Position numbers and translations under genes: made by a program. From a bacterium (lineage in GTDB: Bacteria > Zhuqueibacterota > Zhuqueibacteria > Zhuqueibacterales > Zhuqueibacteraceae), in contig JBIOXB010000139.1 in NCBI GenBank assembly GCA_044869275.1, forward strand, positions 1 to 64,000: a DNA stretch of 64,000 nucleotides, written 5' to 3'. This document shows, in pieces, positions 1 to 64,000 of this stretch. The notes beneath the pieces are model-generated. The model did not search any database and was not told the DNA's origin. It was given only the letters and a program-made list of their open reading frames with translations. The first letter of the stretch is position 1. Each line of letters begins with the position of its first letter.

Positions 1-58
1 CCGTCTCCCACTCTCCCCGTCTCCCACTCTCCCCGTCTCCCACTCTCCCACTCCCCTC
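1..58. repeat. Tandem octamer-based repeat (CCGTCTCC/CACTCTCC units)
   Basis: ccgtctcccactctcc repeated 3x directly after the stop of the ABC permease; same unit family at 48886-49030. Confidence 0.85.
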
Positions 59-1292
59 ACGTCTTCAAGCACTCCACCACATTCAATCCCGCTGCCTTCC
101 TCGCCGGCATCAGACCCGCGGCTAGGCCGATGAGCATCAAGACGACGACGGTAATGGCCACGACTTCAAACGAAAACTCCGGCGTGCCGATGAATTCTTT
201 GATGGGAATAAATTGCAGCAACGCAATGACGCCATACGAAATCGCAAAGCCGATGAGCGAGCCCAGCGCCACGATGAAAAATGTTTCCATAAAAAACTGA
301 AACATAATGTGCGATTTCTTCGCTCCCACCGAGCGCTTGATGCCGATCTCTTTGATCCTTTCCTGCACCACGATGTACATGATGTTCGCCACGCCGATGC
401 CGCCCACGGCCAAAGTCATGCTGCCGATCAATCCCATGAAAATGTTGAAGGCGAGAAAGAAATAGAACAGAAACTTGTCGAACTCCGCCGTGTCCCAAAT
501 CCAAATCGCGTCGTGATCCTTGGGATCGAATTTGTAGCGCTTACCCAACGCTTCCCGCACTTTGTCTCTGACTGCTTCGGACTGCGTGGGATCGTGTGGC
601 ACGTAAATCATGTTGCTCAAATTGATCGTGCCGAAAACGGAAGAAAAAGTGGAGGCGGGAATGAAGATGCGATCGCGGTCGCGCGAATTATAAGAGGAGT
701 TCTGCGTCTTTTTTTGCATCACGCCGATGACGGTGAAAGGCGTTTGACCGACGTAGATGATTTTCCCGATCGCGGCTTGCTCGCCGAACAAAAACTCTTT
801 CACTTTGTCGCCGATCAGGGCCACGCGCCGGCGGTGCAGCAAGTCCTGGTCGTTGACGAAGCGCCCGCCCGTTTCGGGAATGATATTGCGCATGTCGCTG
901 TAAATGGGATACACGCCGGTGACCAGCGGATTCAGGATATTCTCGCCCACGCGCACGGTTACGCCGCGCCGGCTGAATTCGGGGCTGATCGCTGCGATTT
1001 CCGGGACCTGGGTCGCGAGTAGTTTGACGTCTTCTTCTACAAACTGCACCGGGCGACCAGTGCCGAATCCTGCAAATGCTTTAGTCGTTCTGCCGGGAAA
1101 CATGATGGCAATGCTTTCGCCGATGCCGTGCATGTTGATCGAAAGCTGCTTTTTGAAACCCATGCCGAAGGCGAGCAGTACTACAATCGACACCGTGCCC
1201 CAAATGATGCCGAAGATGGTGAGAAAGGTGCGCAATTTTTGCGCGCGCAAATCCTCGAGGAATTCGCGCAGGGTGGTTATTAAGTGGTTCAT
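57..1292 (-). CDS. ABC transporter permease, MacB/FtsX family
   Basis: RTFLTIFGIIWG N-terminus, large periplasmic domain, GGIGVANIMYIVVQERIKEIGIKRSVGA motif, C-terminal GLMPARKAA. Confidence 0.93.
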   Translation of the reverse strand: MNHLITTLREFLEDLRAQKLRTFLTIFGIIWGTVSIVVLLAFGMGFKKQLSINMHGIGESIAIMFPGRTTKAFAGFGTGRPVQFVEEDVKLLATQVPEIAAISPEFSRRGVTVRVGENILNPLVTGVYPIYSDMRNIIPETGGRFVNDQDLLHRRRVALIGDKVKEFLFGEQAAIGKIIYVGQTPFTVIGVMQKKTQNSSYNSRDRDRIFIPASTFSSVFGTINLSNMIYVPHDPTQSEAVRDKVREALGKRYKFDPKDHDAIWIWDTAEFDKFLFYFFLAFNIFMGLIGSMTLAVGGIGVANIMYIVVQERIKEIGIKRSVGAKKSHIMFQFFMETFFIVALGSLIGFAISYGVIALLQFIPIKEFIGTPEFSFEVVAITVVVLMLIGLAAGLMPARKAAGLNVVECLKT

Positions 1293-2386
1293 TCGATCTT
1301 CTTCACCGGCTTCTCCAAAACTTCATCGCCTTCCTTCAAACCGGATAGAATCTCGACGCTGATCGCGTCGCTCAGGCCCGTGACGATCTGCTGCTCTTTC
1401 GATTTTTCTTTGGAAACCGTAAGCTTCACAAAGGCCGAATCATTGCGGAACGTGACCACGCGCTCCGGCACCACCAGCACGCTGTCTTTTTTCTGAATGA
1501 TGATGTTCGCATTCGCGGAATAGCCGGCGCGCAGCGTGGTGCCGTTGCTCTGATCGATCACGATCTCGATCGGAAAGACCGTGGCATTCTCTTTCTTCTC
1601 GGCTTTCAGTGAAATCAAGCGCAGCTCGCCTTTGATTTTGTGATCGGGCAGAGCGCCGATTTTGATTTCCGCTTCCTGGCCTTCGCGCAATTTGCCGACG
1701 TCGATCTCATCCACCGTGCCCTTGAAGATCAGTTGTTTCATGTCCGCGATTCTCATCAACACCGTGCCTTCTTGAAAGGAAGTCAGAGGCGTCACCGGAT
1801 CGCCAACCTCCACGGTTTTGCTGAGCACGTAGCCGTCGATCGGCGATTTGATCACGGTTTCGATCTGTGTTTTGCCGATTTTAATTTTGCCGCTTTCGAT
1901 CAACGCCAGTTTTTCGCGCGCGATATTCAAACGGAGCTCGGCTTCCTCAAATTGCCGCTGCGAAGATTCGTACTCTTGCGAAGAGATGAGTTTGTTGTTG
2001 AGCAGGGACTCTTTCCGCGCATTTTCTTTGGCAATGTTGTTCCGCTCAACTTGTGCCAGCTCAAGGTTGCGCTTGGCCTCGGCCAGTTCCAACGGCGTCG
2101 GATCCGGGCGAACTTCCAATAGCGGCTCGCCGACTTTCACGTATACGCCGACGTCCGCAAAAATCTTTTGCACCACGCCGGAGACTTTGGATTTGATCGA
2201 AATTTCATTCTCGGGCTCGATGGTGCCGACGGCCAGCGCTTTGTCCACCAAATTGCCCTTGGTGACTTTGACTTTGGGCAAAGCGTCGTCTTTGCTGTTC
2301 TGGGATTTGCGCCACCAAAAAAATCCGGCGATGCCTGCAACGCCTAAAATCAATACCGGCCATAGTACTTTCTTTTTCACTTTCAT
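1289..2386 (-). CDS. Efflux periplasmic adaptor subunit (MacA/HlyD family)
   Basis: Start re-called at MKVKKK (GA-rich RBS); N-terminal TM, IKSKVSGVV lipoyl half-motif, coiled hairpin, IKSPIDG, VDEIDVGKL; overlaps permease start. Confidence 0.92.
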   Translation of the reverse strand: MKVKKKVLWPVLILGVAGIAGFFWWRKSQNSKDDALPKVKVTKGNLVDKALAVGTIEPENEISIKSKVSGVVQKIFADVGVYVKVGEPLLEVRPDPTPLELAEAKRNLELAQVERNNIAKENARKESLLNNKLISSQEYESSQRQFEEAELRLNIAREKLALIESGKIKIGKTQIETVIKSPIDGYVLSKTVEVGDPVTPLTSFQEGTVLMRIADMKQLIFKGTVDEIDVGKLREGQEAEIKIGALPDHKIKGELRLISLKAEKKENATVFPIEIVIDQSNGTTLRAGYSANANIIIQKKDSVLVVPERVVTFRNDSAFVKLTVSKEKSKEQQIVTGLSDAISVEILSGLKEGDEVLEKPVKKIE

Positions 2387-2481
2387 CGCAGCTCCCTCTC
2401 CTGATTGAGGACTCGTGACGGCTTCCACTCAAAAGCGTCTTCAAATACGGTGGGTAGCGCAGAAGGTTGCACAGAGTTGCA

Positions 2482-3684
2482 CTATGAACGCCTGATCAAG
2501 TCCGCATATTTCAATCCGGAACCGGTATTGAAGACGACGACTCTTTCCTCCGGACGAATCCAGCCGGAGGCCGCAAGCTGTTTGGTGGCTTCGAGCGCGG
2601 CAGCGCCTTCCGGGCACATGAAAATGCCGGTCGCGCGCGAATATTCATAAGTCGCCGGGGCGATGCGCTCCTCCTCCACTGCGAGGGCGCAGCCCTGGCT
2701 TGCGCGAATCGCGCGCAGCATCAAAAAATCTCCCACGGCGCGCGGCACGCGCAGGCCGCTGGCGACGGTCGCGGCGTTTTGCCATTCGGGGGCGTGATCG
2801 AGCTGCTGTTCGAAGGCGCGCACGATGGGCGCACAACCGTTGGATTGAATGGAAACCATTCTCGGCCGGCGCGAACCAATCCAGCCCAATTGCTCCATTT
2901 CTTCGAAGGCTTTCCACATGCCGATCAGGCCGGTGCCGCCGCCGGTGGGATAAACAATGACGTCGGGCAATTGCCAATTAAACTGTTCGGCCAATTCGAA
3001 ACCCATCGTCTTTTTGCCCTCGACGCGATACGGCTCTTTTAATGTAGAAAGATCGAACCAGCCCTCGCGCTCTTTGCCGGCGACGACGTGCTTGGCGCAA
3101 TCCGTGATCAGGCCGTCGATCAGCTGCAATTTCGCCCCGTAAAACTCGCATTCATCCTTGAAAGCTTGCGGTACGTCGCGGGGCATGAACACATGCGCTT
3201 CAATTCCAGCGCACGCCGCATATGCGGCCGCTGCACTGCCCGCATTTCCAGCGGAAGGCAAAGCGACTTTCTTCACGCCCAATTCTTTCGCGCGCGAAAC
3301 GGCCAGGCTCATGCCGCGCGCTTTGAATGACAACGTCGCGTTGAAAGATTCGTCTTTAATCCAAAGATTTTGCAGCTTGAATTGCCCGGCCAGTTTCGGG
3401 GCGGATAAAAGCGGCGTCCAGCCTTCGCCGAGCGAGACGCGATTTGTACGGTGAAAAACGGGAAGAATCGGTGCGTAGCGCCATAGGCTCGTTTCCGCAT
3501 TCTGCAGGGCCGTGCGCGGCCAACTTTGGCGCAAAGCGGCAAGGTCATAACGCGCGAACAGCGGCCCGCCGCATGTACAAAGGCCAATGAGTTGCTGAGG
3601 AGAGTACTGTTGGCTGCAGCGGGTGCATGCGAGGTGGGTGAAGAAAGAAGTGTGGTCAAGATGGTGCGACATAACGGCTTTCAT
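2482..3684 (-). CDS. thrC: Threonine synthase (PLP fold II)
   Basis: N-terminal Cys motif, SLGEGWTPL, SFKARG PLP lysine, SAGNAG, EPYRVEGKKTMG, YPTGGGTG, NTGSGLKY; start 3684 or 3672. Confidence 0.85.
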   Translation of the reverse strand: MKAVMSHHLDHTSFFTHLACTRCSQQYSPQQLIGLCTCGGPLFARYDLAALRQSWPRTALQNAETSLWRYAPILPVFHRTNRVSLGEGWTPLLSAPKLAGQFKLQNLWIKDESFNATLSFKARGMSLAVSRAKELGVKKVALPSAGNAGSAAAAYAACAGIEAHVFMPRDVPQAFKDECEFYGAKLQLIDGLITDCAKHVVAGKEREGWFDLSTLKEPYRVEGKKTMGFELAEQFNWQLPDVIVYPTGGGTGLIGMWKAFEEMEQLGWIGSRRPRMVSIQSNGCAPIVRAFEQQLDHAPEWQNAATVASGLRVPRAVGDFLMLRAIRASQGCALAVEEERIAPATYEYSRATGIFMCPEGAAALEATKQLAASGWIRPEERVVVFNTGSGLKYADLIRRS

Positions 3685-3709
3685 CCTCAAGCGGTACTTC
3701 AATAAAAGA

Positions 3710-3914
3710 TTGGAACCACGGATTGCGCGGATGAGCACGGATGAAGAAAAAATCTATGGAATTCTTCCTTTGTATCCCGGAGAGGCCTTCTCAAATTGAT
3801 TAAAAGCCCGATTTTGGTTTTGGACCCACGGATTGATTGGATGAGCACGGATTAAGGCACAATCTATAGGATTCTTCTTCGATATTCCAGCGAGGGCTTG
3901 CCAAAATTGATCAA
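3710..3914. repeat. Imperfect ~95-bp direct duplication (period 110) containing CACGGAT units
   Basis: 3710-3803 vs 3820-3914, both ttggaNccacggattg...gatgagcacggat...aatctat...aaattgat; inverted copy of the unit at 4071-4088. Confidence 0.8.
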
Positions 3915-4062
3915 GAGACAGAATCTTCCTCAAGTTTAATTCATAGCAAAGCGCTTCTTCATAAACGTATTCCAAAAATCCCGGCCCCAAAGTGCCGTGG
4001 ACTTCCATGGCGGCACCAATGATCCCGTAAGTCAATTCTTCAAACAGCAATTTTGACCCCAT
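3754..4062 (-). pseudogene. GxxExxY family protein, internally deleted and frameshifted
   Basis: N-terminus [29 protein letters not shown] is the GxxExxY signature; after ~47 aa the DNA jumps to the family C-terminus ([14 protein letters not shown]) in another frame near 3920. Confidence 0.85.
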
Positions 4063-4087
4063 GTCACCCCTCCGTGAAATCCGTGGT

Positions 4088-5533
4088 TTATTTTCTTTCC
4101 AGTTTATGCTTGAGAATTTCGTTCGCCACTTTCGGATTCGCCTTCCCGCGCATGGCTTTCATCAATTGTCCCACCAAAAACCCGAAGACTTTGGCTTCCC
4201 CCGCGCGATAACGTTCGACTTCCTGGGAATGAGCGGCGATAATCTCCGCAACCGCCTTCTCGATTGCTGCGGTATCGGACACTTGCTGCAAGCCCTTCTC
4301 GCCGACGATTGCCTGGGCTGGTTTTCCCGAAACCAGCATTTCATCGAACACTTCTTTGGCAGTTTTGGCACTAATGGCGCCTTGTTCGAGCAATTGCAGC
4401 AATTCGGCCAGCGACTTTGGAGCAAGCCTGAATGCGGTGATCTCAATTTTCTGCTCGCCCAAGGCCCGCAACACTTCGCCCATCACCCAATTGGCCGCCA
4501 GCTGCGGATCTTTGACTTGCTTGGTCGTCGCTTCAAAATAATCCGCCACCGCTTTTTCTTCAGTCAAAACCTCGGCATGCTGTTTGGACAAACGATATTG
4601 CGACACAAAGCGGTCACGCCGCGCGCTGGGCAGTTCCGGCAATTCGCGTTGAATACGATTGCGCCAGGCTTCATCAACGCGCAAAGGCACCAAATCGGGA
4701 TCGGGAAAATAACGATAATCATGCGCGTCTTCTTTCGAGCGCATGGGCACGGCTTGGTTGCGATTGGCGTCCCACAGCAAGGTTTCTTGCACCACTTTTT
4801 CGCCGCTGTCCAGCAATTTGATTTGCCGCTGAATTTCGAATTCAATCGCGCGCTCAACGTGGCGGAAAGAGTTCATATTCTTGAGTTCGGTTTTGGTGCC
4901 GAACACTTTTTGCCCGGCCGGCCGCACGGAAACATTGGCGTCGCAGCGCAGGCTGCCTTCTTCCATGTTGCCGTCGCAAATGCCGAGGTAGCGCACGAGC
5001 TGGCGCATGTATTGCAGATAAAGATAAGCTTCGCGCGACGAGGCCATATCCGGCCCGCTGACAATTTCAATCAACGGCACACCACAGCGATTGAGATCGA
5101 CCAACGTTTCATTTTCAGCGACGAACGATTCGGCGTGAATGGATTTGCCCGCGTCTTCTTCCAAATGAATGCGAATCAGCCGAATGCGCTTGTGCGCACC
5201 GTCTTCCAATTCAATTTCGACCCAGCCCTCTTCGCACAGCGGTTCTTCGTATTGCGAGATTTGATACCCTTTGGGCAGGTCGGGATAAAAATAATGCTTG
5301 CGCGCAAACACGGAATGTTGCGCGATTCTGCAATTCGTTGCCAGCCCCATGCGCATGGCGAACTCAACCGCCTGGCGATTGAGCACGGGCAGCACACCGG
5401 GCAAGCCCAGGCAGATCGCCGAAACTTGCGTGTTCGGTGCCGCGCCGAATTTCGCGCTGGCGGGGGAAAAGATTTTCGAAGCCGTGAGAAGCTGGGCGTG
5501 AACTTCGAGGCCAATGACGGGTTCGTAGGGCAT
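4088..5533 (-). CDS. gatB: Asp/Glu-tRNA amidotransferase subunit B
   Basis: [60 protein letters not shown]. Confidence 0.98.
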
Positions 5534-5544
5534 GGAAAAAGGGC

Positions 5545-5602
5545 TGATTGGATTGGTGGATTATTGGATTGATGGATGCTTGAATTCTTGATGCTGGATG
5601 CT
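5545..5602. repeat. Degenerate GATTGNTG octamer/heptamer repeat
   Basis: tgattggattggtggattattggattgatggatgc...tgatgctggatgctg between gatA and gatB; similar run at 24248-24281. Confidence 0.6.
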
Positions 5603-5614
5603 GTTGCTTTTCTC

Positions 5615-7048
5615 TCAGCCGGGCAAGTTATTCTGTTCCAAGAAACGTGCGATTTGCAAAAGCGTGGTTTCATCAAACGGTTTGGCAATCAACTGAATGC
5701 CAATCGGCAGACTGTTGCGATCCACACCGGCAGGCAGGGAAAGCGCGGGCACACCGGCGAGATTCATGGACACCGTGAAAATATCGCTCAAGTACATGGT
5801 GAGCGGATCGTCCACTTTCTCTCCCAGCCGGAAGGCCGTGGTGGGCGTGGTGGGCGCGAGCAAGGCATCGCAGGTTTGAAACGCCTCTTCGAAATCGCGG
5901 CGAATCAGGGTGCGCACTTTCATGGCGCGGAGGTAATAGGCGTCGTAATATCCGGAAGACAGCACATGCGTACCGAGCATGATGCGGCGCTTGACTTCGG
6001 CGCCAAAGCCTGCGCTGCGGCTTTGGAGGTACATTTCCTCCAACGCAGAGATATTCTCGGCGCGGCGTCCATAACGCGCGCCATCATAACGCGCGAGATT
6101 GGAGGAAGCCTCGGCGGTACAGATGATGTAATAAGCGGCAATGGCATACGAAGTATGAGGCAATGAGACTTCTCTGATGGCGGCGCCGGCTTTTTCCAAG
6201 GAAGTTTTGGCGCGCGCGGTCGCTTCGAGCACCTCGCTTTGCACGCCGCCGGAAAGATATTCCTTCGGCAAGCCAATGACCTTGCCTTTCATGTCACCGG
6301 CGAGCAGCTTTGAAAATTCCGGCACCGGCACCGGCGCGGAGGTCGAATCAAGCTCATCAATACCGGCAATGGTTTCAAGAATGAGCGCGACGTCTTCAAC
6401 GTTGTGGGCGAGCGGACCGATTTGATCCAGGGAAGAGGCGAAGGCCACCAGACCGTGGCGCGAAACGCGGCCATAGGTCGGCTTCAGGCCCACGACGCCG
6501 CACAAGGCCGCGGGCTGCCGAATCGAGCCGCCGGTATCGCTGCCGAGCGCCGCCATGGCTAGATTTGCCGCCACCGCCACGGCGGAGCCGCCCGAGGAGC
6601 CGCCCGGAACATGACCGTGAGCATGCGGATTTTTCACCGGCCCGAACGCGGAGTTTTCCGTGGAGCTGCCCATGGCAAACTCGTCCATGTTGGTTTTGCC
6701 GATGATGATGGCTCCGGCCTGCTCCAAGCGTTGAATCGCGGTGGCGTCATAGGGCGAGATGAAGTTCTCCAAAATACGTGAGCCGCAGGTGAGGCGCTCG
6801 TCTTTCATCGCGAGAATGTCTTTGGTGGCAAGAATGCACCCCGCCAGCTTGCCGGCCTCCCCGCGCTGGATTTGGGCGTCGATCATTTTCGCGCGCATGC
6901 GCGCGCGTTCCGGCAGAAGCGTGATGAACGCATTCAGCTCCTGTGCCGTTGCAATGCGGCGCAGGTATTCTTCGACGAGCGCCACACAACTGGCGTCGCC
7001 GCGCCGAATTCGGTGTTGTTGCGTGCGAATGCTTTCGGGATGATTCAT
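5615..7048 (-). CDS. gatA: Asp/Glu-tRNA amidotransferase subunit A
   Basis: Amidase signature [44 protein letters not shown]; start re-called at MNHPES (7048). Confidence 0.97.
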
Positions 7049-7175
7049 GCGCGTGATGGCCGTCAGGCGAATGGGGCTAACAGGTGCAATGCCGGGGGCA
7101 AAGACAGGGCGGCGTGTGGCGGTTTCCAGCCATTCTTGGAGATATTCGAACCGAAGCGAGCAAATTGCTCGAACG

Positions 7176-7361
7176 TTATTGCTGCGACCCGGTCTTGGTC
7201 GATTCGATCTTTTCCGCCGGCTTTTCCTCGGGCTCGCTCGCCGCTTTTTTGAATTCGCGAATGCCCTGCCCCAGGCCACGCGCCAATTCCGGGAGTTTTT
7301 TCGCTCCGAACAGAACGATGACGATGATGAGAATAATGATCAATTCTTGCGGACCAGGCAT
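7176..7361 (-). CDS. tatA: Twin-arginine translocase TatA/E
   Basis: [46 protein letters not shown]. Confidence 0.95.
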
Positions 7362-7447
7362 ATCAACCTCCGAAGGAGTTAAGATTCATGGCAACATTTC
7401 GCTTGTGGTTTTGTCCCGTCATTTCGAGACGGAACCTCCCCCCCCAC

Positions 7448-7702
7448 TCATGCGGCATCCGCATCCTGCGATTTGGGCGGCGCCGGTGAAGGGCGCGGGA
7501 CTGAAGGAGGTGTGCCGCCGGTGCGCGCCGGGCGATCGTAGTCGAGCGTCAATTCTTCTTTCACGTCTTCGGCGGCGCGCCGGAATTCGCTCAGGCCGCG
7601 GCTGATATTGCGCGCCAGCTCCGGTATTTTTTTCGGTCCAAACACCAAGAGCACGATGACCAGAATCACCAGCAATTCACTCATTCCGATTTGGCCGAAC
7701 AT
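7448..7702 (-). CDS. Twin-arginine translocase TatA/TatB family
   Basis: IGMSELLVILVIVLLVFGPKKIPELAR...EFRRA, Pro-rich tail. Confidence 0.9.
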   Translation of the reverse strand: MFGQIGMSELLVILVIVLLVFGPKKIPELARNISRGLSEFRRAAEDVKEELTLDYDRPARTGGTPPSVPRPSPAPPKSQDADAA

Positions 7703-7732
7703 GGCAAGGCTCCGAGAATTCGTCCTCTGAGA

Positions 7733-8008
7733 TCAATCCAAAACCCAGCGCAAAAGATAAATCGCGACGGCAATACCAATGACGCCGGCGCCGTTGACTC
7801 TAAGCTTGAGGCCGAAGGTGAGGTCGATCAAAAGCAATTTCAGCGTGGCCGGCACCAGCTCGGGTTCCCAGCTTTTCACGAAGAAATCGTTCACCACGCC
7901 TTCGGGCAAAACTTTTCCCATCAGCTCGCCGAACACGGTGCCCATGGCCGCGCCGACGAACAAAACCAGGATGATGAATCCCATGCTGCGACGAGAGCGC
8001 ACGCTCAC
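7733..8008 (-). CDS. Small membrane protein, DUF4321-like
   Basis: Two TM segments, P-x-TL-x-L...LTFGL pattern; in operon context. Confidence 0.7.
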   Translation of the reverse strand: MSVRSRRSMGFIILVLFVGAAMGTVFGELMGKVLPEGVVNDFFVKSWEPELVPATLKLLLIDLTFGLKLRVNGAGVIGIAVAIYLLRWVLD

Positions 8009-8031
8009 ACTGCATCCTTTCTCACCAAAAT

Positions 8032-8715
8032 TTATCGTGCCGCGATCATGGCGCGAAAAATCTGCGCGCCGTCATCCGAGCCCAGAAGTTTTTCCGCGGC
8101 GCGCTCGGGATGCGGCATCAAACCCATGACGTTGCCCGCACGATTGACCACGCCCGCGATGTTTTCCACCGCGCCATTGGGGTTGGCTGAAGGTATCACT
8201 TCTCCGCTTGCATTGCAATAGCGAAAAAGAACCTGGCGGTTTTCGTGCAATTCCCCCAGCGTCTCCCCAGCGGCGTAATAACAGCCGTCGCCGTGGGCAA
8301 TGGGTATACTCAAAACCGGCTTGGTCGCGGTGTGCGTGAAGCGCGTCTCCGGGTTTTCGATTTTGACGTAGACCGGCTGCGAGGCGAAGCGCAAATGCGT
8401 GTTGCGCATCAACACCCCGGGCAAAAGCCCGGCCTCGCAGAGAATTTGAAAGCCGTTGCAAATGCCCACCACCGTGCCGCCGCGTTTGGCGAACGGCACG
8501 ACTTCGGACATAACCGGTGAAAAGCGGGCGATCGCGCCGGTGCGCAGATAATCTCCGTAGGAAAACCCCCCCGGCAATATCACCGCATCCAGATCTGACA
8601 AATCGCGCTCTTTGTGCCAGATGAAACGAACCTCTTGGTGCAACAAGTGCCGCAAGACGTGGTAGCAATCATGATCGCAATTCGAGCCGGGAAAAACCAC
8701 GACGCCGAAACGCAT
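8032..8715 (-). CDS. purQ: FGAM synthase glutaminase subunit
   Basis: [39 protein letters not shown]; start MRFGVV. Confidence 0.97.
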
Positions 8716-8797
8716 GGTTGAGGTTTTTGAAAAAGGTTGAGGCAATTTGGGTTTTACGTTTCAAGCATGATTCTTGTAATGCGTGATGCGTAAGAAA

Positions 8798-9043
8798 TTA
8801 ATCGTCGCACATCGTCAAGCGGTAGTCTTCAATCACGGGATTGGCCAGAAGCTTTTGACAAGCCTCTTCGGCCAGTGCTTGCGCGCGGTCGCGCGAAACG
8901 CCGGCAAACGTCATCTCGATCAATTTGCCCACGCGCACCTCGTGCGCGCCAGAAATGCCGAGCATGCCCAAGGCGTGCAGAATGGTCTTGCCTTGGGGGT
9001 CGAGAATACCGGCCTTGAGCGTGATGTGGATTTTCGCCTTCAT
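8798..9043 (-). CDS. purS: FGAM synthase subunit PurS
   Basis: LKAGILDPQG, VRVGK, LLANPVIEDY. Confidence 0.96.
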   Translation of the reverse strand: MKAKIHITLKAGILDPQGKTILHALGMLGISGAHEVRVGKLIEMTFAGVSRDRAQALAEEACQKLLANPVIEDYRLTMCDD

Positions 9044-9789
9044 CTTCCCACGTGCTTGCTGACGGACACGTCGGGGATGGCCTCTTCTTCTTCATCGCGC
9101 ATATAATGAAAGAGCGCGCGGCCAAGCTGGCTGAGAATATAGCCCGCGGCCAGCGGAAATAGCGCTTCCGCGGGAAAAAACGCAATCAAAACCAAACAGA
9201 GCGCAACGAGCATGAACAAGGCAGTATTTCGACGGCCACGGCGAAAAGAGAATTTCGGCATGGTTTCAAATTCCACGCGCGAAACCATGCACACCGCCAC
9301 CGTCACCACCAGAATGATGGTCAACGCCGGGAAACGCATTTCCTCCCACACCTTCTGGCTGAAAATGATGTAGGAGCAGATCAACCCTGCCGCCGTGGGA
9401 ATGGGCATACCGGTATAATTGTGCTTTTCAAAGCCGGAAAGGGAGGAATTGAAGCGCGCCAGCCGGAATGCGCCGGCAGCGAGCGGCAGAAAGCTGGCAA
9501 TCAACCCGAGGGGTTCGTGCTCGCACAATTGGGAGCAATAAATGAGCATCGCCGGCGCGACGCCGAAGGAAACGACGTCAGCGAGCGAGTCGAACTCGAC
9601 GCCAAATTTCGAGAAGCTCGTGGTGGCGCGGGCGATTTTGCCGTCCAAGTAATCACACACGGCGGCAACGAGCACCAGCCAGGCGCCGGTGCTGAAATTA
9701 CCCTTGAACGCCGAGATAATGGCCAAGAATCCCAGGAAGAGATTGAACACCGTCATGAGATTGGGAGCGAGATAACGTTTATCGCGCAT
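9040..9789 (-). CDS. pssA: CDP-diacylglycerol--serine O-phosphatidyltransferase
   Basis: PNLMT, DYLDGKIAR...GVEFDSLADVVSFGVAPA, RLARFN, GMPIP. Confidence 0.93.
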   Translation of the reverse strand: MRDKRYLAPNLMTVFNLFLGFLAIISAFKGNFSTGAWLVLVAAVCDYLDGKIARATTSFSKFGVEFDSLADVVSFGVAPAMLIYCSQLCEHEPLGLIASFLPLAAGAFRLARFNSSLSGFEKHNYTGMPIPTAAGLICSYIIFSQKVWEEMRFPALTIILVVTVAVCMVSRVEFETMPKFSFRRGRRNTALFMLVALCLVLIAFFPAEALFPLAAGYILSQLGRALFHYMRDEEEEAIPDVSVSKHVGR

Positions 9790-10432
9790 TTTTGCATTCT
9801 CCTAAAATACTCTCTCCTGCCCGGACCTTGTCGCGCAGGCGAACTCTGATTTCCACTTCCCGCGGCAAATACACTTCCATCCGCGATCCGAATTTGATGA
9901 TGCCGAATCTTTCGCCGCGCTGCACTCGATGTCCGGCACGCAAGTCACACACGATGCGCCGCGCGATCAAACCGGCGATTTGCTTGAACAATACCCTGCC
10001 CCAGGGCGCCTCGATACCGATCACCGATTGCTCGTTTTCCACTGAGGCTTCGGGCAGTGAAGCCACGTGAAAACGGCCGCGCTGATACCGATACGCACTC
10101 ACGGCGCCTTCCACCGGCACGCGGTTGACGTGGACGTTGAACACCGACAAAAAAATACTGATGCGCTGCGCCGGACCGCCCAGGAACTCCGGTTCGTCCA
10201 TCTCCTCGATGGCAATCACTGTGCCATCGGCCGGCGACACCACCAGGCCTTTGCCATTCGGCACTTCGCGCTCCGGGTCGCGGAAGAAAAACACGGAAAA
10301 AGCGGCGCTCGCCCACAGAACTGCGCTCAAGCCGCGCAGCCACGCCCCTCCGCCCAGTGTGCGATAGCTCAAGGTGAGCAGCAATGCCATGATCGCCAGA
10401 GCAAAGACGATGCTATATCCCTCACGATGCAC
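9779..10432 (-). CDS. psd: Phosphatidylserine decarboxylase
   Basis: FFRDPER, VSPADG, HVNRVP, QIAGLIARRI, KFGSR autocleavage site. Confidence 0.95.
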   Translation of the reverse strand: MHREGYSIVFALAIMALLLTLSYRTLGGGAWLRGLSAVLWASAAFSVFFFRDPEREVPNGKGLVVSPADGTVIAIEEMDEPEFLGGPAQRISIFLSVFNVHVNRVPVEGAVSAYRYQRGRFHVASLPEASVENEQSVIGIEAPWGRVLFKQIAGLIARRIVCDLRAGHRVQRGERFGIIKFGSRMEVYLPREVEIRVRLRDKVRAGESILGECKNAR

Positions 10433-10475
10433 GAATCAATTTCCTCCTCACCGGGAAAAAAAATAGATGACGGCA

Positions 10476-11192
10476 TCAAACCGTGGCGGACAAAATACGC
10501 GCGCCCAATTCGCGATAGAGTTTTTGCAGAGCAGCCGCGTCGCTGAACACGCGGCTGGGAAAGACTCTCTCCCCGGTTTCTTGCTCCAGCAGCTGGCAGG
10601 TATCGAGCGACAGTTCGTCGCCCAACACCATGCGATTCTTGTATCGTCCGAACTCCAGTGCGATACTCTCCAATTTGAACCCGCGGCGCGCGAAAAACGA
10701 TTTCACGATCACGTTAATCTTGTTCGAATAGCGCTCGAGGATGTGCAGATCCGGCGAGGTGATCAGCCCTGTGGCCAACACATCGTTGCGGCTGGGAAAA
10801 TCATCCCGGCGCGCCTCATCTTTGAAGCGGTATTCCACCACCGGCTTTTCGAGAGCTTTTCCCTCCTTGAGGCCGGCGCGCTTGGCCAGGGCGGAGCCTA
10901 CGGCATTGTGCACAACGAGCGTGAGCGGAATCATCTCGAGTGTGCGCACCGTCATGCTGTCCCTGGTCAGGAGTTCGACAAAATGTGTTGGAATATGATA
11001 GCTTTCCACATAACGGCACAGCCGCGCAGAGATTTTATTGTTGATTTCGCCCTTGCCTTCCACCGCCAGCACCTTGTTGCTGGACAGTGCGGCTTCATCG
11101 CGAAAGGTTAGAATCAGTTGCTCGGGCGCTTCGGTCTCATAAAGCGTTTTGGTTCTGCCTTCGTAGAGCTTCTTCTTCTTTTTGGCAGACAT
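10476..11192 (-). CDS. purC: SAICAR synthetase (divergent, several conserved residues replaced)
   Basis: LYEG, GKGEINNKIS, IPTHF, LEFG, DEL motifs; located between purB and purS/Q; start MSAKKK. Confidence 0.8.
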   Translation of the reverse strand: MSAKKKKKLYEGRTKTLYETEAPEQLILTFRDEAALSSNKVLAVEGKGEINNKISARLCRYVESYHIPTHFVELLTRDSMTVRTLEMIPLTLVVHNAVGSALAKRAGLKEGKALEKPVVEYRFKDEARRDDFPSRNDVLATGLITSPDLHILERYSNKINVIVKSFFARRGFKLESIALEFGRYKNRMVLGDELSLDTCQLLEQETGERVFPSRVFSDAAALQKLYRELGARILSATV

Positions 11193-11274
11193 TACGACTC
11201 CCTGTGAATGGACGAATTTGCTCGGTGTCTCCGAAGATTGCGTGATCCGGCGGGCGACGGCAAACGCAATCCGT

Positions 11275-12594
11275 TCAATCCAGCTCCACGCGTGAAAAAA
11301 TCGCGTCCACGTGCCGCAGCTGTCTCTGTAAATCGAAACACTGCGCGAGTTCGGCCGCGGAGAGGTACTGGCGGACTTTCGGGTCGTCTTGCAGGCGCGT
11401 TTGGAAGCGCGGTTCCGCGCTGGGCCATGCGCCCTGCTGTTCGCGCCACACCTCCAGGGCATGCGCCTGCACCAGCGCGTAGGCCTCTTCGCGTGCCATG
11501 CCCTTTTGCGTCAGCGCGAGCAGGACTTGTTGCGAGAAGATCAAGCCTTCGGTGCGGGCGAGATTGCGCCGCATATTTTCGGGATACACGTGCAAACCGG
11601 CGACGACGCGCGTGAATTGATGCAGCATGTAGTCCAGCAGGGTGAAGCTATCCGGCAAAACCACGCGCTCGACCGAGCTGTGCGAGATATCGCGTTCATG
11701 CCACAGCGCAACGTTTTCCAGCGCGGCCAGGGCATGGCCGCGCAACACACGGGCCAGACCCGTCACGCGTTCGCAGATGATGGGGTTCCTTTTGTGCGGC
11801 ATGGCGGAGGAGCCCTTTTGCCCTTTGCCGAATGGCTCCTCGACCTCCAGAATTTCCGTGCGCTGCAAGCTGCGAATTTCCACTGCAAATTTTTCCAGCG
11901 AGGCGCCGATCAAGGCCAGCGTATTCAGTAGTTCCGCGTGCCGGTCGCGCTGCACGATTTGCGTGGAAATGGGCGCCGGCGACAAACCCAGCTTCGCGCA
12001 GACGTATTTTTCCACGAAGGGGTCGAGGTGCGCAAACGTGCCGACGGCACCGGAAATTTTCCCCACCGCCACTGCGCGCAAAGCTGCGCGCAAGCGCTCG
12101 CATTGCCGGCCGAGCTCGGCATACCACACCGCGAGTTTCAAGCCGAAAGTCGTGGGCTCGGCGTGCACGCCGTGGGAACGGCCGATGCAAACGGTGCGGC
12201 GATGCGCCAGCGCTTTGACTTTGATTTCTGACCGAAGGTTTTCGAGTTTGTCAAAGAGAAGGCTGCCGGCTTGTTGCATTAGCACTGCCAAAGCGGTATC
12301 CAGCAAATCCGAAGAAGTCAGGCCGAGATGAATATACCGGCCCTCCGGACCGGTGTGCTCATTGACGTTTGTGAGAAAAGCAATGACATCATGCTTGAGT
12401 GTTTCTTCCAGCTCCAACACACGCGGCAAATCGAAACGCGCACGCTGTTGAATAATAGCCAAAGCCTCGCGCGGGACAATGCCCAACTCCGCCTGCGCTT
12501 CGCAAGCCAGAAGTTCGACCTGCAGCCAAATGGCATATTTGTTTTCATCATTCCAAACTTGCCCCATTTCGGGGCTGGTGTAGCGCGGGATCAT
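11275..12594 (-). CDS. purB: Adenylosuccinate lyase
   Basis: MIPRY, HDVIAF, HLGLTSSD, GRSHGVHAEPTTFG, GSSAMPHKRNP, WHERDISHSSVER. Confidence 0.98.
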   Translation of the reverse strand: MIPRYTSPEMGQVWNDENKYAIWLQVELLACEAQAELGIVPREALAIIQQRARFDLPRVLELEETLKHDVIAFLTNVNEHTGPEGRYIHLGLTSSDLLDTALAVLMQQAGSLLFDKLENLRSEIKVKALAHRRTVCIGRSHGVHAEPTTFGLKLAVWYAELGRQCERLRAALRAVAVGKISGAVGTFAHLDPFVEKYVCAKLGLSPAPISTQIVQRDRHAELLNTLALIGASLEKFAVEIRSLQRTEILEVEEPFGKGQKGSSAMPHKRNPIICERVTGLARVLRGHALAALENVALWHERDISHSSVERVVLPDSFTLLDYMLHQFTRVVAGLHVYPENMRRNLARTEGLIFSQQVLLALTQKGMAREEAYALVQAHALEVWREQQGAWPSAEPRFQTRLQDDPKVRQYLSAAELAQCFDLQRQLRHVDAIFSRVELD

Positions 12595-12616
12595 TTGTTA
12601 TTGACGAGGATTTTTT

Positions 12617-12649
12617 AGACTCGCCCGGTTTTAAAAACCTGGCGGGTCT
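12617..12649. repeat. REP-like palindrome / possible terminator
   Basis: agactcgcccggtttt-aaaaacctggcgggtct imperfect inverted repeat flanked by T runs. Confidence 0.55.
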
Positions 12650-12653
12650 TTTT

Positions 12654-13304
12654 TCACATGGACTGTTTGACTTTTTCCCAATCTTCGAGAAAACGCCGCA
12701 GGCCGATGTCCGTCAAGGGATGATCGAACAATTGGTCGAAAACTTTCGCCGGCAAGGTGGAAATATCCGCGCCCGCGAGCGCCGCTTCAATGACGTGCAC
12801 GGGGTTGCGCAGGCTCGCCGCCAGCACTTCGGTTTCGAATTCATAATTATCGAAGATGGCCACAATCTGCCGCACCAAATCCATGCCGACGTGACCCACG
12901 TCATCGAGACGGCCCAAGAACGGGCTGACATAAGACGCGCCTGCCTTCGCCGCCAACAGCGCTTGTGTCGGGCTGAAGATGAGCGTGACGTTGGTGCGAA
13001 TCTTTTCATTTGCCAATTTGCGCACCGCCACCATGCCCTCGCGCGTCATCGGAACCTTCACGATGATGTTGGGATGGATCTTGGCGAGGTCGCGGCCTTC
13101 CTTGACCATGCCTTCGGCCTCCGTGGAAACGACCTCGGCATTGACCGGGCCGGGAACCACTTCACAAATGTTGCGCACAATGTCCTTGAACGCGCCTTTT
13201 TCTTTCGAGATCAGCGTGGGATTGGTGGTCACCCCGTCGAGCAAACCCATCGCTGCGATTTTTTTGATTTCAGCGAGATTAGCAGTGTCGAGAAAGAGCT
13301 TCAT
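12654..13304 (-). CDS. tal: Transaldolase / fructose-6-phosphate aldolase family
   Basis: [18 protein letters not shown] Schiff-base Lys, [25 protein letters not shown]. Confidence 0.93.
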
Positions 13305-13399
13305 ATGAACCTCCGCGAAAAATTTTGACTAAAGCGTTGCACCGAACCATCCAAACAATTCAAACCTGCTGATACCCTCGGGCAGCAGGAAAGCGCCCG

Positions 13400-14197
13400 C
13401 TATTGCACATCCTCGGCACCTTCTTGCTCCTCCTCCCTTGGTTCCGCCATCACCTCAAAATTCATGGGCGGATAATATACTTTCTCCAGAAACAGCCCAT
13501 GCGGCGGCGCGGTCATGCCCGCCGCGACACGTTGTTGTCGTTCCAAAATGACCGCGACCTGTTCCGGCGCCAGGCGTCCGCGTCCCACTTCGATCAGCGT
13601 GCCCACGATAATGCGCACCATGCCGCGCAAAAAGCGATTGGCGCGAATGCGCATGGAAATCTTCTCGCCACTGTCCCGCCATTCGAAAGCTTCCACGCGG
13701 CTGAGATAGTGCGGGTCTTCCGTGGCGCTGCTGCAGAAGGCGCGAAAATTGTGCTCGCCGACCAGATGCCGCGCGCCCTGCTGCATCAGCTCCAGCGCCA
13801 GCGGAAATTTGCAGAAATAGGCGTAACCCCGGCCCACTGCGACCGGATAGCGGCTGAGCACGTAGCGATATTGCCGGCTCAAGGCGTCGAAGCGCGCGTG
13901 AAAGTGTGGCGGCGCAATTTCGGCGCGCTTCACCACCACGTCACGCGACAGAATACCATTCAAAGAACGCGGCAGGCTGGCCGGGGCAATGGCAGCAGCG
14001 GTTTGAAAATTGATCACCTGGCCGCAAGCATGCACGCCCGCGTCGGTGCGGCCCGCGACATTCACATGCGTTTTTTCGCGCAACAAAACCTCCAGCGCGC
14101 GCTCCACTTCGCTCTGCACCGTGCGCAATTGCGGTTGGTATTGCCAGCCATAGAACTTGCTGCCGTCGTATTCCAAAGTCAGTTTGAAATTTAGCAT
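13400..14197 (-). CDS. truA: tRNA pseudouridine(38-40) synthase
   Basis: YDGSKFYGWQ, AGRTDAGVHA, FHARFDA, FLRGMVRIIVG, TAPPHGLFL. Confidence 0.97.
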   Translation of the reverse strand: MLNFKLTLEYDGSKFYGWQYQPQLRTVQSEVERALEVLLREKTHVNVAGRTDAGVHACGQVINFQTAAAIAPASLPRSLNGILSRDVVVKRAEIAPPHFHARFDALSRQYRYVLSRYPVAVGRGYAYFCKFPLALELMQQGARHLVGEHNFRAFCSSATEDPHYLSRVEAFEWRDSGEKISMRIRANRFLRGMVRIIVGTLIEVGRGRLAPEQVAVILERQQRVAAGMTAPPHGLFLEKVYYPPMNFEVMAEPREEEQEGAEDVQ

Positions 14198-14219
14198 GCT
14201 CTGGTGCAGCGCTAAAAAC

Positions 14220-15026
14220 TCACAAATGGCCCGCTGAGACCGCCACAGTCAAGGCACTGATGGTGATCAAACCCAATGCCGCTTGCCAGTCCCGCCGGTG
14301 AAAAGCCAGCTCGCGATAAGCCACCCTGGGCGCACCGCCATCATAACAGCGCGCGGCCAAGGCCACCGCCAGCTCATCCGCGCGATTGAAAGCCGACACG
14401 AACAACGGCACCAGCATGGGAACCAAAGCCTGCAAGCGTTGCAGCACGCCGCCGGTGAACTGCGCGCCGCGCGACATTTGCGCGCGTTGAATGCGCTGCG
14501 CTTCTGCAACGATGACCGGCACGAAGCGCAGGGCGAGCGAGGTCATAAACGCCATTTCATGCACGGGCAGGCGCCAGCGCCGCAGCGGTTTCAGCAATCG
14601 CTCCACGCCCTCGGTCAATTCCGTGGGAATCGTGGTATAGGAGAGCAACGCCGCAATGACGATCAACAATGCCAGGCGCGAGGCATACTTCAAACCGGTG
14701 ACGCAACCGGGCCATGAAATGGAAATGCCCCACACTTTCCAATGAGGGGCCGCAGGATTACTGAAGGCGTGAATCGCGATCGTAATGCCGAACAACCACA
14801 AAAAGGCGCGCAGATTATTCGCAAATAAATGTGGAGGAATTTGCGTTGAAAAAATCACGCCGGCCAATACGAGCAGCCACAACAGCAACGCCGCCCACTC
14901 GTTCACGATCATGATCATGGCCATTGCAGCCACCCCCAGTACCAGCTTGGTGCGCGGGTCAAGCTGGTGCAGCCACGACGAACCCGGATAGTATCTTCCC
15001 AGCGTGAGATTCTGCCACACACTCAT
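14220..15026 (-). CDS. ecfT: ECF transporter transmembrane component
   Basis: GRYYPGSSWLHQLDPRTKL, LALRFVP, AQMSRG and ALAARCY X-R-X motifs; upstream of truA. Confidence 0.9.
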   Translation of the reverse strand: MSVWQNLTLGRYYPGSSWLHQLDPRTKLVLGVAAMAMIMIVNEWAALLLWLLVLAGVIFSTQIPPHLFANNLRAFLWLFGITIAIHAFSNPAAPHWKVWGISISWPGCVTGLKYASRLALLIVIAALLSYTTIPTELTEGVERLLKPLRRWRLPVHEMAFMTSLALRFVPVIVAEAQRIQRAQMSRGAQFTGGVLQRLQALVPMLVPLFVSAFNRADELAVALAARCYDGGAPRVAYRELAFHRRDWQAALGLITISALTVAVSAGHL

Positions 15027-15106
15027 AAATTGAAGTTTTTCGAGCAAATATAGAAAATCTTTCCTGAAAAACAAACAAAAAACTCCGGCGCGCCCGGATT
15101 TTCCGC

Positions 15107-15135
15107 TTGACTTTGGGAGCGATTCATGATATTTT
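15107..15135 (+). promoter_or_regulatory. Candidate sigma70 promoter for the OPT operon
   Basis: TTGACT (15107-12), 17-bp spacer, TGnTATTTT extended -10 (15127-35). Confidence 0.55.
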
Positions 15136-15169
15136 TGCAGCCGCTTTAATTTTAACCTGTTCTACAACG

Positions 15170-15400
15170 ATGCCGGCTCGTGATGGTCACTTGAGCGCGC
15201 ATCGCCAGGTTGAAAGTCCTTCCACAGACAGGATACGCTGTGGGAAGTAAGTTAGGAAACCTAACTTGTTCCACGGCGGTTTCCCTCCCGCGGACCTATC
15301 AAAAGCTATCAGACTTTTCCAACGTGAGCTGTACCATTTTTGCGGCATGCACGCGCACGCGCCTGGTGATGCAAGTGAAACGATCAACCCCACGTAGCTA
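15170..15400 (+). ncRNA. Candidate structured leader RNA / riboswitch of unknown class
   Basis: Nested helices 15188-93/15372-77, 15199-209/15362-72, 15209-18/15312-23, 15219-27/15238-47, 15249-56/15260-67. Confidence 0.5.
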
Positions 15401-15421
15401 ATCTTTTCGCAGGGAGGAAAG

Positions 15422-17488
15422 ATGGAGACGAAAACCGCGCCGCCTGTTTCCGAAGCCAAGTTCAAACCGTTCATTCCCGACCAACAGATTATTCCAGAGT
15501 TCACGCCGAAGGCCATCATCACCGGCGCGCTGTTCGGCATTCTTTTTGGCGCGGCAACGGTCTATTTGGCGTTGAAAGCCGGCTTGACGGTATCGGCCTC
15601 AATTCCTATCGCGGTGCTGGCGATCTCACTCGGCCGCAAATTTCTCAAAACCACGATCCTCGAAAACAACATCATCCAGACCACAGGCTCCGCGGGCGAA
15701 TCGATTGCCGCCGGCGTCGTCTTTACGCTGCCCGCTTTTTTGTTTATGTCAATGGCGGAAAGCGGCGCGAGCGTGGGCGCGCCGTTCTTCAAGTACTTGA
15801 CCATCTTCACGCTCGCGGCGCTGGGCGGCATGCTCGGCACGATGATGATGATTCCCTTGCGCCGCTCGTTGATTGTAAAAGAACACGGCGTGCTGCCCTA
15901 TCCCGAAGGCACGGCGTGCGCCAGCGTGTTGATTGCGGGCGAAAAGGGCGGCGATTTTGCCAAGACGGCCTATCAGGGCCTGGGCTTCGCCATCGCGTAC
16001 GCCATGCTGCAAAAAGTTTTTCACGTCATCGCCGAAACGCCGGCATGGGTGACGAAGCAAACCAACAAGTATTTTCCCTCGGCCACGTTGAATGCTGAAG
16101 TCACGCCGGAGTATTTGGGCGTGGGTTATATCATCGGTCCAAAAATCGCAGGCGTATTGGTGGCCGGCGGCGTGCTCGGCTGGCTGGGATTAATTCCGCT
16201 GCTCGCTTCCGTGGTGCCGGCAGACACCATCGCGCAGCAACTGGTGAAGCTGGGCTATTTGAAAGATTTGCTCACCGGCGGCGGCCCGGGCAGTTGGGAC
16301 CCGGCGACGCACACGTTCAGCAACACCGCGGCGGCGATCTACCGCGCGTACGTGCGCCAAATCGGTGCGGGCGCAGTGGCCGCGGGCGGCTTCATCACGC
16401 TGCTGAAAACCATCCCCACCATCGTTTCCTCCTTTAAAGAAAGCCTGGCGTCAATAAAGGAAGGCAGCGCGGCCGGTATTTCACGCACGGAGCGCGATTT
16501 GTCGTTCAAAACGGTGATTTTCGGAAGTCTCGGCTTGGTGTTGTTGATGGCGATATTGCCACAAATTCCCGGCGATTCCATTATCAACAAATTGTTGCTC
16601 GGCGTGCTGGTGGTAATCTTTGGATTTTTCTTCGTTACGGTTTCCAGCCGCATCGTGGGCATCATCGGCACCAGCTCCAATCCGATCTCCGGCATGACCA
16701 TCGCGACGCTGATGGGCACGGCGCTGGTGTTCATCGCCGTGGGCTGGACCGGAATCGCTTATGAGCCCATGGCGCTCGTCGTGGGCAGCATGATTTGCAT
16801 CGCGGCGGCAAACGGCGGCGCCACCTCGCAAGACTTGAAAACCGGCTATATTGTCGGCGCAACGCCCAAATACCAGCAAATGGGCTTGTTCGTCGGCGCC
16901 GTGGTTTCTTCCATCGTCATCGGCGCGACGTTGATCTTGTTGGATTCACCGACGACTGAAATGGCGGCGCAAGGAATTCAACACGCGATTGGCAGCGACA
17001 AATTTCCGGCGCCGCAAGGCACGTTGATGGCCACGCTCGTCAAGGGCCTGCTCTCGTTCAACCTTGATTGGCAATTCGTGCTCGTGGGCGTATTTCTCTC
17101 AATCACGATGGAGTTGTGCGGCGTGAAATCGCTTTCTTTCGCCGTGGGCGCGTATCTGCCGCTTTCCACGACTTTGCCGATTTTCATCGGCGGCGCCATC
17201 AAAGGGATTGCCGATTGGCAAGCAAAGCAAAAGCACGAAGAAACTGAAGATGCGGAGTTGGGCCGAGGTAGTTTGTTCGCCACGGGCTTGGTGGCGGGAG
17301 GCGCACTGGCCGGCGTCATCGTCGCTTTGCTGTCGGTCAATGACAACATCTTCAATGCCCTGCAAAAACTGAGCGCCGAGCACGGATTGACTGGCATGCT
17401 CAGCGGCAGCGGCTACTATCTGCTCGGCACGCTGTTTTTCGCATTCATGGGATGGACGCTGTATCGCGTGGCGCGCAAGAAGATATGA
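15422..17488 (+). CDS. OPT family oligopeptide transporter
   Basis: YLALKAGLTVSASIP, LENNIIQT, LPYPEGTAC, SSNPISGMTIATL, SQDLKTG, PAPQGTLM; GGGAGG RBS. Confidence 0.95.
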   Translation: METKTAPPVSEAKFKPFIPDQQIIPEFTPKAIITGALFGILFGAATVYLALKAGLTVSASIPIAVLAISLGRKFLKTTILENNIIQTTGSAGESIAAGVVFTLPAFLFMSMAESGASVGAPFFKYLTIFTLAALGGMLGTMMMIPLRRSLIVKEHGVLPYPEGTACASVLIAGEKGGDFAKTAYQGLGFAIAYAMLQKVFHVIAETPAWVTKQTNKYFPSATLNAEVTPEYLGVGYIIGPKIAGVLVAGGVLGWLGLIPLLASVVPADTIAQQLVKLGYLKDLLTGGGPGSWDPATHTFSNTAAAIYRAYVRQIGAGAVAAGGFITLLKTIPTIVSSFKESLASIKEGSAAGISRTERDLSFKTVIFGSLGLVLLMAILPQIPGDSIINKLLLGVLVVIFGFFFVTVSSRIVGIIGTSSNPISGMTIATLMGTALVFIAVGWTGIAYEPMALVVGSMICIAAANGGATSQDLKTGYIVGATPKYQQMGLFVGAVVSSIVIGATLILLDSPTTEMAAQGIQHAIGSDKFPAPQGTLMATLVKGLLSFNLDWQFVLVGVFLSITMELCGVKSLSFAVGAYLPLSTTLPIFIGGAIKGIADWQAKQKHEETEDAELGRGSLFATGLVAGGALAGVIVALLSVNDNIFNALQKLSAEHGLTGMLSGSGYYLLGTLFFAFMGWTLYRVARKKI

Positions 17489-18750
17489 AAATGGCGCCTG
17501 CAAGTCTCGGCAAAATTCTCGAACAAATAGCCGGCTACCACCACGCCTCGATTGAATTCCAGCGCCAGATTACGGCTATTCCCGCGCTTTCTCCGGAAAA
17601 CGGCGGCGAGGGTGAAAAACCAAAATCTGATTTTCTGCGTGCCTGGCTGCAGCAGCATTTAAGGCCGGATGATTTGCAGGAATATCGCGCGCCCGACGAT
17701 CGCGTCGCCAGCGGCTATCGACCGAATCTGGTGGCACGTTTCAACGGCCGTTCCACTGCCCGTACGGTATGGATCCTGTCGCATATGGATGTCGTGCCGC
17801 CAGGTGATATGTCGAAATGGACGGGTGATCCGTGGACCGTGCGCGTCGAGAAAGACAAGAAAGGCCAAACCAAACTGATCGGCCGCGGCACCGAAGACAA
17901 TCAAGCCGGGCTGGTCTCTTCGGTTTTCGCGGTAAAGGCTTTCCGTGATCTCGGCCTCAGTCCAGCCACGAACGTGGGTTTGGTTTTGGTGGCGGATGAA
18001 GAAACCGGCAGCACCTATGGCGCCAAGTATTTGCTCGATCGTCACCGGGATTTGTTCGGCAAAGAGGATCTCATCATCATTCCCGACGCCGGCGATGACA
18101 AGGGCACGGTCATCGAAGTCGCGGAAAAGAGCATTTTGTGGCTGCGTTTTCACACGCGCGGCATCCAAACGCACGGCTCGATACCAGAACGCGGCCGCAA
18201 TGCGCACAAGGCCGCGAGCTTTCTGGCCACGCGCTTGGACACGCTTTACAAGAAATTTGGCCGCCGTAACTCAATGTTCTCGCCACCCATCTCAACATTC
18301 GAGCCGACCAAACGTGAAGCCAACGTGCCCAACGTCAACACCATTCCCGGCGAAGACGTGATGTATTTTGATTGCCGCGTGCTGCCGGATTACAAAGTTG
18401 CCGCGGTGCTGCGCGAAGTGAAAAGCCTCGCGAAAGAAATCGAAAAACGGTTCGGCGTGAAGATCAAGATTTCTTCGCCCAATTCCGATCAGGCCGCACC
18501 ACCCACCGCCCCGGATGCGCCGGTGGTGCAGGCGCTCACGCGAGGCATTCGCGATCTGCGCAAACGGCGCGCGAGGCCAGTGGGGATCGGTGGGGGCACG
18601 GTCGCGGCATTCTTCCGGCGCCGCGGTATCCCCGCTGCCGTGTGGGCGACCATGGACGATACGGCGCACAGTCCCGATGAATATTGCCTCGTCGAACACA
18701 TGCTGGATGACGCCAAAGTTTTTGCGCACGTGTTCATGCAAGATAAATGA
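17485..18750 (+). CDS. M20 family metallohydrolase (DapE/ArgE-like)
   Basis: SHMDVVP, GRGTEDN, ADEETGS, dimerisation domain, TAHSPDEY; ATGA overlap with OPT stop. Confidence 0.92.
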   Translation: MKMAPASLGKILEQIAGYHHASIEFQRQITAIPALSPENGGEGEKPKSDFLRAWLQQHLRPDDLQEYRAPDDRVASGYRPNLVARFNGRSTARTVWILSHMDVVPPGDMSKWTGDPWTVRVEKDKKGQTKLIGRGTEDNQAGLVSSVFAVKAFRDLGLSPATNVGLVLVADEETGSTYGAKYLLDRHRDLFGKEDLIIIPDAGDDKGTVIEVAEKSILWLRFHTRGIQTHGSIPERGRNAHKAASFLATRLDTLYKKFGRRNSMFSPPISTFEPTKREANVPNVNTIPGEDVMYFDCRVLPDYKVAAVLREVKSLAKEIEKRFGVKIKISSPNSDQAAPPTAPDAPVVQALTRGIRDLRKRRARPVGIGGGTVAAFFRRRGIPAAVWATMDDTAHSPDEYCLVEHMLDDAKVFAHVFMQDK

Positions 18751-18800
18751 ATCCGCGCACTTTCGTGCCATTCTGGAAGAATCAGACGGTGAGGACAATC

Positions 18801-19898
18801 ATGGCGAAGCACAGAGCAACTGTAAAAAAGAAGCCAGGATCCACTGCTTCAAAAAAAGCCGTCACCAAGAAAACCGCTTCCGCAAAACGGCAAAAGGCAG
18901 AAGGTAAAAAGCAAGCGCCAGCAGTCATCACTTCGAAAAAATCACCGCACAAATTAGAAGCGGCGGCGCGCATCGCGCTGGTGGATTGCATGGCGGTGCA
19001 GTCCGGTGAGACCGTGATGATTCTCACCGACGAAAACAAACGCCATATTGGCGTCACCCTTTGGCAAGTCGCGAAAGAGTTGAACACCGAAGCGATTCTG
19101 GTGGAGATGGCGCCACGCTCGCGCAACGGAGAAGAGCCGCCGGCACCGGTGGCGGCGATGATGGCAATGAGCAGCGTGGTGTTATGCCCCACCACGAAAT
19201 CCGTCACGCATACCGCGGCACGACGCGAGGCGGTTATCCGCGGCGCGCGCATCGCGACACTGCCGGGCATTACGGAAGAAATGATGATTCGCTGTTTGCG
19301 CGCGGATTATGGCGCGATCGCGGCACGCAGCGTCCGCCTGTCTGAAGAATTGCAGAAAGCCCGGGAGGTTCACGTCACCAGCCCGGCGGGCACGGACATC
19401 GTCGTGCAGCGCGGCGACCGCTTTCCCAAGCCCGATACCGGCCTCTTTCATGACCCGGGGGATTCTGGCAATTTGCCCGCGGGCGAAACCTTCTTCGCGC
19501 CGCTCGAAGGCACCTCGCAAGGCGTGATCGTGTTTGAAGCAGCGGTGGCAGGCGTGGGCAAAATCAAGAAACCGATTCATATCGTGGTGCGCGACGGCAT
19601 GGCGGTGGAAATCACCGGCGGGCCGGAAGCGCAAAAGTTAAACGAGCTGGTCGATGCTGCCGGCCCTGCCGGCCGCAATCTCGCCGAGCTCGGCATCGGC
19701 ACCAACGACAAAGCGCAAATCACCGGCGTGATATTGGAAGATGAAAAAGTGATGGGCACCGTGCATTTCGCTTTGGGAGACAACAAATCCATGGGCGGTA
19801 ATGTGGCCGTCCCCAGCCATCTCGATGGGCTGATTTTGCGGCCCACGGTGCGCCTCGACGGCCGCGCCATTATGCAAGCGGGAAAATTGCTGATCTGA
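18801..19898 (+). CDS. M29-like (thermophilic metalloprotease) aminopeptidase with Lys/Ala-rich N-tail
   Basis: GEEPP, NLPAGE, NLAELGIG, ILEDEK, TVHFALG, HLDG; GAGGA RBS before 18801. Confidence 0.88.
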   Translation: MAKHRATVKKKPGSTASKKAVTKKTASAKRQKAEGKKQAPAVITSKKSPHKLEAAARIALVDCMAVQSGETVMILTDENKRHIGVTLWQVAKELNTEAILVEMAPRSRNGEEPPAPVAAMMAMSSVVLCPTTKSVTHTAARREAVIRGARIATLPGITEEMMIRCLRADYGAIAARSVRLSEELQKAREVHVTSPAGTDIVVQRGDRFPKPDTGLFHDPGDSGNLPAGETFFAPLEGTSQGVIVFEAAVAGVGKIKKPIHIVVRDGMAVEITGGPEAQKLNELVDAAGPAGRNLAELGIGTNDKAQITGVILEDEKVMGTVHFALGDNKSMGGNVAVPSHLDGLILRPTVRLDGRAIMQAGKLLI

Positions 19899-20881
19899 TG
19901 AACCGGCTCGAAAAAGCAGCTCAACTCGCGCTCTTCGATAGTTTAGAGGTGCAGCCGAAACAAGCTTTACTGTTGGTGGCCACTCCCAAACTCTCGCCTG
20001 CCGCGCAAATCTTTCGCAAGGTCGCTGAAAAGGCGCACGTGGAAGTTTTTTTTCTGGAAATTCCCCATTCGCACAATAAACGTTCTTTGCTCACCACACT
20101 GACGCGGCAGTTCATGAACCATGCCAGCCAGGTGGTGCTGCTCGCGAACCATTTCGACCCGGACAGCTTGAATTGGCTGCGCCAGCAGACGGCGAGTCGC
20201 GTCATTGTCTGGCCGCAATTGGAGGACGATACGATTCAGCGCTGCGCCACCACCGATTTCCGGCGTCTGCGCGAGCGCTGCCGCAAGCTCGCAGATATTC
20301 TGACCATCGGCCGCTCCCTTAAGCTGCTCCTCCCCACGGGCGCAGAGATGGAGATGACCATCAATCAGCGCCGCGGACTGATCGAAGCTGCGCCGCTCAA
20401 TGGCGGAGAACATTTCTGCAGCCTGCCGGCGGGACGGGCGTTCGTGGTGCCGCAAGTCAGTTCGGTGAATGGCGAGATTCTGCTACATGCCGTGGCGGGC
20501 GAAGCGAGCTATCGCACCCCGCCCATCCAGATCAAAGTCGTGGATGGCCGGCTCAAGCTGATCAAAGGCGGAAAAGCTTCCAACGCTTTGCGCCGGCGTT
20601 TGCGCGCCAAAACCGAAGGCACCGACTCTTCCCCGGCGCCGGGCAAAGCCAGCACGGGCCGGCATATGGTGGAAATCGGGTTTGGTATGAACGAGAACGC
20701 GCGGCTGGGCCAGTCCGAAATCGAAGATGAAAAAGTGCAAGGCACGGTACATTTGGGCTTCGGCCGCCGTGGCACCGGCGGCAAGCCGCACGAGGTTCTC
20801 GCCCGCGGCATCATCGTCAATCCGACGGCCATTATCGACGGCCGGGAAATCCTTCGTGAAGGCAAGATGATGTTTGATTGA
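19898..20881 (+). CDS. M29-like aminopeptidase paralog, degenerate active site
   Basis: SLPAGR, VEIGFG, IEDEKVQGTVHLGFG; TGATG coupling with upstream paralog. Confidence 0.8.
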   Translation: MNRLEKAAQLALFDSLEVQPKQALLLVATPKLSPAAQIFRKVAEKAHVEVFFLEIPHSHNKRSLLTTLTRQFMNHASQVVLLANHFDPDSLNWLRQQTASRVIVWPQLEDDTIQRCATTDFRRLRERCRKLADILTIGRSLKLLLPTGAEMEMTINQRRGLIEAAPLNGGEHFCSLPAGRAFVVPQVSSVNGEILLHAVAGEASYRTPPIQIKVVDGRLKLIKGGKASNALRRRLRAKTEGTDSSPAPGKASTGRHMVEIGFGMNENARLGQSEIEDEKVQGTVHLGFGRRGTGGKPHEVLARGIIVNPTAIIDGREILREGKMMFD

Positions 20882-20963
20882 GCAGAGCGCTGAGCGCAAA
20901 GCGCATAACGCAGAGGGTATAGCGTATCTCCTGTTCCTCTGCGCCATGCGCCTTGCGCTATGC
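20881..20963. repeat. Inverted heptamer array (AGCGCA-type)
   Basis: agcagagcgctgagcgcaaagcgcataacgcagagg ... cctctgcgccatgcgccttgcgctatgc. Confidence 0.7.
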
Positions 20964-21009
20964 ATTTCAATTTGGCAACGCTGGAACACAGTACTTTTTG
21001 GAGGCGGTG

Positions 21010-21291
21010 ATGGTCATTGTCGGCTGGGTGCTCACGATTATGGGATTTGCCTTTATCGTCATTGGATTGATTGGCGCCTACAAAGAGGTCAGGCAGAGGG
21101 GTCCCGGCAAAAAAGACCGCGAAACTCCCCGGGGCACCGCCGGCTTTTGGGAGGAGCTGCTCAAAATACTTCCGGCCTTGCTGGAACAGCTCTTCAAAGC
21201 GCCGAAGTGGATTTTATCATGCCTGGTGGGATTGGTACTGATCTATTTCGGCGTGCGCTTGATCAGCGGCCTGCCTCTGTTGCCGGTGTGA
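21010..21291 (+). CDS. Small two-TM hypothetical protein
   Basis: GGAGG RBS, two hydrophobic helices. Confidence 0.65.
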   Translation: MVIVGWVLTIMGFAFIVIGLIGAYKEVRQRGPGKKDRETPRGTAGFWEELLKILPALLEQLFKAPKWILSCLVGLVLIYFGVRLISGLPLLPV

Positions 21292-21333
21292 AAACTTCAT
21301 GATAAAATCGCCTGCAGTGGCGATGATCACCTC

Positions 21334-21371
21334 AAACAAAAAGGAGACGTGTATGCGTCTCCTTTTTGTTT
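21334..21371. terminator. Bidirectional intrinsic terminator
   Basis: aaacaaaaaggagacg-tgtatg-cgtctcctttttgttt between convergent genes. Confidence 0.75.
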
Positions 21372-21476
21372 ACCGTTGCCTGCAATTTCCCATCAAACGG
21401 ACCAAAACTCACACGAAATTTCTCAACACTTCTCCGCGTGAGTTTTTGATCGGTACATCTCCCGACAGGGATTCAG

Positions 21477-24224
21477 CTACTGCACCAAATTCCCCTCCGC
21501 ATCGATCAACTTCAACTCGCCATAATTCAACTCGCGCACGCCCGCTTCGATTTTGGCGCGGTCGCCCACGACCACCCACACCAAATTGTCCGGATGGATG
21601 ATCTTCTTCGCCGCGCCCGCGACCTGCGCGAGCTGCAATGCCTTCACTTTGCCGGCATAGGTTTGATAATAATCGTCCGGATAACCGAAGCGCACGAGGT
21701 TGCCGATCGAGCCGCTCACCGCGCCCATGGTTTCCCACGAGCCTGGTAATTCGAGCACTTGATTGTTTTTCATCTTGGTGAATTCTTCGTTGGTCACCGG
21801 CCGCGTGCTCACCACTTCACGCATTTCTTTCGCCATCTCCTGCATGGATTCCTTGGTCTTGTCGGTTTGCACCGGGCCGTAGAAAATGTACGGCCGCTGC
21901 CCGCGCGCATCCACCAAAAAGCTGCCGGCGCCGTAAGACCAATGCTTGTCCTCGCGCAAATTCATATTGAGGCGCGAAGTGAAACTGCCGCCCAGAATAT
22001 TGTTCATCGTGGTGAAGGCAATTTCTTCGGGATTGGCGGTCGAAGGCGCGACGTGGCCGGCCAGGATTACGGACTGCTGCGAGCCGGGACGGTCGATGAG
22101 ATACACCTGCGGTTTTGCCGCGAGCTGGACCTCGCTTAGATTCTTCTTCGGTACTTCACCCTTCTTCCAATCTTTGAAAAGCTTTTCCAGTTTGGGCGTG
22201 ATTTCCGCCAGCGTGGCATCGCCCACGATCACCAGCGTGGCGTGGTTTGGCTTGAACCAGGTTTGATGGAATTTGCTCAAATCGTCACGCGTCATTTTGC
22301 CCACCGACTCTTCCGTGCCCGAACCGGTGAAGGGATTGCCGTAGGCGTGTCCGGCGCCGTACAAAAACTTCGGAAATACGCGTAAGGCCATTTGGACGGG
22401 TGTGACCTTCTCGCGCTGAATACGCGCGGTTTGTTGTTTCTGCAAGCGTGCAAAATCTTCCTGCGGAAAGGAGGGTTGCAGAATCACCTCGGCGTAAATC
22501 GCCAGAGAAGCATCGAGGTTTTCCTTCAGGGCGGATAACGACACCGTCGAGATGTCCAGATTCGAGCCGGTGCCGAGCTGGGCGCCGAGCTGCGCCAGCT
22601 CTTCGCTGATTTGCAGCGCCGATTTCGTCTTGGTGCCTTCGTCCATCATATCCATCGCCAGGCTGGCCGTGCCCGGCATGGCGAATTGATCCGCAGCATA
22701 ACCGGCATCCACCATCAAATTGAAATTGACCACGGGAATGCTGTGCCTTTCCGCCAGGATCAAATTCAAGCCGTTGGAGAGGGCGGCACGCTGCAAAGCG
22801 GGAAACTTCACGTCCGGCGGCGCGCCGGCTTCCGGCATTTTGGTGCGATCGGCCGCGGCCGCGGTGGTTTGATATTCCGGGAACGGGTACACTTCCAATA
22901 TATAATCCCCGTCTGAGAGCCAGTCCTTCGCCGTGTTCCACAAGTTTTGTGCCGTGGCCGTGCGCACACGCTTCAGCCGGGTTTTATAAAAGTCCGAATC
23001 GCCGCCATAGACCTGGCTTTGGGCGAGAATGTCGGATTTGCCGCCGAAGCCGCCGATGCGCTCGATGCCGCGCACGAAGCGCGCGACATACTGCGTTTTG
23101 ATGCGCTGCAACTCTTTTTCGGACGGGCCGCCGGCCAGAAAGCGCGCCAGCTCTTCTTCAATCGCGCGCTCCACTAAAGCCAAATCGCCGCCGGGTTTGG
23201 CCGTGGCTTCGATATAAAACTGGCTGCCGATTTCACGCGTGTCCATGTACGACGCCACGTTGGTGGCAATTTGCTCGCGATAAACCAGGCGCTCATACAA
23301 ACGCGAATTTTTGCCGGAGCCGAGCACGTCGCTCACCAACTCCAGATAATCGGCATCCGCCGAGCCCCACTGCGGCACGTTCCAGACTTTGTAAATGCGC
23401 GCCTGCGGCACACGATCCTGCACCTGCTGGCGCTGTGTGCCCGTGCGCTTCGCGATCCACGCCTCGTGCTTCGCGATCGGAGGGCCGGAAGGAATGTCGC
23501 CGAAGTATTTTTCGACCTTGGCTTTTGCCGTCGGCGCGTCGATGTCGCCGGCGATCACTACCACGGCGTTCGCGGTGCCGTAATACGTTTTGAACCATTC
23601 CTTCACGTCGTCCAACGCGGCGGCATTCAGATCTTCCATCGCGCCGATCACCGTCCACGAGTACGGATGGCCCGCCGGATACGTGCTTTTGGTGATCAGC
23701 TCGTAGGTCACGCCATAGGGCTCGTTCTCCCCCTGGCGCTTCTCGTTCTGCACCACGCCGCGTTGTTCGTCCAGCTTCGCTTGCGTGACGGCGCCCAGCA
23801 AGTGGCCCATGCGATCGGATTCCATCCACAGCGCGACGTCCAGCGCGGAAGCCGGCACGTTTTGAAAATAATTGGTGCGGTCTTCGTTGGTGGTGCCGTT
23901 CAAATCCGTGGCGCCGATTTTCTCCATGGCTTGGAAATAATCGTCGTTGAAATTCTCGCTGCCGTTGAACATCAAATGCTCGAACAAATGCGCAAAGCCG
24001 CTCTTGCCGGGTTTTTCATTTTTGGAGCCGACGTGATACCACACATTCACCGCCACGATCGGCGCTTTATGATCTTCATGCACGATCAATGTCAAGCCGT
24101 TCGGCAGCGTGAATTTTTGATGCGGTATGTCGATGTGCACCTCGTTGTTCGACGCGGCTTGTGGCCAAACGGAGACCGCGACGCCAAGCAACACTGCCAG
24201 TATGAGGGACTTGATGGGTTTCAT
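21477..24224 (-). CDS. M16 (insulinase/pitrilysin) zinc peptidase, secreted
   Basis: Signal peptide, HLFEHLMF (HxxEH), NGTT, second half SRLNMNLREDKHWSYG; GGAGG RBS. Confidence 0.95.
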   Translation of the reverse strand: MKPIKSLILAVLLGVAVSVWPQAASNNEVHIDIPHQKFTLPNGLTLIVHEDHKAPIVAVNVWYHVGSKNEKPGKSGFAHLFEHLMFNGSENFNDDYFQAMEKIGATDLNGTTNEDRTNYFQNVPASALDVALWMESDRMGHLLGAVTQAKLDEQRGVVQNEKRQGENEPYGVTYELITKSTYPAGHPYSWTVIGAMEDLNAAALDDVKEWFKTYYGTANAVVVIAGDIDAPTAKAKVEKYFGDIPSGPPIAKHEAWIAKRTGTQRQQVQDRVPQARIYKVWNVPQWGSADADYLELVSDVLGSGKNSRLYERLVYREQIATNVASYMDTREIGSQFYIEATAKPGGDLALVERAIEEELARFLAGGPSEKELQRIKTQYVARFVRGIERIGGFGGKSDILAQSQVYGGDSDFYKTRLKRVRTATAQNLWNTAKDWLSDGDYILEVYPFPEYQTTAAAADRTKMPEAGAPPDVKFPALQRAALSNGLNLILAERHSIPVVNFNLMVDAGYAADQFAMPGTASLAMDMMDEGTKTKSALQISEELAQLGAQLGTGSNLDISTVSLSALKENLDASLAIYAEVILQPSFPQEDFARLQKQQTARIQREKVTPVQMALRVFPKFLYGAGHAYGNPFTGSGTEESVGKMTRDDLSKFHQTWFKPNHATLVIVGDATLAEITPKLEKLFKDWKKGEVPKKNLSEVQLAAKPQVYLIDRPGSQQSVILAGHVAPSTANPEEIAFTTMNNILGGSFTSRLNMNLREDKHWSYGAGSFLVDARGQRPYIFYGPVQTDKTKESMQEMAKEMREVVSTRPVTNEEFTKMKNNQVLELPGSWETMGAVSGSIGNLVRFGYPDDYYQTYAGKVKALQLAQVAGAAKKIIHPDNLVWVVVGDRAKIEAGVRELNYGELKLIDAEGNLVQ

Positions 24225-24288
24225 GTAAATATCGCCTCCTTAGTTCTGTTGGGATGGTTGGATCATAGGATTGTTGGATTGAGGGCAA

Positions 24289-24418
24289 TCAGACTGTGTG
24301 AAAAATTGAGAAGGCCGCACCCTGAGCTTGTCGAAGGGTGCTAAGTTCAGACTTCAACAGGCTCAGGCTGCGACAAGCTCAGCCTGCGTTGAAAACCAAG
24401 CGTTTTCACACAGCCTGA
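24289..24418. mobile_element. MITE-like element carrying a REP-type palindrome
   Basis: TIR tcagactgtgtgaaaa / ttttcacacagcctga (15/16); internal cctgagcttgtcgaag...cttcaacaggctcagg. Confidence 0.7.
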
Positions 24419-24464
24419 ACGCCGTTCAACTTACTTTCACCGAATGCAACTCTACTGATGCTGA

Positions 24465-25295
24465 TCATACTTGTTCGAAATTTTTGCGATTTGGTTTCCA
24501 GAAGGGATACGCCAGGCGCGGCAGCAACTTCTTGGGGAAATCCTCCATTTTTTCAAAGCCCAAACGCCCAGGTTGCCCCGCTGGCGGCATGTAGGCGGTG
24601 CCGAAAAGCCAATCCCACAGGCTGAAGACGATGCCAAAGTTTTTCCCATGCTGGCCGCGTAAAATCAAATCATGATGCCACACGTGCATGCGCGGGGAAT
24701 TGATGACGTAGCGCAAGGGGCCCCAACTGATATTCAAATTGGAATGGTTGAGATGGCCGATCAGTGTCGTCACGATGGCGAGGGGGAGAATCACGTCGTC
24801 GCGCACGCCCAGCAGCACCAGCGGCAAGTAGGTCAGGCTTTTGTAGACCACGATTTCCATCCAGTGAAATCGCATGTTGCCGATCCAATCCAATTCCTCG
24901 ATGCTGTGATGCAGCTTGTGAAACTCCCACAGCCAGGGCACGCGATGCAACAGATTGTGCACGGCCCATTCGAGGAAATCGCGCAGCACGAGGAAGACGA
25001 AGAATTGCAGCCACCAGGGATACACGGCGAGCAGCCGGATGGTTTCCGGCGCCGGCACGTGCCACCAGGTCCAAACGTGATTGAGCTGCTGCAGCGCCCA
25101 ACTGCCGAGATACGCGATCAACACGCCGGCATAGTGACCGTTGAAGATCAGCCAGAAAAAATCCTGGCCAATTTGTGCGCGCCAGGCTTTCTGTTCTTTC
25201 CGCCACGGCGCCACGCGCTCGAGCATCCAGCAAAAAAGCGAGATGGCCAGGAGCCAGAAGAAATAACCGCGGGTGTTCCAGATGATATTGAGCAT
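24465..25295 (-). CDS. Sterol desaturase / fatty acid hydroxylase family protein
   Basis: His boxes HNLLH, HKLHHS, HLNHSN, HVWHH; NFGIVFSLWDWLFGT. Confidence 0.9.
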   Translation of the reverse strand: MLNIIWNTRGYFFWLLAISLFCWMLERVAPWRKEQKAWRAQIGQDFFWLIFNGHYAGVLIAYLGSWALQQLNHVWTWWHVPAPETIRLLAVYPWWLQFFVFLVLRDFLEWAVHNLLHRVPWLWEFHKLHHSIEELDWIGNMRFHWMEIVVYKSLTYLPLVLLGVRDDVILPLAIVTTLIGHLNHSNLNISWGPLRYVINSPRMHVWHHDLILRGQHGKNFGIVFSLWDWLFGTAYMPPAGQPGRLGFEKMEDFPKKLLPRLAYPFWKPNRKNFEQV

Positions 25296-25488
25296 GAGGG
25301 GCTATGAAGGGTTTTAGCACAAAGGCACGGAGCTGCACCAGGAGGCGCGAAGAAAGCCAAGACAACATGCGACTTGTCCATTCGGCGGAAGCTGGTGACG
25401 TGCCGAATTTGTGCTGGGTTTTGCCAGAATGCGAATGCTATTGATGCTTCGGCGGCCAAATCTCTTCGGCTCTCCCTCCCTCTGTCCA

Positions 25489-26931
25489 TTAATTCATTTC
25501 CAATTCTCCGCCCGCCAGCAGCCAGCTCCGCAGGCCGTTCGCCAAATGCACGACTTCAAAACCATGATATGCGAGCATGGCTGCCGCAGCCGGGGAGCGG
25601 TCTCCTTTTTGGCAATGGACAACCAGCGGCCGGTCACGTGGAATTTCCTGTAGGCGCGGCAGCAAGCGGGTGCGGGCAATATTAAAAGCGTCCGCCATAT
25701 GTCCGATCTCGTATTCAAACGCACTGCGCACGTCCAAAACACGCACACGCTTTTGCTGCAAACGCCGCTGCAGTTCTTCGCCGTCGATTTCTTCAGTCAT
25801 ATGAAGCTTGCCGCCCACAGATTGATATTCCGCCAAGTTCTGCGCCGTGGTATAGCCTACAACATTATCCAGCCCAATGCGAATCAAAGCCGTAATCGCT
25901 TCGTTGATGCGCGTTTCCGGGACGATCAGATAAATTTCATTCTCCGGCTCGATATAAGAACCGGCAATGGTGGAGAAATCGTTGGTGAGCGGCGCATGCA
26001 GTGCGCCGGGGAGATGAGCCGCACGAAACTCCGGCCAGGGACGCGTATCGATGATAATCGTTTTTTCGCTGATGCGCTCCAATAATTCAGCGATGCTGAG
26101 AAGGGAGGGAGCGGGCCATTTTTCCAAAAGTTTCGGCCCGAGCTTGTTTTCACGCTTCATGCGGCCAAAATAGTAGGGCGGCTCGGTCTGGCCTTCCAGA
26201 ATTTCTGCGATGAATGTCTCTTCGGATTTTTGGCCGGACAGCAAAACGGGATTAAAAAGTTTTTCGTATCCGACCGTGGATTGCGGGACGGCACCCAATT
26301 CCTTGCCACACGCGCTGCCCGCGCCGTGCCCGGGCCAAAGTTGCACATAATCCGGCAAGCTGCGAAATCGCCGCAAAGATCGATACAACGCACGCGCAGA
26401 TTGTTGCGCCGCGCCGCTCTCGCCTGCGGCGCTTTCGAGCAAATCCGGCCGGCCCACGTCGCCGACAAAAACGAAATCACCAGAGATGAGGCCCATGGGC
26501 TCATTGGCGCCACCGCCACGATCGGTGATCAAAAAACACATGTGCTCGGGCGTATGCCCCGGCATGTGCAGTGCTTCGATTTCTATCTTGCCGATTCTGA
26601 AACGATCGCCGTCCGTGAGCAGATCGTGCGTGTAACAGCCTCCTCCCCTTTTTTGCCCGAGCCATTGGTACTTCCACTCCCTCTGGCCTTCATCCGAAAG
26701 AAACACCCGGGCATTTGTTCGTTCCGCCAGCTCACGGCTCCCCGAAATAAAATCGGCGTGGATATGCGTTTCGGCAACTGCGGCGACGCGCAAGCCTTCA
26801 AATTTGGCGAGATCCAAATAGCGCTGCACATCGCGCTCAGGATCGATCACCAGCGCTTCGCCCGTGCGCTGGCAGCCAATGAGATACGAGGCCTGCGCGA
26901 GCTTGTCGTCGTAAAGCATGCGGAAGAACAT
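25489..26931 (-). CDS. MBL-fold persulfide dioxygenase-like protein fused to two rhodanese domains (CstB-like)
   Basis: ETHIHADF, PGHTPEH, GDVGRPDL, PGHGAGSACG, C-terminal rhodanese HCQKGDRS. Confidence 0.9.
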   Translation of the reverse strand: MFFRMLYDDKLAQASYLIGCQRTGEALVIDPERDVQRYLDLAKFEGLRVAAVAETHIHADFISGSRELAERTNARVFLSDEGQREWKYQWLGQKRGGGCYTHDLLTDGDRFRIGKIEIEALHMPGHTPEHMCFLITDRGGGANEPMGLISGDFVFVGDVGRPDLLESAAGESGAAQQSARALYRSLRRFRSLPDYVQLWPGHGAGSACGKELGAVPQSTVGYEKLFNPVLLSGQKSEETFIAEILEGQTEPPYYFGRMKRENKLGPKLLEKWPAPSLLSIAELLERISEKTIIIDTRPWPEFRAAHLPGALHAPLTNDFSTIAGSYIEPENEIYLIVPETRINEAITALIRIGLDNVVGYTTAQNLAEYQSVGGKLHMTEEIDGEELQRRLQQKRVRVLDVRSAFEYEIGHMADAFNIARTRLLPRLQEIPRDRPLVVHCQKGDRSPAAAAMLAYHGFEVVHLANGLRSWLLAGGELEMN

Positions 26932-26959
26932 GGCCAGTCCTGCGTGCTGGGTAGTCGCT

Positions 26960-27105
26960 CATGCGAGGTACGTGATGCGTTATCCGTAATGCGTAATCCG
27001 TGATGCGTGACCGGTGATGCGTAATTCGTAATACGTGATCAGAGCTCTCTATGCTTCAGCTTCTTCCTTTACGTCTCACGTCTTACGTCTCACGTCTCAC
27101 GCATT
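26960..27105. repeat. Inverted heptamer array (GTGATGC / CACGTCT units)
   Basis: cgtgatgcgttatccgtaatgcgtaatccgtgatgcgtgacc... then ttacgtctcacgtcttacgtctcacgtctcacg. Confidence 0.8.
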
Positions 27106-27352
27106 ACCTCGTCTTCTTGATCAAAAAATGCCACTCCCCGAATTCCCCCTGTCGCACGGAGAGCAGCTCGTTCTGCGTTTGCTTGGCCCAGGCGGTCACA
27201 TCGAGCTGCGAGCCGGGGTCGGTGCTGATCATTTCCAGAATTTGGCCGGTCTGCAACTCTTTGACGGCTTTGACGGTTTTGGCCAGCGGCATCGGGCATT
27301 TCAAGCCGGAACAGTCTATAACTTTCTCGGGGGTGATCTCTGGCATATTCAT
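27104..27352 (-). CDS. TusA/SirA family sulfurtransferase
   Basis: IDCSGLKCPMP (CPxP), STDPGS..D. Confidence 0.92.
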   Translation of the reverse strand: MNMPEITPEKVIDCSGLKCPMPLAKTVKAVKELQTGQILEMISTDPGSQLDVTAWAKQTQNELLSVRQGEFGEWHFLIKKTR

Positions 27353-27391
27353 TCTCTCCCAAAAGCGTCTGCAAACGGACGGAAGCTTTAT

Positions 27392-28492
27392 TCACAACTC
27401 CAGCGGCTGAAAGCCCTCGCCCAGCACTTCCTGCGCGGGCATGACGATGACGAAGGCATGCTCGTCCTCGGATTTCACGATGGATTTGATCGCCGGCATT
27501 TCATGCACGGTCGCCGCGATCATCAAGACTTCACGATCCAGCTGTGAATGCATGCCCATGCCGTGCAGCGCGGTGACGCCGCGCTTGCGCTCGCGCATGA
27601 TGCGTTCGGCAATAATCTTCGGTTTCGTGCTCACGATCATGCACAACAGTTTTTGCCGCCTGATGAGGCGCCAGTTCGAGAGGCGGCGGCGCGCGGCGGA
27701 GTTGCGCGCCGAAGCATCCTTGTCCTTGACTTCCAGCGCACGCCACAGAGTGCTGAGAATCGGAATGTCGCCCGATTTCGGCAAAACCTCACCCGAGGCT
27801 TGTTGCAAGCCTGCGGTGCCCAGGCCGATGACAAAAAGCACGGTATTGTAAATGACTCCGGTAAAAAAGATCACGGCCCCGGGAATCGGGCCGAGCGACA
27901 AACGCACCAGGAACTCATTCCAAGAACCCGCCGCCGTGGGATGGATGAAACATTTGAACAACCAGGCCAAAGCCAGCACGCAAAAAATCCACATGTAATT
28001 GCGGCGGAAGCGCCGGCCGAACGCTTCCCACATGCTGATGGGGAACTCCGGTGATTGCAGGGTGTCGGCCAGGCGCTCGGCCCAATCCGGCTGCGGCGCA
28101 AACGGCGGCACCAGCATGTTCGCGAAGAAATCTGTTTCCATGAGGCGCGTGCGGTAGGCCCAAAGCTCATAGTAGCGATAGCGGCGTGCTTCAATCCACA
28201 AAAAGATGGTGACGAGCAGAGTGTTGAGAATCAGCACCGCGTGATGGTGGGAGGGATCCGAGAGCGCGAAGCTGAGCGCGGCGCCGGCGGTGATCACGGC
28301 CCAGTTGGTGGTGTTGTCGAGCCGTTGCCGCCAAATGTTAGAGCGTTGAATCTCGGCGCGATAATAATGCACCATCGCCGTGTTGAATTCCGCGGGGCGC
28401 ATTTCGTACCCGCGAAACGTCCACACCGGCTCGCGGTCGTTCGTGGCTTTGTGATCGCCGGGCGCCGGCTGCGCCGTTTCACTAGCTGGCAT
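27392..28492 (-). CDS. DUF2270-like membrane protein with C-terminal DUF2179-like domain
   Basis: HYYRAE..R...WRQRLDNTTNWA, EARRYRYY; C-terminal RGVTALHGMG...AFVIV...EVLGEGF. Confidence 0.75.
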   Translation of the reverse strand: MPASETAQPAPGDHKATNDREPVWTFRGYEMRPAEFNTAMVHYYRAEIQRSNIWRQRLDNTTNWAVITAGAALSFALSDPSHHHAVLILNTLLVTIFLWIEARRYRYYELWAYRTRLMETDFFANMLVPPFAPQPDWAERLADTLQSPEFPISMWEAFGRRFRRNYMWIFCVLALAWLFKCFIHPTAAGSWNEFLVRLSLGPIPGAVIFFTGVIYNTVLFVIGLGTAGLQQASGEVLPKSGDIPILSTLWRALEVKDKDASARNSAARRRLSNWRLIRRQKLLCMIVSTKPKIIAERIMRERKRGVTALHGMGMHSQLDREVLMIAATVHEMPAIKSIVKSEDEHAFVIVMPAQEVLGEGFQPLEL

Positions 28493-28682
28493 GAGCTGCG
28501 ACACTCCCTGTCAAGATGAATGCTGCGCACAAATGCAGTCAAAGAAAAAATATGACCGTTCGGCCATTGCCTGAGGCGCAGGAACGATGCTTGCCTCATT
28601 ACGAAAAGATAAAGAATGAGCGCCTAAATTGCAATGCCAGACTCGACCTCGAGCGCAGGGCAACTCCTCTCCACCCCAAAAT

Positions 28683-28735
28683 AAAAATCCCCTCCGCTCG
28701 CGCCCTATTTCAGGCGAATAACGGAAGGGATTTTT
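28683..28735 (-). terminator. Terminator-like hairpin (second hairpin at 28758-28786)
   Basis: aaaaatcccctccg / cggaagggattttt, mismatch is G-U on the minus strand; aggatggcatac/gtatgccatcct is a perfect 12-bp stem. Confidence 0.55.
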
Positions 28736-28837
28736 GGCACAGCACTTTATGAATGAGAGGATGGCATACCGCGCGTATGCCATCCTATAATTCAAATCCA
28801 GAAGGCGAACCGGTAGAATGTGCCCACCGCACCTTGC

Positions 28838-30082
28838 TTAACGTGGCGGCTGGCTGTCGCCGTTGCCGCTTTCTTCCTGCTGGCGGCGCGCTTCGCCTTC
28901 GAGAATCCGGCGCAGGCGATCCAATTCACGCTCCGCTTTGCGGCGCTCATCTTTGATGCGCTCCAGCTCGGCCTCGGCCGATTCGGTTTCGCGCTGTTCT
29001 TTGATGATTTGCTCGAACAACTCGCGGCGGCTTTCCGCTTTGCGCATCAGCAAGTCGCGCTCGCTCGCGGAATAAAGAGAAGTCGGCAGCAAGGTCAGTT
29101 TGATGCCCAGGGCGGCGCGCCATGCGGGATAATTGGGCAGGCCGAAACCGTTGAGCTTGCTCAAGCCGCTGTACACCGTTTCGTCTTTATTGCCGGTGAG
29201 GCGGATGTCGGTGCTGAAATCCACGGACATCCAGCGATATGCTTTGTAAGAAACCCCGGGGCTGAAATAGGCCACGGCTTCGCGGCTATAGGCCGATTTC
29301 GGCGGCGCGTTGATGAAGCCGTTGCCGAAAAATTCAAACCGGAAATTGAAGCGTTCTGAAGGCAGGATCATGGCCATGCCGTACATGATTTCTTGCGTCA
29401 TCGCGGTGACCAAAGAGGAATCCTTGGCCAGCGACAGCGAAGTTAATTGTTCGCCGACGTCGTTGTGGTTCCAATAACCCAAATTAAAGTGTACGCTCAA
29501 GGCGTCTTCGGGATAAAGCGGGTCGCGTGCATAGGAAACCAAGCCGATCGCGCCGAAACTGAATTTTCCGGAGCTGTAAGGCTGGAAAGGAACGTTGTGC
29601 ACATCGCCAGTGGGAACGCGAGCCCCGAGCTCGACGCCGTAGCTCATCGCACTGCCGCGCTGCCCGAACGAGGCAATTTTCATGCGCAAAAACAAATCGT
29701 CAGGCAGGTTGAACTCCTTGAAGCCCTTGCCGCGATTGGTGTCTTGGTAGAGCGTGGGCGCAATCGAGCCTTCGAAGTGGCGGCTGAAACCGTAATTCAA
29801 CGCGAAGCTGCCTTGCACGTCCCAAATCGCCGTGGGAACGGTGGTGCCGCCCACAGTCGGAATCTCGGCGACCTTGCCATAGAATCGGGTGTTCGCCGCG
29901 AGCGTCAGATACCCCGGCTCCAAATTCCATGCGGAACGCACCATGAGGGGGCCACGTCCGCCGTGGAACTGCGCGCGCGCCGGTGAGGTTTCACCGAGCA
30001 GGCTCCAGATGCCAAGTAGCATCGCAACGATCCGGGAAATTGATGACCAGGAACCGGAGATGCGAGAGAAGAGAGTGTTCAT
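28838..30082 (-). CDS. Exported, probable outer-membrane beta-barrel protein with C-terminal coiled coil
   Basis: GGAGG RBS before MNTLFS, signal peptide ending ARA-Q, alternating aromatic beta-strands, E/R-rich heptad tail. Confidence 0.65.
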   Translation of the reverse strand: MNTLFSRISGSWSSISRIVAMLLGIWSLLGETSPARAQFHGGRGPLMVRSAWNLEPGYLTLAANTRFYGKVAEIPTVGGTTVPTAIWDVQGSFALNYGFSRHFEGSIAPTLYQDTNRGKGFKEFNLPDDLFLRMKIASFGQRGSAMSYGVELGARVPTGDVHNVPFQPYSSGKFSFGAIGLVSYARDPLYPEDALSVHFNLGYWNHNDVGEQLTSLSLAKDSSLVTAMTQEIMYGMAMILPSERFNFRFEFFGNGFINAPPKSAYSREAVAYFSPGVSYKAYRWMSVDFSTDIRLTGNKDETVYSGLSKLNGFGLPNYPAWRAALGIKLTLLPTSLYSASERDLLMRKAESRRELFEQIIKEQRETESAEAELERIKDERRKAERELDRLRRILEGEARRQQEESGNGDSQPPR

Positions 30083-30602
30083 GTACTGCCTCCAAAAGGT
30101 TTCCACACACGGCGATTCAGCAGCGCGGCTTCCGCCGTTCTTGCCACGGCTGGGACAGCGGGAGCAGCGGCGAAATGAAAGCCGGTGTCGCTGAATCGGA
30201 TGTTGCTGAATGTTCAACTTCCTTGTAGAACGCAAAAAAAAACTCCATTGCCGGAGATCGGGAATTCTATTTCCTCACAGCGTAACAAATACTTGCAATT
30301 GCGCGCCCCTGCGGAACATTTTGCCGCTATTCCCGGCACAATTGTTAGTTGCTAAAACCAAATTCTTAATAGACGCTTTCCCGAACATTTGCGTAAACTC
30401 TTCTGGCCGGAAGAAACGTTGTTGACGTTTTTGTCTTAAAAGCTTATTTTGTGACCGTTTTGTAAAAACGCTCGCCGCCTCAAAAAGTGCTTCGGGATTC
30501 GGCTGTGAGACTGTCAAACCCGATCACCGGCGAACGGGCAAACGATTCAGCTGGGTCGCAATGTTTTCACGCTGAAGAGACTAATCATACGCGGAGCAAA
30601 AA

Positions 30603-31859
30603 ATGTCACAGTCCCCTCGCCCAAGACGCGTTTTCATTACCGGCATGGGCATAGTCACGCCTTTAGGAACCTCGCTTGAAGAAAACTGGACCGCCCTGAT
30701 GGCGGGGAAATCCGGCATCGACAAAATCATGCGCTTCGATGCTTCGCACCTCGGCACGCAATTCGCCGGCGAAGTGCGGGATTTTGATCCCGCGCAACAT
30801 ATGGATCACAAAGAAGTGCGGCACTATGATCGTTACGTTCATCTCGCTTTTGCCGCCGCGGACAAGGCGCTGGCCGATGCGAAATTGGCGCCGGAACAGT
30901 TGCCTCATGATCGCACCGGCGTGCTCATCGGCTCGGGCATGGGTGGGATGGAGACGTTCGTGGAAAATACCCGGCAATTGCTCGAAAAGGGCGCGCGGCG
31001 GGTTTCGCCGTTCTTCGTGCCCGCGGTGATCAGCAACATGGCCTCGGGCTTGCTCGCCATTCGCTACGGCGCGCGCGGGCCGAATTACGCCATCGTCTCG
31101 GCGTGCGCCACCGGTGCGCATTGCATCGGCGCGGGCTTGGATATGATCCGTCGCGGCATTGCGGACGTGATGCTCGTGGGCGGGGCCGAAGCCGCGATTA
31201 TCGAATTGGGTGTGGCCGGTTTTATCGCCGCCAAGGCGCTTTCGAAGAGGAATGAGGCACCGGCAGCAGCCAGCAGGCCTTTCGATCGCGATCGCGACGG
31301 CTTTGTCATGGGCGAGGGCGCGGGCGTGTTGATCATTGAGAGCGAGGAACACGCCCAAAAACGCCGTGCGCGCATTTGGGCGGAATTGCTGGGGAGCGGA
31401 TCGTCGTCGGATGCCTTTCACCCCACGGCGCCAAGTGCCGACGGTGCGGGCGCGGCGTTGGCCATGAAAAACGCGCTCACCGATGCGCAGCTCGCCAAGG
31501 AGGAGATCGGCTACATCAATGCGCACGCCACCTCCACGCAGCTGGGTGATCGCGCGGAATCCGCGGCGATTCGTGCTCTCTTCAGCGCGCACACGAAAAA
31601 CGTCGCGGTGAGCTCCACGAAATCCATGACCGGCCATTTGCTCGGCGCGGCCGGCGCGGTGGAGGCGGCCTACACGGTTCTGGCGCTGCATCATCAAATA
31701 TTGCCACCGACGATCAACCTGCACAACGTCGATCCTGAATGCGAATTGAATCACGTGGCCAATACGCCGCGCAAAGCCGCGGTGCGTTATGCCTTATCCA
31801 ATGCTTTCGGTTTTGGCGGCACGAATAGCGCGATGGTGCTGGGGAGATATGAGGAGTAG
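30603..31859 (+). CDS. fabF: Beta-ketoacyl-ACP synthase II
   Basis: VSPFFVP, SACATG (Cys), NAHATST and MTGHLLG (His pair), SNAFGFGGTN. Confidence 0.96.
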   Translation: MSQSPRPRRVFITGMGIVTPLGTSLEENWTALMAGKSGIDKIMRFDASHLGTQFAGEVRDFDPAQHMDHKEVRHYDRYVHLAFAAADKALADAKLAPEQLPHDRTGVLIGSGMGGMETFVENTRQLLEKGARRVSPFFVPAVISNMASGLLAIRYGARGPNYAIVSACATGAHCIGAGLDMIRRGIADVMLVGGAEAAIIELGVAGFIAAKALSKRNEAPAAASRPFDRDRDGFVMGEGAGVLIIESEEHAQKRRARIWAELLGSGSSSDAFHPTAPSADGAGAALAMKNALTDAQLAKEEIGYINAHATSTQLGDRAESAAIRALFSAHTKNVAVSSTKSMTGHLLGAAGAVEAAYTVLALHHQILPPTINLHNVDPECELNHVANTPRKAAVRYALSNAFGFGGTNSAMVLGRYEE

Positions 31860-31877
31860 TGCATTCACGGAGAAGCC

Positions 31878-32168
31878 ATGAATAATAGAATCGAAGTCAC
31901 TTGGCAAAACACGCTCATCATTTGGTGGAGTTTCTTGTGGCGCACGATATTGCTCGGCGCGCTGGTGGGAGCTGTGCTGGGTTTTATTGGAGGAGTCATT
32001 GTGGGCGTCATGGGAAGACCAGATTGGGGCGGGCCGGTCGGCGCCGTGCTTGGATATTTAGGCTCCATTCCCGTCTCATTATATGTGTTCCGAAAGATTC
32101 TGCAAAAGCGCTATAAAAAGTTTTCCATTTGGCTGGTCACGGCCGAGCAAGCCAGGACAACTGTATAG
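31878..32168 (+). CDS. Small membrane protein
   Basis: GGAG RBS, two Gly-rich TM helices. Confidence 0.7.
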   Translation: MNNRIEVTWQNTLIIWWSFLWRTILLGALVGAVLGFIGGVIVGVMGRPDWGGPVGAVLGYLGSIPVSLYVFRKILQKRYKKFSIWLVTAEQARTTV

Positions 32169-32192
32169 AGGTTTTTGCAATCGAGGCATGTC

Positions 32193-32329
32193 TAGCAGGA
32201 TGCTGAAAAAGCCTCGAATTGCTCTGCTTCGTAGTTTGCGCGAAAGCGGGAATCCATGCTCTTCTTGGATTTTCTGGATACCTGCTTTCGCGGGCATGAC
32301 ATTTAACGGGGTTTTTCAGCAACCTGTTA
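32193..32329. mobile_element. MITE-like element carrying a REP-type palindrome
   Basis: TIR tagcaggatgctgaaaaa / tttttcagcaacctgtta (16/18); internal cgcgaaagcgggaatcca...tggatacctgctttcgcg. Confidence 0.7.
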
Positions 32330-32344
32330 GGCCATGCTGGCGTG

Positions 32345-33199
32345 TTAACCGCGGAAGACTGAAGCATGCTCTTGAACGAATTCGGCAACGGTTCGCGGCG
32401 GCCGGCCAGTGAGATCAGCGACGGTGTTGGTGATCGTTACTGTTTTTCCGCCCGCGCGCTGATAGGCACCGATAGCGAGAATGCTTTCGATGACGGCGGG
32501 CGGAACGCCTTCTCGAACGCGGCGCGCCCGCGCTTCCTCTGGAGACTCATCGACAAACCGCAGCTTCTTGCTGATTACCGCGCCGATGATCTCCGCAGCT
32601 TGGCGATAAGAAATCGCTTCACTTCCCGTAAGCACATATTTTTTGCCGAGATGTCCCGGCTGAGTGAGCGTGACAAAGGCGACCGCGGCTACGTCACGCG
32701 GATCGATGTAAGGAATTTTGCCGTCACCGGAAGGCGAGTAGATGACGACCTCTTTGATGACGTACTCGGCCTGGGCAAGAAGGTTCTGCATAAAGTGGTG
32801 AGGCCGGAGCATGGTCCAAGCCATCCCCGACGCTTGCAGTTCCTTCTCGACCTGGTAGTGCCATCGCCCGATGGGGGCATTTGAGTGGTCCGATGCGGCG
32901 AAGGCCGAAACCTTCACGACGTGTGTAACGCCCGCGGCGCGTGCTGCAGCAATGGCGTTGTGCTGCAACTCCACCATGTCTTCAAAATAGCTTGTGAGAA
33001 GGAATAATGTCTTGGCATCATCGAAAGCCGTTGTTAACGTTTCTGGTCTAGCCAAATCTCCGACAACCCATGTGATGCCAGGCAGTTTCTGCGCTTTTTT
33101 CGGGCTGCGGACAAGCGCGCGGGCGGGGACCCGCGCTTGGGACAGCAATCGCAAGAGTTCACTCCCAATGACGCCCGTACCGCCAGTCACGAGAATCAT
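32345..33199 (-). CDS. NmrA-like atypical SDR NAD(P)H-binding oxidoreductase
   Basis: ILVTGGTGVIG, LRPHHFMQNL, IDPRDVA, LTGRPP. Confidence 0.9.
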   Translation of the reverse strand: MILVTGGTGVIGSELLRLLSQARVPARALVRSPKKAQKLPGITWVVGDLARPETLTTAFDDAKTLFLLTSYFEDMVELQHNAIAAARAAGVTHVVKVSAFAASDHSNAPIGRWHYQVEKELQASGMAWTMLRPHHFMQNLLAQAEYVIKEVVIYSPSGDGKIPYIDPRDVAAVAFVTLTQPGHLGKKYVLTGSEAISYRQAAEIIGAVISKKLRFVDESPEEARARRVREGVPPAVIESILAIGAYQRAGGKTVTITNTVADLTGRPPRTVAEFVQEHASVFRG

Positions 33200-33234
33200 A
33201 GATACCTCCTCATATTAAATAAGGAACTCGAATC

Positions 33235-33471
33235 ATGAAAAACATAACCACGAAATACACCAACGGTGAAGTCACCGTGGTATGGCAACCGGCCAAGTGC
33301 ACGCATTCCTGCAAATGTTTCATGGGCTTGCCGGAAGTGTTCAATCCCGACGAGCGCCCGTGGGTGAAGCCGGAAGGCGCGAGCACGGAACGAATCATTG
33401 CGCAGGTCAAGTTGTGCCCCTCGGCGGCGCTGTCTTATTTCATGAATGAAAGCAAGGGTGGGAAGCAGTAA
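33235..33471 (+). CDS. Divergent 4Fe-4S mono-cluster protein (YjdI-like)
   Basis: CTHSCKC..GLPEVF....RPWV...CPSAAL. Confidence 0.85.
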   Translation: MKNITTKYTNGEVTVVWQPAKCTHSCKCFMGLPEVFNPDERPWVKPEGASTERIIAQVKLCPSAALSYFMNESKGGKQ

Positions 33472-33597
33472 ACTTTCTCTTGTCCTCTCCCCCTTAGGGA
33501 ATCATTGGCTATGGGAGATTGTGTCATCCCGAAGTGATTCATGCAGAGTGGCATTGTTTACGGGGCGGGATTTGATTGCCGGGCATCGGTCATGCGC

Positions 33598-35757
33598 TCA
33601 ATGTTCCTCGTGTTCCACGGCCTCGAGCGCCCGAGGCATGAACATCTCCTGCGCGGCGCGGCGCGGTTCGCCGGGCGCAGGCTCGCGCCGGAGGTATTGG
33701 CCGTCGGGCTGGCAATCCCACGCCGAACAGTTATCGCGATCATAGACCTCGAAGATTTCTGCGAGCTGTTGCTTGCTCTCGGCATGCAAAATCGGAATGA
33801 TGGTTTCCACACGATTGTCGAGATTGCGCCGCATCCAATCCGCCGAACCGATGTAATACTCCGTCTCCCCGCCGTTGATGAAACAATAAATCCGGCTGTG
33901 CTCCAGAAATCTTCCCACCACGCTGAACGCGCGAATCGTCGGCGAGAGCCCCGGCACGCCCGGCCGCAAGCAGCATAGGCCGCGGACGTTCAGCGTGATG
34001 GGCACGCCCGCCTGGCTGGCGGCATACAACTCCTTGATCATGTCCATATCCTGCAACTGGTTCATCTTCGCGCGAATTCCGCACGGCCGCCCCGCTTTCG
34101 CGTGCTCGACTTCCCGGTGAATCAATTCCACGAAACGCGAGCGCATGTCCTTGGGCGCCACGATGAGCTTGCGATAATGCTGATAGGGCGTGGCGCCGGT
34201 CAATTCGTTGAACAACGCGGACACGTCCTCGCACAATTCGGGATCGCATGTCAGCAGACCCAGATCCTCATACACCCGCGCGGTGCCGGTGTGATAGTTG
34301 CCCGTGCCCGCGTGCATGTAGCGGCGAATGCGGCCCTGCTCCTCGCGCACCACCAGTGCGAGCTTGACGTGGGTTTTCAATTTTTGCACGCCGTAGCTCA
34401 CGTGCACGCCCTCGCGTTCGAGATATTGTCCCCAAGCGATGTTGGGTGCTTCATCGAAACGCGCGGTGACTTCCACCAGCACCGCCACTTGTTTGCCGCG
34501 CCGCGAGGCTTCCGCCAGCGCCTGCACGATGGGCGAATCTTTGCTGGTGCGATAAATGGTGAGCTTGATGGCCAGCACTTGCGGATCCAGCGCCGCAGCG
34601 CGAATGAAACTCAAGACCGAATGATCGAAGCTGTGGTAGGGATGGTGCAGCAAAATATCGGCGCGGCGGATGCGATCGAAGATGGGCAGAGGATGCTCCG
34701 GGTTGAGATCGCGCAGGCGCGGATGAACTTCGGGCTGATGCGGCGGATACGCGAGCTGGGCGTAGCCTTCCGCTTGAAAATTGAGCAGATCACTGAGGCC
34801 GATAAAGTACTCCGTGGGATAGACGTCCTCGAGCTGAATATTCAATTGTGTGGCGAGCCATCTCTGCAGCTTGTCCGGCATATCCGGCTCGACCTGCAAA
34901 CGCACGACGCCGGCGAAACGCCTCGCCTTGAGATCGTTGGTGACCTGGCGGATGATGCTGCCGGGCGCCGAGGGTGCGTCGAAATCCGACTCTTCCAATT
35001 CTTGTTGGGCCGTGGTTTCGTCGCCCTCCGCCCCACGCGTGACGCGAAAGAAATAAGATTTGAGCGACTCCGCCGCGGGAAATAGCTGGTCTAAATTTGC
35101 CGCAATAACCTGTTCCAGCGGCACGTAGCCGGCCTGCTCCGGCAAAGAGACCCAGCGTGGCCGGTTGTTCGGCACCTTGATGCGCACGAAGAGCTTGCGG
35201 TTTATTTTGTTCTCGTGAAATTGCACCGCAAGATTGAGCCCCAAGCTGCTGATGAACGGAAATGGATGCTCGGCGTCGACCGCCAGCGGCGTGAGAATGG
35301 GATGCACCGAGGCGCGAAAGTACTCCTGCAAGTATTCCTTCTGTTTCTTGTTGAGATCGGCATAATCGAGAATCGGAATGCCGGTTTGCTTGAGCCCCGG
35401 GCGAATTTCCTCACGCAGCACGCGCGAGAGGCGGCCGATTTGATCGAAAATTTCCTTGCGGCATGCCGCCATTTCTTCCGCCGGCCGCAAGCCGTCGGCC
35501 GAGGGCCTTTCGATGCCGCGCTTGATCATGCGTTTCATGCCGCTGACGCGCTTCATGAAAAACTCGTCGTGCAATCCGCCCATGATACCGGCGAAGCGCA
35601 CACGTTCCAGCAGCGGCAGCGCGCGATCCTCCACCAGCGCGAGCACGCGTCGCGCAAAATAGAGCCAGCTCAATTCACGATTGAAAAACGAAATTTGTGC
35701 CGCGGGGGTTTCCCACTCGTTACTCTTGGCAAGAAAGAGGGCGGTTTCGCTTTTCAT
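33598..35757 (-). CDS. ppk1: Polyphosphate kinase 1
   Basis: FNRELSWL, HPFPFIS, LLHHPYHSF, ARFDE, KTHVK, GTGNY, GRFLEHSRI, GSADWM; start 35757 or 35823. Confidence 0.96.
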   Translation of the reverse strand: MKSETALFLAKSNEWETPAAQISFFNRELSWLYFARRVLALVEDRALPLLERVRFAGIMGGLHDEFFMKRVSGMKRMIKRGIERPSADGLRPAEEMAACRKEIFDQIGRLSRVLREEIRPGLKQTGIPILDYADLNKKQKEYLQEYFRASVHPILTPLAVDAEHPFPFISSLGLNLAVQFHENKINRKLFVRIKVPNNRPRWVSLPEQAGYVPLEQVIAANLDQLFPAAESLKSYFFRVTRGAEGDETTAQQELEESDFDAPSAPGSIIRQVTNDLKARRFAGVVRLQVEPDMPDKLQRWLATQLNIQLEDVYPTEYFIGLSDLLNFQAEGYAQLAYPPHQPEVHPRLRDLNPEHPLPIFDRIRRADILLHHPYHSFDHSVLSFIRAAALDPQVLAIKLTIYRTSKDSPIVQALAEASRRGKQVAVLVEVTARFDEAPNIAWGQYLEREGVHVSYGVQKLKTHVKLALVVREEQGRIRRYMHAGTGNYHTGTARVYEDLGLLTCDPELCEDVSALFNELTGATPYQHYRKLIVAPKDMRSRFVELIHREVEHAKAGRPCGIRAKMNQLQDMDMIKELYAASQAGVPITLNVRGLCCLRPGVPGLSPTIRAFSVVGRFLEHSRIYCFINGGETEYYIGSADWMRRNLDNRVETIIPILHAESKQQLAEIFEVYDRDNCSAWDCQPDGQYLRREPAPGEPRRAAQEMFMPRALEAVEHEEH

Positions 35758-36087
35758 GGCTTTGCCATTGTCCAGAAAGAAGTTGACCTCTAAGGGCGTC
35801 CTTGCAGCCTGCTGAAGAATCATTTTCGCGCACCGGCTTAGAAGCCGCAGCGATGGTGCCAGCGTCGGCTTCGGGTAAGATACAAAAAATTAATGTTTCA
35901 TGAAAGCGAGCTTCTCCTCTCACCGGAAAGCGGGAAACAGGCATGGCAATCTCACTACCAGCCGTGTGTAATGGCTGAGTTGCAGCAGCGTTGCCAGCAT
36001 TCGTAACCAGGTGACGTTAGGCGTTTGCATGCCGACAAGCGTGCTCAAAGTATATCTAAAGGGGGTGTGGCGCAATGGGGTGAGAAA

Positions 36088-36108
36088 AATCTTAACACAA
36101 TCTTAACA
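36088..36108. promoter_or_regulatory. 11-bp-period direct repeat, Pho-box-like
   Basis: AATCTTAACA-c-AATCTTAACA about 270-330 bp upstream of ppk1. Confidence 0.5.
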
Positions 36109-36246
36109 TTGCATCGCAGCCAAATTTTGGCCCTCCGGTCCCGCAAAACTGTAAAGAAGGGAATTTTATGATAGCTTCGAGTGGGGTTAGAAAGGGCAGG
36201 TTATTATCCAGTCCATGGCAGAAACCATGAATTCAAGTTGAGAGGA

Positions 36247-36669
36247 TCAGATGCGCGCGCGCCGGGTGGCTGCTGATAAGGCGGCCGGCTTTCTTGCCGC
36301 CGGGGGGATGGACGGATGCGGAGAATTTCTGTGCTGCAGCGTGCAAGCGGGATTGCCTGCGTGCCCTTTGCGGCGGGCTACGCGAACGCGGGAGTGCGCG
36401 CCGGCGCCTGGCATGTCCACAGCGACAGGTATTTCCCAATACTTGCTGCCGTCGCTCGGACTCTGGCTTTCATGAAAAATGTAGCGCTGCTCCGTCACCG
36501 GCGGGAGCGGCGCACCCTGTACGTTGGCGCGAGCGGGAAAGAGGAAAAGATTCATGGCGCTTAAGAAGTAAGCGACGTGCGAATAGATTTTCAACCAGCT
36601 TTTGTGCTGGCGAGGTGAAAGCCTTTTCTGGACCAGAGAATTTCTATGTTTCGAAGCCGATCTTTTCAT
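36247..36669 (-). CDS. Hypothetical protein
   Basis: ATG-started 140-aa ORF in a 1.5-kb gap, basic N-terminus plus hydrophobic stretch; no family recognised. Confidence 0.3.
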   Translation of the reverse strand: MKRSASKHRNSLVQKRLSPRQHKSWLKIYSHVAYFLSAMNLFLFPARANVQGAPLPPVTEQRYIFHESQSPSDGSKYWEIPVAVDMPGAGAHSRVRVARRKGHAGNPACTLQHRNSPHPSIPPAARKPAALSAATRRARI

Positions 36670-37297
36670 GCAGTTTGCGTTGCCTATTTAGGTGAAAAAC
36701 GTCACAAGTCGTTCCTAAATCATTTGCGGAACGAGGTTCGTACCCGACAATTAAGCGAGCTCAATTGTACATTTGTGAGAAGAGGCAGAATCGACCCAAG
36801 AGGTGAAACAATCCGTGGCAAGGCTAATGTGAGACGAATTTTGCATGCACGAGCACGATGCGAGAAGAGCGCGGTTCGCGTTTGGCGAACGCCTGAATCT
36901 TATCAAGACGCGTGCCAAATTTTGGCTTCATTATTCGTAGCGAAAAACAAGCGGTTCGGCGGTTAACGTTGCGACATCTTGTAACAATGGGATTGGAATT
37001 ACAAGTTTGAAATTCGAAACCGTGGAAGTGACCAAAAATGAGACAAAAGACGAGCAGAGGCAGAATAGGGTGTCGTTGGGCAACGTTCGCGCGTTTCCGG
37101 CTATTTGTGGCAACGTCACGGCATATCTCCTCGCCGCGCACCAAGCTGCACGTCATATTTTGCGCCGGCAGAAGAGTCGAGTTCGCGTGCCGCGATGGCT
37201 GGAGCAGCGTAGCTTTTTCGGGGTTGCTCTTTAAGGAAAAGCTGTTTATTATTTTGGGAATGAACCAACAGAATGCGCAGCATCAATCCAGGGCTCA

Positions 37298-38119
37298 ATG
37301 GATCATATGAAATTTCGCCTTGCCTGCGTGCAATTTCGCTCGCGCCTCGGTGATCTCGAATACAATCTCGCACAAATGGCCGCATGGTGCGCACGCGCCG
37401 CCGCCGGGAATGTTGCGGTTTTGGTGTTTCCAGAATGCTGCTTGACCGGCTATTGCCGGCCGCGGCAAATGTCGGAGCTGGCGCAACCGTTTTCCGGAAA
37501 GCTCAAAGAGCGTATTGCCGCAATAGCACAAGAAAACCAAACCATCATTGTCTTCGGCATGCCTGAAAAAGAGGGGACCCGCAATTACAATACGCTGATC
37601 GCCGTCGGCGCAAACGGCGAGACCCTCGCACGTTATCGCAAAATGCATCTGTGGGCCGCGGAGAGCAAATGGGCGCAACCGGGAAACGAATACGTAACAT
37701 TCAAGACCGATTGGGCACATTTCGGGCTGTGGTTGTGCTACGACACGCGCTTTCCCGAAGTCGCGCGCGTGCATGCGCTGCAGGGCATTGAGGTGGCATT
37801 GGTTGCCAGTGCCTGGCGTTCCTCTCATGTCGAGGAATGGCGATTGTGCGCGCAGGCGCGCGCCATCGACAACGGCATCTTCGTGGCCGGGAGCGACGCT
37901 TTGTTGGAGGCGGAGCATTTTCAATGCGCCGGCGGCAGCATTATCGCCGGGCCCGACGGCGGGGTTTTGGCTTTGGCTGAAAAAGGGAAGGAGGAAATGA
38001 TCGCTGCGGAAATCGACACGGCCGCGATCAAAAGCCGGCAAGCAGATTTGCCGCTGTTGCGGCATCGCCGGCCGGAATTGTATGGCAATTTGCTGGAACA
38101 CCTCAAGGTGAAGAGCTGA
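37298..38119 (+). CDS. Carbon-nitrogen hydrolase (nitrilase/amidase) family
   Basis: E-K-C triad: VFPEC, YRKMHL, LCYDTRFPE; ARAIDN; RRPELY. Confidence 0.93.
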   Translation: MDHMKFRLACVQFRSRLGDLEYNLAQMAAWCARAAAGNVAVLVFPECCLTGYCRPRQMSELAQPFSGKLKERIAAIAQENQTIIVFGMPEKEGTRNYNTLIAVGANGETLARYRKMHLWAAESKWAQPGNEYVTFKTDWAHFGLWLCYDTRFPEVARVHALQGIEVALVASAWRSSHVEEWRLCAQARAIDNGIFVAGSDALLEAEHFQCAGGSIIAGPDGGVLALAEKGKEEMIAAEIDTAAIKSRQADLPLLRHRRPELYGNLLEHLKVKS

Positions 38120-38364
38120 GGCTGCTGGCCTCGTGCCCTTAAGCGCAGTGCCCAGTTGCGTTGCAATTTTTTCTTTGCACTTCTAACCTTATTTCCTTAT
38201 TATGCATTAATTCCATAAATACCTCAATCCGGCTGCAAGATTTTCCCGCGCTAAAATCTCAGCGGTAGGTTGAATACAATTCAAGCGAACATTTGTTCTT
38301 CACAAACAGAGCTGGGAAGATCATTTGTTTGGAGATGTTTAGAGTTCTTGTTCCAGGAGTCAAA

Positions 38365-39144
38365 ATGGATCGACGATCACAATCCTCTTTGACGCATCGC
38401 ATCGTCACAGAGGTATTGGGGCTAACAATTGCTGCTGGCGCCTTGGCACTCGGCACGGTGCCCAACTTGACGGCGAGCTTGCTCGCTCAGGGGCTGGCAG
38501 TTTATGCGGTGTTTTTCACCTTCAGCGTGCTGGTATGGTGGCAAGTGGGCGGCATGGCGGGCGTGGGGATTTTCCGCAACAACCAAACGACGAATGTGCT
38601 GGGGTTATTGACGGCATTTGCCGTGGCATTGCTTCCAATTTTTTTGCGCCTGTTCATCGCCGGGTCCGTTGATTTGCAGGAAACTGCGGCATGGGCCATG
38701 CCGGCCTGTTTTGCGCTCGTCGGCACCGCGCTCGCGCTCATGATTCGCACCGGTAATGTCTATCAATCCAAACGGCAATGGCGGCTGGTGCATCATTCAT
38801 TGTGGGTCGCGAGTGCCATGTTCCTGGCCACGACGCTGATCCCCTTGACCAGCACTTTGTTTTCAATCGTTCCTTTGCGCGTGCTGGCTTGGCTCGTCAT
38901 TCTGACGATTCCTTTGATTGCCCGGCGCATGGGTGTAAGCTTGGTGGCCACGCCGGCGAAACCTCCTTCGCCACGGCCGCTGCCCGGGGAAAATGCTCAG
39001 GCCGGCACGCACGAAGGCGGCCGCCAATTGCAGGGCGTAAATTCCAATAGTGAACCCGGCAGAGAAGAAGCGCAGGACCGCCGCCCGCCGCGGCGCGGCC
39101 ATTACCGCCATCGCCGGCAGGGCGGTTCAAGACGGCGCGTGTAG
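38365..39144 (+). CDS. Multi-TM membrane protein (weakly TMEM175/DUF1211-like) with Arg-rich tail
   Basis: AGGAG RBS before MDRRS; about 6 hydrophobic segments; family resemblance is tentative. Confidence 0.6.
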   Translation: MDRRSQSSLTHRIVTEVLGLTIAAGALALGTVPNLTASLLAQGLAVYAVFFTFSVLVWWQVGGMAGVGIFRNNQTTNVLGLLTAFAVALLPIFLRLFIAGSVDLQETAAWAMPACFALVGTALALMIRTGNVYQSKRQWRLVHHSLWVASAMFLATTLIPLTSTLFSIVPLRVLAWLVILTIPLIARRMGVSLVATPAKPPSPRPLPGENAQAGTHEGGRQLQGVNSNSEPGREEAQDRRPPRRGHYRHRRQGGSRRRV

Positions 39145-39199
39145 ATCCGAATCCTAAATTTCTGCAAATCATTTTTGTGTCTCAAGGAGAGTAAGTTTC

Positions 39200-39760
39200 A
39201 TGGCAGCAGTGTCCGAATTTCGCAATGGCATGGCAATTTTGCATAATGGCGACGTCTGGATCGTCGCCGAATTCCAGCATTTCAATCCCGGCAACTGGCG
39301 CGCAATGATTCGCACCAAGCTCAAGCACGCCAAAACCGGCCGCGTCGTCGAGCACACGTTTCGCATGACGGACAAAATCGAGGAAGTGCGGCTCGAGGAA
39401 AAAGACATGCAATATCTCTACGCCTCCGACGGCAATCTCTATTTCATGGATACGGAAAACTACGAGCAAACTTTCGTCCCGGCGAGTTTGCTGGGCGATC
39501 AAACGCGTTTCTTGAAAGACGGCAATCTTTGCCACGTGCTGTTTTACGAAGGCAAAGCGATTTCTGCCGAACTGCCCTATTTCGTTGAATTCAAGATCAT
39601 TGAAGCCGAGCCCGCGGTGAAGGGCGACACCGCCACGAGCATCACCAAGGGCGCTAAAATCGAAACCGGCGCCACGGTGCAGGTGCCGCTGTTCATCAAG
39701 GAAGGCGACAAGATCAAAATCGACACGCGCACGGGCAAGTATCTGGAGCGCGCGAACTAG
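39200..39760 (+). CDS. efp: Translation elongation factor P
   Basis: FQH..PG...IRTKLK, MQYLY, FMDTENYEQ, KGDTA, VPLFIKEG..I.IDTRTG.Y. Confidence 0.97.
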   Translation: MAAVSEFRNGMAILHNGDVWIVAEFQHFNPGNWRAMIRTKLKHAKTGRVVEHTFRMTDKIEEVRLEEKDMQYLYASDGNLYFMDTENYEQTFVPASLLGDQTRFLKDGNLCHVLFYEGKAISAELPYFVEFKIIEAEPAVKGDTATSITKGAKIETGATVQVPLFIKEGDKIKIDTRTGKYLERAN

Positions 39761-39796
39761 CCGCAACGCAAGAGATTCGCCCGAACTGTGGCACCG

Positions 39797-40001
39797 CCCG
39801 AGAAGTCCCTTTCATTTCTGCATCAGCCGCTCCTAACCGCCGAGGACAAAACGCGCACGCGTGGTAACCCTTCAGATTTCTATCTGTCTTCCACGGAGAG
39901 AAAACCCAGCCGATTCTTGATCGGCTGGGTTTTTCCGTCCGTTGGAGGCAGGCGTCGTTGCGTTTTCCTCAGATGCACCTTTGCCGGCCCAACCGCTCGG
40001 G
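39797..40001 (+). ncRNA. Candidate rod-shaped structured RNA (6S-like architecture, unverified)
   Basis: Nested complementarity around a perfect 14-bp hairpin at 39901-39933. Confidence 0.35.
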
Positions 40002-40207
40002 AAGCATGTTGATGATTTGGAGATGGGGTCGGACCTATCAGTCAAACCGAATCTTTCACGGCCTTCCGCATTGAGAATCTGAACGGAAGGCCGGGTTGAG
40101 CAAAGTTTCATGCTATCCGGCCCTGCCACCAGCCCGCATCCCGCTTCAGTTTGCCTCCATTGCATTGCGTTTGAGCACCAGCCCGCTCTTCCAACGAAAG
40201 GTTCAAG

Positions 40208-42097
40208 ATGGCCGAATATCCGAAAACGCCGAACGAAGCGAAGCCAGCGCAGCAGCGCTCCGCGTGGCTGTGGGTTCCAAGTTTATACTATGCGGAAGGC
40301 ATTCCCTATATCGTGGTCATGTCGATTTCGGTGGTGATGTACAAGCTGATGGGCGTCTCCAACACCGATCTGGCGTTGTACACCAGCTGGTTGTATTTGC
40401 CCTGGGTGATCAAGCCGTTGTGGAGCCCTTGCGTCGATCTTTTTCGCACGAAAAGATTCTGGATAGTCACGATGCAGCTCGTGGTCGGCGCAGGCCTCGC
40501 CGGCGTCGCGCTCACCACTCCTCTGCCCTCTTTCTTGCAGTATACACTGATTTTCTTTTGGCTGCTGGCGTTCAGCTCGGCAACGCACGACATCGCCGCG
40601 GACGGCTTTTACATGCTCGGCCTCGCGCCACACCAACAAGCTTTGTTCGTCGGCGTGCGCAGCACATTTTACCGCCTAGCCATGATCACGGGCCAGGGCT
40701 TGCTCGTCATGTTCGCCGGCTATCTCGAAAGCCACAGCGGTCTGCCGGCAATGACCACTTCGATTCATGCGCGGCCTTCCGCCTTGCCGCATCAGATGCT
40801 CCATCCTGATTCGATCCGTGCAATGCCGCGCCAGGGGGACTTGCGCCTGATCGCGGTGCCGGCGGATTTGACCATCGACCTGGCACCGCGCCGAAAAGCG
40901 GAGGTGGATTCGATCATCGCCTTTGCCAAAAAATGGAATGGGCAGAACGGTTTTTATCAAATCGAACAAAATGGCCCGGCGACGGCCACAAAAGCACCAG
41001 CGCCCTCATGGTGGCAACGAGCGGTGGCCGTCAAAGTGGAGGCATTTCTGAAACGGCATTTCGCCCCGGTGGAGCAGGCGGTGATGAAATCCGATTTTGG
41101 CGGCAATATCGGCGCGGTCTTTTTTCATCTTTCGCAAGCGCCGCCCGCGGGGCAAAGAATTGTGGTGAACTTCGGCCGGGCTTCCGGCGACAATAGCATC
41201 GCATTGGTCGAGGGCGCGCGTTTTCAATTCACGCCGGAAAACTGGAACAAACCAGTGATGGCGGTGCTGCAATTGGATCGCAAGCTGCAAACCCCCACCT
41301 CCGCCGCGTTCAAAGCCCGCGCCGGCAACATTCCCTGGGCGTGGTCGATCACGTTTTTTGTGCTGGCGGGAATGTTTGTGGGCTTTTGCATTTATCACCG
41401 TGCCATGCTTCCGCACCCTCCCCAGGACGCCGCCAGCATGAAATCGTCCAGCCGGTGGAAGGATTTTTGGAGCACTTTCGCCTCCTTTTTCAAAAAGAAA
41501 AACATCGGCGTGATTCTCGCCTTCTTGCTCCTCTATCGCTTTGCGGAAGCGCAATTGGTGAAACTCGCTCCGCCATTCTTGCTGGATGCGCGTGAAGTGG
41601 GCGGTTTGGCATTGACGGCCGGGCAAGTGGGTTTTGTCTACGGCACGGTGGGAATTGTGGCGCTGACCATCGGGGGCTTGCTCGGCGGCTGGGTGATTTC
41701 CAGGCAGGGTCTGAAGTTTTGGCTCTGGCCCATGGTGCTGGCGATCAACATTCCAGACGCGGTTTACATCTATCTCGCGTATGCTTTGCCGGATAGTTTT
41801 TTCGTCACCAATCTTTGCGTTGCCCTCGAGTCGCTCGGATACGGTTTCGGTTTTACGGCTTACATGCTCTACATGATCTACATTTCCGAGGGTGAGCATA
41901 AGACCGCGCACTTTGCGCTCTGCACTGGCTTCATGGCGCTGGGTATGATGATTCCGGGCATGTTCAGCGGCTGGCTGCAGGAAATCATCGGTTATCGGCA
42001 TTTCTTCGTGTGGGTGATGTTGGCGACGAGCCTCGGTTTTTCGGTGACGAAGTTCATTCAAGTCGATCCCGAGTTTGGGAAAAAGCTGAAAGCGTAA
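40208..42097 (+). CDS. AmpG-like MFS transporter with ~200-aa insertion
   Basis: WVPSLYYAEGIP, LPWVIKPLWSP, SATHDIAADGFY, GYGFGFTAYM, HFALCTGFMA. Confidence 0.88.
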   Translation: MAEYPKTPNEAKPAQQRSAWLWVPSLYYAEGIPYIVVMSISVVMYKLMGVSNTDLALYTSWLYLPWVIKPLWSPCVDLFRTKRFWIVTMQLVVGAGLAGVALTTPLPSFLQYTLIFFWLLAFSSATHDIAADGFYMLGLAPHQQALFVGVRSTFYRLAMITGQGLLVMFAGYLESHSGLPAMTTSIHARPSALPHQMLHPDSIRAMPRQGDLRLIAVPADLTIDLAPRRKAEVDSIIAFAKKWNGQNGFYQIEQNGPATATKAPAPSWWQRAVAVKVEAFLKRHFAPVEQAVMKSDFGGNIGAVFFHLSQAPPAGQRIVVNFGRASGDNSIALVEGARFQFTPENWNKPVMAVLQLDRKLQTPTSAAFKARAGNIPWAWSITFFVLAGMFVGFCIYHRAMLPHPPQDAASMKSSSRWKDFWSTFASFFKKKNIGVILAFLLLYRFAEAQLVKLAPPFLLDAREVGGLALTAGQVGFVYGTVGIVALTIGGLLGGWVISRQGLKFWLWPMVLAINIPDAVYIYLAYALPDSFFVTNLCVALESLGYGFGFTAYMLYMIYISEGEHKTAHFALCTGFMALGMMIPGMFSGWLQEIIGYRHFFVWVMLATSLGFSVTKFIQVDPEFGKKLKA

Positions 42098-42123
42098 CTT
42101 TTAAAAATCAACTTTCCACAAGC

Positions 42124-43683
42124 ATGGCTATGGAACCAAAACGCCTCGCCGCCATTGACATTGGCTCGAATTCCACGCGCTCGATCATCGTTGAAGTCGA
42201 TGCCGATGGCAATTTTCGCGTGCTCGACGACGAAAAAGAATCCACACGCATCGGCGAGGGCATGGGCAAGAACAAAAACCTGTCCGCGGCCGCCCGGCAG
42301 CGCACGATTCAGGCGCTGCAGCGCATGACCGACATCGCGCGCGGCTTTGGCGCGGAAAAAATCCAGGCCATCGCCACCAGCGCCGTGCGTGAAGCCAAGA
42401 ACCGCGAGGCGTTTTTGCAGAGCGTGGAAACGGAAGTCGGGCTGAAAATCAAGATCATTTCCGGCGAAGAAGAAGCGCGCCTGGCCTTTCTCAGCATGTT
42501 GCATCATTTCGATCTCGGCCACCAGCGTTTTTTCGCCTTGGACATCGGCGGTGGCAGCGCGGCTATCATTTCCGCGCGCGGACCGCACGTGGAAAAAATT
42601 CACTGCCTGGAATTGGGCGCGGTGCGCTTGACGGAGAAGTTCTTGCACAGCGATCCGATCAGCGAAGCGGAATACAGAGCGCTGAGCAGACATATTAAAA
42701 AGACCCTGCAGCCCATTCGCGCCGCCGAAGAACCAGGTGCGCAGATTCTCATCGGCTCCGGCGGCACGATCACCACGATCGCGGAATTGCACAAAGCGCT
42801 GCAGGAAGAAAAATACACCGGCGTACACGGCTACGAATTGAATCGTGCGCAAGTGAACCACGTGCTGGACGACCTGCGGCACAAATCGCTGAAAGAACGC
42901 CGCAAGCTGCCGGGCTTGAACCCCGAGCGTGCCGACATCATCGTCGCCGGCGTCACCGTGGTCAATCAAGTCATGAAGGTGTTTGAAATCAACACGCTGC
43001 GCGTGAGCGCGCGCGGCATTCGCGAAGGATTGATTCTCGACATGATTGCCGGGCCGGCCGCGGCGCGCAAAAAAAATCCCGTGCAAAAACCCGTTTCCGC
43101 CAGCCGGCGCGAGAGTGTGCGCGCCTTCGCCGAATCCTGCCGCTTTGAGGCGCCACATTCGCTGCACGTGACCAAGCTGGCGTTGAATATCTATGATCAA
43201 TTGCTGCGTCCCAACGAGAACCAAATCGCGTACGAGCGTGATCTTTTGGAAGCGGCGAGTATCCTGCACGATATCGGCTATTTTATCAATTACACGCGCC
43301 ATCACAAGCACAGTTATCATTTGATCATCCATTCGCCGCTGGTGGGATTTTCACCGCGCGAAATCGCGATCATCGCCAACCTGGCGCGCTACCATCGCCG
43401 CGCCGAACCGAGCAGGCACCACGCCGAATTCGCGCAACTCGGCAAGCCGGATCAAAAATTGGTGCTGAAACTGGCCGGCATCCTGCGCCTCGCCGACGGC
43501 CTGGACCGCAGCCACGGCCAGCGCATTCAAGAATTGCACAGCGAAAAAACCGGGAAAAAAACGCTTTTGCATTTATTCTCAAGCAAAGATATTGGCATCG
43601 AAATATGGGGGGCGCAACAGAAAGACGGGTTGTTCAAGGAATTCTTCGATACCCAATTGGAGTATAAGCACGTTCCGCAGTAG
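42124..43683 (+). CDS. ppx: Ppx/GppA exopolyphosphatase with HD domain
   Basis: AAIDIGSNS, ATSAVREA, ISGEEEA, DIGGGS, ERADII, GIREG, LHDIG, LRLADGLDRSH. Confidence 0.93.
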   Translation: MAMEPKRLAAIDIGSNSTRSIIVEVDADGNFRVLDDEKESTRIGEGMGKNKNLSAAARQRTIQALQRMTDIARGFGAEKIQAIATSAVREAKNREAFLQSVETEVGLKIKIISGEEEARLAFLSMLHHFDLGHQRFFALDIGGGSAAIISARGPHVEKIHCLELGAVRLTEKFLHSDPISEAEYRALSRHIKKTLQPIRAAEEPGAQILIGSGGTITTIAELHKALQEEKYTGVHGYELNRAQVNHVLDDLRHKSLKERRKLPGLNPERADIIVAGVTVVNQVMKVFEINTLRVSARGIREGLILDMIAGPAAARKKNPVQKPVSASRRESVRAFAESCRFEAPHSLHVTKLALNIYDQLLRPNENQIAYERDLLEAASILHDIGYFINYTRHHKHSYHLIIHSPLVGFSPREIAIIANLARYHRRAEPSRHHAEFAQLGKPDQKLVLKLAGILRLADGLDRSHGQRIQELHSEKTGKKTLLHLFSSKDIGIEIWGAQQKDGLFKEFFDTQLEYKHVPQ

Positions 43684-43886
43684 TCAGCCTGTGTGAAAAC
43701 GCTCGTGCCACCGCTCAGCGGTGGAATGCATGCGGTGACGCTCTGCGTTCGGAAAAGTTAGGCCTTCATAAGTATTATGAAAACAAAATGTGATCGGACG
43801 ACAAGCGGAAACGCAGAGCGTTTCAATAGGTATCACGATCCCGAGGGTTCGGGATCGTGACGAGAGCGCGTTTTCACATAGTCTGA
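43684..43886. mobile_element. MITE-like element
   Basis: TIR tcagcctgtgtgaaaacgc / gcgttttcacatagtctga (17/19), same end family as 24289-24418; internal hairpins. Confidence 0.72.
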
Positions 43887-44267
43887 GTGCTCTTGGCGCT
43901 TAACCGCCCCTCTGGTATTGTCATCGCAGTTTTTAAATTGAAATTACCTGCACTCTCCCTGGGAGAATTTCGTCCCTTGATTTTCTATGGCCGATAGGCT
44001 ATTTTAGTTTTACGGTAACTATCCAGCTATTGTTTTTGTCAGCGGATTGAGCGGATAAAGCGGATTTTAAAGATTCGTTTACCGGCGAGACTACGCCGCC
44101 GAGTGACGTTGATGTAGCGGTTTATCCCGCCAGGGAATTGAGCTTCGATGACCGCCTCAACGTTATTCAACGGTTGAGCAAAAAGCGGCCTTGGACAATT
44201 TGGGCGTGACTTTTCTGGATCGTCTCGAAAACTTCTATTTGCTCAATGACATTATTGAAAACATCTT

Positions 44268-46346
44268 ATGACCACACCTGTGAAATTTTGTGAACATCCC
44301 TTCTTCTATCGCCGCCGGCCCACGCATGAAGTGAAAATCGGCGAGGTCGGCGTCGGTGGCGACAATCCCATTCGCGTGCAGTCCATGACCATTGCAGATA
44401 CCATGGACACCGCCGCGACCGTGAAAGAAACGATTCAGCTTTATGAAGCCGGCTGCGAGATCGTGCGCATCACCGCGCCCTCGATGAACGAGGCGGAGAA
44501 TCTACGCAACATCAAAGCGGAATTGCAGCGGCAGAATATTCGCGTGCCGCTGGTGGCGGATATTCATTACACGCCCAACGCGGCGCTGGCAGCGGCGGAG
44601 ATCGTGGAAAAGGTGCGCATCAACCCCGGCAATTACGCGGACAAGAAAAAATTCGAAGTGCGCGAATATACCGAGGCCGAATATCAGGGGGAATTGGAGC
44701 GCATTGCACAACGTTTCGCGCCGCTGGTGAAGAAGTGCAAAGCCAACGGCGTGGCCATGCGCATTGGCGTGAACCACGGCTCGCTCGCCGATCGCATCAT
44801 GAACCGTTACGGCGACACGCCCGAGGGCATGGTGCAATCAGCGCTGGAATTCATTCGCATCTGCGAGGCGCACGGCTACAAGGACATCGTGGTGTCGATG
44901 AAATCCTCGAATCCGCAGGTGATGATTCAAGCGTATCGCCTGCTCGCCGGCCGCATGTATGAATTGGGCATGACGTACCCGTTCCATCTCGGCGTGACCG
45001 AAGCCGGCGATGGCGAGGACGGCCGCATCAAATCAGCCGTAGGCATCGGCTCTTTACTGGAAGACGGCCTCGGCGATACCATTCGCGTGTCTTTGACCGA
45101 AGATTCGATCTATGAGCTTCCGGTGGCGCAAGCGCTGGTGAGAAAATTCAACGCTGGGCGTGAAAAAAATGGCGCAGCGCGGGAAGCAAATGAAGCACGG
45201 GTCTCGCAATTTCCCGTAGTGCCGGAAGACTGGGCTCGCGTGGTGAAACCTTACGAATACAATCGCCGCGCGGCGCAGCGGGTCGCAGTTTCCGGTCTGG
45301 CGCTGGGCGAAAAAGAGTTGGTGCGCGTGGGCATTTCGCTGGCGCACAACGGCGCGGCGGATGACGAAGTGCGGGCCGCGGTGCCGAAAGCGAGTTATGG
45401 CAAAATCAAAGTATTGGGCGCGCCCGAGCCGCCAGCGGAAAATTTCGCTGAATGGCTCGAAACCGGCGCGAACGGTTGGAATCTGCAGCACACGCGCGCA
45501 TGTTTGCAAAACACGGGGCAACATTCCCCTCTCGCCGCAACCTGGCAAAGCTTGAACGGCGAGAAAGCGCCGGAAACCGTGTTGTTGTTTATGAATGAAG
45601 CGAGCGCGGAAGAAGTTGTTTCGAGCTGGCGATATGCACAGCGGCACGGCGCACATTTGCAGGCCGTGCTCACAACTGAAATGATTGCCGAGCGCTCGTT
45701 TTTTGCAAATGCGGATTTGCTCAAAAACGTGCTTCCGGCCGGAGCCTCGTGCTCGATTGCCATGGCCATTCCCGGCAATCGCCTCGGCCAGGTGGGCTTG
45801 GTGCGCATGTTCGTGAGTTATATCGATAAGATCGGCCTAAACGTGCCGCTGATCTGGCGTTATCAGGTCCCGCCCGATTTGCGCGGCTCGGCCACGGATT
45901 GGATGCTCGATGCCAGCAGCCAGCTCGGCGCATTGTTGTGTGATGGGCTTGGCGACGCCCTCGTGGTCGAAGGCTTGATCAAACCGGCAGAAGCTTTGCG
46001 TTTTAGCTACAATTTGTTGCAAGCCACGCGCTTGCGCATTTCCAAAACCGAATTCATCTCCTGTCCAAGCTGCGGCCGCACGCTGTTCAATTTGCAAACC
46101 ACCACAGAGCGCATTAAATCCAAAACCAGCCATCTAAAGGGTGTGAAAATTGCGATCATGGGCTGCATCGTCAATGGCCCGGGCGAGATGGCGGATGCGG
46201 ATTTCGGCTACGTCGGCACCGGCCCAAAAGTCGTGAGCTTGTACGTGGGCAAAGAATGCGTGCAGCGCAACCTCCCCGAGGAGGAAGCGGATGCGCGGCT
46301 GATTGAGCTGATCAAAGCGCATGGCAAGTGGGTGGAGCCGGGGTAG
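44268..46346 (+). CDS. ispG: HMBPP synthase, long (inserted-domain) form
   Basis: PIRVQSM, PLVADIH, RINPGN, RIGVNHGSL, HLGVTEAG, ISCPSCGRT, IMGCIVNGPGE. Confidence 0.96.
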   Translation: MTTPVKFCEHPFFYRRRPTHEVKIGEVGVGGDNPIRVQSMTIADTMDTAATVKETIQLYEAGCEIVRITAPSMNEAENLRNIKAELQRQNIRVPLVADIHYTPNAALAAAEIVEKVRINPGNYADKKKFEVREYTEAEYQGELERIAQRFAPLVKKCKANGVAMRIGVNHGSLADRIMNRYGDTPEGMVQSALEFIRICEAHGYKDIVVSMKSSNPQVMIQAYRLLAGRMYELGMTYPFHLGVTEAGDGEDGRIKSAVGIGSLLEDGLGDTIRVSLTEDSIYELPVAQALVRKFNAGREKNGAAREANEARVSQFPVVPEDWARVVKPYEYNRRAAQRVAVSGLALGEKELVRVGISLAHNGAADDEVRAAVPKASYGKIKVLGAPEPPAENFAEWLETGANGWNLQHTRACLQNTGQHSPLAATWQSLNGEKAPETVLLFMNEASAEEVVSSWRYAQRHGAHLQAVLTTEMIAERSFFANADLLKNVLPAGASCSIAMAIPGNRLGQVGLVRMFVSYIDKIGLNVPLIWRYQVPPDLRGSATDWMLDASSQLGALLCDGLGDALVVEGLIKPAEALRFSYNLLQATRLRISKTEFISCPSCGRTLFNLQTTTERIKSKTSHLKGVKIAIMGCIVNGPGEMADADFGYVGTGPKVVSLYVGKECVQRNLPEEEADARLIELIKAHGKWVEPG

Positions 46347-46347
46347 C

Positions 46348-46478
46348 TCGTGGATTGTGGATAGATGATCGAGGATCGAGAATTGATGATCGAGAATTGT
46401 AGTTTGAGATTTAAGAATCTATATGGCACTTCACGATCCACAATCCACCATCCTCGATCCACGATCTTCGATCTTCGA
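46348..46478. repeat. Inverted heptamer array (GATCGAG / CTCGATC units) overlapping the luxE-like start
   Basis: gatcgaggatcgagaattgatgatcgagaattg ... cacgatccacaatccaccatcctcgatccacgatcttcgatcttcga. Confidence 0.8.
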
Positions 46479-47532
46479 TTTTATTTCAAACGCCGGTCTC
46501 ACAATCTTCGACGAAAAGACATTCGGCCAGCTCGCCTTGCAGCTTTTTCGTTATCAACTTCAACACAACCCGATTTATCGCAGATTTTGCGAGCAAGCTT
46601 CACCACCCGCCATCGCTCCGCGTCATTGGGCTGAAATCCCCGCGGTCACGACCAGCGCATTCAAACATGTGCCGTTAACCTGTTTTCCTCCGGAACAAGC
46701 GCATGCCGTATTTCATACCAGCGGCACTACGGCGCAGCGCAGCGGCAAACATTATTTTCGCACTTTGGAATTCTATCGCGCCGCGATGTTGCGCAGCTTT
46801 CGCGCTTATTGCCTGCCTGATCGTGAAAAAATGCTCATGCTTTTTCTCGGGCCGACGGCTGAACATTTTCCCAACTCGTCTTTGGGCTATATGTTTTCCG
46901 CCGTGCACGAAGAGTTCGGCGCAAAAGGCAGCGCCGCGTTTTTCACACCGGAAAAACTGGCGCTGACCGAATTCCGGAATGCTGTCGAACGAGCCGTGCG
47001 AGAACCGGTTTTCATTTTGGGAACGGCTTTCAATTTGTTGCAATGCATGGAGGAATTGCTGAAGAGCGGGCGGCATTTGGTGCTGCCTTCCGGCAGCCGC
47101 ATTTTGGATACCGGCGGCTACAAAGGCCGCACACGCGAAGTGCCGCGCGAGGAATTTCAAGAGATGTTGTCCGGCTGTTTCGGTGTACCGGGACATTTCG
47201 TATTAAATGAATACGGTATGACGGAATTGAGCTCGCAGTTTTATGAAAGCCGCTTGCCGGGCACACCATTGCGAGACGATAAGGTAGACATCAAGTTCAT
47301 GCCGCCCTGGGTGCGCGTTGTTGCCGTTGACCCGGGGAATTTGCAGCCATTGCCCGCGGGCGAGATCGGCATGCTGCGCATTTTTGATTTGGCAAATGTC
47401 GATTCCGTGCTGGCGATTCAAACCGAAGACTTGGGTCGGGCGTGGCAGGATCGCCTTGAATTGGTGGGCCGCGCGAGCGGGGCGGAATTGCGCGGGTGTT
47501 CGCTGCTCACGGAGACAATTGCTAGAATATGA
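46423..47532 (+). CDS. LuxE-like acyl-protein synthetase
   Basis: FHTSGTT, DTGGYKG, EYGMTELSSQ, IQTEDLG, GRASGAELRGC (LuxE acylated Cys). Confidence 0.88.
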   Translation: MALHDPQSTILDPRSSIFDFISNAGLTIFDEKTFGQLALQLFRYQLQHNPIYRRFCEQASPPAIAPRHWAEIPAVTTSAFKHVPLTCFPPEQAHAVFHTSGTTAQRSGKHYFRTLEFYRAAMLRSFRAYCLPDREKMLMLFLGPTAEHFPNSSLGYMFSAVHEEFGAKGSAAFFTPEKLALTEFRNAVERAVREPVFILGTAFNLLQCMEELLKSGRHLVLPSGSRILDTGGYKGRTREVPREEFQEMLSGCFGVPGHFVLNEYGMTELSSQFYESRLPGTPLRDDKVDIKFMPPWVRVVAVDPGNLQPLPAGEIGMLRIFDLANVDSVLAIQTEDLGRAWQDRLELVGRASGAELRGCSLLTETIARI

Positions 47533-48896
47533 CTAATTCTTTGTCAAATAAGAATCCAAAGCTGCCATCTGCATTCGTGCCCCTTTCATCGGGGTTTGCC
47601 CGCGAGCATCAGGGCTTGTCTCCTGCGGAGCTATCCCGTCTATTGCAGGCTTTTCACACTCACGCAATTGAAATTGAAGCAAATGCCAAAGACTGGCAAC
47701 AGCGCGCGCTCAAAGCCTGGCACGCCGTGGCGCGCGCATGGGAAAACTGGCAATTCCCGGGAGCAGAAGCGGTGCTGGCGCAATTGGAAAACAATACGCA
47801 CATGAGCCCTCCGGTGCTGCGTGAAAGCCTCGCTAATCATTTTCGCATGATCAGTACGGCGGAAATGGCCGCGTGGCTGGAAGAAGTTGAAGAAGGGCGC
47901 GCGACCAATGCCGGTGAAAATGGCTATCCTGCCTGGGCTTTTATCATTGGTTCGGGAAACATTCCAGGCGTCGCTTTGCAGCCGCTCATCCAGTTTTCAC
48001 TGCTGGGCATTCCAGCCTTGGTCAAATCTGCCAGCAGCGAACCGCATTTCATGCCCGCGGTCTTGACTACACTCGCGCAGTATGATGAAGAAGTCGCCGC
48101 GCACACGCTCGCGTTAACTTGGCCGCGAGATCAAGAAATTCTGACCGACGCCGTGCTGGCGCAATCACCGGCTGTGGTTGCGTTCGGAGATGATGTCACC
48201 ATGGCGCGGTTGCAGCACAAGGCGGCAGCGAGTTTTGCGCCGTTCGGAGATCGTTTCAGCACGTCGATTGTGTCAGCGGCGGGAGCCAAGCTGCAAACCC
48301 TGCGCAAGCTGGCCTATGATTTCATCATGTTCGATGGCAAAGGTTGCCTCTCCCCGCAAGCGATTTTTGTGATCGCGGACACATGGGAAGAAGTGGAAAA
48401 TTTTGCCATGCATCTTGCGGGTGTGCTGGCAGAAGAAAATCAAAAATGGCCGGCAGGACACTGGTCTGAGGCCGAAAGAGCTTTGATTCAACAGTGGCGC
48501 GGGGCGTGGCAGATGCGGCGCGCCGCCGGTGATAAGATCGCCATACTTCAGCCCAGTGACACTGCGTGGTCCGTGGTCGCAGCGGATGAGTTTGATTTGG
48601 ACGATCGCACGGCGTTTCGAGCGGTACGTTTGTGGTGGGTGAAGGATTTTGCAGAAGTCATGCTGGTGCTGAAAAATCACAGCCACAAAATTCACGCACT
48701 CGCGGCCGATCTCAAAGATGAAGAATTTGCTCGGCTCGCGCTTGATCTCGATGAGCAAAAAGAGCTGCTAGGCCGCATCATCTGTGCTCCTGGAGAATTA
48801 CAGCGCCCCTTCTTTGGATGGATGGGAATCAATCGGCGGTGGTTTGAGTTGATGCATGGCATTGGGTTGGGAGTTGGTGACGGGGCGAGTGGGTGA
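47529..48896 (+). CDS. LuxC-like acyl-CoA/acyl-protein reductase
   Basis: SGNIPG, VKSASSEP, VVAFGDD, DGKGCLSPQ catalytic Cys; ATGA overlap with luxE-like. Confidence 0.8.
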   Translation: MTNSLSNKNPKLPSAFVPLSSGFAREHQGLSPAELSRLLQAFHTHAIEIEANAKDWQQRALKAWHAVARAWENWQFPGAEAVLAQLENNTHMSPPVLRESLANHFRMISTAEMAAWLEEVEEGRATNAGENGYPAWAFIIGSGNIPGVALQPLIQFSLLGIPALVKSASSEPHFMPAVLTTLAQYDEEVAAHTLALTWPRDQEILTDAVLAQSPAVVAFGDDVTMARLQHKAAASFAPFGDRFSTSIVSAAGAKLQTLRKLAYDFIMFDGKGCLSPQAIFVIADTWEEVENFAMHLAGVLAEENQKWPAGHWSEAERALIQQWRGAWQMRRAAGDKIAILQPSDTAWSVVAADEFDLDDRTAFRAVRLWWVKDFAEVMLVLKNHSHKIHALAADLKDEEFARLALDLDEQKELLGRIICAPGELQRPFFGWMGINRRWFELMHGIGLGVGDGASG

Positions 48897-49030
48897 GTGG
48901 GTGAGTGGGAGAGTGGGAGAGTGGGAGACTGGGAGACCGGGTGACGGCCGACGAGGTGATCAAGTGCTTTGACGACTTCTACTCCCCCCTTCCCCCTGTC
49001 TCCCCGTCTCCCCGTCTCCCCATCCCCATC
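48886..49030. repeat. Inverted octamer array (GGGAGAGT / TCTCCCCG units)
   Basis: gagtgggtgagtgggtgagtgggagagtgggagagtgggagactgggagac ... ccctgtctccccgtctccccgtctccccatcccc. Confidence 0.8.
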
Positions 49031-49060
49031 AAGCATCGGTTCTCATCGAAGGCGAAACGT

Positions 49061-50248
49061 ATGCTAAAAGACTTTCTCACCTACCTTTGCCAGACTTCCC
49101 CCGAGCCGCTCGGGCTGGAAATCGATCATGTCCAGGGTATCTATCTTTACACGCGCGACGGCCGGCGTTACATTGATTTCATCTCCGGCATCGGCGTGGC
49201 GAACATCGGGCATGGCCATCCGAAAGTGCTCGCCGCTATGCAGGCACAAATGCAGAAACATCTGCACGTGATGGTTTACGGCGAATACGTTCAGGAAGCG
49301 CAAGTGCGATATGCCAAACGCCTTTCGGAGCTTTCGCCGGTAAAAGACGGCGTCGCCTTTTTCTGCAACAGTGGTGCGGAAGCGATTGAAGGTGCACTCA
49401 AGACCGCACGCAAATTTACTGGGCGGAAGAACTATATTGCATTCGAAGGCGGGTATCACGGCGATACGTACGGCGCGCTGTCGGCGATGTCGAGCAGCTC
49501 TTATCGCCGTCCTTTCGAGCCGCTGTTGAGAGAATTTCAATTCATTCCTTTTGATGATCCTTCCATGTTGCACCGAATTGATGAAAATACTGCCGCCGTT
49601 TTGTTCGAGCCGGTGCAGGGTGAGGCCGGGGTGCGCGTTCCTGCGCCGGAATTTTTGCCGGCGTTGCGGCAACGCTGCGATGAGACCGGCGCGCTCATGA
49701 TTGCCGACGAAGTGATGACCGGCTTCGGCCGCACCGGAAAGTTATTCGCCTGCGAGCATTGGCAGATTCAACCTGATATTGTTTGTCTTGCGAAGGCTTT
49801 GGGCGGCGGTCTGCCGCTGGGCGCTTTCATCGGCCGGCGTGAAATTATGCAAACTCTTTCGCACGATCCGCCCTTAGCGCATGTTACCACCTTCGGCGGA
49901 CATCCTTTGAGTTGCGCCGCAGGCTTGGCCGCGCTGGAAGTTTTATTGACCGAAAAAATGGTGGAAAACAGCGCGCGAAATGGCGTGCGTTTTCTGCATG
50001 AACTGCAGTTAAATCTGCAAAACAACAAATCCATCAAAGACATTCGCGGCCTGGGGAGTTTTTTTGCCATCGAGTTCGATTCGGAAGCCGCCACACAAAG
50101 ATTCGTGAAGAACTGCCGCGAGGCTGGCTTGATCATCGGTTGGACGTTGCACCATGCCACGATCGTACGCGCCGCTCCGCCATTATGCATGAACGAGCAG
50201 GAAGCGGAAGCGGCCATTGCAATCATGATTCGCGCGGCGCAGTTCTAA
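49061..50248 (+). CDS. Class III PLP aminotransferase (ArgD-like)
   Basis: [57 protein letters not shown]; start re-called at 49061. Confidence 0.93.
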
Positions 50249-50552
50249 GATTAAATTATTGTCAAATTATCCGTTGGCCTTAATCAATCCATTGGAGAAA
50301 AAAGTTAGAATCTCATTCTGAGTTTACTTTGCTGGTCACCTAACCGCTAGCTTTGTCAGCTTGTCCCCACATTCCCTCCGCCCTCCGGGTGTGAAATCCT
50401 GGCCAATTCACAAAAATTGCGATTACTGTTCATAGGAATTGTCCTACGCAAATGACGAATCCGGCAAGTAGTATTCACTCGTATACCCAGATTTCAGCTT
50501 CGACTCCGCTGTGCACGGAATTCGACCGAATGGGTTCCTTCTTGGAATCAAC

Positions 50553-51023
50553 ATGAAAAAACCCGTAATCGTTATGGCGGGCGTGTTCGCCCTTACGCTG
50601 TGGCAAGTTGGATGCTCTGCCCCTCACCGCATCTCGAGGCCAGCAAAACTGCACATTGTTTCTTCGCCGCGCTTGAATCTGGATGAAAATGGCTACGCCC
50701 ATCCCGTCGAAGTCCGAATTTACTTTTTGAGATCGCACCACGCTTTTGCAAGCCGTAAATCGCTTGAGCTTTGGGAAAATGATGATGCGATTTTGACCCG
50801 AGACCTGATTTGGAAGAATCAAATAACAGTTTTTCCTGCTCGGGATAACACGATGATTCTCCCGAGGCCAGAGCTGGCGCAAGCAGGTTATCTAGGCATC
50901 GTTGCCAATTATATCAAACCCCGCCTGAACCAGAACAAGGATGTCTTTGCTTTGCACCAGGGCCAAAGCTTCACGCTGAAGCTTGAGCCTCGACATCTCA
51001 GCCTCGAAGTCAACAGCAATTGA
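50553..51023 (+). CDS. tssJ: T6SS outer-membrane lipoprotein TssJ-like
   Basis: Lipoprotein signal ending QVG-C, LNLDENGYAHPVEVRIYFL, YLGIVANY; adjacent to tssL/tssM. Confidence 0.8.
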   Translation: MKKPVIVMAGVFALTLWQVGCSAPHRISRPAKLHIVSSPRLNLDENGYAHPVEVRIYFLRSHHAFASRKSLELWENDDAILTRDLIWKNQITVFPARDNTMILPRPELAQAGYLGIVANYIKPRLNQNKDVFALHQGQSFTLKLEPRHLSLEVNSN

Positions 51024-51096
51024 GCCAGAAGATATGATTCACGCACGCATCACGAAGCTTTGAACAGGCAACGAATCGTCAATTCAGGATAGAAAA

Positions 51097-51822
51097 TTGA
51101 ACTCGAGCTTACCCAACACCGAGCAGAAGCTGGCGGAATTGTGCACGAACATTTTTTCACTGGCATTATGGCTGCGTACGCAAAGCGATTTGGGCGCGCC
51201 TGAGAATCTGCGCCAAAAAATTCTCCCGTTGTTTACCAAGATGGAGACGGAGGGCGCCCAAAGAGGTGTCCCGCCCGTCGATCTACGCGAGGCAAAATTT
51301 GCCCTCACCGCTTTGCTCGATGAAACGCTCATGGGTTCGTCCTGGCCCGGCAAAAGCAATTGGGAAAAGCGCATGTTGCAAGACGAGCTCTTCAACACCA
51401 CCAATGCTGGCGAGGAGTTTTTCATCAAGCTCGAACAATTGCGACGCGCAGAGAGTAAAGAAACCGCAGTGTTGGAAGTCTTTCATTGGTGCTTACTGCT
51501 CGGCTTCGAAGGCAAGTATAATGACCGCGAGACACTCGATACGCTCATCTGGGAACTCAGCCAGGAACTAGGCCTGAAGATGTTCTCTTTGCAACAGGAA
51601 TTGTCGCCGGGCTTGAGGCCGCTGGAGCGAGCTTCCCACGTGCGCCAACGAAGCCCGATATCCGCGGGCATCATCTGCGCGGTCTGCATGGTGGGAAGCT
51701 TGCTTTGTTTCTTGATTTTGGAAAACCGTCTCAGCGCACAAGCGGAAACCGTTAAAGCGCGCCTCGAATGGATACTGGCGAAACCCTCGCCCGGACAAGA
51801 AGGAGCTCAAAGGACAAAATGA
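51097..51822 (+). CDS. tssL: T6SS DotU/TssL family protein (no OmpA domain)
   Basis: AKFALTALLDE, LQDELFNTTNAGEEFF..LE.L, LEVFHWCLLLGFEGKY, C-terminal TM. Confidence 0.92.
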   Translation: MNSSLPNTEQKLAELCTNIFSLALWLRTQSDLGAPENLRQKILPLFTKMETEGAQRGVPPVDLREAKFALTALLDETLMGSSWPGKSNWEKRMLQDELFNTTNAGEEFFIKLEQLRRAESKETAVLEVFHWCLLLGFEGKYNDRETLDTLIWELSQELGLKMFSLQQELSPGLRPLERASHVRQRSPISAGIICAVCMVGSLLCFLILENRLSAQAETVKARLEWILAKPSPGQEGAQRTK

Positions 51823-51951
51823 TTGGAGGCGTAACGATTTTTGGAATCGTTACGTTTTGCCTTTCGAAGTTTTTGTCTGATGAACGGCCCTTTGGCTCTT
51901 TGGTTTTTGAGGTGAACGAGCCCGAAAAAGACCTATGCACAAACGGACCCA

Positions 51952-54900
51952 ATGGAACATCCTCAATCTTCAAAACAATCTCAGCATACCCGCCTTGGAA
52001 TAATGCCGGAGAGTGCGCCGCTGCCAACGGTGGCGACGGAAAACGCAGATTTAGTCACTTCTGCTCAGGCAGAGCTACCACGTGAACCGCATATCCCCCA
52101 ATTCTCGGAAACCATTCAAAGTTCTCGTCGCCGCAGGCCGTTTGAAAAGCAGCCTTGGTACTTGATCACGGGACCGCTGGGCAGCGGCAAGAGCACGGCG
52201 TTACGACACTCGGGAATGAAGCCTTCGCGGGACACTGCTTGGAAAATCACAAAAGGAAAGACTGCGCCTGCAACTAAGGATTATGAATTCTATTCCACGC
52301 ATGATACGGTTTGGGTAGACGCCTCGGGCCGCTACGTCGATCTCAGCAGCGATACCTTGAATCTCGAAGAATGGCGGGCCTTTTTCAAGCAACTGGCCAA
52401 GCAGCGCTCGCCAAAAGCTTTTCAGGGTTTGCTGGTCATGGTCAGCATGGTGGAGCACACACCCGGGCGGTTCGGAATTTTGACAGCCAATGCGCAAGCG
52501 CTCGAGCGCCAAGCTTTACTGCTGCGTAATTTCATCGACGAGCTCATGGCACTGTTCGGTTCGCGCTTCCCAGTATATCTGATCGTGACCAAGTGCGATC
52601 TGGTGAGCGGTTTCATTGAATTTTTTGATGATCTCGGGGAGGCCGAGTGCCAACAAGTGTGGGGTAGCACCTTTGCGTCAACGTTATCACAACCCGGAGC
52701 AGGCTTAGAGAGTTTTGGACAAGAATGTGAACAGTTGCAGCACGTGCTCAAAATGCGGAGGTCGAGCAAGCTCCTGGACGCGGAAACTACGGAGGGCAAG
52801 CGTGAGATTTATAACTTTCCCCTACAATGGTGGGAATGCCAACGCCGGCTCGCGAGTTTTGTTGCCGCACTTTTTCAACACGATCCGGACCATGAACCGG
52901 TATTTTGGCGAGGTTTTTATTTTATTAGCAGCGTACAGGAAGGTCTAACGATCGATGGGGTTGGCCGAAGCATAAACGACTACCTAGGCCTGCCTGCGGA
53001 AAATCCCAAGCCGGTCAGAAGCGAACAGAAGAGTTTTTTTCTCAAAAATCTGTTCACACAGTTGATTCTCGCGGATCGCTATTTGATGCAACCACATCCC
53101 GCAGTTGATCGCCGCCAACAAATGCGGCAATGGGTAGGCGTGGCCGCGGCTATTCTACTGGCAGGAATCTTGATTAGCGGTTTTTCAATCTCCTATTACG
53201 GGAACAAGCGCTTGCTGCAGGCCGCACAGCAAGCGGCTGAGCGCGCAGCACCTCTTGCGCAAAAAAATATGCCGCGCGATCTATTCGCACTGGATAGCTT
53301 GCGGGTCCTGGTGAAAAGCCTGGAGAAGCAAAAACCATTCGCGCTGCGTTGGGGCCTGTATCAGGGAGAAAGAATAGTGCAGCCCACGCGGAAAATCTAT
53401 TTTGCAAGCTTGCTGCGCGCCCTGGTGCATCCCGTCCAGGCCTCTTTGGAACAGCGGCTCAATCAGCCATTCTTTTGCGCCGGGAATCGCGATTCTTGTT
53501 ACCTGCTGCTCAAAACGTATCTTATGCTGGACACGAGCCGGTGCCAATTGGATGAAAGTCTCCTGCGCCGCAAAATGTTCGAGATCAGTCAGGAGCTTTA
53601 TCGCAGGCCGCTGCCCAGCGGAGATGCCAGTGCCTTGGCGCGGCAGATCGATTTCTATGTGGCGCACTTCAAAGATCCCAACCATCCGGCACTGCGCCTC
53701 AACGAAAACTTGGTGCAAATGGCGCGCAGGCAGTTGCAAGGCGTGGCCACCGTGGAAATGGTTTATACCAATGCGAAAGCCGCTGCCGAGCAAGCCCCAC
53801 TCATGGCAATAGCTTTGGAAACCATCTTTCAAAACCAAGAACAGGATCTTATGGCGGGAGATTACTCCGTTCCTGGTTTGTTCACCAAGCCCGGCTGGGA
53901 ACGCTTACGAGCCGAGCTGGAAAAGTTCAGCAGCACTGAGCAGCAACGAGATTGCGTTTTGGGTCTGGCAACTGGCCCTCTGGCGAGCCGGTCCGATCGC
54001 GCAAAGATGCAGACACAGATCGAGAATCTGTATTTCAAAGAGTATCATGAACATTGGCGCCGCTTCATACAGGGTATCTCCTTGCGGCGTTTTAGAAATC
54101 TCAAAGATGCCGCCCAGTCTCTTAACGTGCTCACAGGACAGTCCTCACCGCTGATGACGCTGGTGAAAATCATCGCCGAGCATACGGACCTCAAGCAAGA
54201 ATTGACGCAGGCGCAATTCGCGGAAAATCCCTCGCCTTTCGAAGCGACGCCCCCGCTTGTGCAAGTAAAGCAAGATTTTCAACCCATTCAGCGTTTATTG
54301 TTGGTGCAAGACGGAACGGTAACGCCGCCCCCTATCACTCCATATTTTGACGCATTGGCGGAGCTGGGCGATGCGATGCAGGAGATCTCCGCGGCGCCGG
54401 AGGGCGGAGCCACCGCTTTTGCGCAAGAGCTTCTTTCCGGCAAAAATAATGCTTTATCGCGCGGGATGGAGAATATCGGGCGCATCTTGGGCCATCGTGA
54501 TAGCTTGCTGCGACCCCTGTGCGAACAACCCTTTAAATATTCCTGGGCTGTGATTCTGGTTGCGGCACAAGCGCACCTCAATAAGCTTTGGGCCAATGCC
54601 GTGTACACCCCCTTCGTCGAGACGCTCGCGACCAAGTATCCTTTTGATCCTCAAGGCCGCGAGGACGCGAGCCGCACAGAAGCGGGCGACTTTTTCAAAC
54701 CAATAAACGGAACCTTCTGGAGTTTTTTTGATAAACACCTCGCTGGATTCGTCGATCACCAGTCCGGGCGGACGAAAAGCCAGCCAGGATTCGAGGGCAT
54801 TCGCTTATCCGATGATTTTCGTGAAGGCCTTGCGCAGGCAGATTTCCTCTCGAAGAACCTTGTTGCCGCGGAGCGGCAAACACAACCGATCTTTTTGCGC

Positions 54901-55263
54901 CTGCAACCGGAGCCACCGCAGAATGCACCAAACATTGATGCCATCGAGCTGTACTATGACGGTAAAGCCTACCAGTACAAGATGGGGCAGCGACCGATAT
55001 GGACCCTCACCTGGCCGGTGGCCAATCAAAAGGTTCAAATCATTGCCAAAACACAAAACCGGATACTCGCGATAAAAGTTTTTGCCGGTCATTGGGCGCT
55101 GTTTAGAATGCTGCGCGCTGCCAGAATGGAGCAACACACCCTGTATTGGAATTTCGAAGGAATGAAGACCAATATCGGGTTCACGGTGGTTGAAATGAGC
55201 CCCACTTTGTTACCCATGATAAAAAACCTGCAAAGCTTTCACTGCCCGGGCAAGTTAGACTAA
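51952..55263 (+). CDS. tssM: T6SS IcmF/TssM family protein lacking N-terminal TM helices
   Basis: PWYLITGPLGSGKST Walker A, VDASGRY, FPVYLIVTKCDLVSGF, WRGFYFISSVQEG, single TM, VPGLFTKPGW, KYPF, GHWALFRML. Confidence 0.9.
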   Translation: MEHPQSSKQSQHTRLGIMPESAPLPTVATENADLVTSAQAELPREPHIPQFSETIQSSRRRRPFEKQPWYLITGPLGSGKSTALRHSGMKPSRDTAWKITKGKTAPATKDYEFYSTHDTVWVDASGRYVDLSSDTLNLEEWRAFFKQLAKQRSPKAFQGLLVMVSMVEHTPGRFGILTANAQALERQALLLRNFIDELMALFGSRFPVYLIVTKCDLVSGFIEFFDDLGEAECQQVWGSTFASTLSQPGAGLESFGQECEQLQHVLKMRRSSKLLDAETTEGKREIYNFPLQWWECQRRLASFVAALFQHDPDHEPVFWRGFYFISSVQEGLTIDGVGRSINDYLGLPAENPKPVRSEQKSFFLKNLFTQLILADRYLMQPHPAVDRRQQMRQWVGVAAAILLAGILISGFSISYYGNKRLLQAAQQAAERAAPLAQKNMPRDLFALDSLRVLVKSLEKQKPFALRWGLYQGERIVQPTRKIYFASLLRALVHPVQASLEQRLNQPFFCAGNRDSCYLLLKTYLMLDTSRCQLDESLLRRKMFEISQELYRRPLPSGDASALARQIDFYVAHFKDPNHPALRLNENLVQMARRQLQGVATVEMVYTNAKAAAEQAPLMAIALETIFQNQEQDLMAGDYSVPGLFTKPGWERLRAELEKFSSTEQQRDCVLGLATGPLASRSDRAKMQTQIENLYFKEYHEHWRRFIQGISLRRFRNLKDAAQSLNVLTGQSSPLMTLVKIIAEHTDLKQELTQAQFAENPSPFEATPPLVQVKQDFQPIQRLLLVQDGTVTPPPITPYFDALAELGDAMQEISAAPEGGATAFAQELLSGKNNALSRGMENIGRILGHRDSLLRPLCEQPFKYSWAVILVAAQAHLNKLWANAVYTPFVETLATKYPFDPQGREDASRTEAGDFFKPINGTFWSFFDKHLAGFVDHQSGRTKSQPGFEGIRLSDDFREGLAQADFLSKNLVAAERQTQPIFLRLQPEPPQNAPNIDAIELYYDGKAYQYKMGQRPIWTLTWPVANQKVQIIAKTQNRILAIKVFAGHWALFRMLRAARMEQHTLYWNFEGMKTNIGFTVVEMSPTLLPMIKNLQSFHCPGKLD

Positions 55264-55264
55264 A

Positions 55265-55354
55265 ATGACGGCGCGCAAGGGCGATCAGGCGGTGCATGGG
55301 GGTGTCATTGTTGCCGGTTGTCCGACCGTAATCATTGGGGATTCGGGCGGCTAA
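55265..55354 (+). pseudogene. C-terminal PAAR-domain fragment (29 aa, not in the ORF track)
   Basis: ATG 1 nt after the tssM stop; MTARKGDQAVHGGVIVAGCPTVIIGDSGG matches the final PAAR repeat (AR.GD...HGG.I..GCPTV.IG). Confidence 0.75.
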
Positions 55355-55374
55355 CCTTCACGAAAAGACAGCTA

Positions 55375-55587
55375 TCAAACAGTGACATGAATGGTTTCTA
55401 AATAGACGGAATCATTTTGCGGTACAAGTAGGTCGCTTTTCATGTTTGACATAGTTTCCAAATACCCTACGATCGCTTCGGCGGTATTTTTTCTCACCTC
55501 TACGACAGTTTCTCCGATCGCATTGCAGCCGGGCAGGTCTGGACAATAGGCCCAATAGCCGTCTCCTTCCTCATTTTTCTGAATCAC
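55375..55587 (-). CDS. HicB-family antitoxin (orphan, possibly 5'-damaged)
   Basis: GYWAYCPDLPGCNAIGETVVEVRKNTAEAIVGYLE; only a GTG start; no hicA seen. Confidence 0.78.
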   Translation of the reverse strand: MIQKNEEGDGYWAYCPDLPGCNAIGETVVEVRKNTAEAIVGYLETMSNMKSDLLVPQNDSVYLETIHVTV

Positions 55588-55664
55588 GACTTTGCATTTA
55601 CAGACACACTAACATGCTGTAAAATATTACCGTTAGCTGATAGAATCAAGTTTTTCGATCCGCA

Positions 55665-55940
55665 ATGCCCGAAAATATGTTCGAATGTCCTCGACGAGCA
55701 GCTCGGGCTCTTCCAACGCGGCAAAATGGCCGCCGCGAGCAGGGTTCGCGCGTCCTGCCCATCATCGTTCGTCCCTGCAAGTGGCAAAGCGAGCCGGCGC
55801 TCAGCAGCCTGCAAGCCTTGCCGAAAGACGGCAAGGCAGTGATTACTTTCTCCAAAGACAACGGTGACCGAGATCAAGCTTGGTCGGACATTACGACTGC
55901 TATTGAAAAACGCGCCAGAGAGAAATCGAAAGTGATTTGA
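55665..55940 (+). pseudogene. TIR-domain C-terminal fragment
   Basis: RVLPIIVRPCKWQ...LQALPKDGKAV...RDQAWSDI is the second half of bacterial TIR domains; N-terminal FISY half absent. Confidence 0.7.
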
Positions 55941-55952
55941 TAACGTTAAGCC

Positions 55953-55981
55953 GTAGAGACGTTCCGGCGGAACGTCTCTAC
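55953..55981. repeat. GTAG-type REP palindrome
   Basis: gtagagacgttcc-ggc-ggaacgtctctac perfect 13-bp stem between convergent genes. Confidence 0.75.
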
Positions 55982-55990
55982 AATGCGCTT

Positions 55991-56710
55991 TCACATGCCC
56001 GCATAAAGCAGCTTTAACGCCGTGACGAACACCGGGGCAAAGACATAGTCATACGCCCTCCATGCCACCAGAATGCCCAGCATGGCAAAGTTCGGATTTT
56101 GGGTGAAAGCCCAAAAACTTCGCGCCGCGTTTTCGCTGAGGAACAGCCCGACGACGGTATGGCCGTCCAACGGCGGCAAGAGCATGAGATTGAAAGTGGC
56201 AAGCAGCAAATTCAACGAGAAAAGAATACTGAGAAACTTCGCCAGCACACCGGGCCAGCCTGCGGTACTGGTCTCTACAATCCTAGTAAAACCGATTTCG
56301 TCCGCACTGGTGGGCTGGTGAATGAAGCCCGTCGAAGCGCCAATGAAAATGCCGGCCACGGCGATCAACACCAACACCAAATTGGCAAGCGGCCCGGCAA
56401 GCGCCATCCAGGCGGCGCGCTTGGGGTAGCGCTGTTGCCAAAGCGGATCATACGGCGCGCTCGCCCAGCCCATCATCCAGCCGCTCAAAGCAAACGAGAG
56501 CAGCGGAATCACGACGGTTCCGAAGGGCGCGCGTTGGATATGCGGCCAGGGATTGAGGCTGACTTGCCCGCCTTCGTAAGCCGTCAAATCGCCGCCGAGT
56601 TTGGCAGCAAAAGCGTGCGCCGCTTCGTGGCAGGTGAGTGAAAAGAGGAAGATCACATACCAAATTGGAAACAGCCCAAAATTTTCGAGTGACATTTTGT
56701 GAATCCCCAT
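55991..56710 (-). CDS. Site-2 protease (M50) family
   Basis: HEAAH, LAGPLAN, FNLMLLPPLDG; start 56710 or 56695. Confidence 0.92.
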   Translation of the reverse strand: MGIHKMSLENFGLFPIWYVIFLFSLTCHEAAHAFAAKLGGDLTAYEGGQVSLNPWPHIQRAPFGTVVIPLLSFALSGWMMGWASAPYDPLWQQRYPKRAAWMALAGPLANLVLVLIAVAGIFIGASTGFIHQPTSADEIGFTRIVETSTAGWPGVLAKFLSILFSLNLLLATFNLMLLPPLDGHTVVGLFLSENAARSFWAFTQNPNFAMLGILVAWRAYDYVFAPVFVTALKLLYAGM

Positions 56711-56883
56711 TTAAGGTCGGAGGTTTTGAATTCTGAATAAAACAAATTTCAGGGAAATGTCAACAGCTAATAATGGCCCTGCCCAAGGCCTCCAATACAA
56801 GCGGTAATGCAAGCACCGTGCTTGCGGCCATGAGAACGATGCCCCGCCGGATTGCGTCAGTTGTCCTTCATCTCCATTTCCTG

Positions 56884-56914
56884 CCGTTTATCCCTCCCAG
56901 ACGACCGCTCATCG
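56884..56914 (+). promoter_or_regulatory. Candidate LytTR binding site
   Basis: CCGTTTATC-N12-CCGCTCATC (21-bp period) upstream of 57063. Confidence 0.45.
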
Positions 56915-57062
56915 CCTAACTGTGATCTTTTTCTTTTTGAGTGCGTATCTTTGTCTCAACAAAACGCAGCGGCCCTGCACTTTGACCTCCCTTGCAGACG
57001 GACACACTCCGTCGGTCCCGACACCGGCTGTTTTAGTTGTTGGGCGGCCGTGAGGAAAACAT

Positions 57063-57809
57063 ATGGCACTTCTAATTCTAATCGTTTTGTACGCGATTGC
57101 CCTTTCCGCAGCGCTGGCGCGCGCAGGTTACCGCGCGCGAATCGCTCCTTCGGGTGACACCTCTCGCAGGCGTCCCTCACGAATTCTCATTGTAGGTGCC
57201 ACAGGCGGCACTGGCCGCCAGCTTGTCATGCAAGCATTGGAGCGCGGTTACATGGTCACGGCGCTTGTACGAAACCCTGCAAAGCTGCAGGTCGAACATC
57301 CGCAACTTTCGGTCGTGCAAGGTGATGTCCTAGACTACGGCTCCGTCGATATGGCCATGCGCGGCCAAGAGGCCGTGGTCTCCGCCCTGGGGCACAAACG
57401 GTTCTTCTATCCCACTCGCATTCTGTCCGAAGGAACGCGGAACATTCTGCGGGCGATGGCGGCTCATAGCGTCCCGAGACTCGTCTGCCAAACTTCTCTC
57501 GGCATCGGAGACAGCGTCGGCCGTATGGGTTTGTACTACACGTTTTTCACGATCCCGATGATTTTACCCTTCTACTTCTGGGATAAGACGCGGCAAGAAC
57601 GAATCATCGCGGAAAGTAACGCGGAGTGGGTGATTGTGCGGCCAGGGTTGCTGACCAATGGCGGCAAGCGAGGTCGATACAACTCTGGTCGCCAGGTTGG
57701 CAGTTTCTTTGGAACGGTGCACATTTCCCGTGCTGACGTCGCAGATTTCATGCTCAACCAGCTGGAGTCTGATACGTTTCTGCACACCGCGACGGGCGTG
57801 GCGTGGTAA
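57063..57809 (+). CDS. NAD(P)H-binding atypical SDR (flavin reductase/BVR-B-like) with N-terminal anchor
   Basis: ILIVGATGGTG, GDVLD, WVIVRPGLL, ISRADVADF. Confidence 0.88.
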   Translation: MALLILIVLYAIALSAALARAGYRARIAPSGDTSRRRPSRILIVGATGGTGRQLVMQALERGYMVTALVRNPAKLQVEHPQLSVVQGDVLDYGSVDMAMRGQEAVVSALGHKRFFYPTRILSEGTRNILRAMAAHSVPRLVCQTSLGIGDSVGRMGLYYTFFTIPMILPFYFWDKTRQERIIAESNAEWVIVRPGLLTNGGKRGRYNSGRQVGSFFGTVHISRADVADFMLNQLESDTFLHTATGVAW

Positions 57810-57865
57810 AGCGGGCACTGCTAGCGTACGTTAAAGTTCTCTGACCCTCATGCAAGGAACTTCTC

Positions 57866-58102
57866 ATGTTAGATCAAATCATTCGCGTCTTTCTGTGGCT
57901 CCATATCGCCGCGGTCTCTGCGTTTGCCGTGGTGAATTTGACCTTTTTGCCTCCCTTGGTGCGCTGGTTGGGACCAACGGCCATCGGTGTGCCACTGTTG
58001 AGTCTGTGGATTGGATATTATAAGAACAAATTTCATCACGGCAAAAAGCCCGCAGACGTGGCCATCATTCGTGAACCGGAGTTGTTGCAGGAAGCAGCCT
58101 GA
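57866..58102 (+). pseudogene. Internally deleted DUF2306-like membrane protein
   Basis: N-terminal LWLHIAA joined directly to C-terminal-type VSAFAVVN..LPP..WLGPT.IG.P...W..YYK; family call from memory. Confidence 0.45.
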
Positions 58103-58252
58103 GTGCTGAAAAAGATGCCTACGGCATGACACGTTACTTACAGGGAATTCTGCTGAGAAGACCAAACGACCACGGGCAATACTGTTGAAGAGCTTTAGGC
58201 AAGATGATTAAATGGCAAAATGATTTGAAATTATTTCGCAAGGAGAATCAAT

Positions 58253-58945
58253 ATGTCTCCCGTCATCGAGTTTCATGATCTTCACAAAACCTATCTCCTC
58301 GGAAAATCCGAGGTGCCGGCCTTGCGCGGGATTTCGCTGCAAATTGACGTTGGTGAATTTGTGGCTCTAGCCGGTCCTTCCGGTTCCGGCAAAACCTCGG
58401 CGCTGAATTTGATGGGCTGCATCGACAAAGCCAGCTCCGGTGAGATTCTCTTTGAAGGGCAAAACATCACCAGCACCTCGTTGCCGGCATTGGCATCCGC
58501 CCGGCGCGAGAAGATTGGGTTCATTTTTCAAAACTTCAATCTCATTCCGGTGCTGACCGCTTACGAGAATGTGGAATATCCGCTGTTGTTACGTCATGTC
58601 GCTGCCAAGGATAGAAAGCAGCGCGTGCGGCAAGCCCTGGAATATACCGGTCTCCTGGATCGCGCCCGGCATAAACCCAATGAGCTTTCCGGCGGCCAGC
58701 GCCAGCGCGTTGCGATCGCCCGGGCCCTGGTGGGCGAACCGCGTGTGGTGCTGGCCGATGAACCGACTGCGAATCTCGATTCCATGACCGCGGCAGACAT
58801 CATCACGCTCATGCGCCGGTTGAATCAAGAACAGGGTGTGACTTTTGTGTTTTCCACGCACGATCCACACATGATGCAAGCGGCGCGCCGCTTGATTCAT
58901 TTGCGCGATGGTCAAATCACCGGAGAGGAGAAGGCACATGCTTAA
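58253..58945 (+). CDS. ABC transporter ATP-binding protein (LolD/MacB-type)
   Basis: GPSGSGKT, LSGGQRQRVAIARAL, LADEPTANLD, STHD. Confidence 0.96.
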   Translation: MSPVIEFHDLHKTYLLGKSEVPALRGISLQIDVGEFVALAGPSGSGKTSALNLMGCIDKASSGEILFEGQNITSTSLPALASARREKIGFIFQNFNLIPVLTAYENVEYPLLLRHVAAKDRKQRVRQALEYTGLLDRARHKPNELSGGQRQRVAIARALVGEPRVVLADEPTANLDSMTAADIITLMRRLNQEQGVTFVFSTHDPHMMQAARRLIHLRDGQITGEEKAHA

Positions 58946-60164
58946 ATTCATCCAGTTCGCAATCCGCAATGTTTTTCGCAACCAGCGTCGCACGCTCATC
59001 TCCCTGCTGGTCATGGTCTTTGGCGCCTGTGCCTTGATCCTGGCCGGCGGTTTTATGCTGCGCACATTTTGGGGATTGCGCGAAAGCACGATTCACGGCC
59101 AAACCGGGCATCTGCAAGTTTATCACCGCGACTATTTCAATCGCGAGGAGGAGAAAAGTCTCGAGCTTAGCCTCGAGAACTTGCCGGCCGTGCGCGAGCT
59201 CGCGCTTGCCAATCCCGAAGTCAATCTCGCGACGCCACGCATAGATTTGACCGGATTGATTTCCAACGGCGATAAATCTTCCATCTTCCTTGGCCAGGGC
59301 CTCGATCCGGAAAAGGAAGCGCAAATGATGGGCGCCTTTGGCCGGCCGGAAAACATTCTGGCGCTCAACGAGGGCACAGAGGATGAAGTCGTGCTCGGCG
59401 CCGGCCTGGCCAAAAGCTTGAATGTGAAGGAAAGCGATTATTTAACACTGATGAGCACGACCAGCGACGGCGCCCTCAATGCCATCGACGTTTTGGTCAA
59501 AGGAACTTTCTCCACCGGCATCAGCGATATCGACAAGCGCTTTTTGAAGGTGCGCAATGAAACCGCACAACGGCTCGCCAATACCGGCCGCGTGCGCAAT
59601 CTCGTGTTGCAGCTCGCGCGCACGGAGATGACGGAACCGGTGCGGCAGGATTTGCAGGCGAAATACGATCGCGCCGGCATGCCGGTGGTGGTGAAAACCT
59701 GGGAAGAGATGGCGCCTTACTATCGCAGCGTGGTGGGATTGTACTACGCCATTTTCGGATTTTTGATGCTGGTGATTTTCATCATCGTGCTCGCCAGCAC
59801 CGCCAATACCATCATCATGAGCATCAGCGAGCGCGTGCAGGAAATCGGCACACTCATGGCGATGGGGACTTCACGCGCCAAGGTCGTGCAGATGTTTTTA
59901 TATGAAGGGCTGGTGCTGGGAGGGCTCGGTGCCGTGCTGGGGATTCTCACCGCCGGTGGATTGAGCTGGTGGATCAATCAAGCCGGCATCGTGATGCCCC
60001 CGCCGCCGGGATGGGATCAAGGCTATGCTTTGAACATCCGTGTCGAGTTGTGGCTGGTCGGGGTCGTGTTGGGATTGATGATGGTCACCGCCGTGCTTTC
60101 GACGGTGATTCCCGCGGTGCGCGCCGCGCGCATGAAAATCGTGGATGCGCTCGGCCATGTTTGA
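58938..60164 (+). CDS. ABC transporter permease (LolC/E-FtsX type)
   Basis: AIRNVFRNQRRT, GHLQV, MSISERVQEIGTLMAMG, PAVRAARMKIVDAL. Confidence 0.93.
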   Translation: MLKFIQFAIRNVFRNQRRTLISLLVMVFGACALILAGGFMLRTFWGLRESTIHGQTGHLQVYHRDYFNREEEKSLELSLENLPAVRELALANPEVNLATPRIDLTGLISNGDKSSIFLGQGLDPEKEAQMMGAFGRPENILALNEGTEDEVVLGAGLAKSLNVKESDYLTLMSTTSDGALNAIDVLVKGTFSTGISDIDKRFLKVRNETAQRLANTGRVRNLVLQLARTEMTEPVRQDLQAKYDRAGMPVVVKTWEEMAPYYRSVVGLYYAIFGFLMLVIFIIVLASTANTIIMSISERVQEIGTLMAMGTSRAKVVQMFLYEGLVLGGLGAVLGILTAGGLSWWINQAGIVMPPPPGWDQGYALNIRVELWLVGVVLGLMMVTAVLSTVIPAVRAARMKIVDALGHV

Positions 60165-60196
60165 GGGCATTTAATTCCGCAACAAGGAGCTTCGCC

Positions 60197-60946
60197 ATGA
60201 AACCTGTTCTCCTGCTTTTTGCCTTTTGCTTTTTGTTGTTTGCTCTTTGCCTCTTGCCTTTTGCCGCTGGAGCGCAAACGGCCCGGGAAATTGTCGAGGC
60301 CTCGGATGACGCGCGCAATCTCAGTCAGTCTTTCAAAATGGCGATGCGCCTCACGGATTTTGAAAACGAAAAACAAAAGGACCAGGCTGAGTTCGAAGTG
60401 ATGGTCTCCGGCCGTGACAAGGGACTGGTAAAATTCGCCTCCGGACGCAATAAAGGCAATTATCTGTTGATGGCAGGCGACGACATGTGGATTTACCTCC
60501 CCAACACGCGCCTGCCGATTCGCATCACACCGATGCAACGCCTCATGGGCGACGCCAGCAACGGCGACGTCGCGCGTACCAATTATTCCCAGGATTACGA
60601 CGCCACCCTGCTCGGCGAAGAAACCCGTGAGGGTGTGAACTGCTGGCGGCTCGAGTTGAAAGCCAAATCCAAAGCGGCGACTTATCACCGCATTGAATAT
60701 TGGGTCGAGAAGGGAACGTTTCTGCCCACACGCGCCGACTTTTATCTCCTCTCCGGCAAGTTCTATAAGACGGCGCTCTTCGAGAAATTCGAGCCAAATT
60801 CGTTTGCTGATCGCTTTCTCACCCGCACGGTGCTGATCGATCGATTGCGGCCCGGCCGCAAAACCGTGATGGAGTATTTCCATGTGCGACCGGAAGACAT
60901 TCCCGACAAATATTTCAACAAGAATTATCTGCCGAATCTGGAGTAA
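60197..60946 (+). CDS. Outer-membrane lipoprotein-sorting (LolA-like) protein
   Basis: AGGAG RBS, signal peptide, DDMWIYLP...PIRITPMQRLMGDASNGD, YHRIEYWV. Confidence 0.82.
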   Translation: MKPVLLLFAFCFLLFALCLLPFAAGAQTAREIVEASDDARNLSQSFKMAMRLTDFENEKQKDQAEFEVMVSGRDKGLVKFASGRNKGNYLLMAGDDMWIYLPNTRLPIRITPMQRLMGDASNGDVARTNYSQDYDATLLGEETREGVNCWRLELKAKSKAATYHRIEYWVEKGTFLPTRADFYLLSGKFYKTALFEKFEPNSFADRFLTRTVLIDRLRPGRKTVMEYFHVRPEDIPDKYFNKNYLPNLE

Positions 60947-62222
60947 TTCCGCGGCAGTTGCCGGAGTGATGCTCGCGGCTGCACTGCCCCTGTGGGCGCA
61001 AGCGCTGAGAGTGAATGGTGTCCTGTTTCACGAGACGGCTTATTGCGACCGCCGTGAAGAATCTCTCTACAATCCGCAGAATCGTCTGCTCCAGCTCGAG
61101 GATCGCAGCCATCTGGTCGCTGCCGAGGTCAATGCCGGGATTCATTTGGTCAGAGGGCTGGCGTTGCGATCTTTCGTGCAAGCGCGCCTTCAAAGTGAGC
61201 GCGATACACAGCCGCATTTGTTTCTACGCGAGCTCGCTTTGAGGCTTTCACCAGCCCGTGTTTTTGATTTGACCATTGGTCGCACGATTCTCAAATGGGG
61301 CACGGGCTACGCCTTCAACCCCACGGGCGTGATTGAGCCGCCTCGTAATCCCGCGGATCCCTCCGATCGCCTGCATCGTTTTCGCGGCCTTGATCTCGCG
61401 CAAGCGGATTTTTATTTCGCGGCCGGCACCGCGACCGTGGTTTATCTCAATACCCTCAATGACCATGGTGCGTGGCGAATGAAAAATGACCATCGTCTCG
61501 CCGTGCGGCTGAACACGCTGGTGCAAGGCTTCGATGTTGCGCTGATTGGTTTTTGGGGAAAGCACCAGCGCGGCCGCTTTGGCTGCAACTTCACCAAAGT
61601 AATCGGCGGAGCCTTGGAGATTCACGGCGAATTCCTCGGCCAGCGAGGTTCCGCAACGCCGCAGCACCTTATTGCTACGGTGGATGCTCCGGACACGCTG
61701 TTTCGCTTTCCGCCTTATGCGCCTCTGTTTGAGCACAGGTTCAATGGTAAGTATCTGGCAGGATTTCAGTACACGCTCGCCGGCGGCGTCAATCTGGCCA
61801 TGGAATACTTTCACAATGATGAAGGCATGAATGGCGACGATTGGCAGCGCTTTCTCGACTATCTTCTTTTTGCCAATCGCGAGCTTTCCAATTCCCGCTG
61901 GAACAGCCCCGCCGGCAATCTGGCAGCGGCGAATTTGTTGTGGTCAACCGGCGTGTTGTCCGCCACCGGCAGCACGCGGGATTATCTGTTCGGGCGGTGT
62001 TATTTCCCTGAAATTTTCTCAAGGCGCGTTTCCGGCGAGTTCATTGCGCTCAGAAATTTGCATGATGGCTCGACGGTTGTCATCCCGGCTCTTTCGGTTT
62101 ATTTGGGCCACGAAGTTTCCGTTTCCCTGCGCTGGAACGGATTTCTCGGCCATCGCGAATCGGAGTACGGCGAATCATTATATCGCAGCGTGACCAGCCT
62201 TGGGCTGTCGTGGAAATTTTGA
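60882..62222 (+). CDS. Probable outer-membrane beta-barrel protein
   Basis: IGRTILKWGTGYAFNPT, EYFHN, terminal aromatic strand LGLSWKF; true start uncertain (60882-60969). Confidence 0.75.
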   Translation: MCDRKTFPTNISTRIICRIWSNSAAVAGVMLAAALPLWAQALRVNGVLFHETAYCDRREESLYNPQNRLLQLEDRSHLVAAEVNAGIHLVRGLALRSFVQARLQSERDTQPHLFLRELALRLSPARVFDLTIGRTILKWGTGYAFNPTGVIEPPRNPADPSDRLHRFRGLDLAQADFYFAAGTATVVYLNTLNDHGAWRMKNDHRLAVRLNTLVQGFDVALIGFWGKHQRGRFGCNFTKVIGGALEIHGEFLGQRGSATPQHLIATVDAPDTLFRFPPYAPLFEHRFNGKYLAGFQYTLAGGVNLAMEYFHNDEGMNGDDWQRFLDYLLFANRELSNSRWNSPAGNLAAANLLWSTGVLSATGSTRDYLFGRCYFPEIFSRRVSGEFIALRNLHDGSTVVIPALSVYLGHEVSVSLRWNGFLGHRESEYGESLYRSVTSLGLSWKF

Positions 62223-62473
62223 CGCCCAGCTCAATGATAAGCTTTGTCTTGACGATTAATTTTTCCTATATTTTTGTGCACAACAGCCTGACTCTGCCAA
62301 ACTGATTTGAGAATGCCAGTTTTGTTTGTCATTCCGTTAGGAATCTTCCCCCAAATGTCCGAGAAAACTCGAGAAGCTAACTCAGATTGTTTCTGAATAA
62401 CCATTGCGAGTTCAGTGCTGAAGTCCAGAGCTGAACCTTCTGGTAATGGTTATGAAAGTATTAAGAGCACAAA

Positions 62474-63571
62474 ATGCCGATCCGGCTGACCACACTGCAC
62501 ACGCGCCTTCGTGATTCCTGGACCTGGAAAGAGTTCCGGATGGTGCTCTTCATCAATGTCCTGATTACGTGCCTGCTTTTTTTTGTCTATGTCGATTTCA
62601 GAACCGCGGGCTGGTTCGAAGACGTCCTCCGGGTGTTTATTTTCACACAGGCGATTGGCATTTCGATTTACTTTTTTATTTGCTTCAGCGATATTTGGTC
62701 CGTTCGCAGCCTCTGGAAGCGATCCGCCGGCTTGACCCTGCTTTTCATATTAGCGGGCTGGACCGGAACACTCGTCGCATTGGGAATCGATTATTTGATC
62801 TTTACTGAGCATCCGGATCATCTCGGCAAATTGTTTGTCGACAACACCCTGATGGCCTTGCTGTTTGGCGCCACGGCCACCAGCTACTTCGTTTTGCGTA
62901 GCCGCTTCGAAGAAGCGATTACGCAACTCGCGGAAAAGGAAGTCAACGAACAGCGTCTTTTGAGATTGAAAACCAAAGCCGAGCTCGAAGCACTGCGTGC
63001 GAAAATAGATCCGCACTTCCTTTTCAATGCGCTCAATTCCATCTCCAGCCTGATTCCGGTGGATCCGCCGCGCGCGGAAGAAATGGTGCAGCGCTTGTCG
63101 CACCTCTTTCGCTACACCTTGGATGCGAGCCATCACGAAACCGTGCGCTTGTCCGAGGAATTGCGCTCAGTACGGGAATATTTGGAGATTGAAAAAGTGC
63201 GCCTGGGCGAGCGCCTCTCCTATGAGATTGTTGCCGAGAACGAATTGTCAAACGTGCCGTTGCCGGGCTTGCTCTTGCAGCCTCTGGTGGAGAACAGCGT
63301 GAAACACGGCCTGGCGCACAGCAAAAACGGCGGACGGATTACGATTCATTGCCGGCGGGAAAACGACATGTGCCGGATTGAAGTCAATGACACCGGAAAA
63401 GGATTTGATGAGGTAACTAGGCAGGAAGGCTTTGGCTTAAGCAGCGTGCGCGAGCGGCTGGCATTGCATTATGGGAATGCTCACGAATTTCAGCTCACCC
63501 ATGAGAACGGCGTGCAAATCGTCATGCGCTTGCCTTTAAGCATAAACGGAGCGAGCGGTGAGGCGTTATAG
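62474..63571 (+). CDS. LytS/YehU-family sensor histidine kinase
   Basis: 4 TMs, ALRAKIDPHFLFNALN, YLEIEKVR, LLQPLVENSVKHG, DTGKG, GFGL. Confidence 0.94.
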   Translation: MPIRLTTLHTRLRDSWTWKEFRMVLFINVLITCLLFFVYVDFRTAGWFEDVLRVFIFTQAIGISIYFFICFSDIWSVRSLWKRSAGLTLLFILAGWTGTLVALGIDYLIFTEHPDHLGKLFVDNTLMALLFGATATSYFVLRSRFEEAITQLAEKEVNEQRLLRLKTKAELEALRAKIDPHFLFNALNSISSLIPVDPPRAEEMVQRLSHLFRYTLDASHHETVRLSEELRSVREYLEIEKVRLGERLSYEIVAENELSNVPLPGLLLQPLVENSVKHGLAHSKNGGRITIHCRRENDMCRIEVNDTGKGFDEVTRQEGFGLSSVRERLALHYGNAHEFQLTHENGVQIVMRLPLSINGASGEAL

Positions 63572-64000
63572 CACCATTTTGATCGAGGACGAGCCACTGG
63601 CTTTGCAGCGTCTGGAGCGTTTGCTGCAACCCTACAGGGAGATCATCGCCGTCGTCGATCGCGCGGCCGACGGCGAAGCGGCGGTGGCAAAGATCAACGC
63701 GCAGCAGCCCGATTTGATTTTTTTGGACATTCAAATGCCGGAGCTGAACGGCTTTGAGGTTTTGGCGCGCATTCAGCATTTGCCGTGGATCATTTTTTCC
63801 ACGGCTTACGACGAGTACGCGCTCAAGGCTTTCGAAACGAACGCCATCGATTATCTGCTCAAGCCCGTCGATCCGGAGCGCCTGCGCCGCGCCGTGGAGA
63901 AATTGCAGCGTTTGACGGGTGAAGAGAAAAAGGCGTGGCCGGAGCAATTACAACAGTTGCTGGCGGCATTCAAACAACCCGCGCTCAAGCGTTTGCAGGT
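63558..64000 (+). CDS. LytTR-family response regulator (runs off the window)
   Basis: GTG start, ILIEDEPLA, FLDIQMP, FSTAYDEYALKAFE, DYLLKP; overlaps the kinase end. Confidence 0.9.
   Translation, partial: MRRYSTILIEDEPLALQRLERLLQPYREIIAVVDRAADGEAAVAKINAQQPDLIFLDIQMPELNGFEVLARIQHLPWIIFSTAYDEYALKAFETNAIDYLLKPVDPERLRRAVEKLQRLTGEEKKAWPEQLQQLLAAFKQPALKRLQ

Follow-up and report, generated by a model that had tools for sequence, protein, structure and literature searches.

The membrane complex of type VI secretion systems (T6SSs), formed by TssJ, TssL and TssM, is a trans-envelope channel, and the gene for TssK, which docks the baseplate, commonly lies between tssJ and tssL. To our knowledge, the only role known for this complex is to dock the TssK baseplate and the tail and to provide their channel. 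In T6SS-iii of Bacteroidota, a TssNOPQR membrane complex takes the place of TssJLM, and eCIS-type tails fixed within the cell, as in T6SS-iv and in thylakoid-anchored and Streptomyces CIS, rely on dedicated anchors and are not known to use TssJLM. In the T6SS-i complex of enteroaggregative E. coli (EAEC; Sci-1; structures 6IXH and 6HS7), TssM carries an N-terminal transmembrane hairpin (PMC6517824). The sole co-option found in print is that of DotU and IcmF of Legionella, homologues of TssL and TssM that were co-opted by the Dot/Icm type IVB system; IcmF has a single membrane helix and a Ras/Arf-like cytoplasmic domain (10.1101/315721; 10.1101/2023.03.22.533729). No selected module consisting of TssJLM only was reported in the part of the open-licence literature (PMC, bioRxiv) that was covered.

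The locus described here lies in a window of 64,000 nucleotides from the genome of an uncultured bacterium (G000; 6.67 Mb, 94.4% complete, 255 contigs). The host, considered possibly FCB-like in the sequence-only reading, is indeed a member of the FCB superphylum (KSB1), as genomes of the same family are labelled candidate division KSB1. Three co-oriented open frames on the forward strand matched Pfam and TIGRFAM models over the curated cut-offs at the place where they had been proposed: tssJ (50553..51023; 156 aa), tssL of the DotU family (51097..51822) and tssM (51952..55263; 1103 aa). The end assigned to the locus (55354) is the stop of a PAAR-like stub of 29 codons (55265..55354, forward strand) directly after the tssM stop, not that of tssM. 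The gap between tssJ and tssL measures 73 bp, as had been noted, but is not empty, since it contains the stub of a deleted tssK (51034..51063, forward strand; 9 codons), identified by DNA alignment with the congeneric, unpublished genome G001. Upstream lies a whole class III aminotransferase gene (48905..50248, forward strand; PF00202, E 1.4e-111), and downstream a fragment of a HicB-like antitoxin gene (55375..55587, reverse strand; PF15919, E 1.2e-8, 55/123 profile positions). The contrast once drawn between an open tssM and fragmentary neighbours thus applies to the downstream side only, and tssM itself is without its N-terminal membrane hairpin (see below). The non-coding stretch before tssJ (50310..50552, forward strand) is conserved: 18 of 243 sites differ from G001, as compared with 86 of 618 four-fold sites (Fisher p 0.007). 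This leader is probably a promoter or regulatory region; a search for a sigma-70 consensus promoter or a terminator found neither, and Rfam gave no match. Contigs from another sample are identical to positions 49897-50765, 51717-51986 and 55189-55481, a strain from another study (X3) covers 50403-51399 and 54343-55609 without gaps, and matches in run X13 are restricted to 151-base pieces. Among the 17 runs listed as containing the sequence, none is of RNA.

The aminotransferase gene forms the left flank in both G000 and G001, with the tssJ-tssL-tssM island directly behind it, whereas none of the 10 other same-family loci examined has tssJ, tssL or tssM behind the orthologous gene. Homology between the two islands starts about 240 bp before tssJ and stops at the tssM stop codon; the PAAR stub (PF05488, E 0.0019, 18.8 bits, cut-off 27) is absent in G001. 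In the tssJ-tssL gap of G001, the first ~30 codons of tssK survive, and this gap matched the N-termini encoded by 12 tssK genes of relatives (tblastn, best E 3.5e-10). The 47-aa stub of G001 was unrecognised by Pfam, and the gap of G000 on its own matched no T6SS gene. The main tssK deletion is common to both genomes, and G000 shows a deletion of 80 bp relative to G001; loss of tssK was established for these two genomes and one further strain. These alignments show the trio to be what deletions left of a T6SS-i cluster. Its probable source is a full T6SS-i cluster of the KSB1 type, with the order fha-[tssJ]-tssK-tssL-tssM-tagF-tssA-tssB-tssC..., because the island TssM is sister to the TssM proteins of two relatives (G031 and G105; support 0.97 in a FastTree tree whose deep nodes are unsupported) and the tssK stub matches the starts of their TssK proteins. 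The KSB1 clusters differ from the island in that tssK and the tail genes are retained, tssJ is not recognisable in most of them and the N-terminal hairpin of TssM is present; their identity to the island is only 26-44%. TssK and TssM of the T6SS-i type were found in 11 of 60 relatives searched, so that a TssJLM complex of the proteobacterial type is not the surprise in an FCB-like host that it had been thought to be; the island itself is of the JLM type.

The remaining parts of a T6SS were not found in G000. Profile searches for TssK (PF05936), TssB (PF05591), TssC (PF05943), Hcp (PF05638) and TssF (PF05947) gave no matches and that for PAAR (PF05488) no whole PAAR protein, each with a positive control set; the only match to VgrG models, far under the cut-off, was the spike of an eCIS on contig C217. 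Searches with the proteins of relatives (tblastn) were added for the baseplate genes, among them tssE and tssG, and retrieved none; taken over all searches, G000 showed neither partner genes of a T6SS nor orphan genes for Hcp, VgrG or PAAR. The sole ClpV-like match (contig C137) was rejected, as its 824 bits lie under the cut-off of 885 and resemble the score of a second, non-cluster Clp protein of G001 (830 bits; T6SS ClpV of G001, 1025 bits). The absence of hcp, vgrG, tssK, tail genes and clpV reported for the window therefore extends to the 94.4%-complete genome. Also without match were the T6SS-iii tube protein TssD (PF17642) and Dot/Icm components (PF12293, PF11393), for which the controls were likewise without match, and VirB4 (PF03135; control positive).

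Neither a complete nor a split T6SS was thus found in G000, but the congener holds a full system in addition to the same trio (contig C378; TssK, TssB, ClpV and VgrG over cut-off). A rival explanation is that an ordinary T6SS is served in trans by the trio as an additional membrane complex that includes TssJ; G000 would then have lost that T6SS recently, or its assembly would miss it. We consider this somewhat unlikely. The cluster on C378 is without tssJ, and the island gene is the sole PF12790 match in G001; moreover, with G000 being 94.4% complete and in 255 contigs, an unassembled T6SS island is possible. However, PF12790 matches are absent in 8 of the 11 relatives that have TssK and TssM, whose systems thus seem not to need TssJ, and separate copies of tssL and tssM lie within the G001 cluster, at only ~30% identity to those of the island, with the cluster TssM in another clade. 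Two mutS fragments flanking the cluster suggest a separate insertion, no orphan hcp, vgrG or PAAR genes remain in G000, and the remodelled cytoplasmic domain of the island TssM (see below) would speak against normal docking of TssK. If this explanation is true, the island would be a modest finding, namely a membrane complex that is auxiliary or split off.

All three subunits of the Sci-1 complex are present in the island over cut-offs, and the periplasmic fold, the TssL cleft and the gene order J-(K)-L-M are common to both; the island differs in the deletion of tssK and in that baseplate, tube, sheath and ClpV were not found in its genome. TssJ (PF12790, E 5.8e-20; TIGR03352, 71.8 bits, cut-off 31.6) has relatives at 89, 84, 75 and 58% identity. 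It contains a hydrophobic segment (residues 4-23) and a Gly-Cys21 pair, both present in all four clade members covering the site, but the residue at position -3 is polar; TssJ is thus a putative lipoprotein in which Cys21 has a non-consensus -3 lipobox residue. TssL (PF09850, E 1.1e-45; TIGR03349, 150.2 bits, cut-off 89.95) also passes the looser IcmH/DotU model (57.4, cut-off 50), on which it scores lower than on the T6SS model. It is without an OmpA domain and is anchored through its C-terminal tail by a single hydrophobic segment (185-212); the residues of its TssM-binding cleft (D75, E76, G136 and F137) are invariant in seven of seven clade members. At the island site of a relative (contig X4), there is no room for a whole tssJ. 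TssL-TssM is probably the core of the complex, with TssJ as its more dispensable part. Complex prediction for TssJ (27-156) with TssM (860-1103) returned a score of 0.00 in two of two runs, which has no bearing either way.

TssM matched TIGR03348 with 602 bits (cut-off 388) and all four IcmF Pfam domains. It comprises a disordered region (1-49), a GTPase-like domain, a single membrane helix near 391-420 and a complete periplasmic arm; profiles, AlphaFold2 and Foldseek agree on the presence of the NTPase-like, helical and beta C-terminal domains. The AlphaFold2 model (mean pLDDT 80) had its best Foldseek matches in 6ixh, 6hs7 and 4y7l/4y7o, with E values of 1e-17 to 8e-12 for the periplasmic fold of 6ixh and 6hs7, as well as weak matches to Arf proteins. 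A hydropathy scan revealed no hydrophobic segment before the P-loop, whereas 54 of 56 homologues have one or more there. Unlike EAEC TssM, the island protein has thus lost the N-terminal membrane hairpin and become a single-pass form, and its switch-region motifs are altered. Changes affect 46 of 132 family-conserved columns, mostly around the switch region, and the G1 motif (P-loop G79-K80), the switch Thr (T108), DxxG (D123-G126) and TKxD (T213-K214-D216) are kept. Hairpin loss and switch-region change are both common to P0009, a 71% identical TssM that begins at the same residue and carries the same state in 31 of the 46 changed columns. In the tree, the stem branch of the island clade is long (1.29) and the tips thereafter are short. 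The 88-codon frame at 51819..52085 (forward strand), which opens at the stop codon of tssL and encodes a hydrophobic N-terminus, is probably a frameshifted relic of the membrane hairpin; it matched no Pfam family, and two extra bases after 51924 in X4 would join it to tssM, if no other indel intervenes. Programmed frameshifting between this frame and tssM was considered and dismissed, as conservation of the A-run near 51925 does not extend to G001. Translation of tssM could be weak, given an out-of-frame upstream ATG with a better ribosome-binding site.

Selection was tested on a single genome pair, G000 and G001, and the full T6SS of G001 could be the agent of selection. Ratios of dN/dS were 0.25 for tssJ (CI 0.12-0.50), 0.36 for tssL (0.20-0.60) and 0.32 for tssM (0.24-0.47). 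The 1496 aligned codons contain 325 substitutions, 167 of them at third positions, and 158 amino-acid changes, as compared with a mean of 224 and a minimum of 195 in 2000 neutral runs, none of which stayed free of stops. TssJ shows 17 changes against 26.7 expected under neutrality (P 0.0002) and TssL 28 against 37.1 (P 0.005); taken singly, the three genes and all domains of TssM other than residues 1-60 reached significance. The hint of selection taken from the open tssM frame was supported: tssJ, tssL and tssM have each been under purifying selection after the shared loss of tssK.

These data bear on slow decay, in which the trio would be a functionless relic and the signal either inherited from its T6SS past or due to selection against a misfolded membrane protein. 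Stepwise erosion is visible in that the tssK stub of G000 is shorter by a further 80 bp, that the tssM leader of G000 contains a stop at a position where G001 encodes Trp, that the PAAR stub is lost in G001 and that tssJ is apparently missing in the X4 relative; in addition, the dN/dS values exceed those of four flanking genes (0.11-0.17), whose dS is near saturation. Decay nevertheless seems very improbable to us. No stop or indel has arisen in the 1496 codons since the split, which none of the 2000 neutral runs equalled; full-length clade members persist at 58-71% identity (open-frame members: TssM 71%, TssL 84-54%, TssJ 84-58%); catalytic motifs are kept amid conserved columns whose changes recur in P0009; and the leader DNA is constrained as well. 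The choice between repurposing and decay was hence posed too sharply by the sequence-only reading, as the locus arose by deletion from a full cluster, with retention of the three membrane genes.

A contractile system encoded elsewhere had also been envisaged, and G000 contains a complete eCIS (C217:16487-50634; sheath, gp19 tube, Pvc16, AAA ATPase, hub, spike, DUF4280, gp25 and baseplate J), the sole contractile machine found in this genome. As G001 has eCIS loci too and the ancestral job of TssJLM is the docking of a phage-like baseplate, the trio might anchor the eCIS in the envelope through a new adaptor replacing TssK, giving a cell-bound injector. We regard this as quite unlikely, since no adaptor is evident, eCIS and island are unlinked, and 10 of the 12 genomes (among 19 of the family) with an eCIS-type sheath are without the island; the eCIS proteins compared between G000 and G001 are 50-82% identical, as against 89% for the island, so that the two were not exchanged together. 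If such docking occurred, the lineage would have rebuilt a cell-anchored injector by joining the membrane complex of a T6SS to an unrelated system of the phage-tail type, and would re-enact the step from which T6SSs are believed to derive.

TssL matches were obtained in 16 of 167 genomes of the phylum, with the island type in G000 and G001 only, and a genome scan for related loci returned two G001 contigs only. Metagenome scans yielded no confirmed locus among 25 stretches with TssM, and 28 loci with a TssL alignment, all 31-45% identical and none in the island clade.

The loss of needle, spring and docking parts, together with the retention and remodelling of the anchor genes, suggests a new use. 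We give an even chance to the view that the trio is a co-opted envelope scaffold whose T6SS tail is gone and which has a new partner. An ancestor of the KSB1 genus acquired a T6SS-i cluster, of which deletions left tssJ-tssL-tssM, and the three proteins were then remodelled and kept under selection. Given the intact domains and the known complex, a trans-envelope scaffold is most likely still assembled, in which single-pass TssM would hold its GTPase-like domain inside and its channel-forming arm in the periplasm, TssL would be bound to TssM in the inner membrane and TssJ would cap the complex at the outer membrane. The TssK baseplate would no longer be docked, and its place at the altered cytoplasmic face is most likely taken by another partner. 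By analogy with DotU/IcmF, the complex may act under nucleotide control as an anchor, landmark or conduit in some other process of the envelope. The likeness to the Legionella pair lies in TssL/TssM without a T6SS, in the single membrane helix and in a cytoplasmic domain of Ras/Arf-like type, to which the weak Arf matches point; the island is a parallel to this pair, not a member, as its TssM groups with KSB1 T6SS TssM and reaches 143.7 bits on the IcmF equivalog model (cut-off 1000), and tssJ is kept. Against a Legionella-like role, the searches for type IVB genes (whose controls were also without match) and for VirB4 came back empty.

The steps of such a co-option are legible in the DNA, as a staged deletion of tssK, hairpin loss and switch-region change, followed by purifying selection. 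Should the complex function in the absence of a T6SS, this would be a second, independent case of co-option, one that retains TssJ and in which no type IV system was found. The role of the GTPase-like domain of TssM apart from baseplate docking would then become testable, as would the re-coupling of TssJLM to other machines.

The open frames tssJ (50553-51023), tssL (51097-51822) and tssM (51952-55263), all on the forward strand and together referred to as the island, proved to be real genes, each scoring above the curated cut-off for TssJ, TssL or TssM, and the spacing of 73 bp between tssJ and tssL reported by the sequence-only reading was borne out. The host genome, G000, comprises 6.67 Mb in 255 contigs (94.4% complete), with the window corresponding to its contig C139. 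Independent contigs from another sample (run X2) agreed without a difference at the left junction, across the tssL-tssM gap and at the right end, and a strain from another study (X3) shares the short tssJ-tssL gap and the right end with the window. Upstream, ispG, luxE-like, luxC-like and class III aminotransferase genes (44268-50248) form a block that recurs across the family in varying order, with no luciferase genes in view. Downstream (55375-55940) are a HicB-like fragment and a 91-aa frame that gave no Pfam match and that we take to resemble the C-terminal half of a TIR domain. Further copies of a short repeat near 55945-55985 lie at other places in G000.

In two genomes of the same family (G002 and G012), proteins carry the label candidate division KSB1, a phylum within the FCB superphylum according to PMC11683472, whose main text contains no match for secretion or T6SS; no relevant paper on KSB1 and type VI secretion was found in open-licence PMC and bioRxiv. 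TssM was detected in 12 and TssK in 11 of 61 genomes, with G000 as the only one carrying TssM without TssK. T6SS-i clusters are present in 9 of 18 other family members, so that a T6SS-i is no surprise in such a host and the idea that a proteobacteria-type TssJLM would be unexpected in an FCB-like bacterium was not supported. TssJ was found in 4 of the 61 genomes; among the 11 relatives that have both TssK and TssM, 8 gave no TssJ match anywhere. T6SS loci without tssJ are described in a review as relying on other factors (PMC13584744). In several of the relatives' T6SS loci (L018-L034, L098, L101-L106), an FHA gene is present along with an upstream Ser/Thr kinase that bears a formylglycine-enzyme-like domain.

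TssL matches were obtained in 16 of 167 genomes across the phylum, those of the island type only in G000 and its congener G001 (88% identical to each other; 31-39% for all the other matches). In G001, the trio likewise follows the aminotransferase gene; at this site, all 10 other family loci examined (three of them short) were without any of the three genes. G001 and G014 are unpublished genomes; the former is the basis for the tssK stub, for every dN/dS and divergence figure, for the island ends and for the possibility of service in trans, and the latter was used in tallies, stub search and tree only. The trio might serve a T6SS in trans, a reading we regard as unlikely yet worth keeping in mind, given that G001 encodes a complete T6SS without tssJ on another contig. 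However, this cluster sits between two mutS fragments, with domain I on one side (L097:3857-4375) and domains IV-V on the other (L019:8405-8647), which points to a separate insertion event rather than to a feature that G000 must share. The G001 island is similarly bracketed, by the aminotransferase gene and its degenerate copy.

Family searches of G000 with controls that did match gave no hits for TssK, TssC, Hcp, TssF, PAAR or TssB, an absence limited by the 94.4% completeness of the genome; VirB4 was likewise not found, nor were DotH, DotI and TssD, whose searches had no matching control. When all open frames of the T6SS loci from nine relatives (G001, G003, G004, G017, G031, G105, G144, G136 and G021) were used as tblastn queries, the only T6SS-gene matches in G000 were the island genes, one Clp protein of housekeeping type and FHA or kinase domains of a generic kind. 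The Clp match (C137) was rejected as ClpV, scoring below the respective cut-off, and the VgrG-like and sheath-like matches were rejected as T6SS components, all belonging to a complete extracellular-type contractile injection system (eCIS; C217:16487-50634). Among the products of this locus (L099, L100) are two eCIS-core (PF13699) proteins, of which one measures 1769 aa and contains a hydrophobic stretch, as well as a protein with Ig-like repeats and two DUF6519 proteins. Anchoring of the eCIS by the trio appears quite improbable. Of the 19 family genomes, 12 have an eCIS-type sheath, and identity between the eCIS proteins of G000 and G001 is 50-82%, so co-occurrence lends the idea no support.

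The tssJ-tssL gap of G001 measures 153 bp. When 27 loci were searched, its first 30 or so codons matched the N-terminal ends of 12 tssK genes (best E 3.5e-10). The shorter G000 gap consists of two halves, each present in the G001 gap, and G000 has lost another 80 bp. The main tssK deletion is therefore older than the split of the two copies. In G000, tssM is followed by a PAAR-like stub of 29 codons (E 0.0019, below the cut-off); in G001, homology stops at the tssM stop codon, followed by the degenerate copy of the aminotransferase start. By sequence, the trio is identified as a deletion remnant of a T6SS-i cluster.

An N-terminal hairpin is a normal feature of TssM (PMC6517824). No hydrophobic segment precedes the P-loop in G000, compared with at least one in 54 of 56 homologues of at least 900 aa; the predicted protein has lost the hairpin but kept the nucleotide motifs (G79-K80, T108, D123-G126, T213-K214-D216). 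P0009, a TssM relative of 1107 aa with 71% identity, has the same start residue. An ATG on the tssL stop codon, common to G001, begins another reading frame whose first part is hydrophobic, and a contig from run X4 has two extra bases after 51924 that would fuse this frame with tssM if no other indel lies between. On our reading, one X4 contig, aligned at 80% likeness, places the aminotransferase end at most about 410 bases from tssL, versus 848 in the window, which is too short for tssJ. P0087, an unrelated TssM from another clade (24% identity), also starts without a membrane hairpin, and the hairpin may thus have been lost more than once.

In a 45-sequence TssM tree, G000, G001 and P0009 form a clade (stem 1.29, tips 0.05-0.23) whose sister group is the T6SS TssM of G031 and G105 (support 0.97); the TssM of G001's own cluster falls elsewhere. 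The sister-cluster tssM of G105 (L101:1064-4524) is split into two overlapping frames of 547 and 627 aa. The island clade keeps 64-68% of 132 family-conserved columns, versus 82-100% in 41 of 42 others, the remaining one being the distant G136 (69%). P0009 has the same state as G000 at 31 of the 46 columns that changed in the latter, and changes concentrate ahead of the P-loop and around the switch region. The TssM model, confident from residue 50 onward (mean pLDDT 80), matches membrane-complex structures of enteroaggregative E. coli, with weak matches to Arf-type GTPases. The TssL cleft residues named as binding TssM (10.1101/2023.03.22.533729) are retained in the island and invariant in the clade comparison. 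Clade relatives reach 58% (TssJ) and 54% (TssL) identity.

Across 1496 codons aligned between G000 and G001, no indels or stops were found, and the 325 substitutions are distributed as 82, 76 and 167 over codon positions one, two and three. The dN/dS values are 0.25 for tssJ, 0.36 for tssL and 0.32 for the first 709 codons of tssM (bootstrap upper limits 0.47-0.60). Amino-acid changes numbered 158; in 2000 neutral simulations with the observed transition bias, the mean was 224 and the lowest count 195, and none of these runs stayed free of stops. Constraint is individually significant for tssJ, tssL and each TssM domain, with TssM residues 1-60 unconstrained. In this one pair, whose partner G001 has a full T6SS, the substitution patterns demonstrate purifying selection on all three genes since the tssK deletion. 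Counting against selection are dN/dS values above those of four flanking genes (0.11-0.17) and the single pair compared. We regard decay of the trio as very improbable.

Four-fold divergence between G000 and G001 is 0.139 for the island versus a median of 0.43 across 89 orthologue pairs, four of which lie at or below 0.22. These pairs were selected from 229 open frames within 18 G001 regions, after removal of those with identity below 55%, fewer than 150 aa, fewer than 40 four-fold sites, a non-coding frame or duplication. Judged by this low divergence, the island passed between the two lineages once their hosts had diverged, or one of them obtained it from a source close to the other. Four other gene pairs (G000:C38:2211-4079, C33:3011-3586 and C163:44550-50542) resemble the island in a four-fold divergence of 0.03-0.16, well under the genome median, and are read as further recently exchanged loci and possible partners of the trio.

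TssJLM is described as a trans-envelope complex tethering the TssK baseplate (PMC6517824). Unlike a complete T6SS-i, the island lacks baseplate and tail genes, and by score it is not a DotU/IcmF pair. Legionella has co-opted TssL/TssM homologues for placing and assembling its type IVB system, with a different membrane-helix arrangement (10.1101/315721); a single helix is predicted in IcmF, which also has a Ras-like domain (10.1101/2023.03.22.533729). On our reading, the island module would work like DotU/IcmF. No report of a selected tssJ-tssL-tssM module without tssK was found in open-licence PMC and bioRxiv. The island complex would still form, would bind a new cytoplasmic partner in place of TssK and would act as an anchor, landmark or conduit under nucleotide control, a proposal to which we give about even chances. 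Judged against a single comparison genome, itself with a full T6SS, the island is what remains of a T6SS membrane complex, in a genus-restricted, selected and remodelled form.
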